Positions 1 to 64,000 of a stretch of DNA of 64,000 nt are shown piece by piece. Made by a program: the position numbers and the translations under genes. The DNA is taken from positions 14,076,001 through 14,140,000 of the forward strand of contig NC_058368.1 of NCBI RefSeq assembly GCF_018350175.1. The letters are read 5' to 3'. The DNA is from Felis catus. Its lineage: Eukaryota. Each line of letters begins with the position of its first letter. Positions within the stretch are counted from its first letter, which is position 1. The notes beneath the pieces were generated by a model, which was given only the letters and a program-made list of their open reading frames with translations, did no database searches and had not been told where the DNA came from.

Positions 1-929
1 AGCAGAGAAAACAAGACAACTGGTGAGGGGTTTTCTCTCCCATGGGAATGACAGGCAGCTGAAGAATTATGTTAGAAGCCTAAAGAAAAGACTAAAAAGC
101 AGCAAATTTTGAGAGATCATTTTTCTGTCAAAGATCTCTGCCTCTTACTTTCTCTCCTTTGCACCCCCCTCCCTCCTGAGAGGTGTTAACATTGGCTTCT
201 ATGTAAGTGACCACCAGAAGGCCAAGAAGTATCTGAAATGATGGGTTGAATCTTCCCTGTCCTTGAATTTGTGGGAGTGGAGGAATATTGGAATGCCACA
301 ATGCTGGCTCCAGGACTTAACAACAAGCTAGGTTTTATACTACAGATCAGTTATCTTAGGCGGTCCTCTACCTTACAGCACCTGCGGGGATCCCATCATG
401 TAAAACCCACAGCAGTGAGATCTGACCTCAACTGTGTAAAAAAGAAAAATAGCAACTCATTAAAGGCTAGTAGCCAGAGACAGGAGATAAGAGAGGGTCA
501 TCAAACTATGTACTCAATGAAATAGAACTAGTGGAGGGGGCTATGGTGGAATCTTTGAATTTTATTTTTAAGAGGAGCATTTAAGATTCAAGTAGGGAAC
601 CAAAAATGATATTCTGCCTCGTTAGCTCATGACTTGTTTTCCAGTCCATCCAAATTAGTGGATTCCCACTAAATTAGTAAGTTCCCAAAGCATGGGTCCA
701 AAAATAGAAAGAGAAAAGATAAAGAATATAGGAGACTAAACATGTGAATAAGAATTCTTATAGGAGAAAAATAGTGGGTAAAACGATACCCTGAAATACT
801 TTGTACTACTAGAAACTTAGAAATTTTGAATAAAATACAACAGAAATCCTTTCAGATGTATAGCTGAGCACACAAAGGTAGTTAAATTCTCATATGCCAA
901 AAATGAAAATCAAACATAATGGGAGAAAT

Positions 930-3070
930 AATTCTTAAGAAACAAGGTAATATTAAAACAAACCATGAAGCTTTAAAAAAATCACAGTAACTTCTAGAAA
1001 TTAAAAGGTAGTAATTAAAATTAGCTCCATGGACATGTTAAACAGATGAGATAAAACTTAAGAAAGAATTGGTGAGCTGAAAGATAGCAATGAAGAAATT
1101 ACCCAGAATGTAGCATCAAGAGACAAAGATGACAAATAAGAAAGGAGGTTAAGAGATGGAAAAAGAATGAAAGTTTTCATAGAATAAAATAGCCAGGAAT
1201 GAATTTAACCAAGGATATAAAAGATCTACAAACAAAACTAAACCTAAGCTAAACTAAAAGTAAAACTAAAACTGAAAACTAAAAATATGCTTGATTAGCA
1301 TATTCATTATTCTCAAACACACACAAAAATATAAAACTTGTCCGTGGAAGTCATAAAATTGTCCAAAATGTAAATAAATTGTCATAAAGATGACTTGTCA
1401 CCCACAATTCAATTAAGAAATCACTGATAAAAATCAAACTAATACAATGGAAATGTACATATTGTAAATAACTCATAACAAGAAATTACTGTACACATTA
1501 TAAAGTGTTTAGAATCAAAACTGAGAATTTTGTGTATTTACACTTCTGAGAGTTGGCCTAAGTAGTATTGGAGGCAACTGATAGTCATAAATATTTATAC
1601 TAAAAAAAGAAAGGTGATGGGGCACCTGGGTGGCTCAGTCAGTTGAGCGTCCGACTTCGGCTCAGGTCATGATCTCGCGGCTTGTGAGTTTGAGCCCCGC
1701 GTCAGGCTTTGTGCTGACAGCTCGGAGCCTGGAGCCTGCTTCGGATTCTGTGTCCCTCTCTAGCTCTGCCCCTCCCTCGCTCATGCTCTGTCTCTCTCTC
1801 AAGGATAAATAAAACATTTTTTAAAAATTAAAAATAAAGTGTTTTGCCTTTTCCCCCCTAGGTTTTTAATTTTATGCTGAATGTAAGGATAGTTTAACAT
1901 CAGAATATCCTTTAATATAATCTCCTTATTAACACATTGAAGAATAGCTACGTAATTACGCAAATGGATACAAACAATTTTGGTAAAATTCAGTATCCAT
2001 TCATCATCAAAATTCCTAGGAAAGCAGGAATAGAAAATGATTTCTTTAACCTGATAAGGCCTGTCTACTTGGAAGTAACCATCGTCCTGTTTAGTAGTAA
2101 AATATTAGAAGCATTCCCCTTCAATAGCTACAAGTTAATGTAAGCCTGTTTTCACCAGCCCTATTCAAGATCATATTAAACAGTATACTGACATTCATAG
2201 AACAGTCAGCAAATTGTTTTAAGTGTAGAATATATAATGGGCTGGGCTATAAAACATAAAACAAGTTTCAATAAATTTAAAAGAATTGAGATCAAACAAC
2301 ATGTTTTCTTTGACCACAACAAAATTAAGTAAGAAATCAACAGCAGAAAGAGCTTTGGTAAATTGCTTGATAGTAAGAACCCCTAGGTCAAAGAAATCTC
2401 ACAGCAAAATAGAAAATAGTTTGATTTGTATAAATCCACAACATACAACATACAACCAGAGCATATAACAACTAACTGAATTCTCATGCATTGCTGATGG
2501 GAATGTAAAATGCTCTAGCCATGTTCCAGAAGAGTTTTCTAATTTCTTAAAAAATGTAGCACTTACCACATACCCTGGCATTTCCATGCCTGCGTACCTA
2601 CTGGGGAGAAATGACGGCATATGTCCACAACTGGACTTGTACATGGATGTTTTTAATACCATTATCCAGAATAGTTCAAAACTGGAAATAATCCAAAATT
2701 CCATTAATTAGTGAATGGATAAACAAAGTATCATATGTCCATACAATGGAATACCAATGCACAATTAAAAGGAAACAAACTACTGATGCACACTATGACA
2801 TTAATGAGTCCTAAAAATCATTATGCTAAATGGAAGAGGCCTGATGGAGAAGAGCACGTGTTACATGTTTTCATTCATATGAAATCTCCAGAATGCAGTT
2901 AGTGATTATTATATTGGGCTAGTGATGGGAGTGGGGATTGACTACAAAGGCACAAGAGAATTTTTTGGGGTGATGAAAATGTTGGAACTGGAAGTTGATG
3001 ATAATTGCGTGACTCTATAAGGTTTTCAAATAATGACTAAATTATATACTTACATGAATTTTATGTTCAT
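930..3070 (+). mobile_element. Old fragmented L1 (L1M-type) pieces: ORF1, ORF2 and 3' end, interrupted by a SINE
   Basis: A-rich strand with L1 phrases (gaagaaattacccagaatgtagca; FGKIQYPFIIK in ORF 1937..2143; cattgctgatgggaatgtaaaatg; gtgaatggataaacaaa). Boundaries approximate. Confidence 0.7.
1619..1837 (+). mobile_element. Can-SINE (SINEC_Fc-like)
   Basis: GGGGCACCTGGGTGGCTCAGTC tRNA-derived head, (CT)n region, AATAAA and A-rich tail. Confidence 0.95.
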
Positions 3071-3101
3071 GTTGGTGAGAGAAGCTGCTGGTAAAATGCG
3101 T

Positions 3102-3194
3102 TTACACTTTGATGGTACAAGTTACACTTTGATGGTACAAGTTACATTTTGATGGTACAAGTTACACTTCGATGGTACAAGTACCACTTTGATG
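3102..3194. repeat. 20-bp tandem repeat (TTACACTTTGATGGTACAAG) x ~4.6
   Basis: Four near-identical units read directly, plus a partial fifth. Confidence 0.95.
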
Positions 3195-4761
3195 CTAAAT
3201 TGCAGGGAGTCTCATAAAATTAAATATAAAAGCTTTTAACACCCATCATTTCAGTTACAAGAATTTATTCTAAGTAAATAGTCATGGATATATGCCCAAA
3301 GATTTACCTAAAAGGGCAAAGTTTTGTTCATGGTAGAAAAAAAATGGGAAATAGCATCAATGTCAACAGTCATCAATGGATGTAATGTGCTGCATACTTA
3401 TTATATTTAATGACTGAAAATTCAAGACAGGATAACAGGAAAAAAAGTATAAATTACCTTATACAGAATTAGTTTCATCATATTGATATCATCTATATTT
3501 ATCACCATATTTGTATGCATAGTCATTAATCTAGAAGAACATAAACTGACACTTTATAATGATTTTCTCTGAGTTATGGAAATTATGGGTTTCTTTTACC
3601 TTTGTCTTGTTTCAACATACTGTCTGAGTTTGTTACAAGAAGTATTCTTTGACTATCCAAAAAAAAAAAAAGGCTTGCTTATTTTGTGAAGAAGAAAATT
3701 GGATTATATTTTCATTGGGATGTTAGTAAGCTAATAAATGTATAATTTGTATGACATTAAAAGGTTACTCTTTTTTTTAAAAAAGATTACATTCTTAATC
3801 CAAATGGACAGAAATCCTATAAAATTCAAAGGGTAAAGCAAATAGGCACTAAAGCCTGAAGTCTGTTTAGGTCTTAAAGTTAAGGTTCAAAATTTTAGTT
3901 TCTCTCGTCTATGCCCTATTGAAGTCTTCTTGAGCAGAATGCATTGAGTTGGGTCTTTCATTAGGGATTCTGTGGGAAACAAAGTCACGTGGGGATCATG
4001 GGGCGTATAGCTCACCCACACTCTTCCTGAGATAATGGATGGCATTTTTGGCTGTCTCTTCAGTGCTGTGCAGCAAAAATTATTGATAAACATTGTTTTA
4101 AAGCAAACTGCAGGAGGAAGCTGACCCATCTCTTCTCTGGTATATATGGAAGATTCTTCAATTCCCCCACAAAAGGCTAGAATATAGCTGCTCTATAGAA
4201 ATTTACATTATAGAAGATAATCAGAAGGGCATGAATTTCTTTAGTAGCTGAAATTATACTGGTGCAGGTAAGAGATTATTGTAAATTCCTAATTAGGCTA
4301 TTCCAGGTAGCCTAATTTGGATAACTTTTACCAGCTTCATGTATCAGAGAGATATATAAAGGAAAACACTTTGGCATTTGTTCTTTCTTGATTAGGGAGC
4401 AAATGAAAGTTTAAGTCGTCCTTGCCTTGGGTGTCGCCTGAATTGGAAAATACTTAAAGCCTTCCCCTCTATAATCCCATAATATCCATTAGTCCTGATT
4501 TTTAAAAATTTTTTAATGACCAGTTGACCTTTTTTCAGTCGTGTTTAAGTGTTTCACAAACACAGCCACAAGACAAACATGTGCCTAAGCTCTTGGGTTT
4601 CAGTTATTTTGCTGTTTCCCTCCCTGGACTGAGGAGAATTAGGTGGGGGGAAACAGCTGCCCTGTGTCTTTTGTTGTACAGTGTGGAGCTTGGAGGCTGA
4701 TGTTAGAAGAGAGGATTTCCAGGTGAGTGGTACCCAGATAAATGGTTCATTATTTGATTTC

Positions 4762-5178
4762 TGTATTAATTAAAGTAACAATGGCTGCTGCAGCAGACAG
4801 ACACAATTTTAGCTGCTTATCAAACTGGTAGTTTCTTATTCATTGAAAATCCAAATGGGTGTTCCACAGTAGGTGGCTTTCTTGCAAGCTGTGATTTAGA
4901 GACCTGGGCTGCTGCTTCCATCTTGTCCTCCCTGTCTTCGTCATGTGGCTCCTGTGTTTCTGCCTTGGAGACAGAGCATGGAAGACGTGCATGAGTGCTT
5001 TTCTGTGGGTCAGGCCTGAAAATGGTTCATGACTTTCCTGCTCACATTCCACTGGCTAAAACTCAGTTAAATGGTCACACCTGAGTGTAAAAGAGGCTGG
5101 AATTGGTAGTATACCTGTGCTCTCAGGAAGAAAGGAGTAAGAATTGGTGAATACCCAATTTATATCAGTGTTGCCAGA
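4762..5178. mobile_element. ERVL-MaLR solo LTR (MLT1J/K-like)
   Basis: Characteristic ctcacattccactggctaaaactcagt...atggtcacacct...ggctgg segment. Confidence 0.65.
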
Positions 5179-5419
5179 TCTGAATAGGGAACAATAGCAA
5201 ATCAAGGTAAGAAATGAAATGCCTTGGGTTGAGAGCCAAGAGGATCCAGATCTTGAATTCGAAGACAGTGACACAAGTGAGAGGCTCATAGCAATTCCTT
5301 GAGATAGAACTAAATGTAGGAAACCCTGAGTACAGCCTTCTATTCTATTTATGGATTTGGTGTGGGGAGGACAGTTAACTGAGCCAATAGTAAGTAATTA
5401 AGAAAGTTTTTTTTTGGTG

Positions 5420-5423
<4 letters not shown>

Positions 5424-5465
<42 letters not shown>
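5424..5465. repeat. (CT)n microsatellite
   Basis: About 21 perfect TC units. Confidence 0.95.
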
Positions 5466-5468
<3 letters not shown>

Positions 5469-5506
5469 TTTAAATCCAATGGCAGACCACAAATACAAGC
5501 AATAAT

Positions 5507-5675
5507 GAGCTAAGCATCCGTCTCTTGATTTCTACTCAGGTCTGCTCATGGTTCATGAGTTTGAGCCCTGCATCGAGCTCTGTGCTAACAGTGAAGAGCC
5601 TGCTCTGGATTCTCTTTCTCCCTGTCTCTGTCCCTCCCTCTCTCTCTTTCAAAATAAAGAAATAAATAAACAAAC
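5507..5675 (+). mobile_element. 5'-truncated, diverged Can-SINE
   Basis: ctcaggtc...catgagtttgagccctgcatc...ctctctttcaaaataaa. Confidence 0.85.
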
Positions 5676-6060
5676 ATGTATAGACTTTAAATTTAGACAG
5701 AAAGGATTTAAAAATTTTGTGGTCTCTGTATTAGTGGAAACTAATAGTTTTAAACTTAATAAAAATAACTCCTAAATAGTTCATTAAAAATTTGAAAATA
5801 ATAGCTGTCAACATTTATATAATATTTATAATTTGTATATTTCACATTTTATATGAGGAGTGTTTAAATAGTGTTTTTGGAACTTTAGAAGATAGCTGTG
5901 TTATAAATGTTATTTTACTGCAGATGGAAGTTAGTAAAAATAATTACTTGTATGATTTTGTATCTGCTTAATAGATTGTACTTTCTAAACCCAAAGTCAT
6001 GTGATTAGGTAATCAAATGTATTTCATAGTGTTTTGTTTTCTTTCCCCCTTTTTCTCCAG

Positions 6061-6169
6061 GAGAAAAGTGGAAATTATGCATACTCATAGTCTTTTCACT
6101 CTTCTTGGAGAAAGGCTGATGTTGCATACAAACACTGTGACTGTCACCACATACAACACACTTTATGAG
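6061..6169 (+). CDS. NBEA: NBEA coding exon (109 nt, phase 2->0): RKVEIMHTHSLFTLLGERLMLHTNTVTVTTYNTLYE
   Basis: Polypyrimidine tract plus CAG ending at 6060 and donor GAG|gtaaaa. Peptide recognised as neurobeachin and in frame with the next exon. Confidence 0.96.
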
Positions 6170-6810
6170 GTAAAAAAAAAATGTGATGACGATTTAAAAT
6201 GTATTTAGTGGAAACCTTCTATGTAATTGGGATCAGTAGTTGGTCAGTTAATCAAAAAGCCAGAAATCATTATTTTCAAAAATGAACACGTACTTACATT
6301 TTAAAATTTTATTTTAAAACATACCCATGTACATTTATTTGCCCATCTTTTTATGTCAGTCCAAGGTGTTTTCTTTTAGTATGGGTTGGCTGTTTGACTT
6401 TGTGCAGTATTTCTCATACAAACCACACCTATTATGTATTATATATTAGGTCTTTCCCTCTCTCCGCCTCTGCTAATTCTTTCTATCTCTGTCTCCTTTG
6501 AAACTACCATCATTAACCTAGAGTTGATAGTGAGGTAAATTATAGGTAAAAATTATTGTGAAAGCAGTATCTGGAAGGAGCAGTAGATTTTATCATCTCA
6601 ATTTACAAATCCTTTTTTCATCATTTCTACCATATAGCCATATAGCTTGAGCTCCGTATTTTCTATGAAATGCACACACTACCTCCCAAAGTAGCTGTTT
6701 TTATTTTTAAGGACCAGTAAAATATGAGTAATAATCCCTGTGTTAACCTTAAAACCTTAATTCTACTCTCCTACAACTGGTCTTTGGTGGCCCTAGTTCT
6801 TTTCTCTAGT

Positions 6811-7745
6811 ACAAGGATTAGCAAACTTACTAACACCTGTCTGTGTGGCTAGGCGCCAAGGCTAGTTTTTCTGTCTTTAAATGGTTGAAAGTAAGCAAAA
6901 GAAAAATAAAATATGACATATAAAAATGATATGAAATTAAATGTCAGTGTCCATAAATACTTTTGTTGGAACAACCCCTGTGCTCATTCCTGTACATGCT
7001 ACTGGTGGTTGCTTTTGCGTCACAGCAGCAGAGTTGAGTAGGTGCAACAGAGAATGTTTGTCACGTTCTCATCACACTTGGCATGCTGCTCTGTTGCACT
7101 ACAGATCACGGCATGTGGTGACTTGATAGTGTTTCACGTATCACAGGTATTTTAAGTCTAGCTTTTTGTTTAATACCAGTGCATAACCGTCATGCCAGAA
7201 TAAGAAAAGTGGACTTCAGGTCTCACACGTCTAAAATACAGTGGAGTGTGAATAATTTTGTTACAGATTTAGGTGGCAAAGCATCTTATCTGTTACACAA
7301 GGACACTACTATACATTGACACTAATAGATTAAACACTTGTAATAACATCCTTCACTCAGAAAAATAGTAGGCAGAAAATAAAAAATAGCATCATTGCAG
7401 ATTTCTCCACAAGAGTAAAAAAATGAAGTGAGAGACATTGAGGGCAAATGCTAAAATTCTTAATGGCACAGTATATCTCAATTCTAGTTTTGGGTGGCCC
7501 ACAAGTAGAGGATAGTTTTTACATTTTTAAATGACCAGAATAAAAGAAGAATATTTTGTGATGTATAATTTTATGAAATTCAAATTTCATAGTTGTAAAT
7601 AAAGTTTTATTGGAAGGTAGTCACGTTTATTCACTTAGTCTATGAGTGATTTCAAACCATAATGACAAGGTTGAGTTGTGAGAGACCATATGACCCACAA
7701 ATCCTAAAATAGTTTTCTACCTACCTTTCTGTAAAAATTTTGCTA
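6811..7745. mobile_element. Internally deleted hAT-Charlie DNA transposon (Cheshire/MER58 family) with a transposase N-terminal relic
   Basis: MER58-type ends (caaggattagcaaac... and ...ctgtaaaaattttgct). The frame from 7203 reads RKVDFRSHTSKIQWSVNNFVTDLGGKA, resembling the Charlie/SPIN transposase start. Confidence 0.7.
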
Positions 7746-8071
7746 CAAAGATAAAATTCTCTGCTGTAACAGAGAAATATCTCTCCACTCTTTTGTCGTT
7801 TTTATTAAAAAGTACATTTTAATCTGATATCAGAATTAATATGCATTCATTATAGAATTTTGGAAAATACAGAAAAACACCAAAAAAAATTTACTTCTGG
7901 TGTCTCCATCGGTACTGAATTATATATAAAGTTTTTTGTTAGCTCACATACACATACAGACACACATACAAAAAACTCATGAAATATCATCCTTCCCATA
8001 GCTTTGGGTTCTCGTTTTTGCACTTAACAACATACTGCAAATATTTTTATTATAAAATGTTCATCATAGTT

Positions 8072-8660
8072 GGGAGGGCAAAGTTTTCTGGTAAAGGGCC
8101 AGATGATAGATATTTATAGGCTTTGTGGTAGTCTTAGTTTGTCTAGACTGCTGTAACAGAATACCACAGACCAGGTGGCTTATAAACAACGGAAATTTGT
8201 ATCTCACGGTTTGGGAGGCTGGCAAGTCCAATATCCAGGCAGTGGCGGATTTGGTGTTTGGTGAGGACTCACTTCATGGTTTATAAACCATCTTTTCACT
8301 GTGTCCTCCCATGGCAGTAGTGTCAAGGGAGTTCTTAGATTTCTTTTATAAAGGGTCATAGTCTGACCTTCATGAGGGTTCCCAAGCCCTAAACACCTTC
8401 TAAAAGTCTCCACACCTCTTAATACCATGACACCGGGGATTGGTTTGCAAGATGAGAATTAGTGGGGAGACAAACATTCAGTCTCTAGCAGCAGGCTTTA
8501 TGGTGTCTGTGGGACTACTCAGCTCTGCAGTTGTGGCTCAGAAGCAGTTGTAGACACTTTGAGACAAATGGGTGCGCTGGCCAATAAAACAGTATTGTAT
8601 CTGTTTTATTTTATATCTGTTTACAAAAGCAGATGGTATCCTGGATAGTATTTTGGCCTC
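8072..8660. mobile_element. MER58A-like MITE split by an MLT1A-like LTR
   Basis: gtaaagggccagat...ggctttgtgg on the left resumes as tatggtgtctgtgggactactcagctctgc on the right. Confidence 0.7.
8130..8490. mobile_element. ERVL-MaLR solo LTR (MLT1A/MST-like)
   Basis: gtcttagtttgtctagactgctgtaacagaataccacagaccaggtggcttataaacaac ... caaacattcagtctctagca. Confidence 0.85.
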
Positions 8661-9281
8661 AGGTCTGTAACATTACTTTCAGCTGTTTTGTTTCATCTTT
8701 TTTTTCCGTTTTATCTTATCATCATTAAATTTAAGAGTAAATTAAAAAACTCCTTTGACTGCTCTGTTTCTTTCATTTTTAAGCCTAATATTACAACTTT
8801 GTGTTATTCATTCATCTAATTACATGATTTGTAAATGCTTATCGTCCAGAACACTGGGTATTACCGTAGTGTTTTTTTTTTTTAGTATTGCTCCAATATT
8901 TGACCTACAAAACTGAATAAGCATTAATAATAGAAAAGCCTACCGTATACAAATCATCTTGATTCTGATATTATATTTCCCTAATAATAGTAACTGTTTT
9001 GGAGGGTGTATTTCCTGTGACAGTCACTTTGGTGTAAGTACTTTTCGTACATTATCTCAGAGTCTTACAACAACCCTATGAAACTAGATTTTTTTTGTTG
9101 TTGTTGCCTTTTTAAACAAACAGAATCACAAGTTAAACAATTTTTTTTCTGTGTCTCACCATTAATAATAAATGGTCATAAGATAGGCAGATTCCATAAT
9201 GTATGTGCATAAGGTAAAAAATGTCAGAATCTGCCTTTGGTGGACAACATGAAAGTCCTCTGAATCAAAACTGTGCTACAA

Positions 9282-9488
9282 GGGGCGCCTGGGTGGCGCA
9301 GTCGGTTAAGCGTCCGACTTCAGCCAGGTCACGATCTCGCAGTCCGTGAGTTCGAGCCCCGCGTCGGGCTCTGGGCTGATGGCTCGGAGCCTGGAGCCTG
9401 TTTCCGATTCTGTGTCTCCCTCTCTCTCTGCTCCTCCCCCGTTCATGCTCTCTCTCTGTCCCCAAAAAATAAATAAACGTTGGAAAAA
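9282..9488 (+). mobile_element. Young felid SINEC_Fc with perfect 15-bp TSD
   Basis: CpG-rich intact body. TSD AAAACTGTGCTACAA at 9267-9281 and 9489-9503. Confidence 0.97.
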
Positions 9489-9779
9489 AAAACTGTGCTA
9501 CAATATCATATTAGAGCTCTTTCTATTTGTGTTTCTATCTTGGTTTTTTTAGACTAATCCTTCTCTGGTTGATGATGTCTATACATATTTTTTAAATCAT
9601 TTTTTGCCTACATGAATTTCTAACCCTCTGCTTGTTTTAACCAATTAGTGTCAAGAGTAGAATGTCTTTGTAGTTAGTGAAACCTTATATTAAAATAAGA
9701 ATGTAGCATAATAATATATTATGTTGAATTTGAAAAATCATTAGGTACTTAACCTTAAAGTAAGAACATATGTATTTCT

Positions 9780-11120
9780 ATTAGTTTTCTTGAAAAGTGG
9801 CTCAATAGCAAATGCAGCAGTATTTTTACCTACCATCTATACTCATATGCACTTAGTATCCAGATTTTAGTCTCTAATGATATTCTACACTAAAAAAGCC
9901 AAGTTGTTGCTGATTCCGTGTCTTAGGTGGAGAAAGTATGGATAAATTTAGATCTTCTGATACTGGATATTGGATGCTGCAGATAAAGGAACTAACTTAC
10001 AAGGTCTCTGACCAATTTGGCTGTAATATATGCTTTTAAAGTAGAATAATAATCATGGTTAATTGGAAAGATGGACTAAGTTAATTATACTCTAAAAAAG
10101 GAAAACTTAACATAAGTATACAAAAAGCCCAAAAAGAAAGATGGTTATGATATGAAATGGTTGCACGGCTGATCCCGTAAAAAAGTAGAAGGGGTCTTAG
10201 CATAAGCTTTAGTACCACTAACAAGCCATATTATGTTATTAGACTGCAGGATGGTGGATGACTAATTCTGGATTACCAAAGTTAAAAGACTGCACCGTTT
10301 TGGAAGGTAGCATCAGGTCACAGAAAATTAAAACTCATGTGACAGGTTTGAACTTAATTCTCATTAACACAGTAAGTGAAATTTAACTGTAACCGGAAAA
10401 CTCAGCCTCAAAACCTGCAGCTTGAGTTTGATTATCCTTGTGAGTAAGCATCGAACAGGGCCTACATCCCTGGCAAGAATGATTTGGTTGATAATCTTCA
10501 GTTTGAAAGCTCTTTTACCTTCATTTCCATTTTGGTTTGGGGAAATTAACTTCACCCCAAACAATGTATCAAAATCAATATCACTACAACTGTAGGAAAG
10601 TATAAAATGAAGCACAGAAATAATCAAGAACTTTGTGAAGCCTATGATCTTGGTAATGATATTTTAGCATATGAGGTTTTTTTTTTTAAAGTTTTTGGAA
10701 GGCCAGTTAAGATAAGGACTATGTCACTGTCATCTTTAAAATTCTAAATCTGGGGCACCTGGGTGGCTCAGTTGGTTAACTGTCAGACTTTGGCTCAGGT
10801 CATGATACAGTTCACGAGTTCGAGCCTCACTCACATCGGGCTCTCTGCTGTCAGCACAGAGCCCACTTCAGATCCTCTGTCCCCCTCTCTCTCTGCTCCC
10901 CCCCTGCTTGTGCTCACTTTCTCTCTCTCTCTCAAAAAATAAATAAATAAACTTAAAAAAACAAAGAAATCTCTCTTTTAAAAAAAATTCTAAGTCTGGT
11001 AATGCCTATAATAGAATAAATAACAAATATTAAAGGACAAAGTAACTAAGACCTTTTGGCAGGATATAGCAGATACCATTGTATAAAAGATGAAGATCTA
11101 TCTCAGTTATTCTGAAAATT
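9780..11120 (+). mobile_element. Probable old L1MC-type 3' end relic
   Basis: Resemblance only (ccagattttagtctctaat...atactgga; gaaatttaactgtaac). Boundaries uncertain. Confidence 0.4.
10751..10985 (+). mobile_element. Can-SINE with degenerate TSD
   Basis: GGGGCACCTGGGTGG head, flanked by AAAATTCTAAATCTGG / AAAATTCTAAGTCTGG. Confidence 0.95.
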
Positions 11121-11647
11121 TTTAAAAATTATTAAGGAAATATCCCTGTCTCTTAGTTTTCTGAGGTGAATTTATTCTTATAGGTCCTATGCTAAGAAGT
11201 AAGTTGGCTTTAGTGAACTACTCTTTGAAATAACTCCAAATTATTTTTATATGAATACTTTCTGAGAATTACATTATTTGCAAAATTTGTATCTTAAGTT
11301 GATTTGCTTTATTTTTGCTTTTTTATTCCATCTCTAAATTATGGATAATTATATTTTCTTAATACTTGTTAGGACTCTCAAACATACTTAAATATAATTT
11401 GTTAGATTTTAAAATATGTCTTGTAAGCACAAAACTAGATTGTTCTGTTTGATATAGATCTTAACACTATCTGATTATTTACTGTATTAAGTATTGGGAT
11501 ATTAATTTTACCTCATAGGTTTGGGTTTACTATTTCTCTTTAAATATTGTTCCTATAATTCAGTTAAATATTAATGTAGACAGAGGCAGCCAAGTGTGGG
11601 AACTTCTCATCTGAAGAGCTCAATGTCTTACAGAAATAATGAACTGA

Positions 11648-11760
11648 TTTTTTTTTAGTTTCAAGTTTTTATTTAAATTCCATTTAATTAACATACAGTG
11701 TAATACTAGTTTCAAGAGTAGAATTTAGTGATTCATGCACCCAGTACTCATCACAAGTTT
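11648..11760 (-). mobile_element. Short L1_Carn 3'-terminal fragment
   Basis: tttttatttaaattcca...ttaacatacagtgtaatactagtttca, the same motif as at 36600, 38425 and 41880. Confidence 0.8.
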
Positions 11761-12367
11761 TGTTTTGTTTTGTTTTATTTTGTTTAAATAAAAATGTGTA
11801 TATATGTATTTTGGTTAATTTATCTTTTTCTGTTAGGGTATAACAGTTTCTGAACACAAAATTTTTACAAGGTGGTAGCATGCTTAAAACTTATAAAAAT
11901 GAAACCCTTTTCTCAAAATTATAGACTCTCATAGGTGGACAGTATGTTAAATATCTTGTTCAAATATTCTTTTCACAGATAAAGAAACTAAGTGAAAAAA
12001 GTAATACAGCTTGTTCAAATTATAAAGATACGAAGATTCTCTGACCCCAGATACTTACAGTGGCAATTGGGTGTAACGGTGGGGTCAATAGTTTGCCATT
12101 TTAAGAAATAGCCTAGTACTACTTTTGTCTTAGAAATTGAGCCTACTATCTAAAATGATTTATACATGATGAAGCTGGGGAGTGAGTAGGTCAGAGAGGA
12201 AGCTTTAACAGCTCCTGCTTAAGCCTAAACTCTTTCTGTGGCCCATGAGTTGTGAGATAATTCCATTCATAAAATAGAATTTAAATGTATAATGCTAGGC
12301 TCAGATCTGTGTATCTAAATACATATTTATCAAGTTACTTCCATGCTTATAATTCATTATTGTTCCT

Positions 12368-12475
12368 CAGCCCTGTCCAAAATGATTAGCCATTAGTCAC
12401 AGGTGGCTATGGAATTCTTAAAATGTGGCTATGAATTGAGATGTGCTCTAAGGCTTAATACATATTGGATTTCAT
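12368..12475. mobile_element. MER3/MER33-like hAT MITE fragment
   Basis: cagccctgtccaa...agccattagtcacaggtggcta...aaatgtggct...gagatgtgct. Confidence 0.55.
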
Positions 12476-12685
12476 GTCCGTATCTGGCTCTGAACCCTTC
12501 CTACAATTTTGGTTTTGTAAGGGCTGGGGTTAGCTTCCTATGCGTATCTGTAATCAATACAAGTCAAACTCTCATGGCCCATCTTGAGTCAAGTCCTTTC
12601 ATTACAATGTTTATATCTATATTCATCTCTCCTTATTTATATCTCATTATTTACCTCCCTCTTTTAAAAACTCATACAGGTTCTT

Positions 12686-12896
12686 GGGGTGCCTGGGTGG
12701 CTCAGTTGGTTAAGCTTCTGACTTCAACTCAGGTCATATTGCATGGTTCGTGGGTTCGAGCTCTGCGTTGGGCTCTGTGCTGACAGCTCAGAGCCTGGAG
12801 TCTGCTTCAGATTTTTGTGTTTCCCACTCTTTCTTCTCCCCCACCCCCTGCCCCTTGTGTTCTGTCTATCAAAAATAAATAAACATTAAAAAAAAG
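12686..12896 (+). mobile_element. Can-SINE
   Basis: GGGGTGCCTGGGTGGCTCAG head and A-rich tail. Confidence 0.95.
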
Positions 12897-14834
12897 GAAC
12901 ATGTATTTATGCCTGTCTCGACAATTAATTGATTCTTGAAATAATAGTTCCACCTAGCATCTATGTTTCTCATTCCAACTATGTAGCAGAGTGTGGGCAC
13001 ATAAATGGTTCTTAATAAGTACATGCTGGGTTGAGTTTCTAAATATGTTTTTGTAGTTAAAAAACTCATACTTGAATATGTTAATAGTTTTCAAAACACT
13101 TTCACATATAGAGCCTTCTTTGATCTTCCTAGCAAGTTTATTAGGTAGGCAAGACCATTATTATCCTCCTCGTTAGAAGATTAAATACAGACTTAAAAAG
13201 GACAATATAAAATTGTAGATTTTTTGGGATAAATATTATTTTCTTTGCAATGAGGTTTCTTATTTTTGGGGTGAGACGGTTTTAACTCATCTTCATCATG
13301 GAAGAGTGTGGCCTGATCTTTCCCAAGCTTGTCTACAGTTATTTTTAATCTGTTTGTAACCAGAATTTTAGGGATGTGGTCCACTGGGCTGTAGGGCCAC
13401 ACCAGGGCTTTTTTGGGCAGACTGGTGTGAAAACTTCTTGTATGCATACAAAACCACGGAATGTTCTTTGGTATTTTCAAATTCCTAGGATTTGCAAAGA
13501 AATTTTTGTCCGATGTGTCTGCTCCATCTGATTAGTAGTGCATGTCTGTAGTGCAGTGTTCAGAAAATCCTGAGGCACTGTTCAGTTTCAACAACAAAGT
13601 GTTTGGTTTAAACACAATTATAGGCGTGAAGGAGAGAGGTTCTTAAACCCTGTATTTATCATTTTAGTAACGGTAGGTTAGTTTTAATTTCAAGGCAATA
13701 CCTTTTTGATAAACATTCCTAATATACATAAGTCAGTTTTCTATCTTTATCTCCTTTTTCTTCTTCTTTCTCATTTCTGAGCAGAAGGTCAGAAAAGTGC
13801 CTATACTGGATATCATGGTCTTTTTCTAATCAGAAGGGATCATTTCTGGCTCGTAATTAATTCCCTTTCCCCATCCTCAACTTTCATAATAATGGCTAAG
13901 TACAACTAGGCTCTCAACTAACTTTTATGGTTTCTCCATAGATATTGTACCTTACTGTAGGCTGAACTGAACGTTTCATTCAGAACTTAGCATATTAATT
14001 TAAACAGGAAATTAAATCAGTAATATAAAATTATATTCTTATTAAGTATAGTCTCATTGGACTATACTCATGCAAGAATAGGTATACACAGGCTAAAGCC
14101 TAAAATACAGTAAACAGCCATATGTCCATTATTTATATATAATTCAGTTATCCATTCTTAAATTTAACAAATGTTTGAATATTGGCAGTGTGTCAGGCAT
14201 TGTGCTAATTGCTAGGAATATGACAGTGAAAAAGATGTGTAAGAATCCAACACTCATAGAGACTGCTAAATTTTAGTGGAAAAAATTAGAAAATGTTTTA
14301 GAATTCTGTTTTTTTCTTTATTTGGTTAATTTCTTGTCATTTTTTTTGTTATTTGAAAAAATAAGTTTAAAGAAAAATTCATTAGTAAATGACAAAGAGC
14401 ACATTTCTAATGAAGACTTTTCCTTTATCACACTTCATTTTGAAGTTGAGACCCAGGCTCAGACATTATTTTTTTTGTTGCCTTACTTTCTAAGTTTTTT
14501 AAAATTAATGACATAAGAGTCAAATGTTTATACACCATAAGTTTGCTAAGGATGTACAGTGTAAGGGTATTTCAAACAGAGTAATTCTTGGATTTCCTAA
14601 TTAATCTTTCCTTCTGTCAATACTGGTTTGTTTTTGTCTTTATCCATAATAAACAAAATTTGAAAACTGAAGAATTAAAGAGTTTAGAAGTTTCAGAATG
14701 ACTAGAGGACCCTTAGAAGAGAGTTTCATTTGATTTTGAGAGAATTGACAGTTTTTGCATTCTTTGTATATCTATATTTTTAAATTATGATTTAAATTAT
14801 TTATTAAATGAAATTCAAATTCTTCATCTTTCAG

Positions 14835-14916
14835 ATCTTGACAGAGCAAGTATGTACTCAAGTTGTACACAAACCACATCCAGAGCCAGATTCTACAGTG
14901 AAAATTCAGAATCCAA
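14835..14916 (+). CDS. NBEA: NBEA coding exon (82 nt, phase 0->1): ILTEQVCTQVVHKPHPEPDSTVKIQNP
   Basis: tctttcag|ATC acceptor and CAA|gtgagc donor. Not in the ORF track; translated by hand. Confidence 0.96.
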
Positions 14917-14934
14917 GTGAGCAAATAGCAATTT

Positions 14935-14939
14935 AAAAA

Positions 14940-14990
<51 letters not shown>
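14935..14990. repeat. A23 followed by (TA)n, 18 nt downstream of an exon
   Basis: Read directly. Confidence 0.95.
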
Positions 14991-14991
<1 letters not shown>

Positions 14992-15620
14992 CATGCTATA
15001 CCTTATCTATTGTGTAACTGGAAGTATGTAATTCTTAATTCCTTTCACCTATTTTGTTTCCCCATCTCCCTACCTCCCTCTCATTTGACAACCAGCAGTT
15101 CTCTAGTTCTGAGTGTATTTGTGGGGTTTTTTGGTTTGTTTGTTTGTTTGTTTAGATTCCACATGTAAGTCAAATCATATGGTATTTGACTTTCTCCCTC
15201 TAACTTATTTCTCTTAGCATAGTACTCTCTAGGTCCATGCATATTGTTGCAAAAGGCAAGATCTCATTTTACAACTAATATCCTAGTTTGTTTAAATACC
15301 ACATCTTCTTTAGCTGTTTACCTGCCGATGGACACTTAGGTTGCGTCCATATCTTGGCTATTATAAATTATGTTGCACTGAACATAGAGGTGCATATATC
15401 TTTTAGATTTAGTTTTTTGTTTGCTTTGGGTCAATACCCAGTAGTGGAATTACTGAATCATAATGGTAATTCTATTTTTAATTGTTGAAGACCCTTCATA
15501 CTGTTTTTCACAGTGGCTGCACCAAATTACATTCTTACCAACAGTGCAGGAGAGTTCCCTTTTCTCCACATCCTCACCAACACTTGTTATTTCTTCTTTT
15601 TATTTATTTTCTTTAGCTAT
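14991..15620 (-). mobile_element. L1 3' end (L1MA/L1_Carn-type), antisense to NBEA
   Basis: ttagattccacatgtaagt...ttatttctcttagcatagt...gatggacacttaggttgc...acatcctcaccaacacttg. Confidence 0.9.
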
Positions 15621-15836
15621 CCAAATGGCAATTCTTTATGTTAATGCAGTAATGACATGATAACATGTGAAACTAAATCGAAACTTTTCCTAACCACCTT
15701 AATCATTATGGTGTTTACCATAGTTCATAATACTTCTAACTCACCTACCATAGGGCTAAGCTGAAAATGAGTAAAGGTTTTTGAGTGGAAGATATGCAGT
15801 TGTAAATCTTGACTTTTTTTGTGTGCGTATTCACAG

Positions 15837-15960
15837 TGATTCTTAAGGTGGTGGCAACTTTGTTAAAAAACTCTACACCAAGTGCCGAACTGATGGAAGT
15901 TCGTCGTTTATTTTTATCTGACATGATAAAACTTTTCAGTAACAGTCGTGAAAATAGAAG
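15837..15960 (+). CDS. NBEA: NBEA coding exon (124 nt, phase 1->2): MILKVVATLLKNSTPSAELMEVRRLFLSDMIKLFSNSRENR
   Basis: tcacag|TG acceptor and AAG|gtaagc donor. Phase matches both neighbours. Confidence 0.96.
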
Positions 15961-16359
15961 GTAAGCAATTTCAATACTATAACAAAGCTTTATTCCATAA
16001 TTATTTTCTCTCCTTTATTTTTAGTCTCTTTCAAAAAGTTTTTCAAAACTTTCCCATATTGCTAAATACTTGTAATTCTCTGAAAAGGCATTTTATGTTT
16101 CTTTGATCTAATGTACATTTATTATACTTACTTTTATATTTTTATTTGATCATGTGGGCATTATATTTTAATTGTGGATATGAGTACACATATTTAAGAT
16201 GCACCATTCCTTCTGGTGATACCTGTGTGTTGTAATTGTGTTGGAGTTGCTTATATTCATCTCTGCTTTTCTCAGTTTCTCTCCGATAACTGATTATTGT
16301 GGTGCATTTTTAAGTTAGTTAAGACATGGGGTACAGTCTAAGGCTGTGGGTGCTTCCTG

Positions 16360-16660
16360 AGTCTTCAACAAATATGTATTGAATGTCTGGTATGTATCAA
16401 GCACTGTGCTGCGCACAGATTGTCTCCGTGTTCAGTCTTGGCACAATTTAATGGGGAAGATAACAAGAAAAGAGTGATTAATATGTAATGTGTTAAGTGC
16501 GTTGTTAGTGCTACAGGTGATGAGGAAGTAGAGAAACGATAACTAAATCTGACTGGGAGAGTTAGGAAGCCAACTTGAAATGATAATTTGGATTTTTCCA
16601 GGTAGAAAAATGGGAGAAAATCATTCCAGGTATAGAATATAGAATGTGCAGAATGACTGT
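16360..16660 (+). mobile_element. L2 3' fragment
   Basis: ttcaacaaatatgtattgaatgtc...tatgtatcaagcactgtgct. Confidence 0.6.
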
Positions 16661-16792
16661 GCATCTTGCTTTACCTAGGTCAGATCATATTTTCACTCTT
16701 TATCTAAATTTAAAAATAGTAAATTCTAATATAATTCAGGTATTTTTAATGAGGTGGGATTTTTTTGTTTGTTTGTTTTTTTAACCCACTAG

Positions 16793-16985
16793 ATGCTTAT
16801 TGCAGTGTTCAGTGTGGCAGGATTGGATGTTTTCTCTTGGCTATATCAATCCTAAAAATTCTGAGGAACAGAAGATTACCGAGATGGTCTACAATATCTT
16901 CCGGATTCTGTTGTATCATGCAATAAAATATGAATGGGGAGGATGGAGAGTCTGGGTTGATACACTCTCAATAGCTCATTCCAAG
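16793..16985 (+). CDS. NBEA: NBEA coding exon (193 nt, phase 2->0): [21 protein letters not shown]...[14 protein letters not shown]
   Basis: cactag|A acceptor and AAG|gtaagg donor. The [12 protein letters not shown] motif is typical of NBEA/LRBA. Overlaps ORF 16800..17162. Confidence 0.97.
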
Positions 16986-17052
16986 GTAAGGAGATGTAGC
17001 ACTTTAGATCATCAGGGTTTCGGCTGCGGATTCAATGGCTATAAACACGCAT

Positions 17053-17072
17053 CTGGTGCCATCTTGTGGGCA
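17053..17072 (-). promoter_or_regulatory. Candidate CTCF site (overlapping YY1-type GCCATCTT)
   Basis: Minus strand reads TGCCCACAAGATGGCACCAG, matching the core CCASYAGRKGGCRS at 13 of 14 positions. Confidence 0.55.
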
Positions 17073-17667
17073 TTTTACATTATGGCCGATTCCTTTATCT
17101 CCACTTTCTTTACTGTTTTTGGTTTTATTTTCTCTCTATTCTGTAACACTGTTACAGCTTGAAATATTTTACAGATCATTTCATTGAAACCCCATGTTTA
17201 TGAACCAGGGATTTTAGACCCCAGACGTAACCCCACATACGTTTTATAGCTCGAGTCTGAGCCAATAGTTCTTTTACCTTAAACATACCTACTGGTTCTT
17301 AAAAGAATATTTCATGAAATACATGCTGAAAAATACTTTCTGAAAAGTAATGAGAAATTGCCTTTATTTCCAAGTGAATCATGAATAAGGGTTTAAGTTT
17401 AGTGGCATTTTTAATTGCATTATCTTTCCTTTTTAATTCTAAGAATCTATATATCTGTATTTTAAATGTTACCTGATCTTTGGTGAGAGAAAGTAGTGAG
17501 TTAACATGCACATTTATGTACACATTAGATTCTGGAAAAATCGGAGTCAAGATTTCTCATTATGTGGTGTCCTAGAAAAAGCGTGGGTGTCAGAAGTTTG
17601 GCTTTTAATCCAGTCTGTGCCACAGTTCAGTTTTGTGACTTCAGGAAATTTGTATAGTCCTTTTGTG

Positions 17668-17905
17668 CAGGGGTTAGAAAAATGTTCTTTTTAATGTTTT
17701 TTTAACCTGTACAGATAGTAAATATTTTAGGTCTTGGGGGCTGTACAGCCAGCCTCTGAAGCAGCTATTTAACTCTGCCATGTGGTGTGAAAATAGCCAT
17801 AGGAAACGTGTAAAAAATGAACATGGCTGTGTTCTTGTATAACTTTACTTACTAAAACAGGTGATAAGCACGTTTGATTCATGGGCTATACTTAGCCAGC
17901 TTCCA
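17668..17905. mobile_element. MER58A-like MITE
   Basis: caggggttagaaaa...cagatagtaaatattttagg...aactctgcca...aactttacttactaaaacagg. Confidence 0.7.
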
Positions 17906-18768
17906 CTTTTAGGACTTGATTTCCTCTTCTGTAAAATAAAGGAATTTTTGTATCAACATAATCTCCAAAGGAAGATCCCTCTCAACCTAAAATCCTGTTG
18001 TCATTTAGGTCAATATCATATGTGCCTATAAGGAAAGATTTTGAACTTTATTATTTTCAATTTTAGAAGAGCTTTTATTTCTGTTAAAACTTATATTTTA
18101 TAATGTATTGGCACCTTTTATCATTAACAAATTTTAAAATACTACTTGATAAGAAAAACATTTCATGTTTTATGAAAAAATATATTTCATAATTATTCTT
18201 AAACAAGCCATGTAAAGTAACCCATTAGTCTATATAAAGATAAATTTGTGATGTTTTAACAGTTTAAAAATGTACATAATTATAGATATGTGTGATTTTT
18301 AAATATCTCAATTGGAAGTAGGCACACATGAATAATAGATGGTGAAAACTGATATGGTAATACTTTGGATATTATATATATTATTAGCCAATTTTCTGTG
18401 TTAGCTGAACTCAAATATGTAGGAATTCAACTGGCATATTAGGTTAGAGTAACATTGAAATACTTAACCTAAAAGAAAAGATTACTTCACTTAAAACTTT
18501 AATGTTGCTAGTTTACTTAACTGTTTTTGGACACTGTATATATATAACGCGCGCACACACACACACACACACAGGTATATAAAATAAGTCATATGTAACT
18601 ATTTTTGACGATTACTTCCAATTACTTAATGAAACTTAAGATTAATATGTGCTACACTTGAAATCGTAATTTTGATACCATTTTCCCTATTAACATAACT
18701 TTACTTGTATTTTTTTCTCCTTGGTATGTATATGAAATGCCTTAATGTTTTCTTTCCTTATTCCTAAG

Positions 18769-19785
18769 GTCACTTACGAAGCACATAAAGAATACCTAGC
18801 CAAAATGTATGAAGAATATCAGAGACAAGAGGAGGAAAACATTAAAAAGGGAAAAAAAGGGAATGTGAGCACCATCTCTGGTCTTTCGTCACAGACAACA
18901 GGAGCAAAGGGTGGAATGGAAATCCGAGAGATGGAAGATCTCTCACAAAGCCAGAGCCCGGAAAGTGAGACAGATTACCCTGTCAGCACAGACACTAGAG
19001 ACTTGCTCATGTCGACAAAAGTGTCAGATGGTATTCTTGGAAATTCAGATAGACCGGGAGGTGGTGTGCATGTGGAAGTGCATGATCTTTTGGTTGATAT
19101 AAAAGCAGAGAAAGTAGAAGCCACCGAAGTAAAGCTTGATGATATGGATTTATCACCGGAGACGTTAGTGGGTGGAGAGAATGGTGCCCTTGTGGAGGTT
19201 GAATCTTTATTGGATAATGTATATAGTGCTGCTGTTGAGAAACTCCAGAACAATGTACATGGAAGTGTTGGTATCATTAAAAAAAATGAAGAAAAGGATA
19301 ATGGTCCATTGATAACACTAGCAGATGAGAAGGATGAACTTCCGAATAGTAGTACGTCATTTCTCTTCGATAAAATACCTAAACAGGAGGAGAAACTTCT
19401 TCCTGAACTTTCTAGCAATCACATTATTCCAAATATTCAGGACACACAAGTACATCTTGGTGTTAGTGATGACCTTGGATTGCTTGCTCATATGACTGGT
19501 AGTGTAGACTTAAGTTGTACATCAAGTATCATAGAAGAAAAAGAGTTCAAAATCCATACAACATCCGATGGAATGAGCAGTATTTCTGAAAGAGACTTAG
19601 CGTCATCCTCTAAAGGGTTAGAGTATGCTGAAATGACTGCTACCACTCTGGAAACCGAGTCATCTGGTAGCAAAATTGTACCAAATATTGATGCAGGAAG
19701 TATAATTTCAGATACTGAGAGATCTGACGATGGCAAAGAATCAGGAAAGGAAATTCGAAAAATCCAGACCACTGCTACAACGCAA
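18769..19785 (+). CDS. NBEA: NBEA large coding exon (1017 nt, phase 0->0): VTYEAHKEYLAKMY...IRKIQTTATTQ; acidic low-complexity region containing the PKA-RII anchoring segment
   Basis: ttcctaag|GTC acceptor and CAA|gtgagt donor. 339 open codons within ORF 18745..19803. Confidence 0.97.
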
Positions 19786-21511
19786 GTGAGTTATCCTACG
19801 TGAGTTCTAAAAATGCATTGGACAGATCCTGAGTTGTTAGCACTACGGCAGAGTAATTTCCGAACAGTCACATCATGTTTATACTTAATTATGGCATTAT
19901 AGTTACTTCGGGAATCACGTGTTATGGTAGTATATATACAAAACAAATTTAAAATATCTGAATTATATTTCCAACTCCACCACATTGTGTCTGTGTACCT
20001 TTGTTGGGCCTCTCTGGGCCTGAATTTCCTTATACAGTACAAGTGTTTGTACCAGATTAAAATATGACCTGGAAGGGCTCTACCCATTCCAGTATTTTGT
20101 GACTCTGTGACTAAATTTACACATTTTGTACTCAAGATCTTCATTCTGAATACTCGATTAATTTTAACCTTTTAAGCTTCAGGCCCAACCCCGTTCTGTG
20201 GATTATAGCAAAGAGGACTTGGAGCCCAGATTGAACTGATAAATGAAATGAAAGGGAAGGGAAAAGGGAACTGTTATTTATCAAGTGCCTACTATGTTCC
20301 AGGCACTGTGCTATATGTTTTCAGATTTAATCCTCACAACCACCCTGTGAGGTAGGTAGTATGGCTGAGAAAATTTGGACTTATTAGCAGTGAAAATTTT
20401 CTTTACAACGATGTGGCTAGGAGTTGTGGTTATGAGAAAATTAAAGATTCTTAGGCCTAGTGGTGAGGAAATGTTAGTGCTGCATTTCTGGCCTCACCAG
20501 AGTAAAGCTAAAAATAGATGATGTTTTCTGATATGAATTTTAATTGTGGAGCTTTGAGTTTTAAGACCACTTCCTTCTTTTCCAGGCTAAATTACCTTAT
20601 GATTAAGAATTGAAGAATACTTTTACCATTAGTGATTTAGGTTTTTGGTTGTTCTCTGGGTTTTCCACTCACTGTTTCATATCATCAAAGATAAGGTTAA
20701 CATGTTTCCATTAGAATTGTATTATAAAGAGTAAACCATACCTTTCTGGTGTCTTTGTACTCTAATAACAATCCTTACATATTCCGTGTGGGGAAGAAAC
20801 CACAACAAACAAACAAAACATGTATTCTGTGTGTGGGAAAGCTGTTTTTATTTTTTCTCTGTTAACTGCCAGCTTCTATTTTTGTGGCGGTTGTACTACC
20901 ATGGTAATTGGAAGGGAGTGGGGATATTGAGTTAGGTGAAGATTTAAATGAAAGGAAAGCATAGTGCGTTGTTTATTGAGCATAATAATCGCTAGGCTTG
21001 CCTGGTTTTCTAACTTGTCAAATAAATGTACTATTTTTCGAAATTGAAGTATTGTGAGTAAAATAGACTTTTGAGTTAATTTCAATCTGTTCAAGTAATA
21101 TTTTTTAATCTTGTGTTTCTAAGTATAGTTAGTTGATGACATATATCCCGTATACTTCAATTTTAATTATATGCTAACTTTTGTAAGGGACACATGTATC
21201 TAATATGAAGACTCCATAAACAAGGGTAAAGAGGACTTGGTTTTCAACGTGAACCCTGGTGTTAGACTTGAGGTATTTGATGTCCTTGCCTGGTTTTTGA
21301 AACAGAAAAATAAAAGTAATAATAGTAGCCTCTTCAGCTCAAAAAGGTTTCTGTCTATGGAATCACCAGATGAATAATATGTGTAAAATAGATAACCTAT
21401 CAAAGTTATATGCAGGAGCTCTCTTCGCTCACTTGACTATACTTACTGTTTTCTTTTTGAAATCATGCATTTCTTTGGTAGTCTACAGAAGTTCACCTTT
21501 TCTTTCTCTAG

Positions 21512-21729
21512 GCTGTTCAGGGTCGGTCTATTACACAACAAGACAGAGACCTCCGAGTTGACCTAGGATTTCGAGGCATGCCAATGACTGAGGAACAGAG
21601 GCGCCAGTTCAGCCCAGGTCCACGCACCACAATGTTTCGTATTCCTGAGTTTAAATGGTCTCCAATGCACCAGCGACTTCTCACCGATTTATTGTTTGCA
21701 TTAGAAACAGATGTACATGTTTGGAGGAG
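21512..21729 (+). CDS. NBEA: NBEA coding exon (218 nt, phase 0->2): [22 protein letters not shown]...[31 protein letters not shown]
   Basis: tctttctctag|GCT acceptor and GAG|gtagaa donor. Conserved FRIPEFKWS motif. Confidence 0.96.
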
Positions 21730-21854
21730 GTAGAAATATTTCTTTTCTTAAGACAACTTTCACTTAAGAAAATGACTATTTTAAATTACTGATACATAGT
21801 GAATTATATCATTGAAAATCTCACAAATTGAACTTATTAAAAATAATCCAACAT

Positions 21855-22068
21855 GGGACACCTGGGGGTGGCTCAGTTGGCTAAGTGTCCAACTCTTGAT
21901 ATCAGCTCAGGTCATGATCTCCCGGTAGGATTCAGCCCTACAACATCAGGCTCCTTGCTGACAACGTAGGGACTGCTTGGGATTCTGTCTCCGTCTGTCT
22001 CTCTCCCTCTCTTTACCCCTTCCCCGCTTGCGCTCGCTTTCTCGCTCAAAATTAATAAACTTAAAAAA
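21855..22068 (+). mobile_element. Can-SINE (older) with degenerate TSD
   Basis: SINE head and tail, flanked by AAAAATAATCCAACAT / AAAAATAACCTAACAT. Confidence 0.93.
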
Positions 22069-22499
22069 TAACCTAACATTAAAACTTTGTATAGAAACAT
22101 GAGTATTTTCATAAAGGTAAGGTTATAAAGCCTAGGGCTCAAATCAACAGGTATCCAAGAACTTAGGACAATTAAAAAGTAAAATTTTGAAACCTGGCAT
22201 TGCCTATTCTATGTATAAAAGGGATTTAACAACAACAAAAAGGTTAAATTTTGGTTCAAAGCTGCTTCCACATTTTTTGTTCTTTTTCTGTTAAAATTAA
22301 TACCATATACTAACTTTATTCTGGGTAATAAAATTATAACATAGTGTTAAAATTTAAAATCACCTATGACATCTATTTTTAGAGCCTTTGCCCTTGAAGT
22401 CGTTAGTATCAGTTCATATATAATCACCTAAAGAAAACAGTCTGCATAAATGAAATAATTACCCTGCTTCACTTTCAGTTGATTTTCTAATAGCAAATA

Positions 22500-23143
22500 T
22501 TTGACAAATTAAGCAGTTACAAGAGTGCGTGCGCATAATTTAGGAAGTTGGTGGCTGGAACAGAGTACCCTACTGTCATTGACTTAAACAATCGATGGCG
22601 TGATGTTCTCTGGACTCCAGGAGACTTCTCTGCTTCTCCTAATTTTCCTTCTAAGATTCAAGGTGGCTGATTCAGCTCCTAGCACCACTAAAACGTTGGA
22701 AACTTGCCCAGACTGGAAGGCAGGGTCTCTTCTTCTTCGTCCTTCATCCCCTTTTTTCCCTCTTCCCTTTCCTCTTTTTTCTTTTCCCCATTTTCTTCTC
22801 CTTCTCTATCGCTTCCTCCTCCTCCTCCTCCTCCTCCTCCTTCTCCTCCTCCTCCTCCGCTACTTTTTCCCTGTCATGCTCCTTACCCTCCTTTCTTCTT
22901 TTCTAAAAGAAGCCCTCAGGAAACCTTCCTCTCACCTCTCCCATGCCAGAAGGCAATCACCAGCAAAAGGGAATGGGATTATAATGACTGGCCTATGTAG
23001 AGCCATACTGGTTAATAACCTCATAGCTGAGGTAAAGCCAACCTTTCCTGTACTTGATCTAGCTCAACAATAGAACAAAATCTAGATTGTGTTAGCAGGG
23101 AAGAAGGAATAACTATTACGGAGAACAGTCGATGTCTGCTATA
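22500..23143. mobile_element. Probable old MLT1 LTR with an expanded internal polypyrimidine/(CCT)n tract (about 22725-22905)
   Basis: caaggtggctg...agctcctagcacca and aagccctcaggaaaccttcctctcacctctcccatgccaga flank a long C/T-rich tract. Confidence 0.5.
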
Positions 23144-24268
23144 GAAAGCTTTTACTTCTAATTTTATTTGACCAGTTTGTCCTTAGTCTACTCATGTGAT
23201 AGAAACAATGGTCTTTCCATTGTTAGTGTTGTTCTATGCTAAATTACCTGGGGATGATAAATAAGGAAACTGGAACACAGTGAAACACATTACTGTTAGC
23301 ATGACCTCAACGGAGATATATAGTGTAACTTCCTAATTATAATATTAGTAGTCCTCAAATGAGTGGTACTCAACTTCCCTTCCTTTAACATAAGATGGAT
23401 ACATAACATACACGCAGATACCACATGTTTCTGTTTTCATGCGCTCTCGTAAAATTCCCCAAGCAGAATTTTACTTAATTTTTTAAAAGCACTTATTTTT
23501 AGGATCAGGTCATACAGCTTGACATCTAAAAGATCGTAGATGATAGTTTACAATTCTGATGAGTGAGAATCATTGACTTAAAATCGATTATGGAATAACC
23601 TCTTTTTTCCCATTAGAAAACAGTTCATATTCCTGACAGACATCAAACTAAAGCAGTGTATGTTTTTGGGTATCTACATTGCATGTTTTGTATGGGAAAC
23701 TGCACTGATGACCTTTAAGGTCTTTTACCTTTTTTAATTCAGTAAGTCCTTGAATTTTTACTTATTCATTTATATTTCCCCATCTTGTCACTTCTGTGAC
23801 TAGCAGTACACATTTTCAGTATGGCTGGTCACAGGTGGGGCTCCAGTCTGGTGATAAAACAAACAGAAATTACCTGAAAGTAAACTTGGAGTTAACTATC
23901 CAATTGTTCTAAATTACCTAAGGATAGTAAATAAGGAAAACTTATTACAACACAAAATAACAAGCTTTTGTGAAAATACTTTTTAGGCTAAATTCATTGA
24001 CCTAATATAATTTGTCTTGAATCTAGTTAATGTACTGTATTTTTAAAGCAGAAACCCAGTAATGAATTAATACACTAGGATACAAAGAAACCCTGCCGAG
24101 ATGAATGTTGTTTTTTGTAATATGGCATCTCAATTATAAATTGTTTTCTTTTCTAATAATTCCATTTTAAATTTGCCTAGCTCTTCAATAATTTTTACTT
24201 TATAAATGTTACAAGTAGCATTAAGCTAAGAAAATGTTCACTTGTGTTTTGTTTTTGTGCTATTTTAG

Positions 24269-24422
24269 CCATTCCACAAAGTCTGTAATGGATTTTGTCA
24301 ATAGCAATGAAAATATTATTTTTGTACATAACACAATTCACCTCATTTCCCAAATGGTAGACAACATCATCATTGCTTGTGGAGGAATTTTACCTTTGCT
24401 CTCCGCTGCTACATCACCAACT
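24269..24422 (+). CDS. NBEA: NBEA coding exon (154 nt, phase 2->0): [51 protein letters not shown]
   Basis: tattttag|C acceptor and ACT|gtaagt donor. Lies within ORF 24234..24500. Confidence 0.97.
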
Positions 24423-26914
24423 GTAAGTACTTTGCTTCCATCTAGTGGTGTATTTTATAATTACCCGACAAGAGCATGTCCACAGTATTCTCTGCTCTAA
24501 ACATAAGGATTTTAACAAGACATGTTCACCTAAGGAAACTTTTTCCCTTTTCTTTCTCTTTCATCAGTGTTGCATTTCAGTTATGTGTGTTTATGAAAAT
24601 ACTAATCTGGCAATATTGATGAGTAATTTGAAGAAGAGCCATAACTATAAGTGACTTAATGTTATTTTCTATATACTGCCTATCTTTTCAAATATATAGT
24701 AAACTTAAAATTTTTATTCTGTAACTCTTGAAGTTCTAAATACAAATACATGGTTATTGTGTAAGTAGAGTCATAAATCTAAATTTAGAAAAAAAAACAT
24801 TATTAGTAATGCAGAATCTTACGTGAATTACTTGGAATATTATTTATAAACAATATTATTTTAAACTGTATATGGGAGTTTTATATTCCTGTTCTCTGAG
24901 ATGTAATCTTGAAGCCAGAAATTTGCTTTCAAAAGGGAACCAAACTGATGAATTCTTATTTAAAACTCAGGCACCTCGGATAGAAAAAATATAAATAACA
25001 TACCATTTTTAAGCTATCTGAACAGTTTCATAATCCTTAAAAACCTCAAAAAAATTTTTATAGACATATGGACTCTAATAGCATTTGCATCTCACTTTAT
25101 CTACTAGTTCAGCATTTTATTTAAAAATATATATAGCTGTTTTTCATTCTATATAAAACATTGAAATGTATTAATAAGTTTGAAAGGCATTTAATTATAT
25201 ATATTTAAAATATAGGTCAATGTTAACTTCATATTTTAATTGTAATGTTAAAAATCTCTGATTTCTATTAAAAAACCACATTCCATAGCTACTTGCTCAC
25301 ATAGGAAAGAATGTAGAACTCTGCCTCTCATATTGCCTGTGTTCCTGCCACCATATTGGAAACTAATCCATAGCTGGAAAAGTATGCTCTTTCCACAGAG
25401 AAACGTGTTTTTTGTTGTTGTTAAGATGTCTTTTACTTGGTGCGGCAGTGTTTCCAAATTAATCTCTGGCTTTATTTCATCATTAACCAGCTTTTCCTAC
25501 GTGATTACTTTTCTCTCTGTAGTTTTGTCAATAGCACCCCCCCCCCCCAAAGGAACATTGAAAGTTAAATATTGGCAGCAAAAGCTTGTATCCTGAACAT
25601 CTCTCCCCCCTCACAGGCACATACACTTTGATTTCATTCATGAATTTATTCAAGAAGTCTACAAAGGCAAACAGGCTAGTTCAAGAGGGAGTGCAGAACA
25701 GTTCATCATTATTAGAGCCTTAATTGAATTAGCAAGTAAGCAAGGAAATGGAGCCAGGAAGAAAAATAATTGACGGCATGTGAGGGATGTGGATATCCTG
25801 TGAGATTAATGTACCATCTCTTCTCTTTAATCTCTGATTTCCTCTGGTGATTTATACAAAATTCTGGTAAATTGGGAGTCATATATGATTTTCTAAATGC
25901 ATTCTAATATTGAGGCAAGAAGAGGTTTTTTTTTCCCCCTTCTACACATTCAAAGCTGAATAAATCAGTATTTTCTCCTGGCATTTTTTTTAATCATATA
26001 AAATTCTTTAATGTTTTCTAAGCAGTCATTTTTTGTCAAATTTTAAAAGGTTGTATTGAAATTCATTTTATAATATTTAAAAATTTTGTGCAGAACTGGA
26101 AATGATCTCTATATAAAATTAATAGTAGGTATTAAAATTTGTATAGGTTTGAAGTTTGCCTGTTTTTATTTTATAATGAATATATAATAAAGATATTGGC
26201 ATTTTGATAATTTCAAATTAATTCAAATTAATAATTTCAAAATTATTAGCTTTGTAGTTTGGATCACTATATTTTGCACTTTGAAACTGCTTATTGCTTA
26301 GACTGTTCATAACAGATTTAGGAAGTCATTCAATTGTAGAAATTTTTCTTCATTGTCTATTTCTCTATCTTTCTGTCAGTTTGGTCCATTAACTGATTGT
26401 ACCTATGCCTGGTTATACACCATAGCTGATTTTATGTTCTTTGAATAAATTGCTTCCTTAAAAGACCCATCCAGAACCTTTTCTCTCACTTGATGCTGGT
26501 AGAACTCTGATTGGTGCTGACTGCTGGGTATTGTTTTCTCTTACTTGATTGTGTAATATTCCTGGTAAAAATCGTAATGTAGTAGAGGGGGAGAGTTTGG
26601 AAAGAAGAGATTGAATGAAGAATAAAATTAGAACTGGATAGGGAGGTTTTTGGCTTAGATTTAAATGTAAAACTCCAAAAGAGAATTTTGGAAAGAATAA
26701 GTGAAAGAGGAAACATTGGCAGTGTACAGATTAGCAAAGGGAAACATTGTTATGTAGATGCCATTATAATTATAATTAATTTCAATCCTAGATATATAAA
26801 GAGAGAAACATTTGAAACTGGTGTTTAAGTGATCTCATGATTTTGTTTAGGTTGGTGTGATTTTAAAATGCATATATGCATAAATGAATGAATAAATATG
26901 AATAATGGTGGATG

Positions 26915-27142
26915 GCTGTGGCTAGCAAACTTTTTCTCTATGGGTCAGATGATAAATATTTTCAGTTTTGTGAGCTATATGGTATCTGTCTCAACTTCTC
27001 AACTCTGCTAGTGTTGTGCAAAAGACAGTTATATAAAGTTATATAAAGGAATAGGTACGGGTTTGTCTCAAGAAAAATTTATTTATAAAAAAAGGCAGTG
27101 GGACAGATTTACTTGTGTGTCATAGTTTACTGACTGCTGACT
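26915..27142. mobile_element. MER58A-like MITE
   Basis: ggctagcaaactttttt...gggtcagatgataaatattttcag...tatatggtatctgtc...caactctgc. Confidence 0.75.
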
Positions 27143-27639
27143 TAGAGCATAATCCTTACATAAAATTCATAAGTTTAACATAGTATAATGTTTCAGTATG
27201 AAAACTTTATTACTGACCATTGAAAATTCAGTAATTAGAGCTTAAGATAAACTCACCCTTTTCTATTAAATAAGAACTTAAATTTGACTTACTCAATATT
27301 TTTTAAAGTTTAATTTTTAGAGCAGTTTCATTGTATGTTGTGGTCCTTATGTTCTATTAGAAGATATATAATTTTCACACTCAGCCATACTAATTTTTTC
27401 TAGCATTTGACGTGTCTAATGTTAAAATTGTATTTAATTTTGAGAGGGTAAGTAGAATGCTAAATATTCTTCTTTTTTTATTTTACCAAGGTCAACAGTA
27501 ACACTAGTTGTAATTATTTCTACTAACAATGAACATGTGGACACAGAAATTAAATATACAAATATGAGATACTTAAATACACAAATATGAGGTACTCTCA
27601 AATATGAGCTATAACAATAAATATATGTTACCTTTACAT

Positions 27640-28045
27640 TAAAAACTATAAAAGACAGGTAAAAGCAATCAAAGATGGTCTAAATAAATGGAGACTATAC
27701 CATGTTTATGGGTTGGAGACTCAGCGTAACAGGGGTAACACTTGTCCCCAAATTGGTATTTACATGTATCGCAGTTACTATCAAAATCCCACCAATTTTT
27801 TTTGTAGATACAAAGACTATTTTTTACTTATTTATTTTTTTACAAACACTATTTTTTAAAAAAATTCACACGGAATAGTTAAAACAATTTTGAAAGACTC
27901 ATTATATATTAAATACAGTAGCCAAGACTGCGTAGTATCTTGGAAAGACATAGTTCAGTGGAACAGAACAAAAACACAGAGATAAACATCCAACATGCAC
28001 AATTTTTTTCCTCAGTCAAGGAAGGATAGCTTTTTCAAAAACAGG
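27640..28045 (+). mobile_element. Degenerate L1 ORF2 fragment
   Basis: ctaaataaatggagactataccatgtttatgggttggagactca...atcaaaatcccacca. Confidence 0.75.
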
Positions 28046-30047
28046 TTAATGCTAAGTTTTCTTTGTCATTCTCCATTGAAATAAATCATGATACAAAGTT
28101 CAACTCAGGAATATGTGTTTCCCATTTCTCACATAAAGATGGGTGTCATGATAACTATGGAAACTTCTCATTTTCATCGAACAGACTTGTTTCCCACCAT
28201 TAGTGAGATTCAGACACAATCTGAAATTAAGATTTGATATAAGATATATGGATTTTGGCATAAAATAAATGTGTATTTTAACCTGGGTTCTACCACTTCC
28301 TAGATGGGAACACACTCTCAATCTCTTATTTATGAAAATGTGTTAATTATACTTATCTAACAGGGGGTTTGTGGAAATTAGGGTAAGTAATATGTGTAAA
28401 GCTCAATAGTTGGGGAATGCTCCTAATGTTTCCTTCATTTAGTTGTTTTTGGAACTATTCAGAATTGTATCATGATAGAATAATTTTCTCATTTATAAAA
28501 TAATCCTGTCATATTCAGAATCCTAAAATAGGATATTTGAGACAAATTTATTCATGACGCGTGATTTATTTTGATGGCCAAAGATTAACATGATATAATC
28601 TTTTTGTCTGCTATCCCAATGGGATTAGCATAGTGGTGGTCTGTTTTCTGCCCTGCGATCTTATAGGAATATACTATTTCACACTAAGGATAACAGTTGT
28701 GTATTGCTGTGGCAGTATCATCACGTAAGAAAAGTTGAACTGTTTAGATAAATCTTACTTGTAAGCAAATATTTTAGTAGAAACTTTAAGGAAAAAGAAT
28801 CCTTACATCATATTTATATTATAGTGAACACCTTGAACTTAATATTCATTGAAGAAGCAGGACTTTTGGAATTTCAGTTTTGCCTAGGTTAACTATGTGG
28901 CATAAAAATAAATCACAAAAATAGTTTCAAGTCTCTAAATTAGATCGGTGGTTTTAACTTCAATAGTCACAGAAAAAATGTAAACCTTTTTTAGTATGTA
29001 GTTTGACCAATCTTTGGTTTTGGAAAAGGGCATTATTTTTGTTGTTGTTGATTTTTTTAGAGTTAATGTTTCTATGACTAGTCAATTGAATCCTCTCTTT
29101 CATTCTCTATACATTGTTAAGTTGGTCACGAATGAAAAAAAGGAGTTGTAGAAAAAAGAGAAGCAAAGAACATGGATCAATTACAAATTGCATAATCACT
29201 TCGTGATTTTCAGTTGATTATTTGGTCAGCCCTCCAGAACACTGAATGTTTAGAATTTAATTCAGTGTCTTGTATGGTTTCATTTTCTCTGTTAAGGAGA
29301 ATAACAGAGACTGATATTTCTGGCTTTCCTAATAGTTTCATAATAAAGAAAAAAGAAGAGTATTTTCTGTCAAAAAATGATGATAAGGTCTTGAATTTAG
29401 TTTACATTTAATTATCATTATCAGAATGTGTGGAAAAATTAGTAATTTTTCTTTTGTTTATCTCATACGTTAGTATTTTCAGAAGGCTTATATGCATTTT
29501 CCTATACAGTGTAACATGAAAATTGTGTATTTGAAATTTATGCTCACATATATTTGTTGTCAAAAATCAGAGAATAGGAACGGTTAATGACTTTTATTCC
29601 GAAACTTAATTCTAGCCAAACTTTTGGATATATTGAATATAATTCTTAGTTAATATTCTGAAACTTAGTGTACTATGTAATTAGCTTAGTTCACATGCAG
29701 GCCTCATTAGTGTATCTATCAGTTCTTTCTAGCAAGGGAAAGTGGTTTTTAAGTTATAATCACTACAGTATTTTATTCTTTAACTCCTGGAGATTTAGAT
29801 CTATAGGAAAAACTCCAAATATTAAAAAAAAAATTATAACATGATTCCTTAATGAAAATTCTGGAAAGTTGGTATAAATAGTTTATTTACTTAAATCATT
29901 GCTGCCTAAACCAGTACTGAGGTTAGGGCTTTTACAGAGATACCAAATTAGTTTATTTATTAAAATACCTTCTTAAGCATCACCTGGGAAAATATATTTA
30001 TTTTATAAAATAGAGTATGCATAATTTCTAGTATATGAACTGTACAT

Positions 30048-30093
30048 ATATATATATATTCATATATACTGGTATATATGAATATATATATAT
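30048..30093. repeat. Perfect 22-bp inverted repeat with a 2-nt spacer
   Basis: ATATATATATATTCATATATAC-TG-GTATATATGAATATATATATAT. Confidence 0.95.
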
Positions 30094-30344
30094 TATTTGG
30101 GCAGAGTTACTCTAATGAAAAAAATAAATATTAGTCTAAATATTTGATATTTAATCTTAATCATATGTAATTTATAAAAGAAATATCTCTTCTGAGAACT
30201 TTGCTTTTAATAAAATAATCAAATATAATTTTTAAATATATTATTTTGTGTTTCAATTTTACATTGTATTTTCATTTAATTTTAATAATTTCCTTTTCTT
30301 GTACTTTTTTGATCTGTTGTCTGTTTTGTCTAATGCATGTCCAG

Positions 30345-30353
30345 GGTTCTAAG
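30345..30353 (+). CDS. NBEA: NBEA 9-nt microexon GGT TCT AAG (Gly-Ser-Lys), phase 0->0
   Basis: Long U-rich tract then ...taatgcatgtccag|GGTTCTAAG|gttagt. It supplies the GSK that I recall lying between SAATSPT and TELENIE in mammalian neurobeachin, which neither flanking exon encodes. Confidence 0.9.
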
Positions 30354-32677
30354 GTTAGTATTACTTCAGTAATTTTCAGGTTTTCAGTTTTAAGTTTTAT
30401 TTTTGCTTATTTATGAAATTTTTGACTTGGTTGTATTTTGAGTTTCCATACCATCTTTAATATTAGACATATCTTTGGTATATTTAAAAGATTCATTAAA
30501 AGGATTTTTTTCTATGCATTGATTAACTACTATCTTATGACCCACAATAACCTTTAGACTAAACTATTATAATGAAAACAAATTTCAGTCATATGTACAA
30601 TCAGATGTTAATTGGTTCCGTTGAAAGGAGATTGGATGGAATATATGTTATTTTAAGATTCAATAATAATCATGTGAGTGATCTTTATTATTAAATATAT
30701 GTTATAATGTTTATATAACATTTCATCAAAGTCACTAATTATATAGATTTAATAAGAACTCCCTTTCTGGTTATTTGTGTTAAGAATGCTTTTTATTTTA
30801 AAATTTTATTTGGTTAGGTCAAAAATATAATTTTGCAAATTACATGGATGATAAAATTTTGTTTATAATTTCTGTATGTAATTCAGTCTTAAAAATGAAA
30901 GCATGTTTTGAAAGCTAGGCTTAGTAGACCAGGAAACCATGAAAATAAGACCATTAACTAATAATAATGAGTTAGATTTCTTATAATTTCAGTAATTCAA
31001 AATGACGAATTTCTTTGAGAATCCATCTATAGATGTCCTAGAATCCTAATATTTTTGAAAATTTATTTAGAATATTTGATAGACCTAAGCAATGGCCAGA
31101 TCTTCCATTCCATATTGAAACACATTAACTGAGATTTAAAATGGGTCTTATGTGAAATCATTACTTTTTTTTTTTTGCTTTTATTATAAACTATTGTATT
31201 GTGATCTCAGATTTTTAATTCCTGCTGTGAAATAATACTGTATATCAATGAAGTGCTAGGAAATACGGGATCTGTATTTAGGAAATCCAAGTAATCAATT
31301 ATTTCTTTACACCGTGGATACTGAGTTGGCACAGTGTAAATCAAGTTGAAAACAAATTTTTGTCTATTTTCTAGCTCATTTTAGAGAGAATGGTTTTAGA
31401 ACTATTTTGCTGTTAAATGGAAGGAAGAAAGGTTATTACATTTTATACTCCATTTAGAATCAACTTTAGTTATGTAGTGCTTGCAGTAGTCACCTATCAC
31501 TTTTATTACCCATCTTGTGCACAAGAAGTGTTTTAAGAGGTTTTGGTTTTTTTTTTTTTTTCCAATCAGTGTTTCCTGCTGACATTTCCATTTTAATGTG
31601 AGCAGGAATATGTTTAGGTAGAATGATGGGCATAAACAATGTCCAAATGGAACATTAAATAGGAGTAGATACCTATAATGTATGCTTACCTTGTAGTTGA
31701 ATTTATCATCTGGTGAAGAAATAAGGTTAACCAATGTGGTTAGTGTGCCCATTTTCAGAAAAATTAAGCAGTAGTATTTTTTACTTGTAAAGCCCTTCTT
31801 TTCTCTGTCCCCTTGTGGCACTGAGAAAATGAGGCCTAGTTATAATGAACCTTAATAATCAAAATGTTATATAATACAGAATGAAACGTAAAATACAGTA
31901 TGTTGCTGTTGCTTACAAAGTACACAGTTAACACATCTCAAAGTAGTACTTCGTAACATTCCCTTTGAAATCAGGAAATTATATTTTATCATAGTATTTT
32001 AATGAAAGTATAGTTGTACCTAACTAGGATTCTACTGATTCTTCTCATTGCTAATGTCTTATGGGCTACAAATTAATATCTGTAGAGGAATTAATAACTT
32101 TATTATTTTTACCCTAGAATTTCATTGTATGTATGAGATACCCAGTGGCTTAGTTTATTCTGAATGGGTAGGAAATTGTCATATGTTCTCATCTGACACT
32201 TGTCTCATTTTGAGGCCCACTGGAGCTGCCATACATCTTTCCTATTACTTATCTTACATTTATAGCAAAAAGAAATTAAAGCATATCTTTTTAAAAACAG
32301 GAGTGAAGATTTTAGGAAAGTATCCTTTTTATATCTTTGTTAATAAAATAAGACAAAAGTAGTAGAAATATAGATGTGTAATCATTTCTAAGTATCTTTA
32401 TGGAATGATCTTAAGTTTGGAATATAGTTTTCTCAAGTAATGACATTTAAGTTTAACCTTGATTTAAAAAATGAACTTTTCCTTTAAGGATAATTCACAG
32501 GCAAACTAATTAAATTTGATAACCAGCTCTTCTGATCTATAGAATTAGTTTATAATTTATAATTTGTTTTGTTTACAAAATGTACTAAATGTGCTGAACT
32601 GCTTACATATACTATGTGTGAATATGTATTGTATTTCCAAATTTTAAACAAGACTTAAATCTTCTACTTTTTTAAAG

Positions 32678-32858
32678 ACGGAATTGGAAAATATTGAAGT
32701 GACACAAGGCATGTCAGCTGAGACAGCAGTAACTTTCCTCAGCCGATTGATGGCTATGGTTGACGTACTTGTATTTGCCAGCTCTCTAAATTTTAGTGAG
32801 ATTGAAGCTGAAAAAAACATGTCTTCTGGAGGCTTAATGAGACAGTGCCTAAGGCTAG
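32678..32858 (+). CDS. NBEA: NBEA coding exon (181 nt, phase 0->1): [24 protein letters not shown]...[12 protein letters not shown]
   Basis: ttttaaag|ACG acceptor and TAG|gtaagt donor. Overlaps ORF 32684..32890. Confidence 0.97.
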
Positions 32859-33603
32859 GTAAGTCTGTTAAGAATAACGGTGCGTGTTAAATAATTACCT
32901 ACACATTACTTTTCTGATGTTCTGTGGTACATAAAGTATTGATGATACAAGTTAATGATTATGGAGTAGAGATATCACCTTGTAATTCCTAAAAATTGCT
33001 AAATTAAAATTATGGTATCTTCACATTGGAGATTTCATGAAATTGATCATCTTTAATAGATTATAATTTGAAATGAAGTCAAATATATTATGAGTTGTTT
33101 CAAAATCAATAGGACTATAACATTTTTCATTGAAATGATTGTAATGTGAATCCATTTAGGACTTGTTTTGGTAAACTAATACAAAGGTAGTTGTCCTGAT
33201 CCACAAATATGTCAGAAGACCAGTGACATAATTCGTATACACAGAATGCCAGTTGATAACACTGACTATGCCAATATCACTATTTCTCAGAGTGAGCAGT
33301 TAACACTGATAAACATTACTATAGGTATGCTGTTCATTTACTATCCTGTGTAGCAAAGAAAATTTAGCACTGAGAACTCTTAGTAAATGTGGTTCAACTC
33401 CTTACATCCATTCTTACATGTCTTACCTTTCTTAGGGAGGAAATTTATTTATACTACTTAGTCTTTACAAGGGACCAGAAAGCTATTGTTTTTATATTTG
33501 CCTTAAAGCATAAATAGGACACAAGAAAGTAAGGCATTACATAGGAAGGAAATTTCTGATGGATGCTTTTATTAACCATAATTTTAAAAATTGTATAAAA
33601 ATT

Positions 33604-33812
33604 GGGGCAGCTGGGTGGTTCAGTCGGTTGAGCATCCAACTCTTGATTTTGGCTCAGGTCATGATCCCAGGGTCGTGGGATTGAGCCCCATGTCCAGCTC
33701 TGCACTGAGCATGGAACCTGCTAGAGATTCTCTTTCTCTCCCTCTGCCCTTCTCCCTAGCTTGTAATTTCTGTCTCTCTAAAATAAAAAATAAATAATAA
33801 AATAAAATATAA
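33604..33812 (+). mobile_element. Can-SINE
   Basis: GGGGCAGCTGGGTGGTTCAG head and AATAAA-rich tail. Confidence 0.93.
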
Positions 33813-34294
33813 ACACAATACAATAAATCTATATGTGTATAGTTTCAGGGGATACATTTTTTCTGATCCAGGGTAGGAATAATAACTTGCTTTAAGAATG
33901 ATGGAATGAAACCTACTTTTTTGTTTGTTTTGCATTTTTTAAAGATGGGCAGTCTAAGTGGAATCATTTCATAATCATTATAATGGAGAGATTGACCACA
34001 CTGAGCTCTTTCTGACCCGTAACAGGTTCGGGATAATTTACTGTGGCCACCATGGACATATCCATTGATATTTAACAATAGCTGACAGAATGAACCTTGT
34101 GAGAAAGAGAAAAATTTTTAAATACCTAAGTATCTTAAAACCAGCATTTATTTGGTTTTTCTGAACTTTTATATCTGAATATATTTCAAACCTTTACTAC
34201 TAATTTCATTTTTATTCAGTATTTCCAAGCGGAGTTGTTTTTTGGTCACCCATAGGAAAGTTTAAGTGATTAATAATGAAGCAAACAGTTATAA

Positions 34295-34490
34295 ATCAAT
34301 ATGTGCTGTCTAGTTCTAAGCACTTTATACATATATTAATTCATTTAATCCTCACAGCTAAGGACGTTAGCATATTTGAAGTCATTTCACATATGAGGAA
34401 GCTGAGGCAGACGTAGTCTAAGCAGCTGGCCCAAGATCACACAGCTCACAGGTGGCAGAGCCAGGAATCAAATTCAAATGGTTGGAGTCC
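34295..34490 (-). mobile_element. MIR
   Basis: tcatttaatcctcaca...gaggaagctgaggcag...gcccaagatcacacagct. Confidence 0.8.
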
Positions 34491-35068
34491 ATGAATACGA
34501 CTGCTTAAAATACGTAAATAACTAAAAAGCTCGTACTCAACGAATACTTATTGAGAAGGCCGCACATGTTCCCACCGCGCAGAAAGGTAGATATTGGGCC
34601 TCGGTTCTGCCTCTACTGAGGTAGCCTATCACTGCCTAAAGCGGGAGCTGTGCTCAGTGGAGTCTCCAAGTAGTCATGTTACAGGAAGAAGTTCTGTCAG
34701 TAAAAACAGTTTATCCAATGTGAACACGAAGTTTCAAAAAATCTGTACTGATTTGTGAAATTCAGAATTTTAAAGGATGGGGGGGATAGACTAAGGAAGG
34801 GATAAATTGGGAGCTTCAGTAATCTTGTTTCTGCAGCCGGTTGGTAGTATGTGGGTATGTTGTACTTATTTTTTAACTACACATGTGTTTTATATTTATT
34901 TTTCATTACTGTATTTGATAATTTCAAAACATGTCTGTTTAGTCTTGTTGACTTTAGGAACAATGAATGGAGATAAGGGAAAGACATAAAGAAAAAAACC
35001 CAGCAACTCTTTTCAGCATGTCAGAGTCAACACTTTGTATTAATAATATGCTTTTGGTTTGTAAATAG

Positions 35069-35199
35069 TTTGTTGTGTTGCTGTGAGGAACTGTTTAGAA
35101 TGTCGGCAGAGACAGAGAGACAGGGGGAGCAAATCTTCCCATGGTGGCAGTAAACCTCAGGAAGCTCCCCAAAGTGTGACTGCCACGGCAGCTTCAAAG
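35069..35199 (+). CDS. NBEA: NBEA coding exon (131 nt, phase 1->0): VCCVAVRNCLECRQRQRDRGSKSSHGGSKPQEAPQSVTATAASK
   Basis: aaatag|TT acceptor and AAG|gtaatt donor. Hand translation keeps the frame. Confidence 0.95.
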
Positions 35200-35246
35200 G
35201 TAATTAAACGTTTTCTATGTTAAATATAATGTACCTTAAAGTTGTT

Positions 35247-35280
<34 letters not shown>

Positions 35281-36589
35281 TACGCGGGAAAAGTGGCATG
35301 GTATTGCTTAATCAAAGAGCAAGGATTTGGTTATCAGTAGGCTTTGGTGCTGGCTTTTCTTCTTCACAATTGTGTTACCAAGATTATTTAACCTCTCTGA
35401 GACTTAACACTTCTTGCTTAAATGAAGATACTAATCATTTCTACTTCATAGGATATTTATTAGGGTGTCAGTACACATAGCTCTGAAAGTTCTTAGTTAT
35501 CACTGTTTTTCATAGTTAAAGGTATTTTCACAGAGCTGAATATTTGAATAACATGTCTTTTAAATGGATATGTTTTTGGTGATAGATATTCTCATAATAT
35601 GAAATATATATGTTGAATACCCAGGAAATGAACGAATAGTGTATTTTGGAGTATACCAGTAATCCCCATTCTGAATTAGCTCTTTATCAATATGTTTCAC
35701 TGACCCTTTGTATCACATCCAGAGTTTTATCAACGTGACCTTTAAGGTCCTGCATGTCTGACTCATGCTTACGTCTCCAGCTGCAGCTTGTACTCCCTTA
35801 CCCCCTTGCTTTTACCGTTTTAGTCATGTGATAGACTTCATTTATTTCATCAGAGGATTTTTTTTCCCCTTAGACTTTTTCATAGGTTCCCTTTACTTGA
35901 AGGGTCAGATTTTTCAAATCTAGCTAAAGTCCATTCACCTCTAGCTTCAGCTTAAGTGCTACCCTTTGAGGAAAATGTTTTCATATACACTTACTGCCAC
36001 CCCTGCCTAGGGTAGTTTCCTCTGTTTGATATTTTCATAAAGCCCTGTATGTCAATTATTGCATCCTACGCTTGTAATGAGATATTTAACATTGACAAGC
36101 TAATTTTTCTGTGCAGTAAGTGAAGACATGAAGTAGTTTAATTCATTTAAATAGTTCTGTGCCTTCAAATTTCTGTATTTTTTAAGCAGAACAACCACAT
36201 ATTTAGCATATCTGTATTGCAGCCTCTTTTTCACTTCTGTCAGAAAACATTCCTAAAATGATTAGACCATATTGTATATCAAGTCTCCAAAGCAGTCGCC
36301 GTTACTTAGAAAATTAAATATTAACACATCAGCAAGAATGTCTCATGTTATTTGTGTAGGCATAGTAGACTGTTAGTTGAGGGCAGTCTCGTACATCTTT
36401 GTAATTCCAGAGCAGGTATGTATAACATTGGCAATACTTTGTCAAAAGAGTACTAATTCTAGAATCAGACAGGTCTGAGTTTGTATTCTAGCTCTACCCC
36501 ATAACAAGTGTTGTGACATAAGATGAACTTCCTAGTCTCCTGGGCCTGAGTTTTCCAGTCTTTAAAATGGATACAAATTTTAACTTTCT

Positions 36590-36952
36590 AATTTTAATTT
36601 TAATTTTTAGTTTACATCCAAGTTAGTTAGCATGTAGTACAATAATGATTTCAGTAGAATCCGATGATTCATTCCTTATGTATAACACCCAGTGCTCATC
36701 CCAACAAGCATCTTCCTTAATGTCCCTTGCCCACTTAGCCAACCCCCACCCGCAACCCCTCCAGCAACCCTCAGTTTGTTCTCTGTATTTAAGAGTCACT
36801 TATGTTTTGTCCCCTTCCTGCTTTTTGTATTATTTTTGCTTCCCTTCCCCTGTGTTCATCTGTTTTGTATGTTAATTCCACATATGAGTGAAGTCATATG
36901 ATATTTGTCCTTCTCTGACTAATTTTCACTTAGCATAATACCCTCTAGTTCC
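36590..36952 (-). mobile_element. 5'-truncated L1_Carn 3' end inserted into a MIR
   Basis: L1 3'-UTR motif. Degenerate TSD aaaatggatacaaattttaa / aaattggtacaaatcttaa. MIR sequence lies on both sides. Confidence 0.85.
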
Positions 36953-37580
36953 AAAAAATTGGTACAAATCTTAATTTACAAAGTGTTTATATGAGCTAAA
37001 TGAAAAGCAATAATGTATTAAAGTGTTTAGTAATTCCTGACACAGTGAACTTTCAATTAATACTAATCCCCTTCCTCTCTCTAGCAGTTAACCACTCTAT
37101 ACACTCGTGAAATGAATAAATAAATTAGTATTTTTGAGAGCTTTGATCTTAAAGGATCTTAATTCACTAGATAATATGGAGCTTTTCAAGACTGTCAAAT
37201 CAAATATTACTGTGATTGTAGAATATGGAAAGAAAAGTCCAATGCAAAGGAATTTCGTAGTAATTTAGTTGAGCTAGTCTCAACTAATGTAAAGACCCTT
37301 AGCAATGAAAACTGGTTCATAAGTGATGGATAAAGAAATACTAGGGGAAATGGACTTGGTAAGAAAACACATTTTCTTGTGAGAATCAATGGACCTGGCT
37401 AATGAGGGTTTTTATTTATTTATTTTTTTTATGTGACACTTTAGTAAGTAAACCATAGACAATTTTGATGAAATACTAATCTGTGTAGACTTGGGTGAGT
37501 CCAACATCTTCCTTGGGCCTCATTTTCTATACTTTGCAAAAAGGAGCAATAATACAAGTTTTGTCCATAAAGGAGTCTTT

Positions 37581-37802
37581 TTTTTTTAATTTTTTTTCAA
37601 TGTTTTTTATTTATTTTTGGGACAGAGAGAGACAGAGCATGAACGGGGGAGGGGCTGAGAGAGAGGGAGACACAGAATCGGAAACAGGCTCCAGGCTCCG
37701 AGCCATCAGCCCAGAGCCTGACGCCGGGCTCGAACTCAGGACTGCGAGATCGTGACCTGGCTGAAGTCTGACGCTTAACCGACTGCGCCACCCAGGCGCC
37801 CC
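37581..37802 (-). mobile_element. Young felid SINEC_Fc with 14-bp TSD
   Basis: TSD ATAAAGGAGTCTTT at 37567-37580 and 37804-37817. Confidence 0.97.
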
Positions 37803-38424
37803 TATAAAGGAGTCTTTATAACGACCAAATTTGATTATGGATGTAGAAATACTTTATAAAATGGAAAATGATACATTTAAGTTGACATATTTATAATTTT
37901 TTCACTTATGCTATAAATTATGTACTTTTCATCTCTGCTGTGAACAATGTGTTATTGTTTTAACCATTTTTGTGATAAGTGTTACTAGCTTATTATTTAG
38001 ATGATATAGCTGAGGCTCCGAGAGGTTAAGTATCTTACCTAAGGTCATATGGCTGATAAGTTTTAGAATTATAATGGAAACCAAATAACTATCCCATGTT
38101 CTTTTCACTATCCTGTGCTGCAGAGGAATCAAACATCTTAATTTAGGAATAAAATATCATATTGAAGTATATAGAGGATTAGAAGGAAGCGTATTCACTT
38201 TTAATTAAAGTAACAACAAATTATTCTATTTGCAGGAATCGTATTTAGTACTCTATGTATATGATCTAAGTTAATTCATACTTTTCTTAACATACAAATG
38301 AGTGTAAAAGTACTAGATTGAATTTCAGGAAATCTGGCCCTCTCACTAGTTTGCTATGTGATACATTACATAAAAATTGTCGGTTTTTGTATCTTCAGCT
38401 GTGAAAAGGATTCTTGGTGGTTAT

Positions 38425-38780
38425 AATTTTTTTAAAGTTTTTATTTAAATTCTATTGAGTTAAATATAGTGTAATATTGGTTTCAAGAGTAGAATGTAGC
38501 GATTCATCACTTACATATGACATCCCGTGCTGATCACATTAAGTGCCCTTCTTAATCCCCATCACCCATTTTAGCTCATCCCGGCTCACCTCCCCTCAGG
38601 AACCTTCAGTTTGTTCTCTATCATTAAGAGTCTCTTATGGTTTGTTCCCCTCTCTTTTTTTCCCCCTTCCCCTATGTTCATCTGTTTTGTTTCTCAAATT
38701 CCACATATGAGTGATGTCACAGGGTATTTGTCTTTCCCTGACTGACTGATTTCACTTAGCGTAATACACTGCAGCTCCAA
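38425..38780 (-). mobile_element. 5'-truncated L1_Carn 3' end
   Basis: Same family as 36590-36952. Degenerate TSD ggtggttataattttt / ggtgcttatgatcttt. Confidence 0.85.
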
Positions 38781-39276
38781 GGTGCTTATGATCTTTAATG
38801 TCTTTCAGCTTTAATATCAAGACTGTGGGTTTTCGTAGATTGTAAAATGTTTATACATATAAAAGCTCATGCAATGTAATAGAGTAATCTCATGTATTAT
38901 AAAAGAATGATGGATAAATGAACCCAGTGACTCAAAAAGATATATTAACTAGAGATTGAGAAAGTGAGGCTCAGAAAATGTTAGTAACAAGCCCAAGGTC
39001 ACACAGTAGAGTTTCAATCTTACTGTTCTTCTAAGTGTATAGTGGTAGCAATGGTGATGAAGAACAAGAACATTACTAGTAAGTGAAACTGTGACAAGGG
39101 CAGAGAAGAGAAGAGAAAAAGTGTCTTGTAATAGAGTGCTGTTGTCGATAAATACACTCAGTGATGTGTAAAGAACGTGATAAAGAATGTGGCTAGTGCA
39201 ATACTAGAAATTGCACTCCTATGTGAGTTTCTGTATTATGCTATTTTCTTTTTAACAATTCTCTTTCTTTTTTAAG

Positions 39277-39384
39277 ACTCCATTAGAAAGTGTTCCTGGT
39301 AACCTTTCTCCTATTAAGGATCCTGATAGACTTCTTCAGGATGTTGATATTAATCGCCTTCGCGCCGTCGTCTTTCGGGATGTG
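39277..39384 (+). CDS. NBEA: NBEA coding exon (108 nt, phase 0->0): [36 protein letters not shown]
   Basis: ttttaag|ACT acceptor and GTG|gtaagt donor. Conserved [18 protein letters not shown] motif. Confidence 0.96.
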
Positions 39385-40424
39385 GTAAGTTATACCTGCT
39401 TAATTTCCCAGGAAAAAATCTTCTAATGTTATTTGTGTAAAATCATTTCAATTTTATAAGAAAGCTGCAATTACAACCAGAAGTCCTAATGTCAGGAATT
39501 GTAGGTTTAGAATATACTTCTGATTGTAAAGTGATTGAGCCTTTGCTTTCTCTGAAAGCTTATGGATACATCATTTTTTTAGATGATGTGAAATTTTGAT
39601 TTAGATTGTGTATATACCAAGACCCTAGGGATAACCTTGAAAAATTATGATTAATTTTATGTTGAATCACCAGCTTTCTCTTTTAGTATTCCTTGCTCCA
39701 TCTCTAGGTACTGGCTATTTTGTTGTTCTCAATGTTCCTTGTCCTATGGATAAAAAAAGATTAATTTATTAAGGTGTTCATGGCAATTACTTTTTTGAGG
39801 GGCAGTAATTTTTAAAAGAAGATCTTCATTTTAAAAATGTAGAATTTTTTGAGTATTTGAGTTACAAAAGTAGCTTTATAAAGCTTAAGGAAAAGATAGC
39901 CCATGGAGATAGTTTCTTGGAACATCCCAATTATATGATCTCTTACTCAAGTAAAAATAAGATTGGCCTTTTCACAAATCACGTAGAAACATATATAGTA
40001 TTTCGCAGCAGACTCAGTATTGACAGTACTTCTTACTATAGTTATTATGTTCCAGCACTTTGTATTCTATTTTTATTTTAATTGATGATTTATGAGACAC
40101 ATAAAAAAGTTTATATCTTAAACTTATACTTAATAAATTGGATGAGTACTAGTTAGAACATATTTAAGTCACACAGCATAATACTACATGGTAGGAATAC
40201 ACAACAGAAAAACTGTCACTCTCTTTAATGTATATCAGTTCTTATAAATCACTAGAGAAATTATAAGCATACCAACAGAAAATTAGAGAGTGGACATAAA
40301 ATAAGAAAGATAAGGTAACAAAGGTAACAAATGATATGATGAAGTCAGTATCACCAATAGTCAAAAGAATGCAAATTAAAATAACAGTGAGATATTTTTT
40401 CTATTAGACAAATTTTAAATAATT

Positions 40425-40441
40425 TTAAATTTTTGTTATGT

Positions 40442-40478
<37 letters not shown>

Positions 40479-40616
40479 AGGGGAGGGGTGGAGAGAGAGG
40501 GAGACAGAGAATCCCAAGCTCAGAGCCCAGTGTGGGACTCGAACACATGAACTGTGAGATCATAACCTGAGCCAGAATCAAGAGTCAGACACTTAACTGA
40601 TTGAGTCACCCAGGCA
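40425..40616 (-). mobile_element. Can-SINE with internal deletion and (GA)n
   Basis: ...ctgattgagtcacccaggca end and (GA)n at about 40445-40476. Confidence 0.9.
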
Positions 40617-41829
40617 AATAAAAACATTTAAGTAATAATAATATCTATCATTGCAAGGGTACATTGAAACATGCTGTGTCATGTATCACTGGTAGACATT
40701 TAGATTGGATAAACGTTCTGAATAGTTCTCTTCCATCATCAGGAGTTAAAACTCTTACAAATATTGATGCCCTGTGACCCATTGGTTCTACCGAGAAGTT
40801 ATCTGACTTCATGTGCTCATCAAAGATGCCTACAGGAAAATTGGCAACAATACAAATATCTAACAATAGAGTTTCAGCTTAATAGGTCATAGTATTTTCA
40901 TTCATTGGGAGGCTATGCAACCATTGAAATCATATTTTTGAGGAAAATTTAATACATAGAAAAATGGCCATGATACATTTTAAGGGAAAGCAGCAGTATA
41001 CAAAAGTACTCATATTACATAAATACTGCATTTTTATGTTGAGTGTATGTACATGTACTTGTGCACCTTTAAAAAATAAAAGACTAGAAAAAACATACCA
41101 AGTGCTGCTAATGATTATCTCCAGTTCTTATTTTATACTTTATTCTTTTATACTTTTTCTGTGTTTTCAAAAGTTCTAGAATAAAACTATATTTCTTTGT
41201 AATTAATAAACAATAAAATATTTTTTAATGGAGTTAAAATGAATGATAGCATAAAAACCATGATGTACGAGTCTCCCAATAATTTGGACTCTAATCCAGA
41301 CTTGGAAAAAAATCACTAACAGGTTAGTCACTTAGACATGAGAATTATCCTGAAAAAAATATGCTATGTAAGAGTGTTTTTCTCATGGAGAATGATTAAA
41401 ATGGAGCAAATTCTCATCTCTCAGAGGCACACTCAGACCTAACATACAAGGGGTTTATGTTAAGTGCGACATGGTGTTTAAATTGTTAGTAAGTTCTGCA
41501 TTAGGTTATTGTGGTAGATTGTGATAATTTTCTCTAAAACTGCTAGATGTTAAATATGTTAGATAACCCAGCAGTGGTGCCTAGCTTTTTCTTCCTGAAG
41601 GACGGGAATTAAGCGTTTCCAGATGTACCTTCCAAACATCATCAAGGTAATATAACTTGTGTTTGTTAAGTTTATAATGTGTTTCAGACACTTAATATAA
41701 ATCCTAAACTTTGATTTAAGGGCTAAAAGAAAGTTAAGACTCAGAAGCATTAAGATCACACAGGTAGTATGAGGTAGTCAGAACCCTAAGGTAGAGCTCT
41801 CCAAAACATTCTCTGTTTCATCACCATAT

Positions 41830-42012
41830 TTTTATTTATTTGTCTATTTATTTACTTATCTATTTATTTATCTATTTATTAAGTTTTTATTTAAATTCCA
41901 GTTAGTTAACGTACAGTGTAATACTAGTTTCTGGTGGACAGTATAGTAATTCAACACTTTAATACATCACCTGGTACTCATCACAAGTGCCCTCCTTAAT
42001 CCCTGTCACTTA
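41830..42012 (-). mobile_element. Short L1_Carn 3'-terminal fragment with (TTTA)n tail
   Basis: tttttatttaaattccagttagttaacgtacagtgtaatactagtttc. Confidence 0.8.
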
Positions 42013-42402
42013 TTGGAAGTGTTTGACAATTGATATATTTTAGGCTCAATTGTAGATATAATGCCAAGAATTCTACTTGACTTTTGACATTTTTGTGAAT
42101 CAATAGTCATTTTTAGTTGCCTTAATTTCAAAAACAAATGAGGCCAAAAATTAGGTTTTTAAGGAAAAGTACATAGATTATATATATGCATGTAATATGT
42201 AATAGATGTGAATTTATCTTTCTCTTGTCTGTTTTCCATGATGAAGACATTGCTGACTTAAACTCACATAAACTGTTCAAATCTAGGTAAAAGTGCCATG
42301 TGGCAAAATTTGCTATGTGGTAAGAAAATAATTAGACTTTAAAAATCAATTTTGTTTTCAGTGTTTGCCAATAAGCTAATATTTGAAAGAAAATTCATTA
42401 CG

Positions 42403-42404
<2 letters not shown>

Positions 42405-42448
<44 letters not shown>
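42405..42448. repeat. (CT)n microsatellite
   Basis: About 22 perfect units. Confidence 0.95.
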
Positions 42449-42450
<2 letters not shown>

Positions 42451-44466
42451 CCAAGCCTAGATTATACTAGGTCACTTATATACAAATTATATAAATTGAA
42501 GTAATTTTAATCCTTTAAAGTTGAATTAGATAGTTTTAGCATCCTGGTTGAAGCATTAAAATTTTTAAAGGATTTCAGAGTTAATTATGTTACTAATTCA
42601 GGATTGAATAGTGGAGAGACCGATTTCTTAAGCAGATGGGAGAAACATAAGAGTTTATGTCTTCATAATAATAACATATGTAGGAAAGGCAATTGATTTG
42701 TATAAAAATTGAGTTACTCTCCAGATGTTTAGCCTCTATGTCTGTTGTGCTTGGTTTTTAAAGACAGAACTGGGAATAAGCAGCACAATTGGTTTGCAGA
42801 TCTGGATTTGAAAAGAAAAGGCAACTTTTCATGCCATACATATGGGAGATTTTCACTTGGCTAAGACAACACTTCACAGTATCTGTTGTTTGCAACTCCC
42901 CAACTTTGTAGTTGACATGCATTCATTCCACACATGCCTTTTAATTGCCTGGTACTGAGTTTCCAAGTGGTGGAAATGTATCCTAGAATATTATAGTTCA
43001 TCACAGCTTGAGCTGTGTTTGAATTCATTCCTGGTCAGTATCCTCACTGATCTGATTGCACTTCAGTTTCCTTTACAATACTGTTTAAGTATTTGGTTTT
43101 GCCCATTCCCTATGTGTTTATTCCATCAGGATTATAATCACAGGGTATGTATTTCACACACTTTATAAGAAATTATATCTCTAGAAAAGTTGTCACTCAC
43201 AGAATATGAAATACTAAATTCATAATATTTCAGAACAAATTTAATCTGTTTGGGTTGTTTTCTCTGTTAGCGGTGCTAATTCCATTTCATAGTATTATTA
43301 GTAAATATATCTTGTTTGCTTTCTTTTCTGACAAATGCCTATAAATTCTGAATCTTGTTGGCATTGGTGCTTAAATGGATTAATAAATATTAAGTGCCTT
43401 TAATGGAGTTGCTAGACTTTAATGCATGTTTGCTTTCCTTATTTGTATCATACTATTTCTTACCTGCTGTCTGTGGGCCACAGTAATCACTGGCAGTTTT
43501 GGTTTGTAGTGTTAGTTTTCTAGCTTAGAAAAAAGGCTTTATAACCATTTACATTTGATTCCTTAGATATAGTCTAATTTGAAAGTGGTATTAGAGGTTA
43601 TAATTTTTGCCCTATGAGATATTTACCTAGGCCTTCAAGGGTCTGTGTAGCTCTTTATATTTCACAAAGCAACTTGTAGAGTTATCTTCTCTACTAGACT
43701 GCAGTCTGCTTTTTTAAATCTATTGTCTATGTATCTTAACTTGACCCATTGTTTTCTGATCTTTTACCAATTTGTTGCAGTCCTCTTTAAAAACTCCCAT
43801 TTTGTCATTGAGTTTTTGAAGTTCAGAGCCTCAAATATTGGCAGTTTTTTAGAAGTCATTTTTTTTTCTAGTGCAAAATAGTGGGATTGTCCCTTTTTTT
43901 AAGTTTATTTATGCAAAGGTTGCATTAGCTTTTCTTAAGCTGCCATATCATACTTCTAACTCATATGGAGCTGGTATAAGTCCACATTTTCTGTTCCTCC
44001 ATTGTTTATATTTCCCCTGTTTTGTACTCATATACTCTCCTAAGGTAGGATTGTACAAGCATCTCAATTATAATTTATTCTATTCATTTTTTTAAAGTTA
44101 TAACATTTGGAACTGTTGATTTTTATCCAGATATTATTCTAACTTTATACTTTCTGTATATTTTATAAATGTACATACTCTGTTATAGAAGTAATGGATA
44201 GTAAAGTTTTGTGGCATATTCAGCAAAATTTTAAAATTCTTATTTTTTAAAATTAAATTTCAACCTATAACTCAGATGATATATTCCTGGAGTTTTGTAT
44301 TTATACTTAAATGATACTAATTACATAATAATATATGTTTAGAAGTTTTAATAAAAATTAAATGTCATATTTTGCCTCCATAGAGAAAACGAAATAGGAG
44401 TAGTTTCTTACACTCTAATAATTTTTAAAAAATTGAATGTCAGAACTGCCTTTTCCTTTCACACAG

Positions 44467-44635
44467 GATGATAGCAAGCAGGCACAGTTCTTAGCTCTAG
44501 CTGTTGTTTACTTCATTTCGGTTCTGATGGTTTCCAAGTACCGTGACATATTAGAACCCCAGCGAGAGACTACAAGAACTGGAAGCCAACCAGGTAGAAA
44601 CATCAGACAAGAAATAAATTCGCCAACAAGTACAG
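44467..44635 (+). CDS. NBEA: NBEA coding exon (169 nt, phase 0->1): [32 protein letters not shown]...EINSPTST
   Basis: cacacag|GAT acceptor and CAG|gtacta donor. Lies within ORF 44437..44652. Confidence 0.97.
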
Positions 44636-46077
44636 GTACTATTTTTTTTTAATTATTTGAATTTTTATCATCATTTTTCTCTTTTTGTTTCATTTTTACT
44701 TCCAGATATAAACTAGTCCTACTTATAAAATCCCATCACACATTTATAAGTAGGTGGTATATAAATGCCAATTTCATTTTCCTTAATTCTGCAAAAGTGT
44801 GTGGATTTCCATGATATTAACTGATTCTCATTTTGCCAGTGCAGTTTGGTTTTAGTGTTTTCCACCTATTAATACAAACCATTTACTACTTGATATGCAT
44901 ATAACTGATATATTTTTAATGTATTACTTTTTAACTATTATGAACATGAAAGTAGGAGATCCTTATGGAGTAAAGACCTTGAATAAGCCAAAATTTAAAT
45001 CTTTAGAGCCAAATTTAAAGATAGCTTCTTTCTCTCTCTCTCTCTCTCATTCTCTCTTTCTTTTGCTGTGTATAGTTACTTAAGGATATAAATTTTTATC
45101 AGAAATTCATAGTAAGCAAACATATATTCTAAACTTTATACCATATATTCTATACTTTAGCTTAGTCAACTAAAATCAAAGACTTACAGACAATAAGGAA
45201 CCATCTTGGGTCATATTGTCTTTATTATTTGGCACAGATGCTTATGGTGTGGGAGTTCTTGCATTATCAGCTTTGCCTACTCTGCTTAAAAATGATAAAC
45301 TAACATTTTAATATCATGGGGTGCCTTCTGTCAGTTGCATTTCCTGCCCTGTGTTTATATCAAGGTTGTTTCTTGGTTGTTTGCAGTGTATCCTTAGTAA
45401 CCTAGTGGTTATTTCATGTACCACTGGATTAATTTGTAGTTGAGATTGTCTTTCCTAAATAAATGCGTATGATATATAAAGAAAGTGGGTATTTTACAAA
45501 GTGAGTAGAAATTAGTGGTCAAATCTCTGCATCTTGTTTTCCATGAGCATATCATATCTCCTTTTACCTTGACATTGTGGAAATATGGATTATGTTTTAG
45601 CTATTATACTTTATTTTTGCATGCTAAATTTACTTTGAATACATAAACATGACACTATTTCATTGCAATATACTTTTAACTTTATTCTTCAAATTAAACA
45701 TTATCCTACCATTCCATTTTATGTCTTTTGACCATTTAAAACACTAAGACATTATGTTAACCAATTTTTTCTTCATTTTTAATGCATCCATGTCAGCTTT
45801 ATATGTATAAAACAAGCAATATTTTAGTCAGTCTTCCAGTTCTGATTTTTTGTGTGTGTGTGTCTTTCTGTGCGTTGCCAAGATTGCTCTACTTAACAAG
45901 TGTATGATTTCTCCTTTCTCTTAATATGTAACCTCTTTCCTTCCCCCAGAGATGCAGTCTTTATTTCTAGTACTGTTTGCATGTTGCAGTAATTCAGAGT
46001 TGTCATGGATCTCCAGTGGACCATGTTGCAGGTTGTTACATGCTGGCTCAAATTTGATTCCATGATTTTCTCTACAG

Positions 46078-46173
46078 TTGTGGTCATACCATCTATCCCT
46101 CATCCAAGTTTGAACCATGGATTCCTTGCCAAGTTAATTCCTGAGCAGAGCTTTGCCCACTCATTTTACAAAG
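46078..46173 (+). CDS. NBEA: NBEA coding exon (96 nt, symmetric phase 1->1, likely cassette): VVVIPSIPHPSLNHGFLAKLIPEQSFAHSFYK
   Basis: tctctacag|TT acceptor and AAG|gtaata donor. Lies within ORF 46005..46196. Confidence 0.93.
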
Positions 46174-46469
46174 GTAATACTGACCTCATCTCCTGACCTG
46201 TTTGGGTATTCGTGTTTCATTAATTGTTATACAATAAATATCCATAATGTAATTGTTTACAAATAAGTATACACCTCAGGTTTCATGGAGATATGATATG
46301 TTGTGTTTATATTTGGCTATTGGGAGCAAAATATAATTTGTGTGTTTGTATTTCATCACATTTCTTTAAAATATCATCTGCAAATTAAGGATACTTAACT
46401 ATATATATAATAATATTCACGGTGGTGCCATTGTCTGGAGTATGCAGAAAGTTATACCTTAGTAGTGGG

Positions 46470-46905
46470 ACTAATTAGCCCTAAAATGAAGGCTACTCTA
46501 GTCTCAAAAAAAAAGCTGAAAAACAAGACTTGAAAGCATCAAATTGATTTAGAAGTTACTTAGCTTTCTATCAGAACAAAGTTCCACTTTTCTTTGAAGA
46601 AATACAAAATAATTCTTCAACAAACAACATAAAATTCAGTGTTAAGCATTCCATAAAAAATTTTAAACATGTAAAGAAGCAGGAAAATATAATACATAAG
46701 CAAGAGAAAAAAATCATTCCATAGAAACAGATTCAGAAAGGGCAGAGATGGCAGAATAAGCAGATAAAAACATTCAAACAGGTATTATAAGTATGTTCAA
46801 GATGTTTGTCAGTCTAAAAGGAATAGTGAATGTCATGAGAAAAAATAGAAGATTTTTTTTAAAGAAGAAGTTGGAAGTTTTAAAGGTAAAAAATAAAATA
46901 GCTGA
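46470..46905 (+). mobile_element. Old L1 5'/ORF1 relic
   Basis: aagaagcaggaaaatataa...tagaaacaga...gagatggcagaataagcagataaa...tattataagtatgttcaa. Confidence 0.65.
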
Positions 46906-46959
46906 TGTGATGTCTCTGGGTAACATTAACATGGGATTACTCTCTGCAGAACCAAGAAC

Positions 46960-47530
46960 TGTGGTAAGCCAAATTCGGCTCCCTGCCCCACGCAAGATTT
47001 TCCCATGCGTAATTCCATGCATAATTCCTGGGACGGTGAATATGATGCATTTTGTTCCTGTGACCATGTTGTATTACATAGCACAATTGTTTTTAACAGA
47101 CAGTGATTATCCATGTAGCCCTGACCTAATGACATGAGCCCCATAAAGACAGAAAAGGAAGTCAGAACGACTCAGTTTAAGAGTGATTTGACTTGAGGGA
47201 AGTCCTTTATTGCTGAGATGAGGGTGACTACAGTTCAAAGACCTGAGATCACTTTGTAGGACCTTAGGAGCACTACCTGGCTGACAGTCAGCCAGTAAGT
47301 GGGGGACTTGAGCCTACAGCAACAAAGAACTGAATTCTGCCAATAACTTGAGTGAGTTTAAAGAGGACCTCGAGCTCCAGATGATACCATAGTTCAATAT
47401 ATACTATACATTGTCTAATAATATGGAAGACCAACTTGTAGAACAAATAGAGCAGTGAAGAATTTTTTGTTACATGATGAATGCACAGAATTATTTTTAT
47501 AAATGTGCAACCTTTGAACATCATGATGAA
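46960..47530. mobile_element. ERVL-MaLR LTR (MLT1E/F-like)
   Basis: tgtggta...gattatcc...ccctgacctaat...ctacagcaacaaagaactgaattctgccaataacttgagtgag. Confidence 0.75.
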
Positions 47531-50369
47531 ATAAAGGAAAAATTCTTTCTTTTCATCTTTATTGCTTACAAACATCTAGCTATGAACTAAGAAGAATTAG
47601 ATTAAGTTAGATTAGATTAAAAGTCTGGAGTTCGTTTTGTATAGAAATGTATTTACAAAGGTTTAGATGTAGTGACTGGAGGCTATTCTGGAATAGTTAT
47701 CCACATTAAGAGCCTACCTCAGAATATCAATGCACAGTTTTCTTTATCAAGGATACTTTCTTGTGAAAACAATATTAGTTGAATGGCACAGTGTTCTTAG
47801 CAGCATAATAAAATTTTGAATAATTTTAAGACTGATGGGATAAATGTGCTATTTTCTTCACTATGTGATAATATGGAAGCTGATCATAAGTAACTGTTAT
47901 TGAATGCTGTGGTACAATACATATTAAAAGGAAAAGTTCTATTGATGATGTTGGAACTACAAATTCAACTCTTGGTGTTTTTACAGGATAAGAAAACAGC
48001 CTGAGTCCACTCTTAAAAGACTAGTAGGACTGGCTGCATTGTCAGACCTGTAAAACATTTTTAAGGAGTTCAGTATTTACAAAATGGGGGATGATTGCAA
48101 TATGTTTTTTAAGCAGAGAAAAGATCAAAGGGCAAAAAGTTAGAATCTTGGAAGTATACAGTTTTATGACATTTTTAATTATTTAATAATTATGATTATC
48201 AATGAAAGTATCTTAATCTTCAAGGATGATCTTGATTTTGCTCATCCTTGAAAATCTACCTCCTAACACATTATGTATATGATAGAATATTTTGTGTTTA
48301 ATTTTCCACCAGAAAAAGATTTGTACCTAAGAGACTCATGGAACTGGGATCCATTTCTTTTATTGAAATATAATTTATTACTGATTATAACACAAGATAA
48401 GTTACTGGAATTGGGTGGGCATTGATGAGAATTGAGAGTATATTTTGAAAAAATAGCATTTCTAGTTTCATTTTGGATGAAAGTTTAAGATGAGTATCCT
48501 GAGCTCTCTGACTTTTCATTCCATGAATATACCTTTGTGACACTACTTTCTGTACTCTGTGTGATATTAAAATAAAACAAAAACAGGGTAGCTGTGTGTT
48601 ATTCCTATGAATAATTCCCATTATTGCCAGTTCAGCTTGGATTAGATAAATTAACAAGCAAAAGGTCAGTGTCACATTATCAACTTCAAATATTTATATT
48701 CCCAGTACTTATATAAAACATATTTATATAGGCATCTCTTTAGGGGAATCACTCTTTTACTTAAAACTTTTTCATTTGTTTATGATGTGTGATGGAAAAA
48801 AGTCACAAGTATTTGTATCAATCACCTATACATACACTTTCAGTGAACAACATGGACAGTTTATTATTTTCTTTTTCCCAATGTTATCTTTGTTCTGATT
48901 AAATTGAAGTTCATATTTTGTCTATGGAGTCAAATAATAAAAACATTTGAGCTTTTATTTTGTGTACTTAATTTTTAAAATTATTTTTAATTCATTTTCA
49001 AATGTCAATGATGGTTTTTAAAAAAAGGTAAATTTTCACAGATAGTTTGAGAAGTACTGATCTGGACTACTCTTCAACTCCAACACGCTTCACTTTCTTC
49101 TTTCAGCTCATTATTGAGCCTTTCAAAATATTCTGAACTAGCTCTTTCTGGCCCCCCTCTCTCTTTTTTTTCAATCTTTGATATTCCCTTAGTTCAAAGT
49201 CTTACCCCTTTTTGGAGCATTGCCATGGTTTCTTCATTGGACTTCTGTAGTCATTTGGTCTATTACTGATGACAATAAAAAAATAACACTAATGTATATA
49301 ATAAAGTAAAGAAATGTAATTTATATTTAATATACATTCCTATAATAAATATTTTCTAATATATAGGAAGTATAATAAAGCAGTTTTTCTTTCTAAAAAT
49401 TTTAAAGGCATCCTATAATTTAAGAGACAAAGTTAAAATGTTTTAACTTGTAGTGGACCACTGCTTTAGTTCTAATTTACCTGGATTCTACAATTGTCTC
49501 TAAAGTAGTTTCTTCATCTCTTACTGATCTTTATTCTATTTTTACAATTTTGCTGCAATTTGTTTTAAAATGTAAATGATACTGTTTCTTGCTTTCTTTT
49601 TCTTTTTCTTTTTCACTTAAAATTTTCTGGTGGCATTTAGGGTAAAAATACGGGCTTTGGATAGCACTATGACTGCTGATTATCTTTCCAAGTTTATCTC
49701 ATGTTATTCTTCCATTTTCTCCCTATACTACTGTAATCAAACTATCTTTTCAGTCCTTAATTATAACCATTTTCCTGACTTTTTGTATTTTTGTATCTCT
49801 GTATTTTGGTTCTGGTGTTTGGCTCTGTCTTTTCCCTATTTTTTGCATCCTTGGTGCGTGTTCATCCGTCAGGTGTCTCCCTAAACATGCCCCCCTCATT
49901 GATGCCGTACCTGACTGCTGTACCTGAATAGTTTCTCCCCGTGACCAACCTGTTCTCTACCACCACATCCTCTTTATTTCCCTTTTTGCACTTACACAAT
50001 TTATTTCTTTGTTTAGTTGTTTATTGGAATGTGTACTTCAAGAGAGTAGTCCCTGACACATAGCATGGCACTTGGAAGTAAATATAGAGTAAGTTTTTGT
50101 TTAGTAGATGAGTAAGCCAGTGAGAAAGCTAAACAGTTTTTTAAAATTTTGATATTGATGATAGCCATAAAATGTATATCATTATTAAGCATGTTAAAAA
50201 CAGAGGCAAAAAACTTTTATTGATAACTTGGCCTAGAAGATTAAGAAGCTTTCTATTACTCATTTCACTATTGGATTAATAAGAATAAATTTAATATTTA
50301 GGTGAACTTATAAATAAATATATTAGTTTTCCTCTAACAGTTCATTATTAGGGAAAGAATTAACACCAG

Positions 50370-51200
50370 AAACAAAATAGTTAAGATAATATAGTAGTGG
50401 TAAAAGAACAGGCATATGGCATGAATGATCTTAAATACGCTGGAATTTGTATGAATGTTTCTTATGGTATAAATATATTGCATATAGTATTATATATTAT
50501 AAATACAACTTTTCTAATCAAATAGAAAAAGAAATATCATTTGGCAAATGGTGTTGAGATTACCAAATTGGCAACTATTTGAAAAAAATTAATTTATATC
50601 CTTATCTCATTTATTATGCCAAATAAACTTCACATGCACTAAATTTAAAGGTAAAAATGAAACTGAAAATAATTAAAGAAAATTAAAGTTAATATTTGTG
50701 TAAAAAACGTGTCTTAAATTATAACATCAGAAACTGAAGTTCAAAGTAAAAGATATGACTAAATAAAAGTTTTGTATATCTGCATGTCGAAAATGTTGAC
50801 AAAATTTAAATCAAATACAAACAGGAGAATTTTATATGATAAAAGTTAATAACTTTAATGATTAAAAAGCTTTTATAGATGAACTAAAAGAATGTATCAC
50901 ACTAAGGGAAACATATAGAAAACATCAAACAGTTAACAAAAGAAAATTAAATTACACTACAGATAAGAACAATTTAAATCTAATATTCAAATAAAAATAT
51001 ATTAACAAAAATATTAACAAAAATTTTCAAATTTGGCATAATTTGCAAATTTGGCAAAATTCTGAAGGGTTAAAATACAAATACGTGCACTTTACACAGC
51101 ACAAAAATGTTTATAACCCTTAAGCTGGTAATTTTACTTTTAGAATTATTATGGAAACAAGTAAGGATATGCCAATAATTTATATACAAATATTTTATGA
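50370..51200 (+). mobile_element. Highly decayed L1 ORF2 3' relic
   Basis: aaatggtgttgaga...ccttatctca...ccaaataaac in an A-rich strand. Confidence 0.55.
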
Positions 51201-51624
51201 CTTAGTTTTTATTTATCGTATGTTTGGAAATAAAGTTAATATTTATTAAATAAGTTGTTAACATTCATATCAAACAACAAAGGGTTTCAGTGTTATAAAT
51301 TTGTTATTTTCTCTTGATTTTGGAGTCATTGTTAATGTATACATTGTAATCCATTATGTGGATGCATTATAATTTATTTTATAAGTAATCTAATGCACTT
51401 TCATTATAATATTCATAGAATATTTATTGTATACTGATGTTGCATAATATATCTTTCATTTATTTACAGGTAAAAATCATGCCCTGTATTCCTAGCAAAT
51501 ATTTCTTAAAAACATCAACTCTGAAATAAATGTCTGTTTTCAGCATTAGTAAAGGTACCAACAAAAGCCTCCCTCTCCTCTTTCTTTTCTTTCATCCTCT
51601 AATTTAACCTTTCTTTCAGTTTAC

Positions 51625-51851
51625 TTTTTTTTTTTTTTTACTTTTTTTTGATGTTTATATTTATTTTTGAGACAGAGACAGAGCATGAGTGGGGGAGAGG
51701 CAGAGAAAGAGGGAGACACAGAATCTGAAGCAAGCTCCAGGATCCGTGCTGTCAGCACAGAGCCCGGCGTGGTGCCCGAACCCACGAACCGTTGAGACCA
51801 TGACCTGAGCCGAAGTCGGGCGCGTAACCAACTGAGCCACCCAGGCGCCCC
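51625..51851 (-). mobile_element. Felid Can-SINE without a visible TSD
   Basis: Intact CpG-containing body ending CCCAGGCGCCCC. The flanks do not match each other. Confidence 0.95.
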
Positions 51852-53565
51852 TATTCTATGAATTTTTTGATGGAGCCTTTAGGATTTTCTATATACAATA
51901 TGTCATCTGTGGATATTGACAGTTTTACTTCTTCCTTTCCAATTTGGATGCCTTTTATGTCTTTTACTTGCCTAATTATTCAGGCTAGGACTTCCAATAC
52001 TCTGATGAATAGTGATGAGAATGGGCATCTTTATCCTATGCCTGATCTTAGGAGGAAAGCTTTTAGCTTTTCACCATTGATGATGGTAGCTACAGGATTG
52101 TCATATATGGTCTCTATAATGTGAAAGCCTCTATACTCACTTTGTTGAGAGCTTTTATAACAAATGGATGCTAAATTTTGTCAGATGCTTTCCCTGCATC
52201 TATTGAGGTGATCGTGTGATTTTCACCTTTCTTTTTATTAAAGTGGTTTATCACATTGACTGATTTGCAGATGTGGAACCATCCTTGTATCCCTGAAATA
52301 AATTCCACTTGATCATGGTATATGATCCTTTTAATGTATTGTTGAATTTTATTTGCTAATGTTTTGTTGAGGGTTTTTGTATTTATGTTTGGTAGGAATA
52401 TCAACCTATAATTTTCTTCTCTTGTTTGGTTTTAGTATCAGGGTGATGCTGGCCCCAGTAAAATGAGTTTGGAAGAGCTCCCTCCTCTCTGTGTTTTGGA
52501 AGAGTTTGAGAAGGATTGTTGCTAATTCTTCCGTTAATGCTTGGTGAAGCCATCTGGTACTGGACTTTTGTTTGTTGGTAGTCTATTCAGATTATAGAGC
52601 TCTTCATAATTTAGTCTTGGTAGATTGTACATTATAAGAATTTGTCCTTTTCCTCCAGGCTGCCTAATTTGTTGGCATAATATTATTTGTAGTAGTCTAT
52701 GATCCTTTGTCTTTCTGTGATGTCAGTTGTAACAGCTCCTCTTTAGCATTTGTGATTTTATTTATTTGAGTACTCTCTCTCTTTTTTCCTTAATAAGACT
52801 AGCTAAAGGTTTGCCAATTTTCTTTACTTTTCAAAGAACCAGCTTTTAGTTTCATTGATTTTCTGTATAGTCTTTTCACCATTTTGTTTATTTCTGCTCC
52901 AATCTTCATTATTTCTTTTTTTCTGCTAACTTGGGCTTTGTTTATTCTTCTTTTTCTACACCTTTTTTACAGCTTGAGGTATAAAGTTAGGTTGTTTATT
53001 TGAGACTTTTCTTCTTTCTTGAGGTAGGCATCTGGTCTAATGTAGTGTTTAAGGCTGATGTTTCCTTATCAATTTTCTGTCTGGGTAATCTACCCATTAA
53101 TGTAAGTGAGTATTAAAATCTCCTTCTGTGATTATCTTGCTGTCTATTTCTTCTTTAGGTCTGTTAATATTTGCTTTTTATATTTAGATGTTACTATGTT
53201 GGATGAATGTTTACAAATGTCTATCCTTTTGTTGAATTGACCTCATGTAACTGCCATCTTTGTTTCTTATTACAGTCTTTATTATGTTTTGTATATATAC
53301 ATATATATACGTATATATATGTGTGTGTATATATATATAGCTATATATATGTGTGTGTATATATATATAGCTATATAAAGTATAGCTACTTCACCTTTCT
53401 TTTGGTATGGAATATCTTTTTCCATCCCTTCACTTTTATTCTCTGCATGTCCTGACATCTAAAGGTAGTCTCTAGCAGGCAGCAGATATGATTGGTCCTG
53501 TTTTTTGGATTTTGTTTGTTTGTTATTCAGTCCTTCTACATCTTTTAATTGGAGAGTTTAGTTTA
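51852..53565 (-). mobile_element. L1 ORF2 fragment (endonuclease to RT), degraded
   Basis: ORF 52171..52404 gives [34 protein letters not shown]...[11 protein letters not shown], the canonical L1 RT motifs. Confidence 0.93.
53291..53380. repeat. Compound (TA)/(TG) microsatellite with a 30-bp duplication
   Basis: tatatatatgtgtgtgtatatatatatagc occurs twice. Confidence 0.9.
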
Positions 53566-54457
53566 CACGTGTCTGGTGCCCTGATTTTTATGGCTGCCTC
53601 CCAAGGGAAACCTCTTGACCACCTGATTCTGAAGGCCAGAGGAGCTTGTGTTCTTGGTGTTATGGAACTGTAATAATCTGTGTCACCCAGGAAGGAGCCT
53701 ATGCCTCAGTCTGGCATCCCAATTTTTACAATTTGCTGCCAGGGGGCAACTGTATATTGCCTGACTCTGGCAACTTACCCTTGTGAGTCTAACAGGGTTG
53801 TAACCAATGGGGACAAAGTTCTAAAACAGCTACCACCCACAGGGTACATCTAGAGGCAGCAGACCCAGGGACTCTGTCTTTCTAAGAAGGCTTATTAGCT
53901 AATCATTGTGACTACGCCCTGAGGAATGGGCTTCTAATTAAACATGCATCTAGGGGCTGACTATAATCATTTCCAGTCTCTGGTGCCCTAGTTTTTTGCA
54001 GTGCCACCCAGGGAAGCCCCTTGATCACCCAGCTCTTATGGATAGGGAACTTTCATTCCTGGGTCCCACAGGACTCTACCAGTCTGAGAGACAGTTCTTG
54101 GCGGGCTGCTACCCCGGGTACTACACAGACAGCAAACTGAGGCACACCCTCCAGTCTTTCTGTGAAGGAGACCTCTTGAGACCTTTTGGCTTACTTATCC
54201 TGGAGCTTGGCCTTCGGTATGTATCTAGTGGCCTATGGAGTTTATCCCAAGGAATGTAGGCTGTGGATGCCACCTTGATGCTTTCCCTCTCCCTTGCTTC
54301 AGCATGCTAGTATCTCTCAGAAAAAAAGCGTGTGCACTCGTCCCAGTCCCTGGTTTTTATAATTGCCACCCAGCGGATGCTGCCAGATAATCTGGCTCTC
54401 ATGGCCAGTGGGGCTTACACTGTTGGTTCCAAAGGACCATATAGATTTGCATACTTT

Positions 54458-54686
54458 ATTTTTTTAAAAAATTTTTTTTCAATGTTTTCTTATTTATTTT
54501 TGGGACAGAGAGAGACAGAGCATGAACGGGGGAGGGGCAGAGAGAGAGGGAGACACAGCATCGGAAACAGGCTCCAGGCTCCGAGCCATCAGCCCAGAGC
54601 CCGACGCGGGGCTCGAACTCACGGACCGCGAGATCGTGACCTGGCTGAAGTCGGACGCTTAACCGACTGCGCCACCCAGGCGCCCC
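54458..54686 (-). mobile_element. Young felid SINEC_Fc with perfect 15-bp TSD
   Basis: TSD AGATTTGCATACTTT at 54443-54457 and 54687-54701. Confidence 0.97.
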
Positions 54687-55346
54687 AGATTTGCATACTT
54701 TAAAGAGCTGCTGCCTTAGGGTCTGTCATCTAATTAACCTGAATCTGGGTCCTCCTGTTAGGGATACTGGCAGGTCTAAGCCCATCTCAACCCCTGGGAG
54801 CTATTAAAATATAATAGGCTGCTTGGACAAGTGCTGAGGTTTGAGAGACTACAGAGAGCCAGGGCTCTTTGAGTGGAATGGCAAGATATCTCCTATAGGA
54901 GCCCACTCTTTCAAGCCTGGGAGAGGTGGTTGTTTCATCTAATGCATAGAAACCAAGACAGAGAGGCAAGCAAAATGAAAAAAAAAAGAGGAATATGTTC
55001 CAAATGAAAGAAAAAGTTAAACCTCAGAAACAATGAAATATAGATAAGTTAATTTACCTGATAAAGAGTTAACAATAATGGTTATAAAGATGCTCATTGA
55101 ACTGGGAAGAAGAATGTGTGAACACAGTAAGAACTTCAACAAAGAGATGGGAAAAATGAAGAAAAACCAATTAGAAGTTATAGAGCTGAAGAAAGAAATA
55201 AGTGAAAAATTAGATTGGTTCAACAGATTAGATGAAGCAAAAGAAAAGTCAACTCAAAGAGAAAGTAATAGAACTAATAGAATCTGAACAGCAAAACATT
55301 AAAAAACAAAAACAAACAAAACTAAACAAAACAAAAACAGTGAACA

Positions 55347-55557
55347 GGGCACCTGGGTGGCTCAGTCAGTTAAGTGTGCGACTTTGGCTCAGGTCATAAT
55401 CTCATGGTTTTTGAGTTCAAGCCCTGTGTTGTACTCTGTGCTGACAGCTCAGAGCCTGGAGCCTGCTTTGGATTCTGTCTCTCTCTCTCTCTCTCTGCCA
55501 CTTCCCCACTTGTGCTGTCTCTATCTCTCATAAATAAGTAAAACTTAAAAAAAAATT
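55347..55557 (+). mobile_element. Can-SINE inserted in L1 ORF1
   Basis: GGGCACCTGGGTGG head and A tail. L1 ORF1 resumes afterwards. Confidence 0.95.
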
Positions 55558-56148
55558 AAAAGTGAAGATAGTTAAAAAAAAAGTGAAGATAGTTTGAGGT
55601 TCTTAGTGGACATCAAAACACACTAACATTTACATTATAGGTATTCCAGAAGGAGAAGAGAGAACGAAATCTTATTTGAAGAAGTAATGGCTGAAAACTT
55701 CCCTAACCTGGGGAAGGAAAAATATATCTAGATGTATTAATTTTGAGATGTCTGTGGAAATCTTCTAAGTCTCTGGAAAGCTGAATCAAGGAAGGAGAGT
55801 AAAGATGACAGACTGACAAGTTTCTTAATCCTTACGGCCTACTTAAGATCTATGTTTTTCAAGTGAAACCCCTGCAATTCTGAAAGCAAAATTATTTTTT
55901 TCCAAGACAACATGGAAAGCTAGTAGGTTGTAGAGGCAGAATTGGAACTTTGATCAGTTTGATGGCATTACCATGATCTTTCAATTATGACATACTCCCT
56001 TCAGAAAGGAGGGAGAAATAACCAAAGCAGCTTAAGGGCTAGAAATATAAGGGGATATGGGTTGAGAAGTTGATCTCTTAGGTTAAGAGATATTGGTCTG
56101 CAAATAGAGAGGCCAGAGCTAGGAAAGGTGGACAGAAGTTGAAGATGA

Positions 56149-56342
56149 AGGGCACCTGGATGGCTCAGTCAGTTAAGCATCCAACTCTTGATTTCACCTT
56201 ATGTATTGAACTCAACAGTTCGTGGGATTGAGCCCTGCATGGAGCCCAACAGGGGTCAACAGAGAGCCTGCTTGGGATTCTCTCTCTCCTCTCTCTGCCT
56301 CTACCCTCCCCCCCCCCACTTTGTCTCTCTCAAAATAAATAA
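56149..56342 (+). mobile_element. Can-SINE with 14-bp TSD
   Basis: AGAAGTTGAAGATG at 56134-56147 and 56343-56356. Confidence 0.93.
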
Positions 56343-57039
56343 AGAAGTTGAAGATGCATAAAGAGAATAACTGATAGATGGCTTGGCTCTATATTTTCTT
56401 TGGGGATATGGTGATGATGATGGTAATGATCATTAACAGTAAAATCAATAATGGCAGCAGCAAGGTACAAAAATTTATGGTAAGGTTATTCCATGCCTGG
56501 TGCTATTCATAAATTATGTTCTTTAGTCATCACAACAATATAATATATAATGTGTACTTTATAATGTATGTACTATCATTATGCCAATTTTACAGATAAA
56601 AGAATGAAGCTGAGAAAGCTTAAATGGTTCCTCAGATATCACAAAGCTAATAAGGGGTAAATAAGTCTTCACTGAAAAGCAAACAGACTTAATTTCAAAG
56701 CCTGAACTCTTAATCATGTATAAGTTGCAAATGTGGCTTATCTGATAGATATTAACAGAATTACACTATATTTGGTTGTTTCTGTTTTTCTGCAGCTGAA
56801 GACGTTCTTGGCATATATGTTGGCATTTATTATTAGTGCCAATGGTTGCCTCCGTAACACTATGGAAATGCATGATGTATTTTAATAGGAAAGTGGTGTT
56901 TTTTTTTTTCCTTTGAAAAGAAAAGAGTTAAAAGTACAGACACAAAGTAGGGAAAGGAAAAGGAAAATATATGTATATGAGTATAATTGATAATTTATTT
57001 ACAATGTGCAAATTGGAATTGTAAACATCACTTAGAAGT

Positions 57040-58605
57040 AGGACTTCTGAAAGAGTGGAGTAAGGACGTCCAAAGAACTGCTCCTCCAAAAAGCAAAGTG
57101 AACACTGGGAACAATTGTCAAAATCATCTGTGCCACTTCTCTGGAAAGTAATCGAAGGCTTGCACCAATTCAGAGAGTGCTAATTGAAGAAAAACTCCAA
57201 AATTTTTATGAGAATAGTGAGCTTTTTGGTGATTTATCTTGCCCTGTTGCCCTCCAGTTTTTGTCAGCTCTGTGATAGCCTTGAAAATCAGCATCCAGAC
57301 AACTGTGGTAGCTGTGAAAACCAGCAGCCTAGTAGCGCTGGAAGGAGGCTAGTTATGTTGGGAGTTTTCAGGAAGTCCCATCCTGGAGCACTATACTACC
57401 TGGCAGCTCCCTGGTAAAGCTCCGATGAGCTTGTCACTATTTAACCTGATTAGAGCTTGCTCAATGAGAAAAGCCCTAGATATTTTTTGAAATAATCAGC
57501 AGCATTTTTTTTTTTGTAATATCGCAAGTGCTCAAGGTGGCAGTACTAGTTGGGAAAATAAGAACCTTACCAAAAAGCTTAAAAGGAAGTCCTGAAAATG
57601 AGATATTCTTACTCTGGGGCCTATATTCAGGTCCAGGAAAGACCTGAGAAGGCCCCAGTCACTCACCTCTGGCTAACCTTGAAGGCTCTGTGCAAACAAG
57701 AAATGAAGACCAAGGGAGAGTTTAAAATAGAATTGTTGGAAGCATGCCCTACCACACACCCAAAGCTTCTGGCAAAGAGCAGAAGACATACTGGTGCAAG
57801 ATATTTAAGGCACTCTCTGTCTAATCATTGCCAGATCACTAAGCTAACTGAACAGAAATATAGAATATAGATTTTATGAAATCTGTTCAGGCAAGTCAAC
57901 AAACAGAACAGTGATCCCTATAGGAAGGGTCTTATTTTCAAGATTTCCACATTAAATTATTGAACATATTCAGTTTTCAACAAAAAATTTTTGAAACTTG
58001 TAAAGAAAAAGGAAAGTATGGCAAATACACAGGGGAGAAAAGCAGTCCATAGAATTGCCTTTGAGGAAGCCTCGATGTTGGACTGATTAGACAAATCTTT
58101 TAAACCAGCTATTATACATATGCAATTAAAGGAACACTTTTCTAAAGAATTAGAAGTATGAAGGTGATGGCTCACCAAAGGAAGACATCAATAAATATTA
58201 TAGGAAAGAAATAAATAGCAAATCTTAAGTTGTAAATTGTAATAACTAAAATAAAAATTCATTAGAGGGGTTCAGCAGAAGATTTAGGTTGGCAGAGGAA
58301 AGAATCAGCATACTTGAAGACAGGACAATTTCTATTCTCTCACTCTGAGGAACAGAATGAGGAGCAGAATGAAGAAAGGTTGGAGAGCCTCAGATACCTG
58401 TGAGACACCATCAAGTGAAGCAACATACAAATAATGGGAGTCTTAGGGGAGAAGGGAGGAGACAGAAATAGGAAGAAAAAAATTTTAAAGAAATAATGGC
58501 CTGAAAATTTTCCAAATTTGATGAAAATCAGCAGTATGCACATACAAAGAGCTTAATGCACTCCAAGTAAGATAAATTCAAACAGATCGAAACATCACTG
58601 TCAAA
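57040..58605 (+). mobile_element. Old L1M 5' UTR plus ORF1 relic
   Basis: agagcctcagatacctgtgagacaccatcaag...aaagaaataatggcctgaaaattttccaaatttgatgaaa. Confidence 0.8.
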
Positions 58606-59057
58606 ACATCAGTTAGAAGTATCTTCCTGGCTCCTAATTGTTTCTTCGGAACTATAATTTTGTCTGTTATGAGTGTATTCATTCATATGGGTAATATGGA
58701 TTCTTAAAGTTGTATTCTTATACGATTAGTGTAACAAACCAAAAATTGAATCACATAAAGAATTGCAAAAATTACTTAATGCCTTGCAGTCTTTTTTGTG
58801 TGTAAAATGAATAATAATGATTTTTAAATCTTTTTGTATATAGCTGGCCTTTTTCTTCCTTGGAGTTTAGGTTAATTTTTGCATAACTTGGCATTTCGGG
58901 ATTTAATATGAACAAAATGTACAATGTAGTTATATGCAGTTTTTATGTTTTATGTTAAATTACTCTAATGTGATTTAGTTTGCTTTGAGCAAACAATGTT
59001 AATATAATTTTTAGTGCTACACTAACAAGGAGCTGTGTCTTCCTTTCATGTTATTTC

Positions 59058-59284
59058 TCTTTTTTTTAAGTTGATTTATTTTAGACAGAGAGTGTTAGCA
59101 GGGGAGGAGGGAAGGGAGAGAGAGAAAGGAAAGAGAGAGAGAGAGAGAGAGAGAGAATGAGAATCCCAAGCAGGCTCTGTACTGTCAGCCCAGGGCCGGG
59201 ACATGGGGCTCAAACTCACAAAACAGATGATGACCTGAGTTGAAACCAAGAGTTGGGACACTTAACTAAGTCACTCAGGTGCCT
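59058..59284 (-). mobile_element. Can-SINE (older)
   Basis: (GA)n and gaatcccaagcaggctc, with degenerate TSD tcatgttattt / tcatgttgttt. Confidence 0.9.
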
Positions 59285-60094
59285 CTCATGTTGTTTATTT
59301 AAGTAGTTTGGAAAATAGCCATTTGAATAACTTAATAGGGAAGACATATTGAAACACTTTATAAATCGCTCTAAAATGAAATTTTTGGAGAAAAGAATGT
59401 GATAATTGAGGTCCCCATATTAGAAATCATGTCATTTGCTGAAGTTAACCCTACATGTTTCCTAAAATTCATTAGGTTCAATGGAAAACAGTAAGTAAAA
59501 GAGGCATCTGGCATCCAACCACCCATTTCAGATAAGGTTAAGAACACTCAGGCCAATCATATTTCTTGTTTGGTGTACTAATGTGGCCTCTTGCTGCAGA
59601 GATGATAAAGAATAATTGAAAAATTACAAGTCTACTGTCATTGATCTAACCGGGGAAGATGCAATCTTTTGTACTTTCTCTGTTGTTCATGCTTAACATC
59701 CTATTGAAGTCACTTGGGTTAAATCCTCAAAGTACTTTGGTTTCCCAGAGAAGCATTCTGGAAATGCATAAGCTATCTAAGTAGAAGCTGATGTTATCAA
59801 CTAAGAGCATGCTCTGTAAAAGATGTTAATGCATAATTGGAAATTAAAATACGCTTTTTCACTACTAGTCTGTTTTTTATTTGCACTTACTATTATAAAA
59901 TTTTCCATTAGTGTTTATGCTACATAATTTGATGACAAAGTATGCTTTATACAGTTTATTTATTTTAATAGAATTCTTATTGAAATATCAAAATTACTGC
60001 TTCATTTTTAAATCATTAGTTTATTAGACACAGTAAAAAAATTATTACTGTGTAAATATTTTGGTGAGTCATTTGAAAATATTTAAATATTCAA

Positions 60095-60288
60095 TTTTTT
60101 AAATGTTTACTTATCTTTAAGGGAGAGATCTCAAGTGGGGGAGGGGCAGAAAGAGAGGGTGACAGAGGATCTGAAGTGGGCTCCATGCTGACATCAGCAA
60201 GCTGGATGCAGGACTTGAACCCACAAACCCTGAGATCATGACCTGAGCTGAAGTTGGATGCTCAACTGACTGAGCCACCCAGGCACCT
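60095..60288 (-). mobile_element. Can-SINE
   Basis: ...ctgactgagccacccaggcacc, with short TSD AATATTCA. Confidence 0.92.
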
Positions 60289-61779
60289 CTCAATATTCAG
60301 TTTTAGTAAACTTAACTGTGTTTTGTAATGGAGAGGTCAACATTTATATTTGAGTACCAAATATCTATTTAGTGAGTTATAGATTTTCATTGTTCCTTGA
60401 GAGTCAGTTCAACAGAAAGGCAAAAATTGCATAGTTGGTGGAAAAATCTTTTAAATGATATCTTGTAGACACTAAGTCTAAGACTTTATCTACTTACATA
60501 TTTTGTTTGTAGCAAAATGCTTGTATTTCAAGTTCATATAACTTGAGAAGTTTACATTTTTGTGTAGCTCTTAATATAAAACACACCATAAATAAAGGTA
60601 CTGAGACATCACATTATGATAAACTCAGACTCTAAGCTAAACCTATAAAGTAGGTAAATTCAAACTAAGAACTAGTCTTGACTATCTGCCTTTTGAGAAT
60701 TAAATTCTGGAAGAAGCTCATGCTGGTAACCATGCCACTGTGATTTATTGTTAATGTTAGAGTTCTTATTTTGTTTCTGCATTTACATTTTCTGTCCTGT
60801 TGCCATAGAGACTTCACTACTACTATTTAATTTTCTGATTTTTCTGCCACAATTGTTTTCACTGCCAAATATATAATCTATAGATGTAAATGTGAATTAA
60901 ATAAATTCAGTAGTACGTCTAATAGTAACTTCCTTAGAGTTGTTTTCTCATTTTTCATTCCTAGGTTTTTTTCATGAAGTTTTAAAGTTTCAATTATCAT
61001 TTTAGTTTGAGTAATCCCAAAATATATGGCTATATCTCTTTTTTACCTAATGGGTATAAATATTTCAGAGATTCTGTATTCAATTGATTTCAATATTTAT
61101 TAAATTTCTGAACAAACTTGCTAATCCTTTGCTTCCTTCCTCACTTAGTGACATTCTCCATTCTTCTTTTTCTTAAACTAGGTATTCCAGAAGCATCTTT
61201 GTTCTTTCCCTTCTTTCTCATTCTCAATGCTATTATTCTGATTTAAGTCTTAATTTTCTGTCACAGAGTTTTATTAAAAAAAAGATGCCAAACTCTAACC
61301 TTATTTCTTACCTTTTCCTTCTCCAGTGCTTTGCCAATAGTATTATTAAAATTATATTTCTTCTCAAAACTTTCATGTAGTTATCTTAAATTTTTAGTCT
61401 TGTAACAAAAAAGAGTAGGTCTACACTGTTTTTCATGTTGGTCATCCAGTGTTTGAATATTATTGTCATGTTCGACTGATTAATCTTTTCTTCTTTAAAT
61501 ACGGACTCCTTTGACCAACCAAATAAACCTATTTAATAAATATGAGGGAAACTACAATAAAACACTGAAATGTGAGAGATGTACATTTTTAGGCAATTTA
61601 AATGAATATTATATATTAAGTTGAATAATATGAAGATGTTATATTTATAAAGTAATGTACATATCTAATACAATTTGAATAAAAAAAGGCATTTTCTTTC
61701 TTTTGAAAACGTGACAAAATTATTCTGAAATCTGGAAAAATCAATAAATTCATCTCAGTAAATGTGGATGTCATGATAT

Positions 61780-62040
61780 TAATCTACATTTAAGGAATTA
61801 GCAAAAGTAGAGTCTAAGAATTAAGCCCTGTTGCCAGAGAAATCCCTTCACATTGTATTTTATCCTTTAGCATGTTTTCTCATTGAACAAATTAGGATCC
61901 CACCCAAAAAGTAGTATCATCAAAACATTTCTATGTGTTTTTACAAGAGACTTCAGCAAGATTTTGTGAGATGTCATATTGAAATCAAAATAGCCTGTTC
62001 CCTATTGGGCATTCTCCTGATTTTCTGTTTTTAAATAATC
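61780..62040 (-). mobile_element. Possible CR1/L3 RT relic
   Basis: The minus strand near 61960-61997 reads YFDFNMTSHKI, resembling the CR1 motif YLDFSKAFDKVSH. Confidence 0.4.
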
Positions 62041-63174
62041 TTTCAAAACACAGAAACAAACAACCAAAACAACAAAACTCTGAGGGCAGTTTTATAGAAT
62101 TTACAGATGTTCATTTTGAAGAGATCTTAGAAATAGTCTGCCCTTCTTATTTTACAATGAATAAACTTATAAAAAGTCTGAGTAATACAAGTAGCCAACA
62201 ATTTACTAAGTATCTACTTTATATGGGAACTGCAAATATTTTACCTATGTATCTTATTTTCTTCTTCAACATGACTTTATTAAGACCTATTATTCCTGTT
62301 ATACCTAGATTATATCAATTTTTCAAGGTCACCATGTAGAATTTAATAACATTTTATTATATGCGGAACTCCATTATATTAACATTTGCATAATGACATT
62401 TGATAGGCATTTAATATTTTAAAGATGGTTTTCTATTTTAATTGGTAATATCATATACGTATTTCACACCTGTATATATTTTAACTGCTGTAGTGTTCAT
62501 AAATTGAAATTTATATTTATTCACAAAAAATGAATATGAGTATTCCAAAATAATTGTTCTCAAAGGCACATATAGGCTAAATTCTTGCGGAGCATTATTT
62601 TCTTACTAAATTATTTATCCTTTTGAAATTATTATTTGGCGTACTTTTTGCTATTGACTTCAGAATTTTGGTATAATATGTGTGTGATTTTAAATATAAT
62701 TTAAAAATAATATCTTCAGTTGGTTTAAATATTTCAGTTAGATATTATTGGTTATTGAAATGCAAAAAGGTATACAATGACTTCATATTTTTAAAGATAA
62801 CATTAGGGAAGCATAAGAATGTCTCGTCTCATTGGTTGCTAACACTGAAAGGCTGGAGGGGAATTTCATATTATTTATAAGCTGCTATAAGAAATTGTTG
62901 CGGGTACTATTTCTCTGTGCTTTTAAAGAAATCAATTTTGAAATGCCAAGTGGCTTATAAAAGAAACAGGGTTCTGCTATGCTTCTTGAACAAAATGACA
63001 GGTGTACATGGATGATATGTTTTAATCCAGTAGTTGTTATGCACCTTCATTTAGCAGACTTTTTGTCTCTCACAGGCTTTATATTCTTTATTCTAATATG
63101 TGAGAATATTTTATTAAATATGCTGGATTTTCGCTTGTGAAGCTTTTTGTTTAAACCAGTTTCTTTTATTACAG

Positions 63175-63613
63175 AAACACCTGCTACATTTCCAGACACT
63201 ATAAAGGAAAAAGAAACACCAACCCCTGGTGAAGATATTCAGCTAGAAAGTTCTATTCCACATACAGATTCGGGAATCGGAGAGGAGCAAGTGGCTAGCA
63301 TCCTGAATGGGGCAGAATTAGAGCCCGGCACAGGCCCTGATGCCATGAGTGAGCTGTTATCTACTTTGTCATCAGAAGTGAAAAAATCACAGGAAAGCTT
63401 AACGGAGAACCCCAGTGAACTGTTGAAACCTGCACCATCCATATCTAGCATTAGTCAAACCAAAGGCATCAATGTCAAGGAAATACTGAAAAGTCTTGTG
63501 GCTGCCCCAGTCGAAATTGCAGAATGTGGCCCTGAACCTATCCCATATCCAGATCCAGCATTGAAGAGAGAAGCGCAAGCTATTCTTCCTATGCAGTTTC
63601 ATTCCTTTGACAG
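63175..63613 (+). CDS. NBEA: NBEA coding exon (439 nt, phase 1->2): ETPATFPDTIKEKETP...LPMQFHSFDR
   Basis: ttattacag|AA acceptor and CAG|gtaggt donor. Lies within ORF 63147..63617. Confidence 0.96.
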
Positions 63614-63846
63614 GTAGGTACTTAACTGATTATTCACAGGATTCTAAATAAGGACTTTATTAATTGAAAACTATTCAGACGATCTTGAAAACCTTATATT
63701 TAGTAATGTAAATTCTGACTGTAAAGAATATCAAAGCGCTAGGCCAACCAGATTGATCTCATACATAGTAAGGCATTTAATAATACATCTCTAAAAAGGA
63801 GTTTTAATATGATATGCAGGATGGCGCACTAAATTAGAAATAGGGA

Positions 63847-64000
63847 GGGGTGCCTGGGGGCTCACTGGGTTAAACATCCGACTTTGGCTCAGGTCATGGG
63901 TTCATGCCCCATGTCCAGCTCTATGCTGACAGCTAGGGGCCTGGAGCCTGCTTCTGATTGATTCTGTGTCTCCCTGTCTCTCTCTGCCCCTCCCCCGCTC
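63847..64000 (+). mobile_element. Can-SINE, cut by the window end
   Basis: GGGGTGCCTGGGGGCTCA head and cctggagcctgcttc. Confidence 0.92.

Follow-up and report, generated by a model that had tools for sequence, protein, structure and literature searches.

Neuronal microexons that depend on nSR100/SRRM4 have been characterized in the mouse, and the main text of Quesnel-Vallieres et al. (2015; PMC4387716) names Nbea, whose product acts in synaptic vesicle traffic, among the genes with nSR100-regulated microexons. Table S2 of the same study lists the respective exon as MmuEX0030987 (mm9 chr3:55797970-55797978), with a length of 9 nt. The tabulated PSI values, which are from brain only, were 70.9 and 74.3 in wild type cortex versus 36.8 and 41.4 in the cortex of the nSR100 mutant, and 66.1 and 65.9 in wild type hippocampus versus 36.2 and 36.4 in the mutant, resulting in a mean dPSI of -31.6. 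The study also reports that the trinucleotide UGC is strongly enriched in the first nucleotides upstream of nSR100-regulated microexons. The link between NBEA and the nSR100/SRRM4 microexons has been repeated in a review, the 9 nt exon of NBEA has been placed by a review in the SRRM4-dependent microexon set that is linked to autism, and published abstracts describe variants of NBEA as the cause of a neurodevelopmental disorder with epilepsy. Here, we describe a 9 nt microexon in a genomic stretch of 64,000 nt (the window; all coordinates are counted within it), which is compared with the mouse exon and with the isoforms annotated in other vertebrates.

The following features of the window, all of them on the + strand, are relevant for the analysis:

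24269 to 24422, + strand: upstream NBEA exon, with a phase-0 end coding for ..LLSAATSPT, followed by gtaagt; 94-100% identity to neurobeachin proteins in tblastn.
30290 to 30331 (about), + strand: extended U-rich/pyrimidine tract ttccttttcttgtacttttttgatctgttgtctgttttgtct with interspersed G; its 3' half is conserved in the related locus L002 (see below).
30334 to 30339, + strand: TGCATG, the first three bases of which are the UGC at -11 to -9, while the whole hexamer is the RBFOX consensus.
30343 to 30344, + strand: AG of the 3' splice site (ccAG), within tccag at 30340-30344.
30345 to 30353, + strand: 9 nt microexon GGTTCTAAG, GGT TCT AAG, coding for Gly-Ser-Lys.
30354 to 30359, + strand: proximal 5' splice site GTTAGT; AAG/GTTAGT agrees with the consensus at 8 of 9 positions.
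32678 to 32858, + strand: downstream NBEA exon with a phase-0 start; 100% identity to amniote neurobeachin.

The two flanking exons assign the locus to NBEA. The last codons of the upstream exon, TCA CCA ACT (coding for SPT), extend to position 24422 and are followed by gtaagt, and the downstream exon, which is preceded by ttttaaag, starts with the codons ACG GAA TTG GAA and encodes the peptide TELENIEV... The intron between them (24423-32677) is 8255 nt long and is in phase 0 at both junctions. A protein search with the peptide of the downstream exon yielded 326 proteins at E <= 0.001; many of the 120 matches that were listed are named neurobeachin, with identities of up to 100% in mammals, birds, and reptiles. 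A tblastn search of four neurobeachin proteins against the window yielded 14 NBEA exon matches, which are arranged in order from 6038 to 63623; the flanking exons thus code for neurobeachin sequence in gene order. A search of the genome (2.43 Gb, 71 contigs) revealed a further copy of both flanking exons on another contig with 76-80% identity, which represents an LRBA-like paralogue. Because this paralogue with 76% identity is located elsewhere in the genome, the copy in the window is the NBEA one. A Pfam search with the single flanking exons did not match any family, and no solved structure was found for the peptide of either flanking exon.

The original prediction had placed the microexon in the phase-0 intron between SPT and TELE, with the arrangement ccag/GGTTCTAAG/gttagt at 30345-30353 and TGCATG 5 nt upstream (-11 to -6), and this anatomy proved to be correct. 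The exon is below the limit of 27 nt, has AG and GT borders, and keeps the reading frame; this anatomy was found in the window, and included as well as skipped forms were found in other species, as is typical for an alternative cassette microexon. The pyrimidine fraction upstream of the microexon is 0.72 over 57 nt, compared to 0.51 for the whole intron, and the UGC is located between the extended pyrimidine tract and the AG of the 3' splice site, as in the SRRM4 class. The A at position 30312 within the U-rich tract (in the context ttgAt) is a candidate branch point.

Next, we sorted what precedes TELE in the 120 listed matches. SPT or SPS was joined directly to TELE in 47 of them. The form SPT-GSK-TELE was present in five of the 120 (isoforms X5 and X6 of the mouse lemur, X8 of the rat, and two Logan transcripts of about 6.5 kb), and SPS-SAK-TELE occurred in one Logan transcript. 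Inserts of eight residues beginning with GSK or SSK preceded TELE in nine of the listed matches, i.e. GSKVSIAA in ostrich (XP_009684896.1) and paddlefish, GSKVSITD and GSKVSISD in two frogs, and SSKSSANT and SSKVSTST in teleosts. Two further listed matches (Astyanax) contained only VSGTT before TELE. The rest of the 120 were genomic read-through ORFs, had other N-terminal contexts, or lacked the region. GSK was also found in four of 14 examined members of the rat cluster (meerkat, grey seal X2, sandgrouse, and tortoise); among the other ten, one had GSKVSIAA (warbler), six had the skipped form, one was a read-through, and two were without the region. Taken together, the 120 listed matches and the rat cluster indicate that SPT-GSK-TELE is annotated or transcribed in at least nine proteins of mammalian, avian, and tortoise origin. 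An additional protein search with the genomic frame across the microexon, aimed at read-through ORFs of other species, yielded no candidates. In an alignment of nine isoform sequences (the C-terminal approximately 1600 residues), GSK was the only cassette of three residues, the other cassettes comprising 32, 6, and 11 alignment columns, and no other recurrent three-residue cassette was found among 63 long NBEA sequences.

The prediction of a genuine NBEA microexon, with GSK added between SPT and TELE, is supported by identical peptides in annotated or transcribed sequences of other vertebrates. The guess that the peptide was already known was also right, as it is found in NBEA isoforms of other vertebrates. 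In contrast, the exon cannot generally be called 'hidden', given its presence in VastDB-type tables and in the X-isoforms of NCBI. Since GSK is the only 9 nt cassette seen in the sets of NBEA isoforms, MmuEX0030987 is probably the GSK exon, and the mouse exon would be the orthologue of the exon in the window.

To characterize the conservation of the locus, a metagenome scan was performed with the TELE exon, which retrieved 14 loci. Only one of them, L002, contains both flanking exons; it is a fish-like NBEA with short introns, and its intron of 913 nt contains ttgtttgttttgtctgtgcatgtctatAGTGCCAAGgttatt. Between positions 30312-30362 of the window and the L002 intron, 39 of 51 alignment columns are identical, whereas the identity drops to 35% and 24% on the two sides of this block. 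The local score of 27 was not reached in any of 1000 shuffles of the intron (maximum 21) or in any of 1000 shuffles of the query (maximum 17), and 17 other loci scored 14 or less against the same block. The intronic flank is thus conserved in this single comparator, and the full hexamer is retained in L002 as gTGCATGTC. Because the block is conserved in L002 above the level of the shuffles, the U/G-rich tract and TGCATGTC are old. The two nucleotides in L002 that align with the AG of the acceptor read AT, and the nearest AG would result in an exon of 7 nt, so that in this locus the conserved block has no clearly usable exon next to it. The L002 sequence AGTGCCAAG would code for the SAK of another fish transcript, but it is not preceded by an AG. 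This could reflect either decay of the exon in L002 or an error in the contig. At L001, the only locus with 100% peptide identity, no microexon was found in the 2023 nt upstream of the TELE exon. In the invertebrate-like loci L004-L013, SPN and S/N-ELD are separated by a short intron at most, and no microexon was present there. The LRBA-like copy has an intron of 640 nt at the same phase-0 position, which contains a SINE but nothing that convincingly resembles a mini-exon (a donor with 6 of 9 consensus positions and 0.54 pyrimidines in the best candidate). On this evidence, the microexon would be specific to vertebrate NBEA.

Together, these results make it likely that the locus harbors a conserved alternative 9 nt microexon of NBEA that is regulated by SRRM4 via the upstream UGC element, and we hold this reading with good, though not complete, confidence. 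Inclusion would insert Gly-Ser-Lys between ..LLSAATSPT and TELENIEV.. and would leave the frame unchanged. The exon is presumably too short to be defined by exon-spanning contacts, and it would instead rely on the good 5' splice site AAG/GTTAGT together with an enhancer in the adjacent part of the upstream intron, in which the long U-rich tract precedes the UGC and the AG. The neuron-specific SRRM4 (nSR100), and probably also SRRM3, would bind to this enhancer and recruit the early spliceosome, so that inclusion would be high in neurons and lower without these factors. The UGC is presumably the element that is used by SRRM4 at the NBEA microexon, and regulation in the species of the window would be the same as in mouse; inclusion, tissue pattern, and donor choice in this species are thus projected from orthology.

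The SRRM4 dependence that had been proposed from the sequence gains support via orthology from the mouse, as the 9 nt Nbea microexon depends on nSR100/SRRM4 in brain according to the published table (PMC4387716), and the position of the UGC just before the AG agrees with the UGC enrichment published there. The proposal of a neuronal 'switch' is not supported in the sense of on/off behaviour, as the PSI in mouse brain shifts partially, from about 70% to about 38%. With this level of inclusion still present in the nSR100 mutant, other factors sustain the mouse exon as well.

Several alternative explanations were weighed against this reading. In a large AT-rich intron, a sequence bordered by AG and GT could arise by chance and never be spliced in, and indeed the 8255 nt intron contains 155 stop-free, frame-preserving AG..GT candidates of 3-30 nt. 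Ranked with a crude score, the GSK microexon was number 1 of these 155; it had the best match to the 5' splice site consensus (8/9, a value also reached by one other candidate) and exceeded all others in upstream pyrimidine content (the above-mentioned 0.72 over 57 nt). A single AG-GGN-TCN-AAR-GT is present in the window, compared to 0.10 on average in 100 shuffles (at least one occurrence in 8 of the 100), and the version with an AGY serine codon is absent, with 0.03 expected. For both serine versions together, about 0.13 occurrences of AG-[Gly-Ser-Lys]-GT are expected per window and about 0.01 on one strand of the intron. This low expectation, the recurrence of the GSK insert between SPT and TELE in nine proteins of other species, transcripts included, and the conservation of the flanking block up to a fish-like locus render a chance look-alike extremely improbable. 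A different alternative retains the exon and extends it. The frame stays open past position 30353, so that the proximal donor GTTAGT itself could encode the Val-Ser of a longer form, which would be defined by two additional features:

30354 to 30368, + strand: possible 15 nt exon extension in open frame, GTT AGT ATT ACT TCA, coding for VSITS.
30369 to 30374, + strand: distal candidate 5' splice site GTAATT, which is weak (5 of 9 consensus positions).

The 9 nt exon and the 15 nt extension would add up to 24 nt and encode GSKVSITS, and usage of the distal GTAATT, either mainly or in addition, would lead to skipped, +3, and +8 isoforms. Exactly five further codons are open before the next GT, VSIT matches the frog insert GSKVSITD at four of five residues and the bird and paddlefish insert GSKVSIAA at three of five, and at least ten proteins of birds, frogs, and fishes have eight-residue inserts at the same junction. 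However, the named mammalian proteins among the 120 listed matches and the 14 cluster members contained GSK as the only insert and none of eight residues, the distal donor agrees with the consensus at 5 positions compared to 8 for the proximal one, the mouse table gives an exon of 9 nt (PMC4387716), and the conservation next to the microexon may reflect intronic splicing signals and not coding use. Because of the weak distal donor and the lack of the longer insert in the named mammalian proteins, we treat the 24 nt form as a minor rival and not as a claim, and regard its usage as rather improbable.

The remaining alternative concerns the regulator, as the UGC is part of a UGCAUG that could be a working RBFOX site and help to set the inclusion level. 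The hexamer is a perfect TGCATG at -11 to -6, and it is retained in full, beyond the TGC, in L002. Over the window as a whole, TGCATG shows no enrichment (30 occurrences versus 30.7 expected), and it is found within 30 nt upstream of only 0.3% of the intron positions. The respective value for a bare TGC is 20.6%, and therefore the TGC alone is weak evidence. Upstream RBFOX sites more often repress, according to RBFOX RNA maps. Because the hexamer lies within the region of the 3' splice site, its role would most likely be repression or competition with SRRM4/U2AF; the original prediction had instead implied RBFOX as a second neuronal activator. RBFOX proteins have been reported to regulate alternative microexons (PMC4317164), but a figure legend of that study (Li et al. 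2015) describes TGCATG as over-represented downstream of such exons. In the window, the only GCATG within 300 nt on either side of the microexon is the upstream one, none is found within the 300 nt downstream that would be typical for an RBFOX-activated exon, and further along the + strand, TGCATG first recurs at 35751, past the following exon. In addition, three extra conserved bases in a block of 76% identity with a single comparator cannot separate UGCAUG from UGC. Among the papers listed by a literature search and in the searchable files of the PMC4317164 supplement, nothing was found that links Nbea splicing to RBFOX. The RBFOX reading is thus disfavoured by the position of the motif, and we consider a working RBFOX site unlikely. 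A more far-reaching version would combine both signals in an ancient composite element conserved from fish to mammals, in which the SRRM3/4 UGC lies inside the RBFOX hexamer and the two factors compete or hand over, together with nested donors that have shifted between lineages and a mammalian +8 isoform that has escaped annotation; this version is speculative, and we would give it only a small chance of being correct. An SRRM4-regulated 9 nt microexon remains our preferred reading.

Microexon residues in general tend to be surface-accessible (PMC4387716). A structure was predicted for P0132, a bird fragment of 1119 amino acids that contains GSK, based on an alignment with 59 rows. With a mean pLDDT of 40.5 and values below 50 for nearly all of the residues 452-1119, the model was rejected. 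In this low-quality model, GSK (residues 889-891) is located at a break between the helices 850-885 and 891-901, and because the model is too poor, a location of GSK in a surface loop is not claimed.

In summary, the microexon is real, conserved, and already catalogued, and its dependence on SRRM4 has been published for the mouse. The present analysis establishes no new biology; its two small additions are a candidate second donor nested behind the first one and a UGCAUG block that is conserved from a fish-like locus to the mammalian sequence. Its value is that of a calibration point, as a 9 nt exon in an 8 kb intron was placed correctly from sequence alone and could be confirmed by homology. 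The searchable supplementary files of PMC4317164, PMC7821500, and PMC12868881 contained no match for this exon. A mention of NBEA in the TOGA2 preprint refers to the nested MAB21L1 gene.

Compared with the annotated GSK isoforms of rat (X8, XP_038959909.1), mouse lemur (X5, XP_020146017.1), and grey seal (X2, XP_035970204.1), the SPT-GSK-TELE context is identical, and the window codes for these isoforms exactly if 24422 is joined to 30345 and 30353 to 32678; the isoforms are computed gene models, which are silent on tissue and regulator. The eight-residue forms of ostrich, paddlefish, frogs, and teleosts share the G/S-S-K start, and they have the same length as the GSKVSITS of the window; their origin from a nested donor is a reading taken from the window and not from the genomes of these species. 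With the RBFOX-regulated microexons (PMC4317164), the locus shares a perfect TGCATG in the flanking intron, but the reported enrichment is downstream, whereas the motif in the window lies upstream, in the region of the 3' splice site. The mouse exon MmuEX0030987 belongs to the same gene, is also 9 nt long, and preserves the frame, and the window has the UGC directly upstream as PMC4387716 reports for the class. The SRRM4 dependence has been measured for the mouse exon, whereas the exon of the window is known from its sequence and is connected to it by an orthology that we infer. Within the SRRM4/nSR100 programme, the dependence of the Nbea exon was measured in mouse only and was partial; the features that the exon of the window shares with this programme are the length of at most 27 nt, the preservation of the frame, the UGC between the U-rich tract and the AG, and the conserved flanks.

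In the fish-like NBEA locus L002, alignment to the window showed that the conserved tract and the TGCATG element are retained at positions 2100-2150. Within this same stretch the locus carries AT where the window has the acceptor AG of the 9-nt microexon. Use of the closest AG would generate an exon of 7 nt and break the frame, and the reading frame of the long, 8-residue form is interrupted by a stop codon. This state of the locus may be due to decay of the exon, to use of a non-canonical acceptor, or to an error in the contig.

Further variants at the SPT/TELE junction were found among the listed proteins matching the TELE-exon peptide. In two Astyanax proteins (P0087 and P0090), VSGTT alone separates SPS from TELE. 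This segment corresponds to the latter part of the 8-residue form, minus its first three residues. Such a form would need the terminal AG of the short exon to be used as the acceptor, or else it is an error in the gene model. In at least seven teleost proteins among the matches listed, a Gly-rich segment (e.g. ..GGGGAGGE) immediately precedes TELE and replaces the SPT/SPS exon end:

Teleost proteins with a Gly-rich segment before TELE: P0079, P0080, P0081, P0086, P0092, P0095, P0102

Comparison of nine NBEA sequences covering the C-terminal ~1600 residues revealed an additional alternative exon:

Window 46071-46172: NBEA alternative cassette exon (..VVVIPSIPHPSLNHGFLAKLIPEQSFAHSFYK)

It was present in five Logan transcripts and one mouse protein, and missing from the three mouse lemur isoforms. 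The transcripts of this set also contained small cassettes of six (MINTTG) and eleven residues (VPFLPKLFISR), both of which lie outside the window, 3' of its last exon.

The mouse lemur models X5-X7 start within an intron, because their N-terminal sequence MFTYVFLLCYF corresponds to window positions 24234-24268, the acceptor-side intron sequence immediately 5' of exon 24269. This suggests that the start is either internal or an artefact of modelling.

The intron that contains the 9-nt microexon was also compared with that of a paralogue from the same genome:

L018 1654-2295 (second contig): LRBA-like intron at the same phase-0 position as the NBEA microexon intron

This intron is only ~640 nt long and carries a SINE insertion, and no mini-exon candidate comparable in quality to the NBEA microexon was found in it. 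Among the invertebrate-like neurobeachin loci from metagenomes (L004-L013), L005, L007, L011, and L013 have no intron at this NBEA position, and L004, L006, L008, and L009 contain one.
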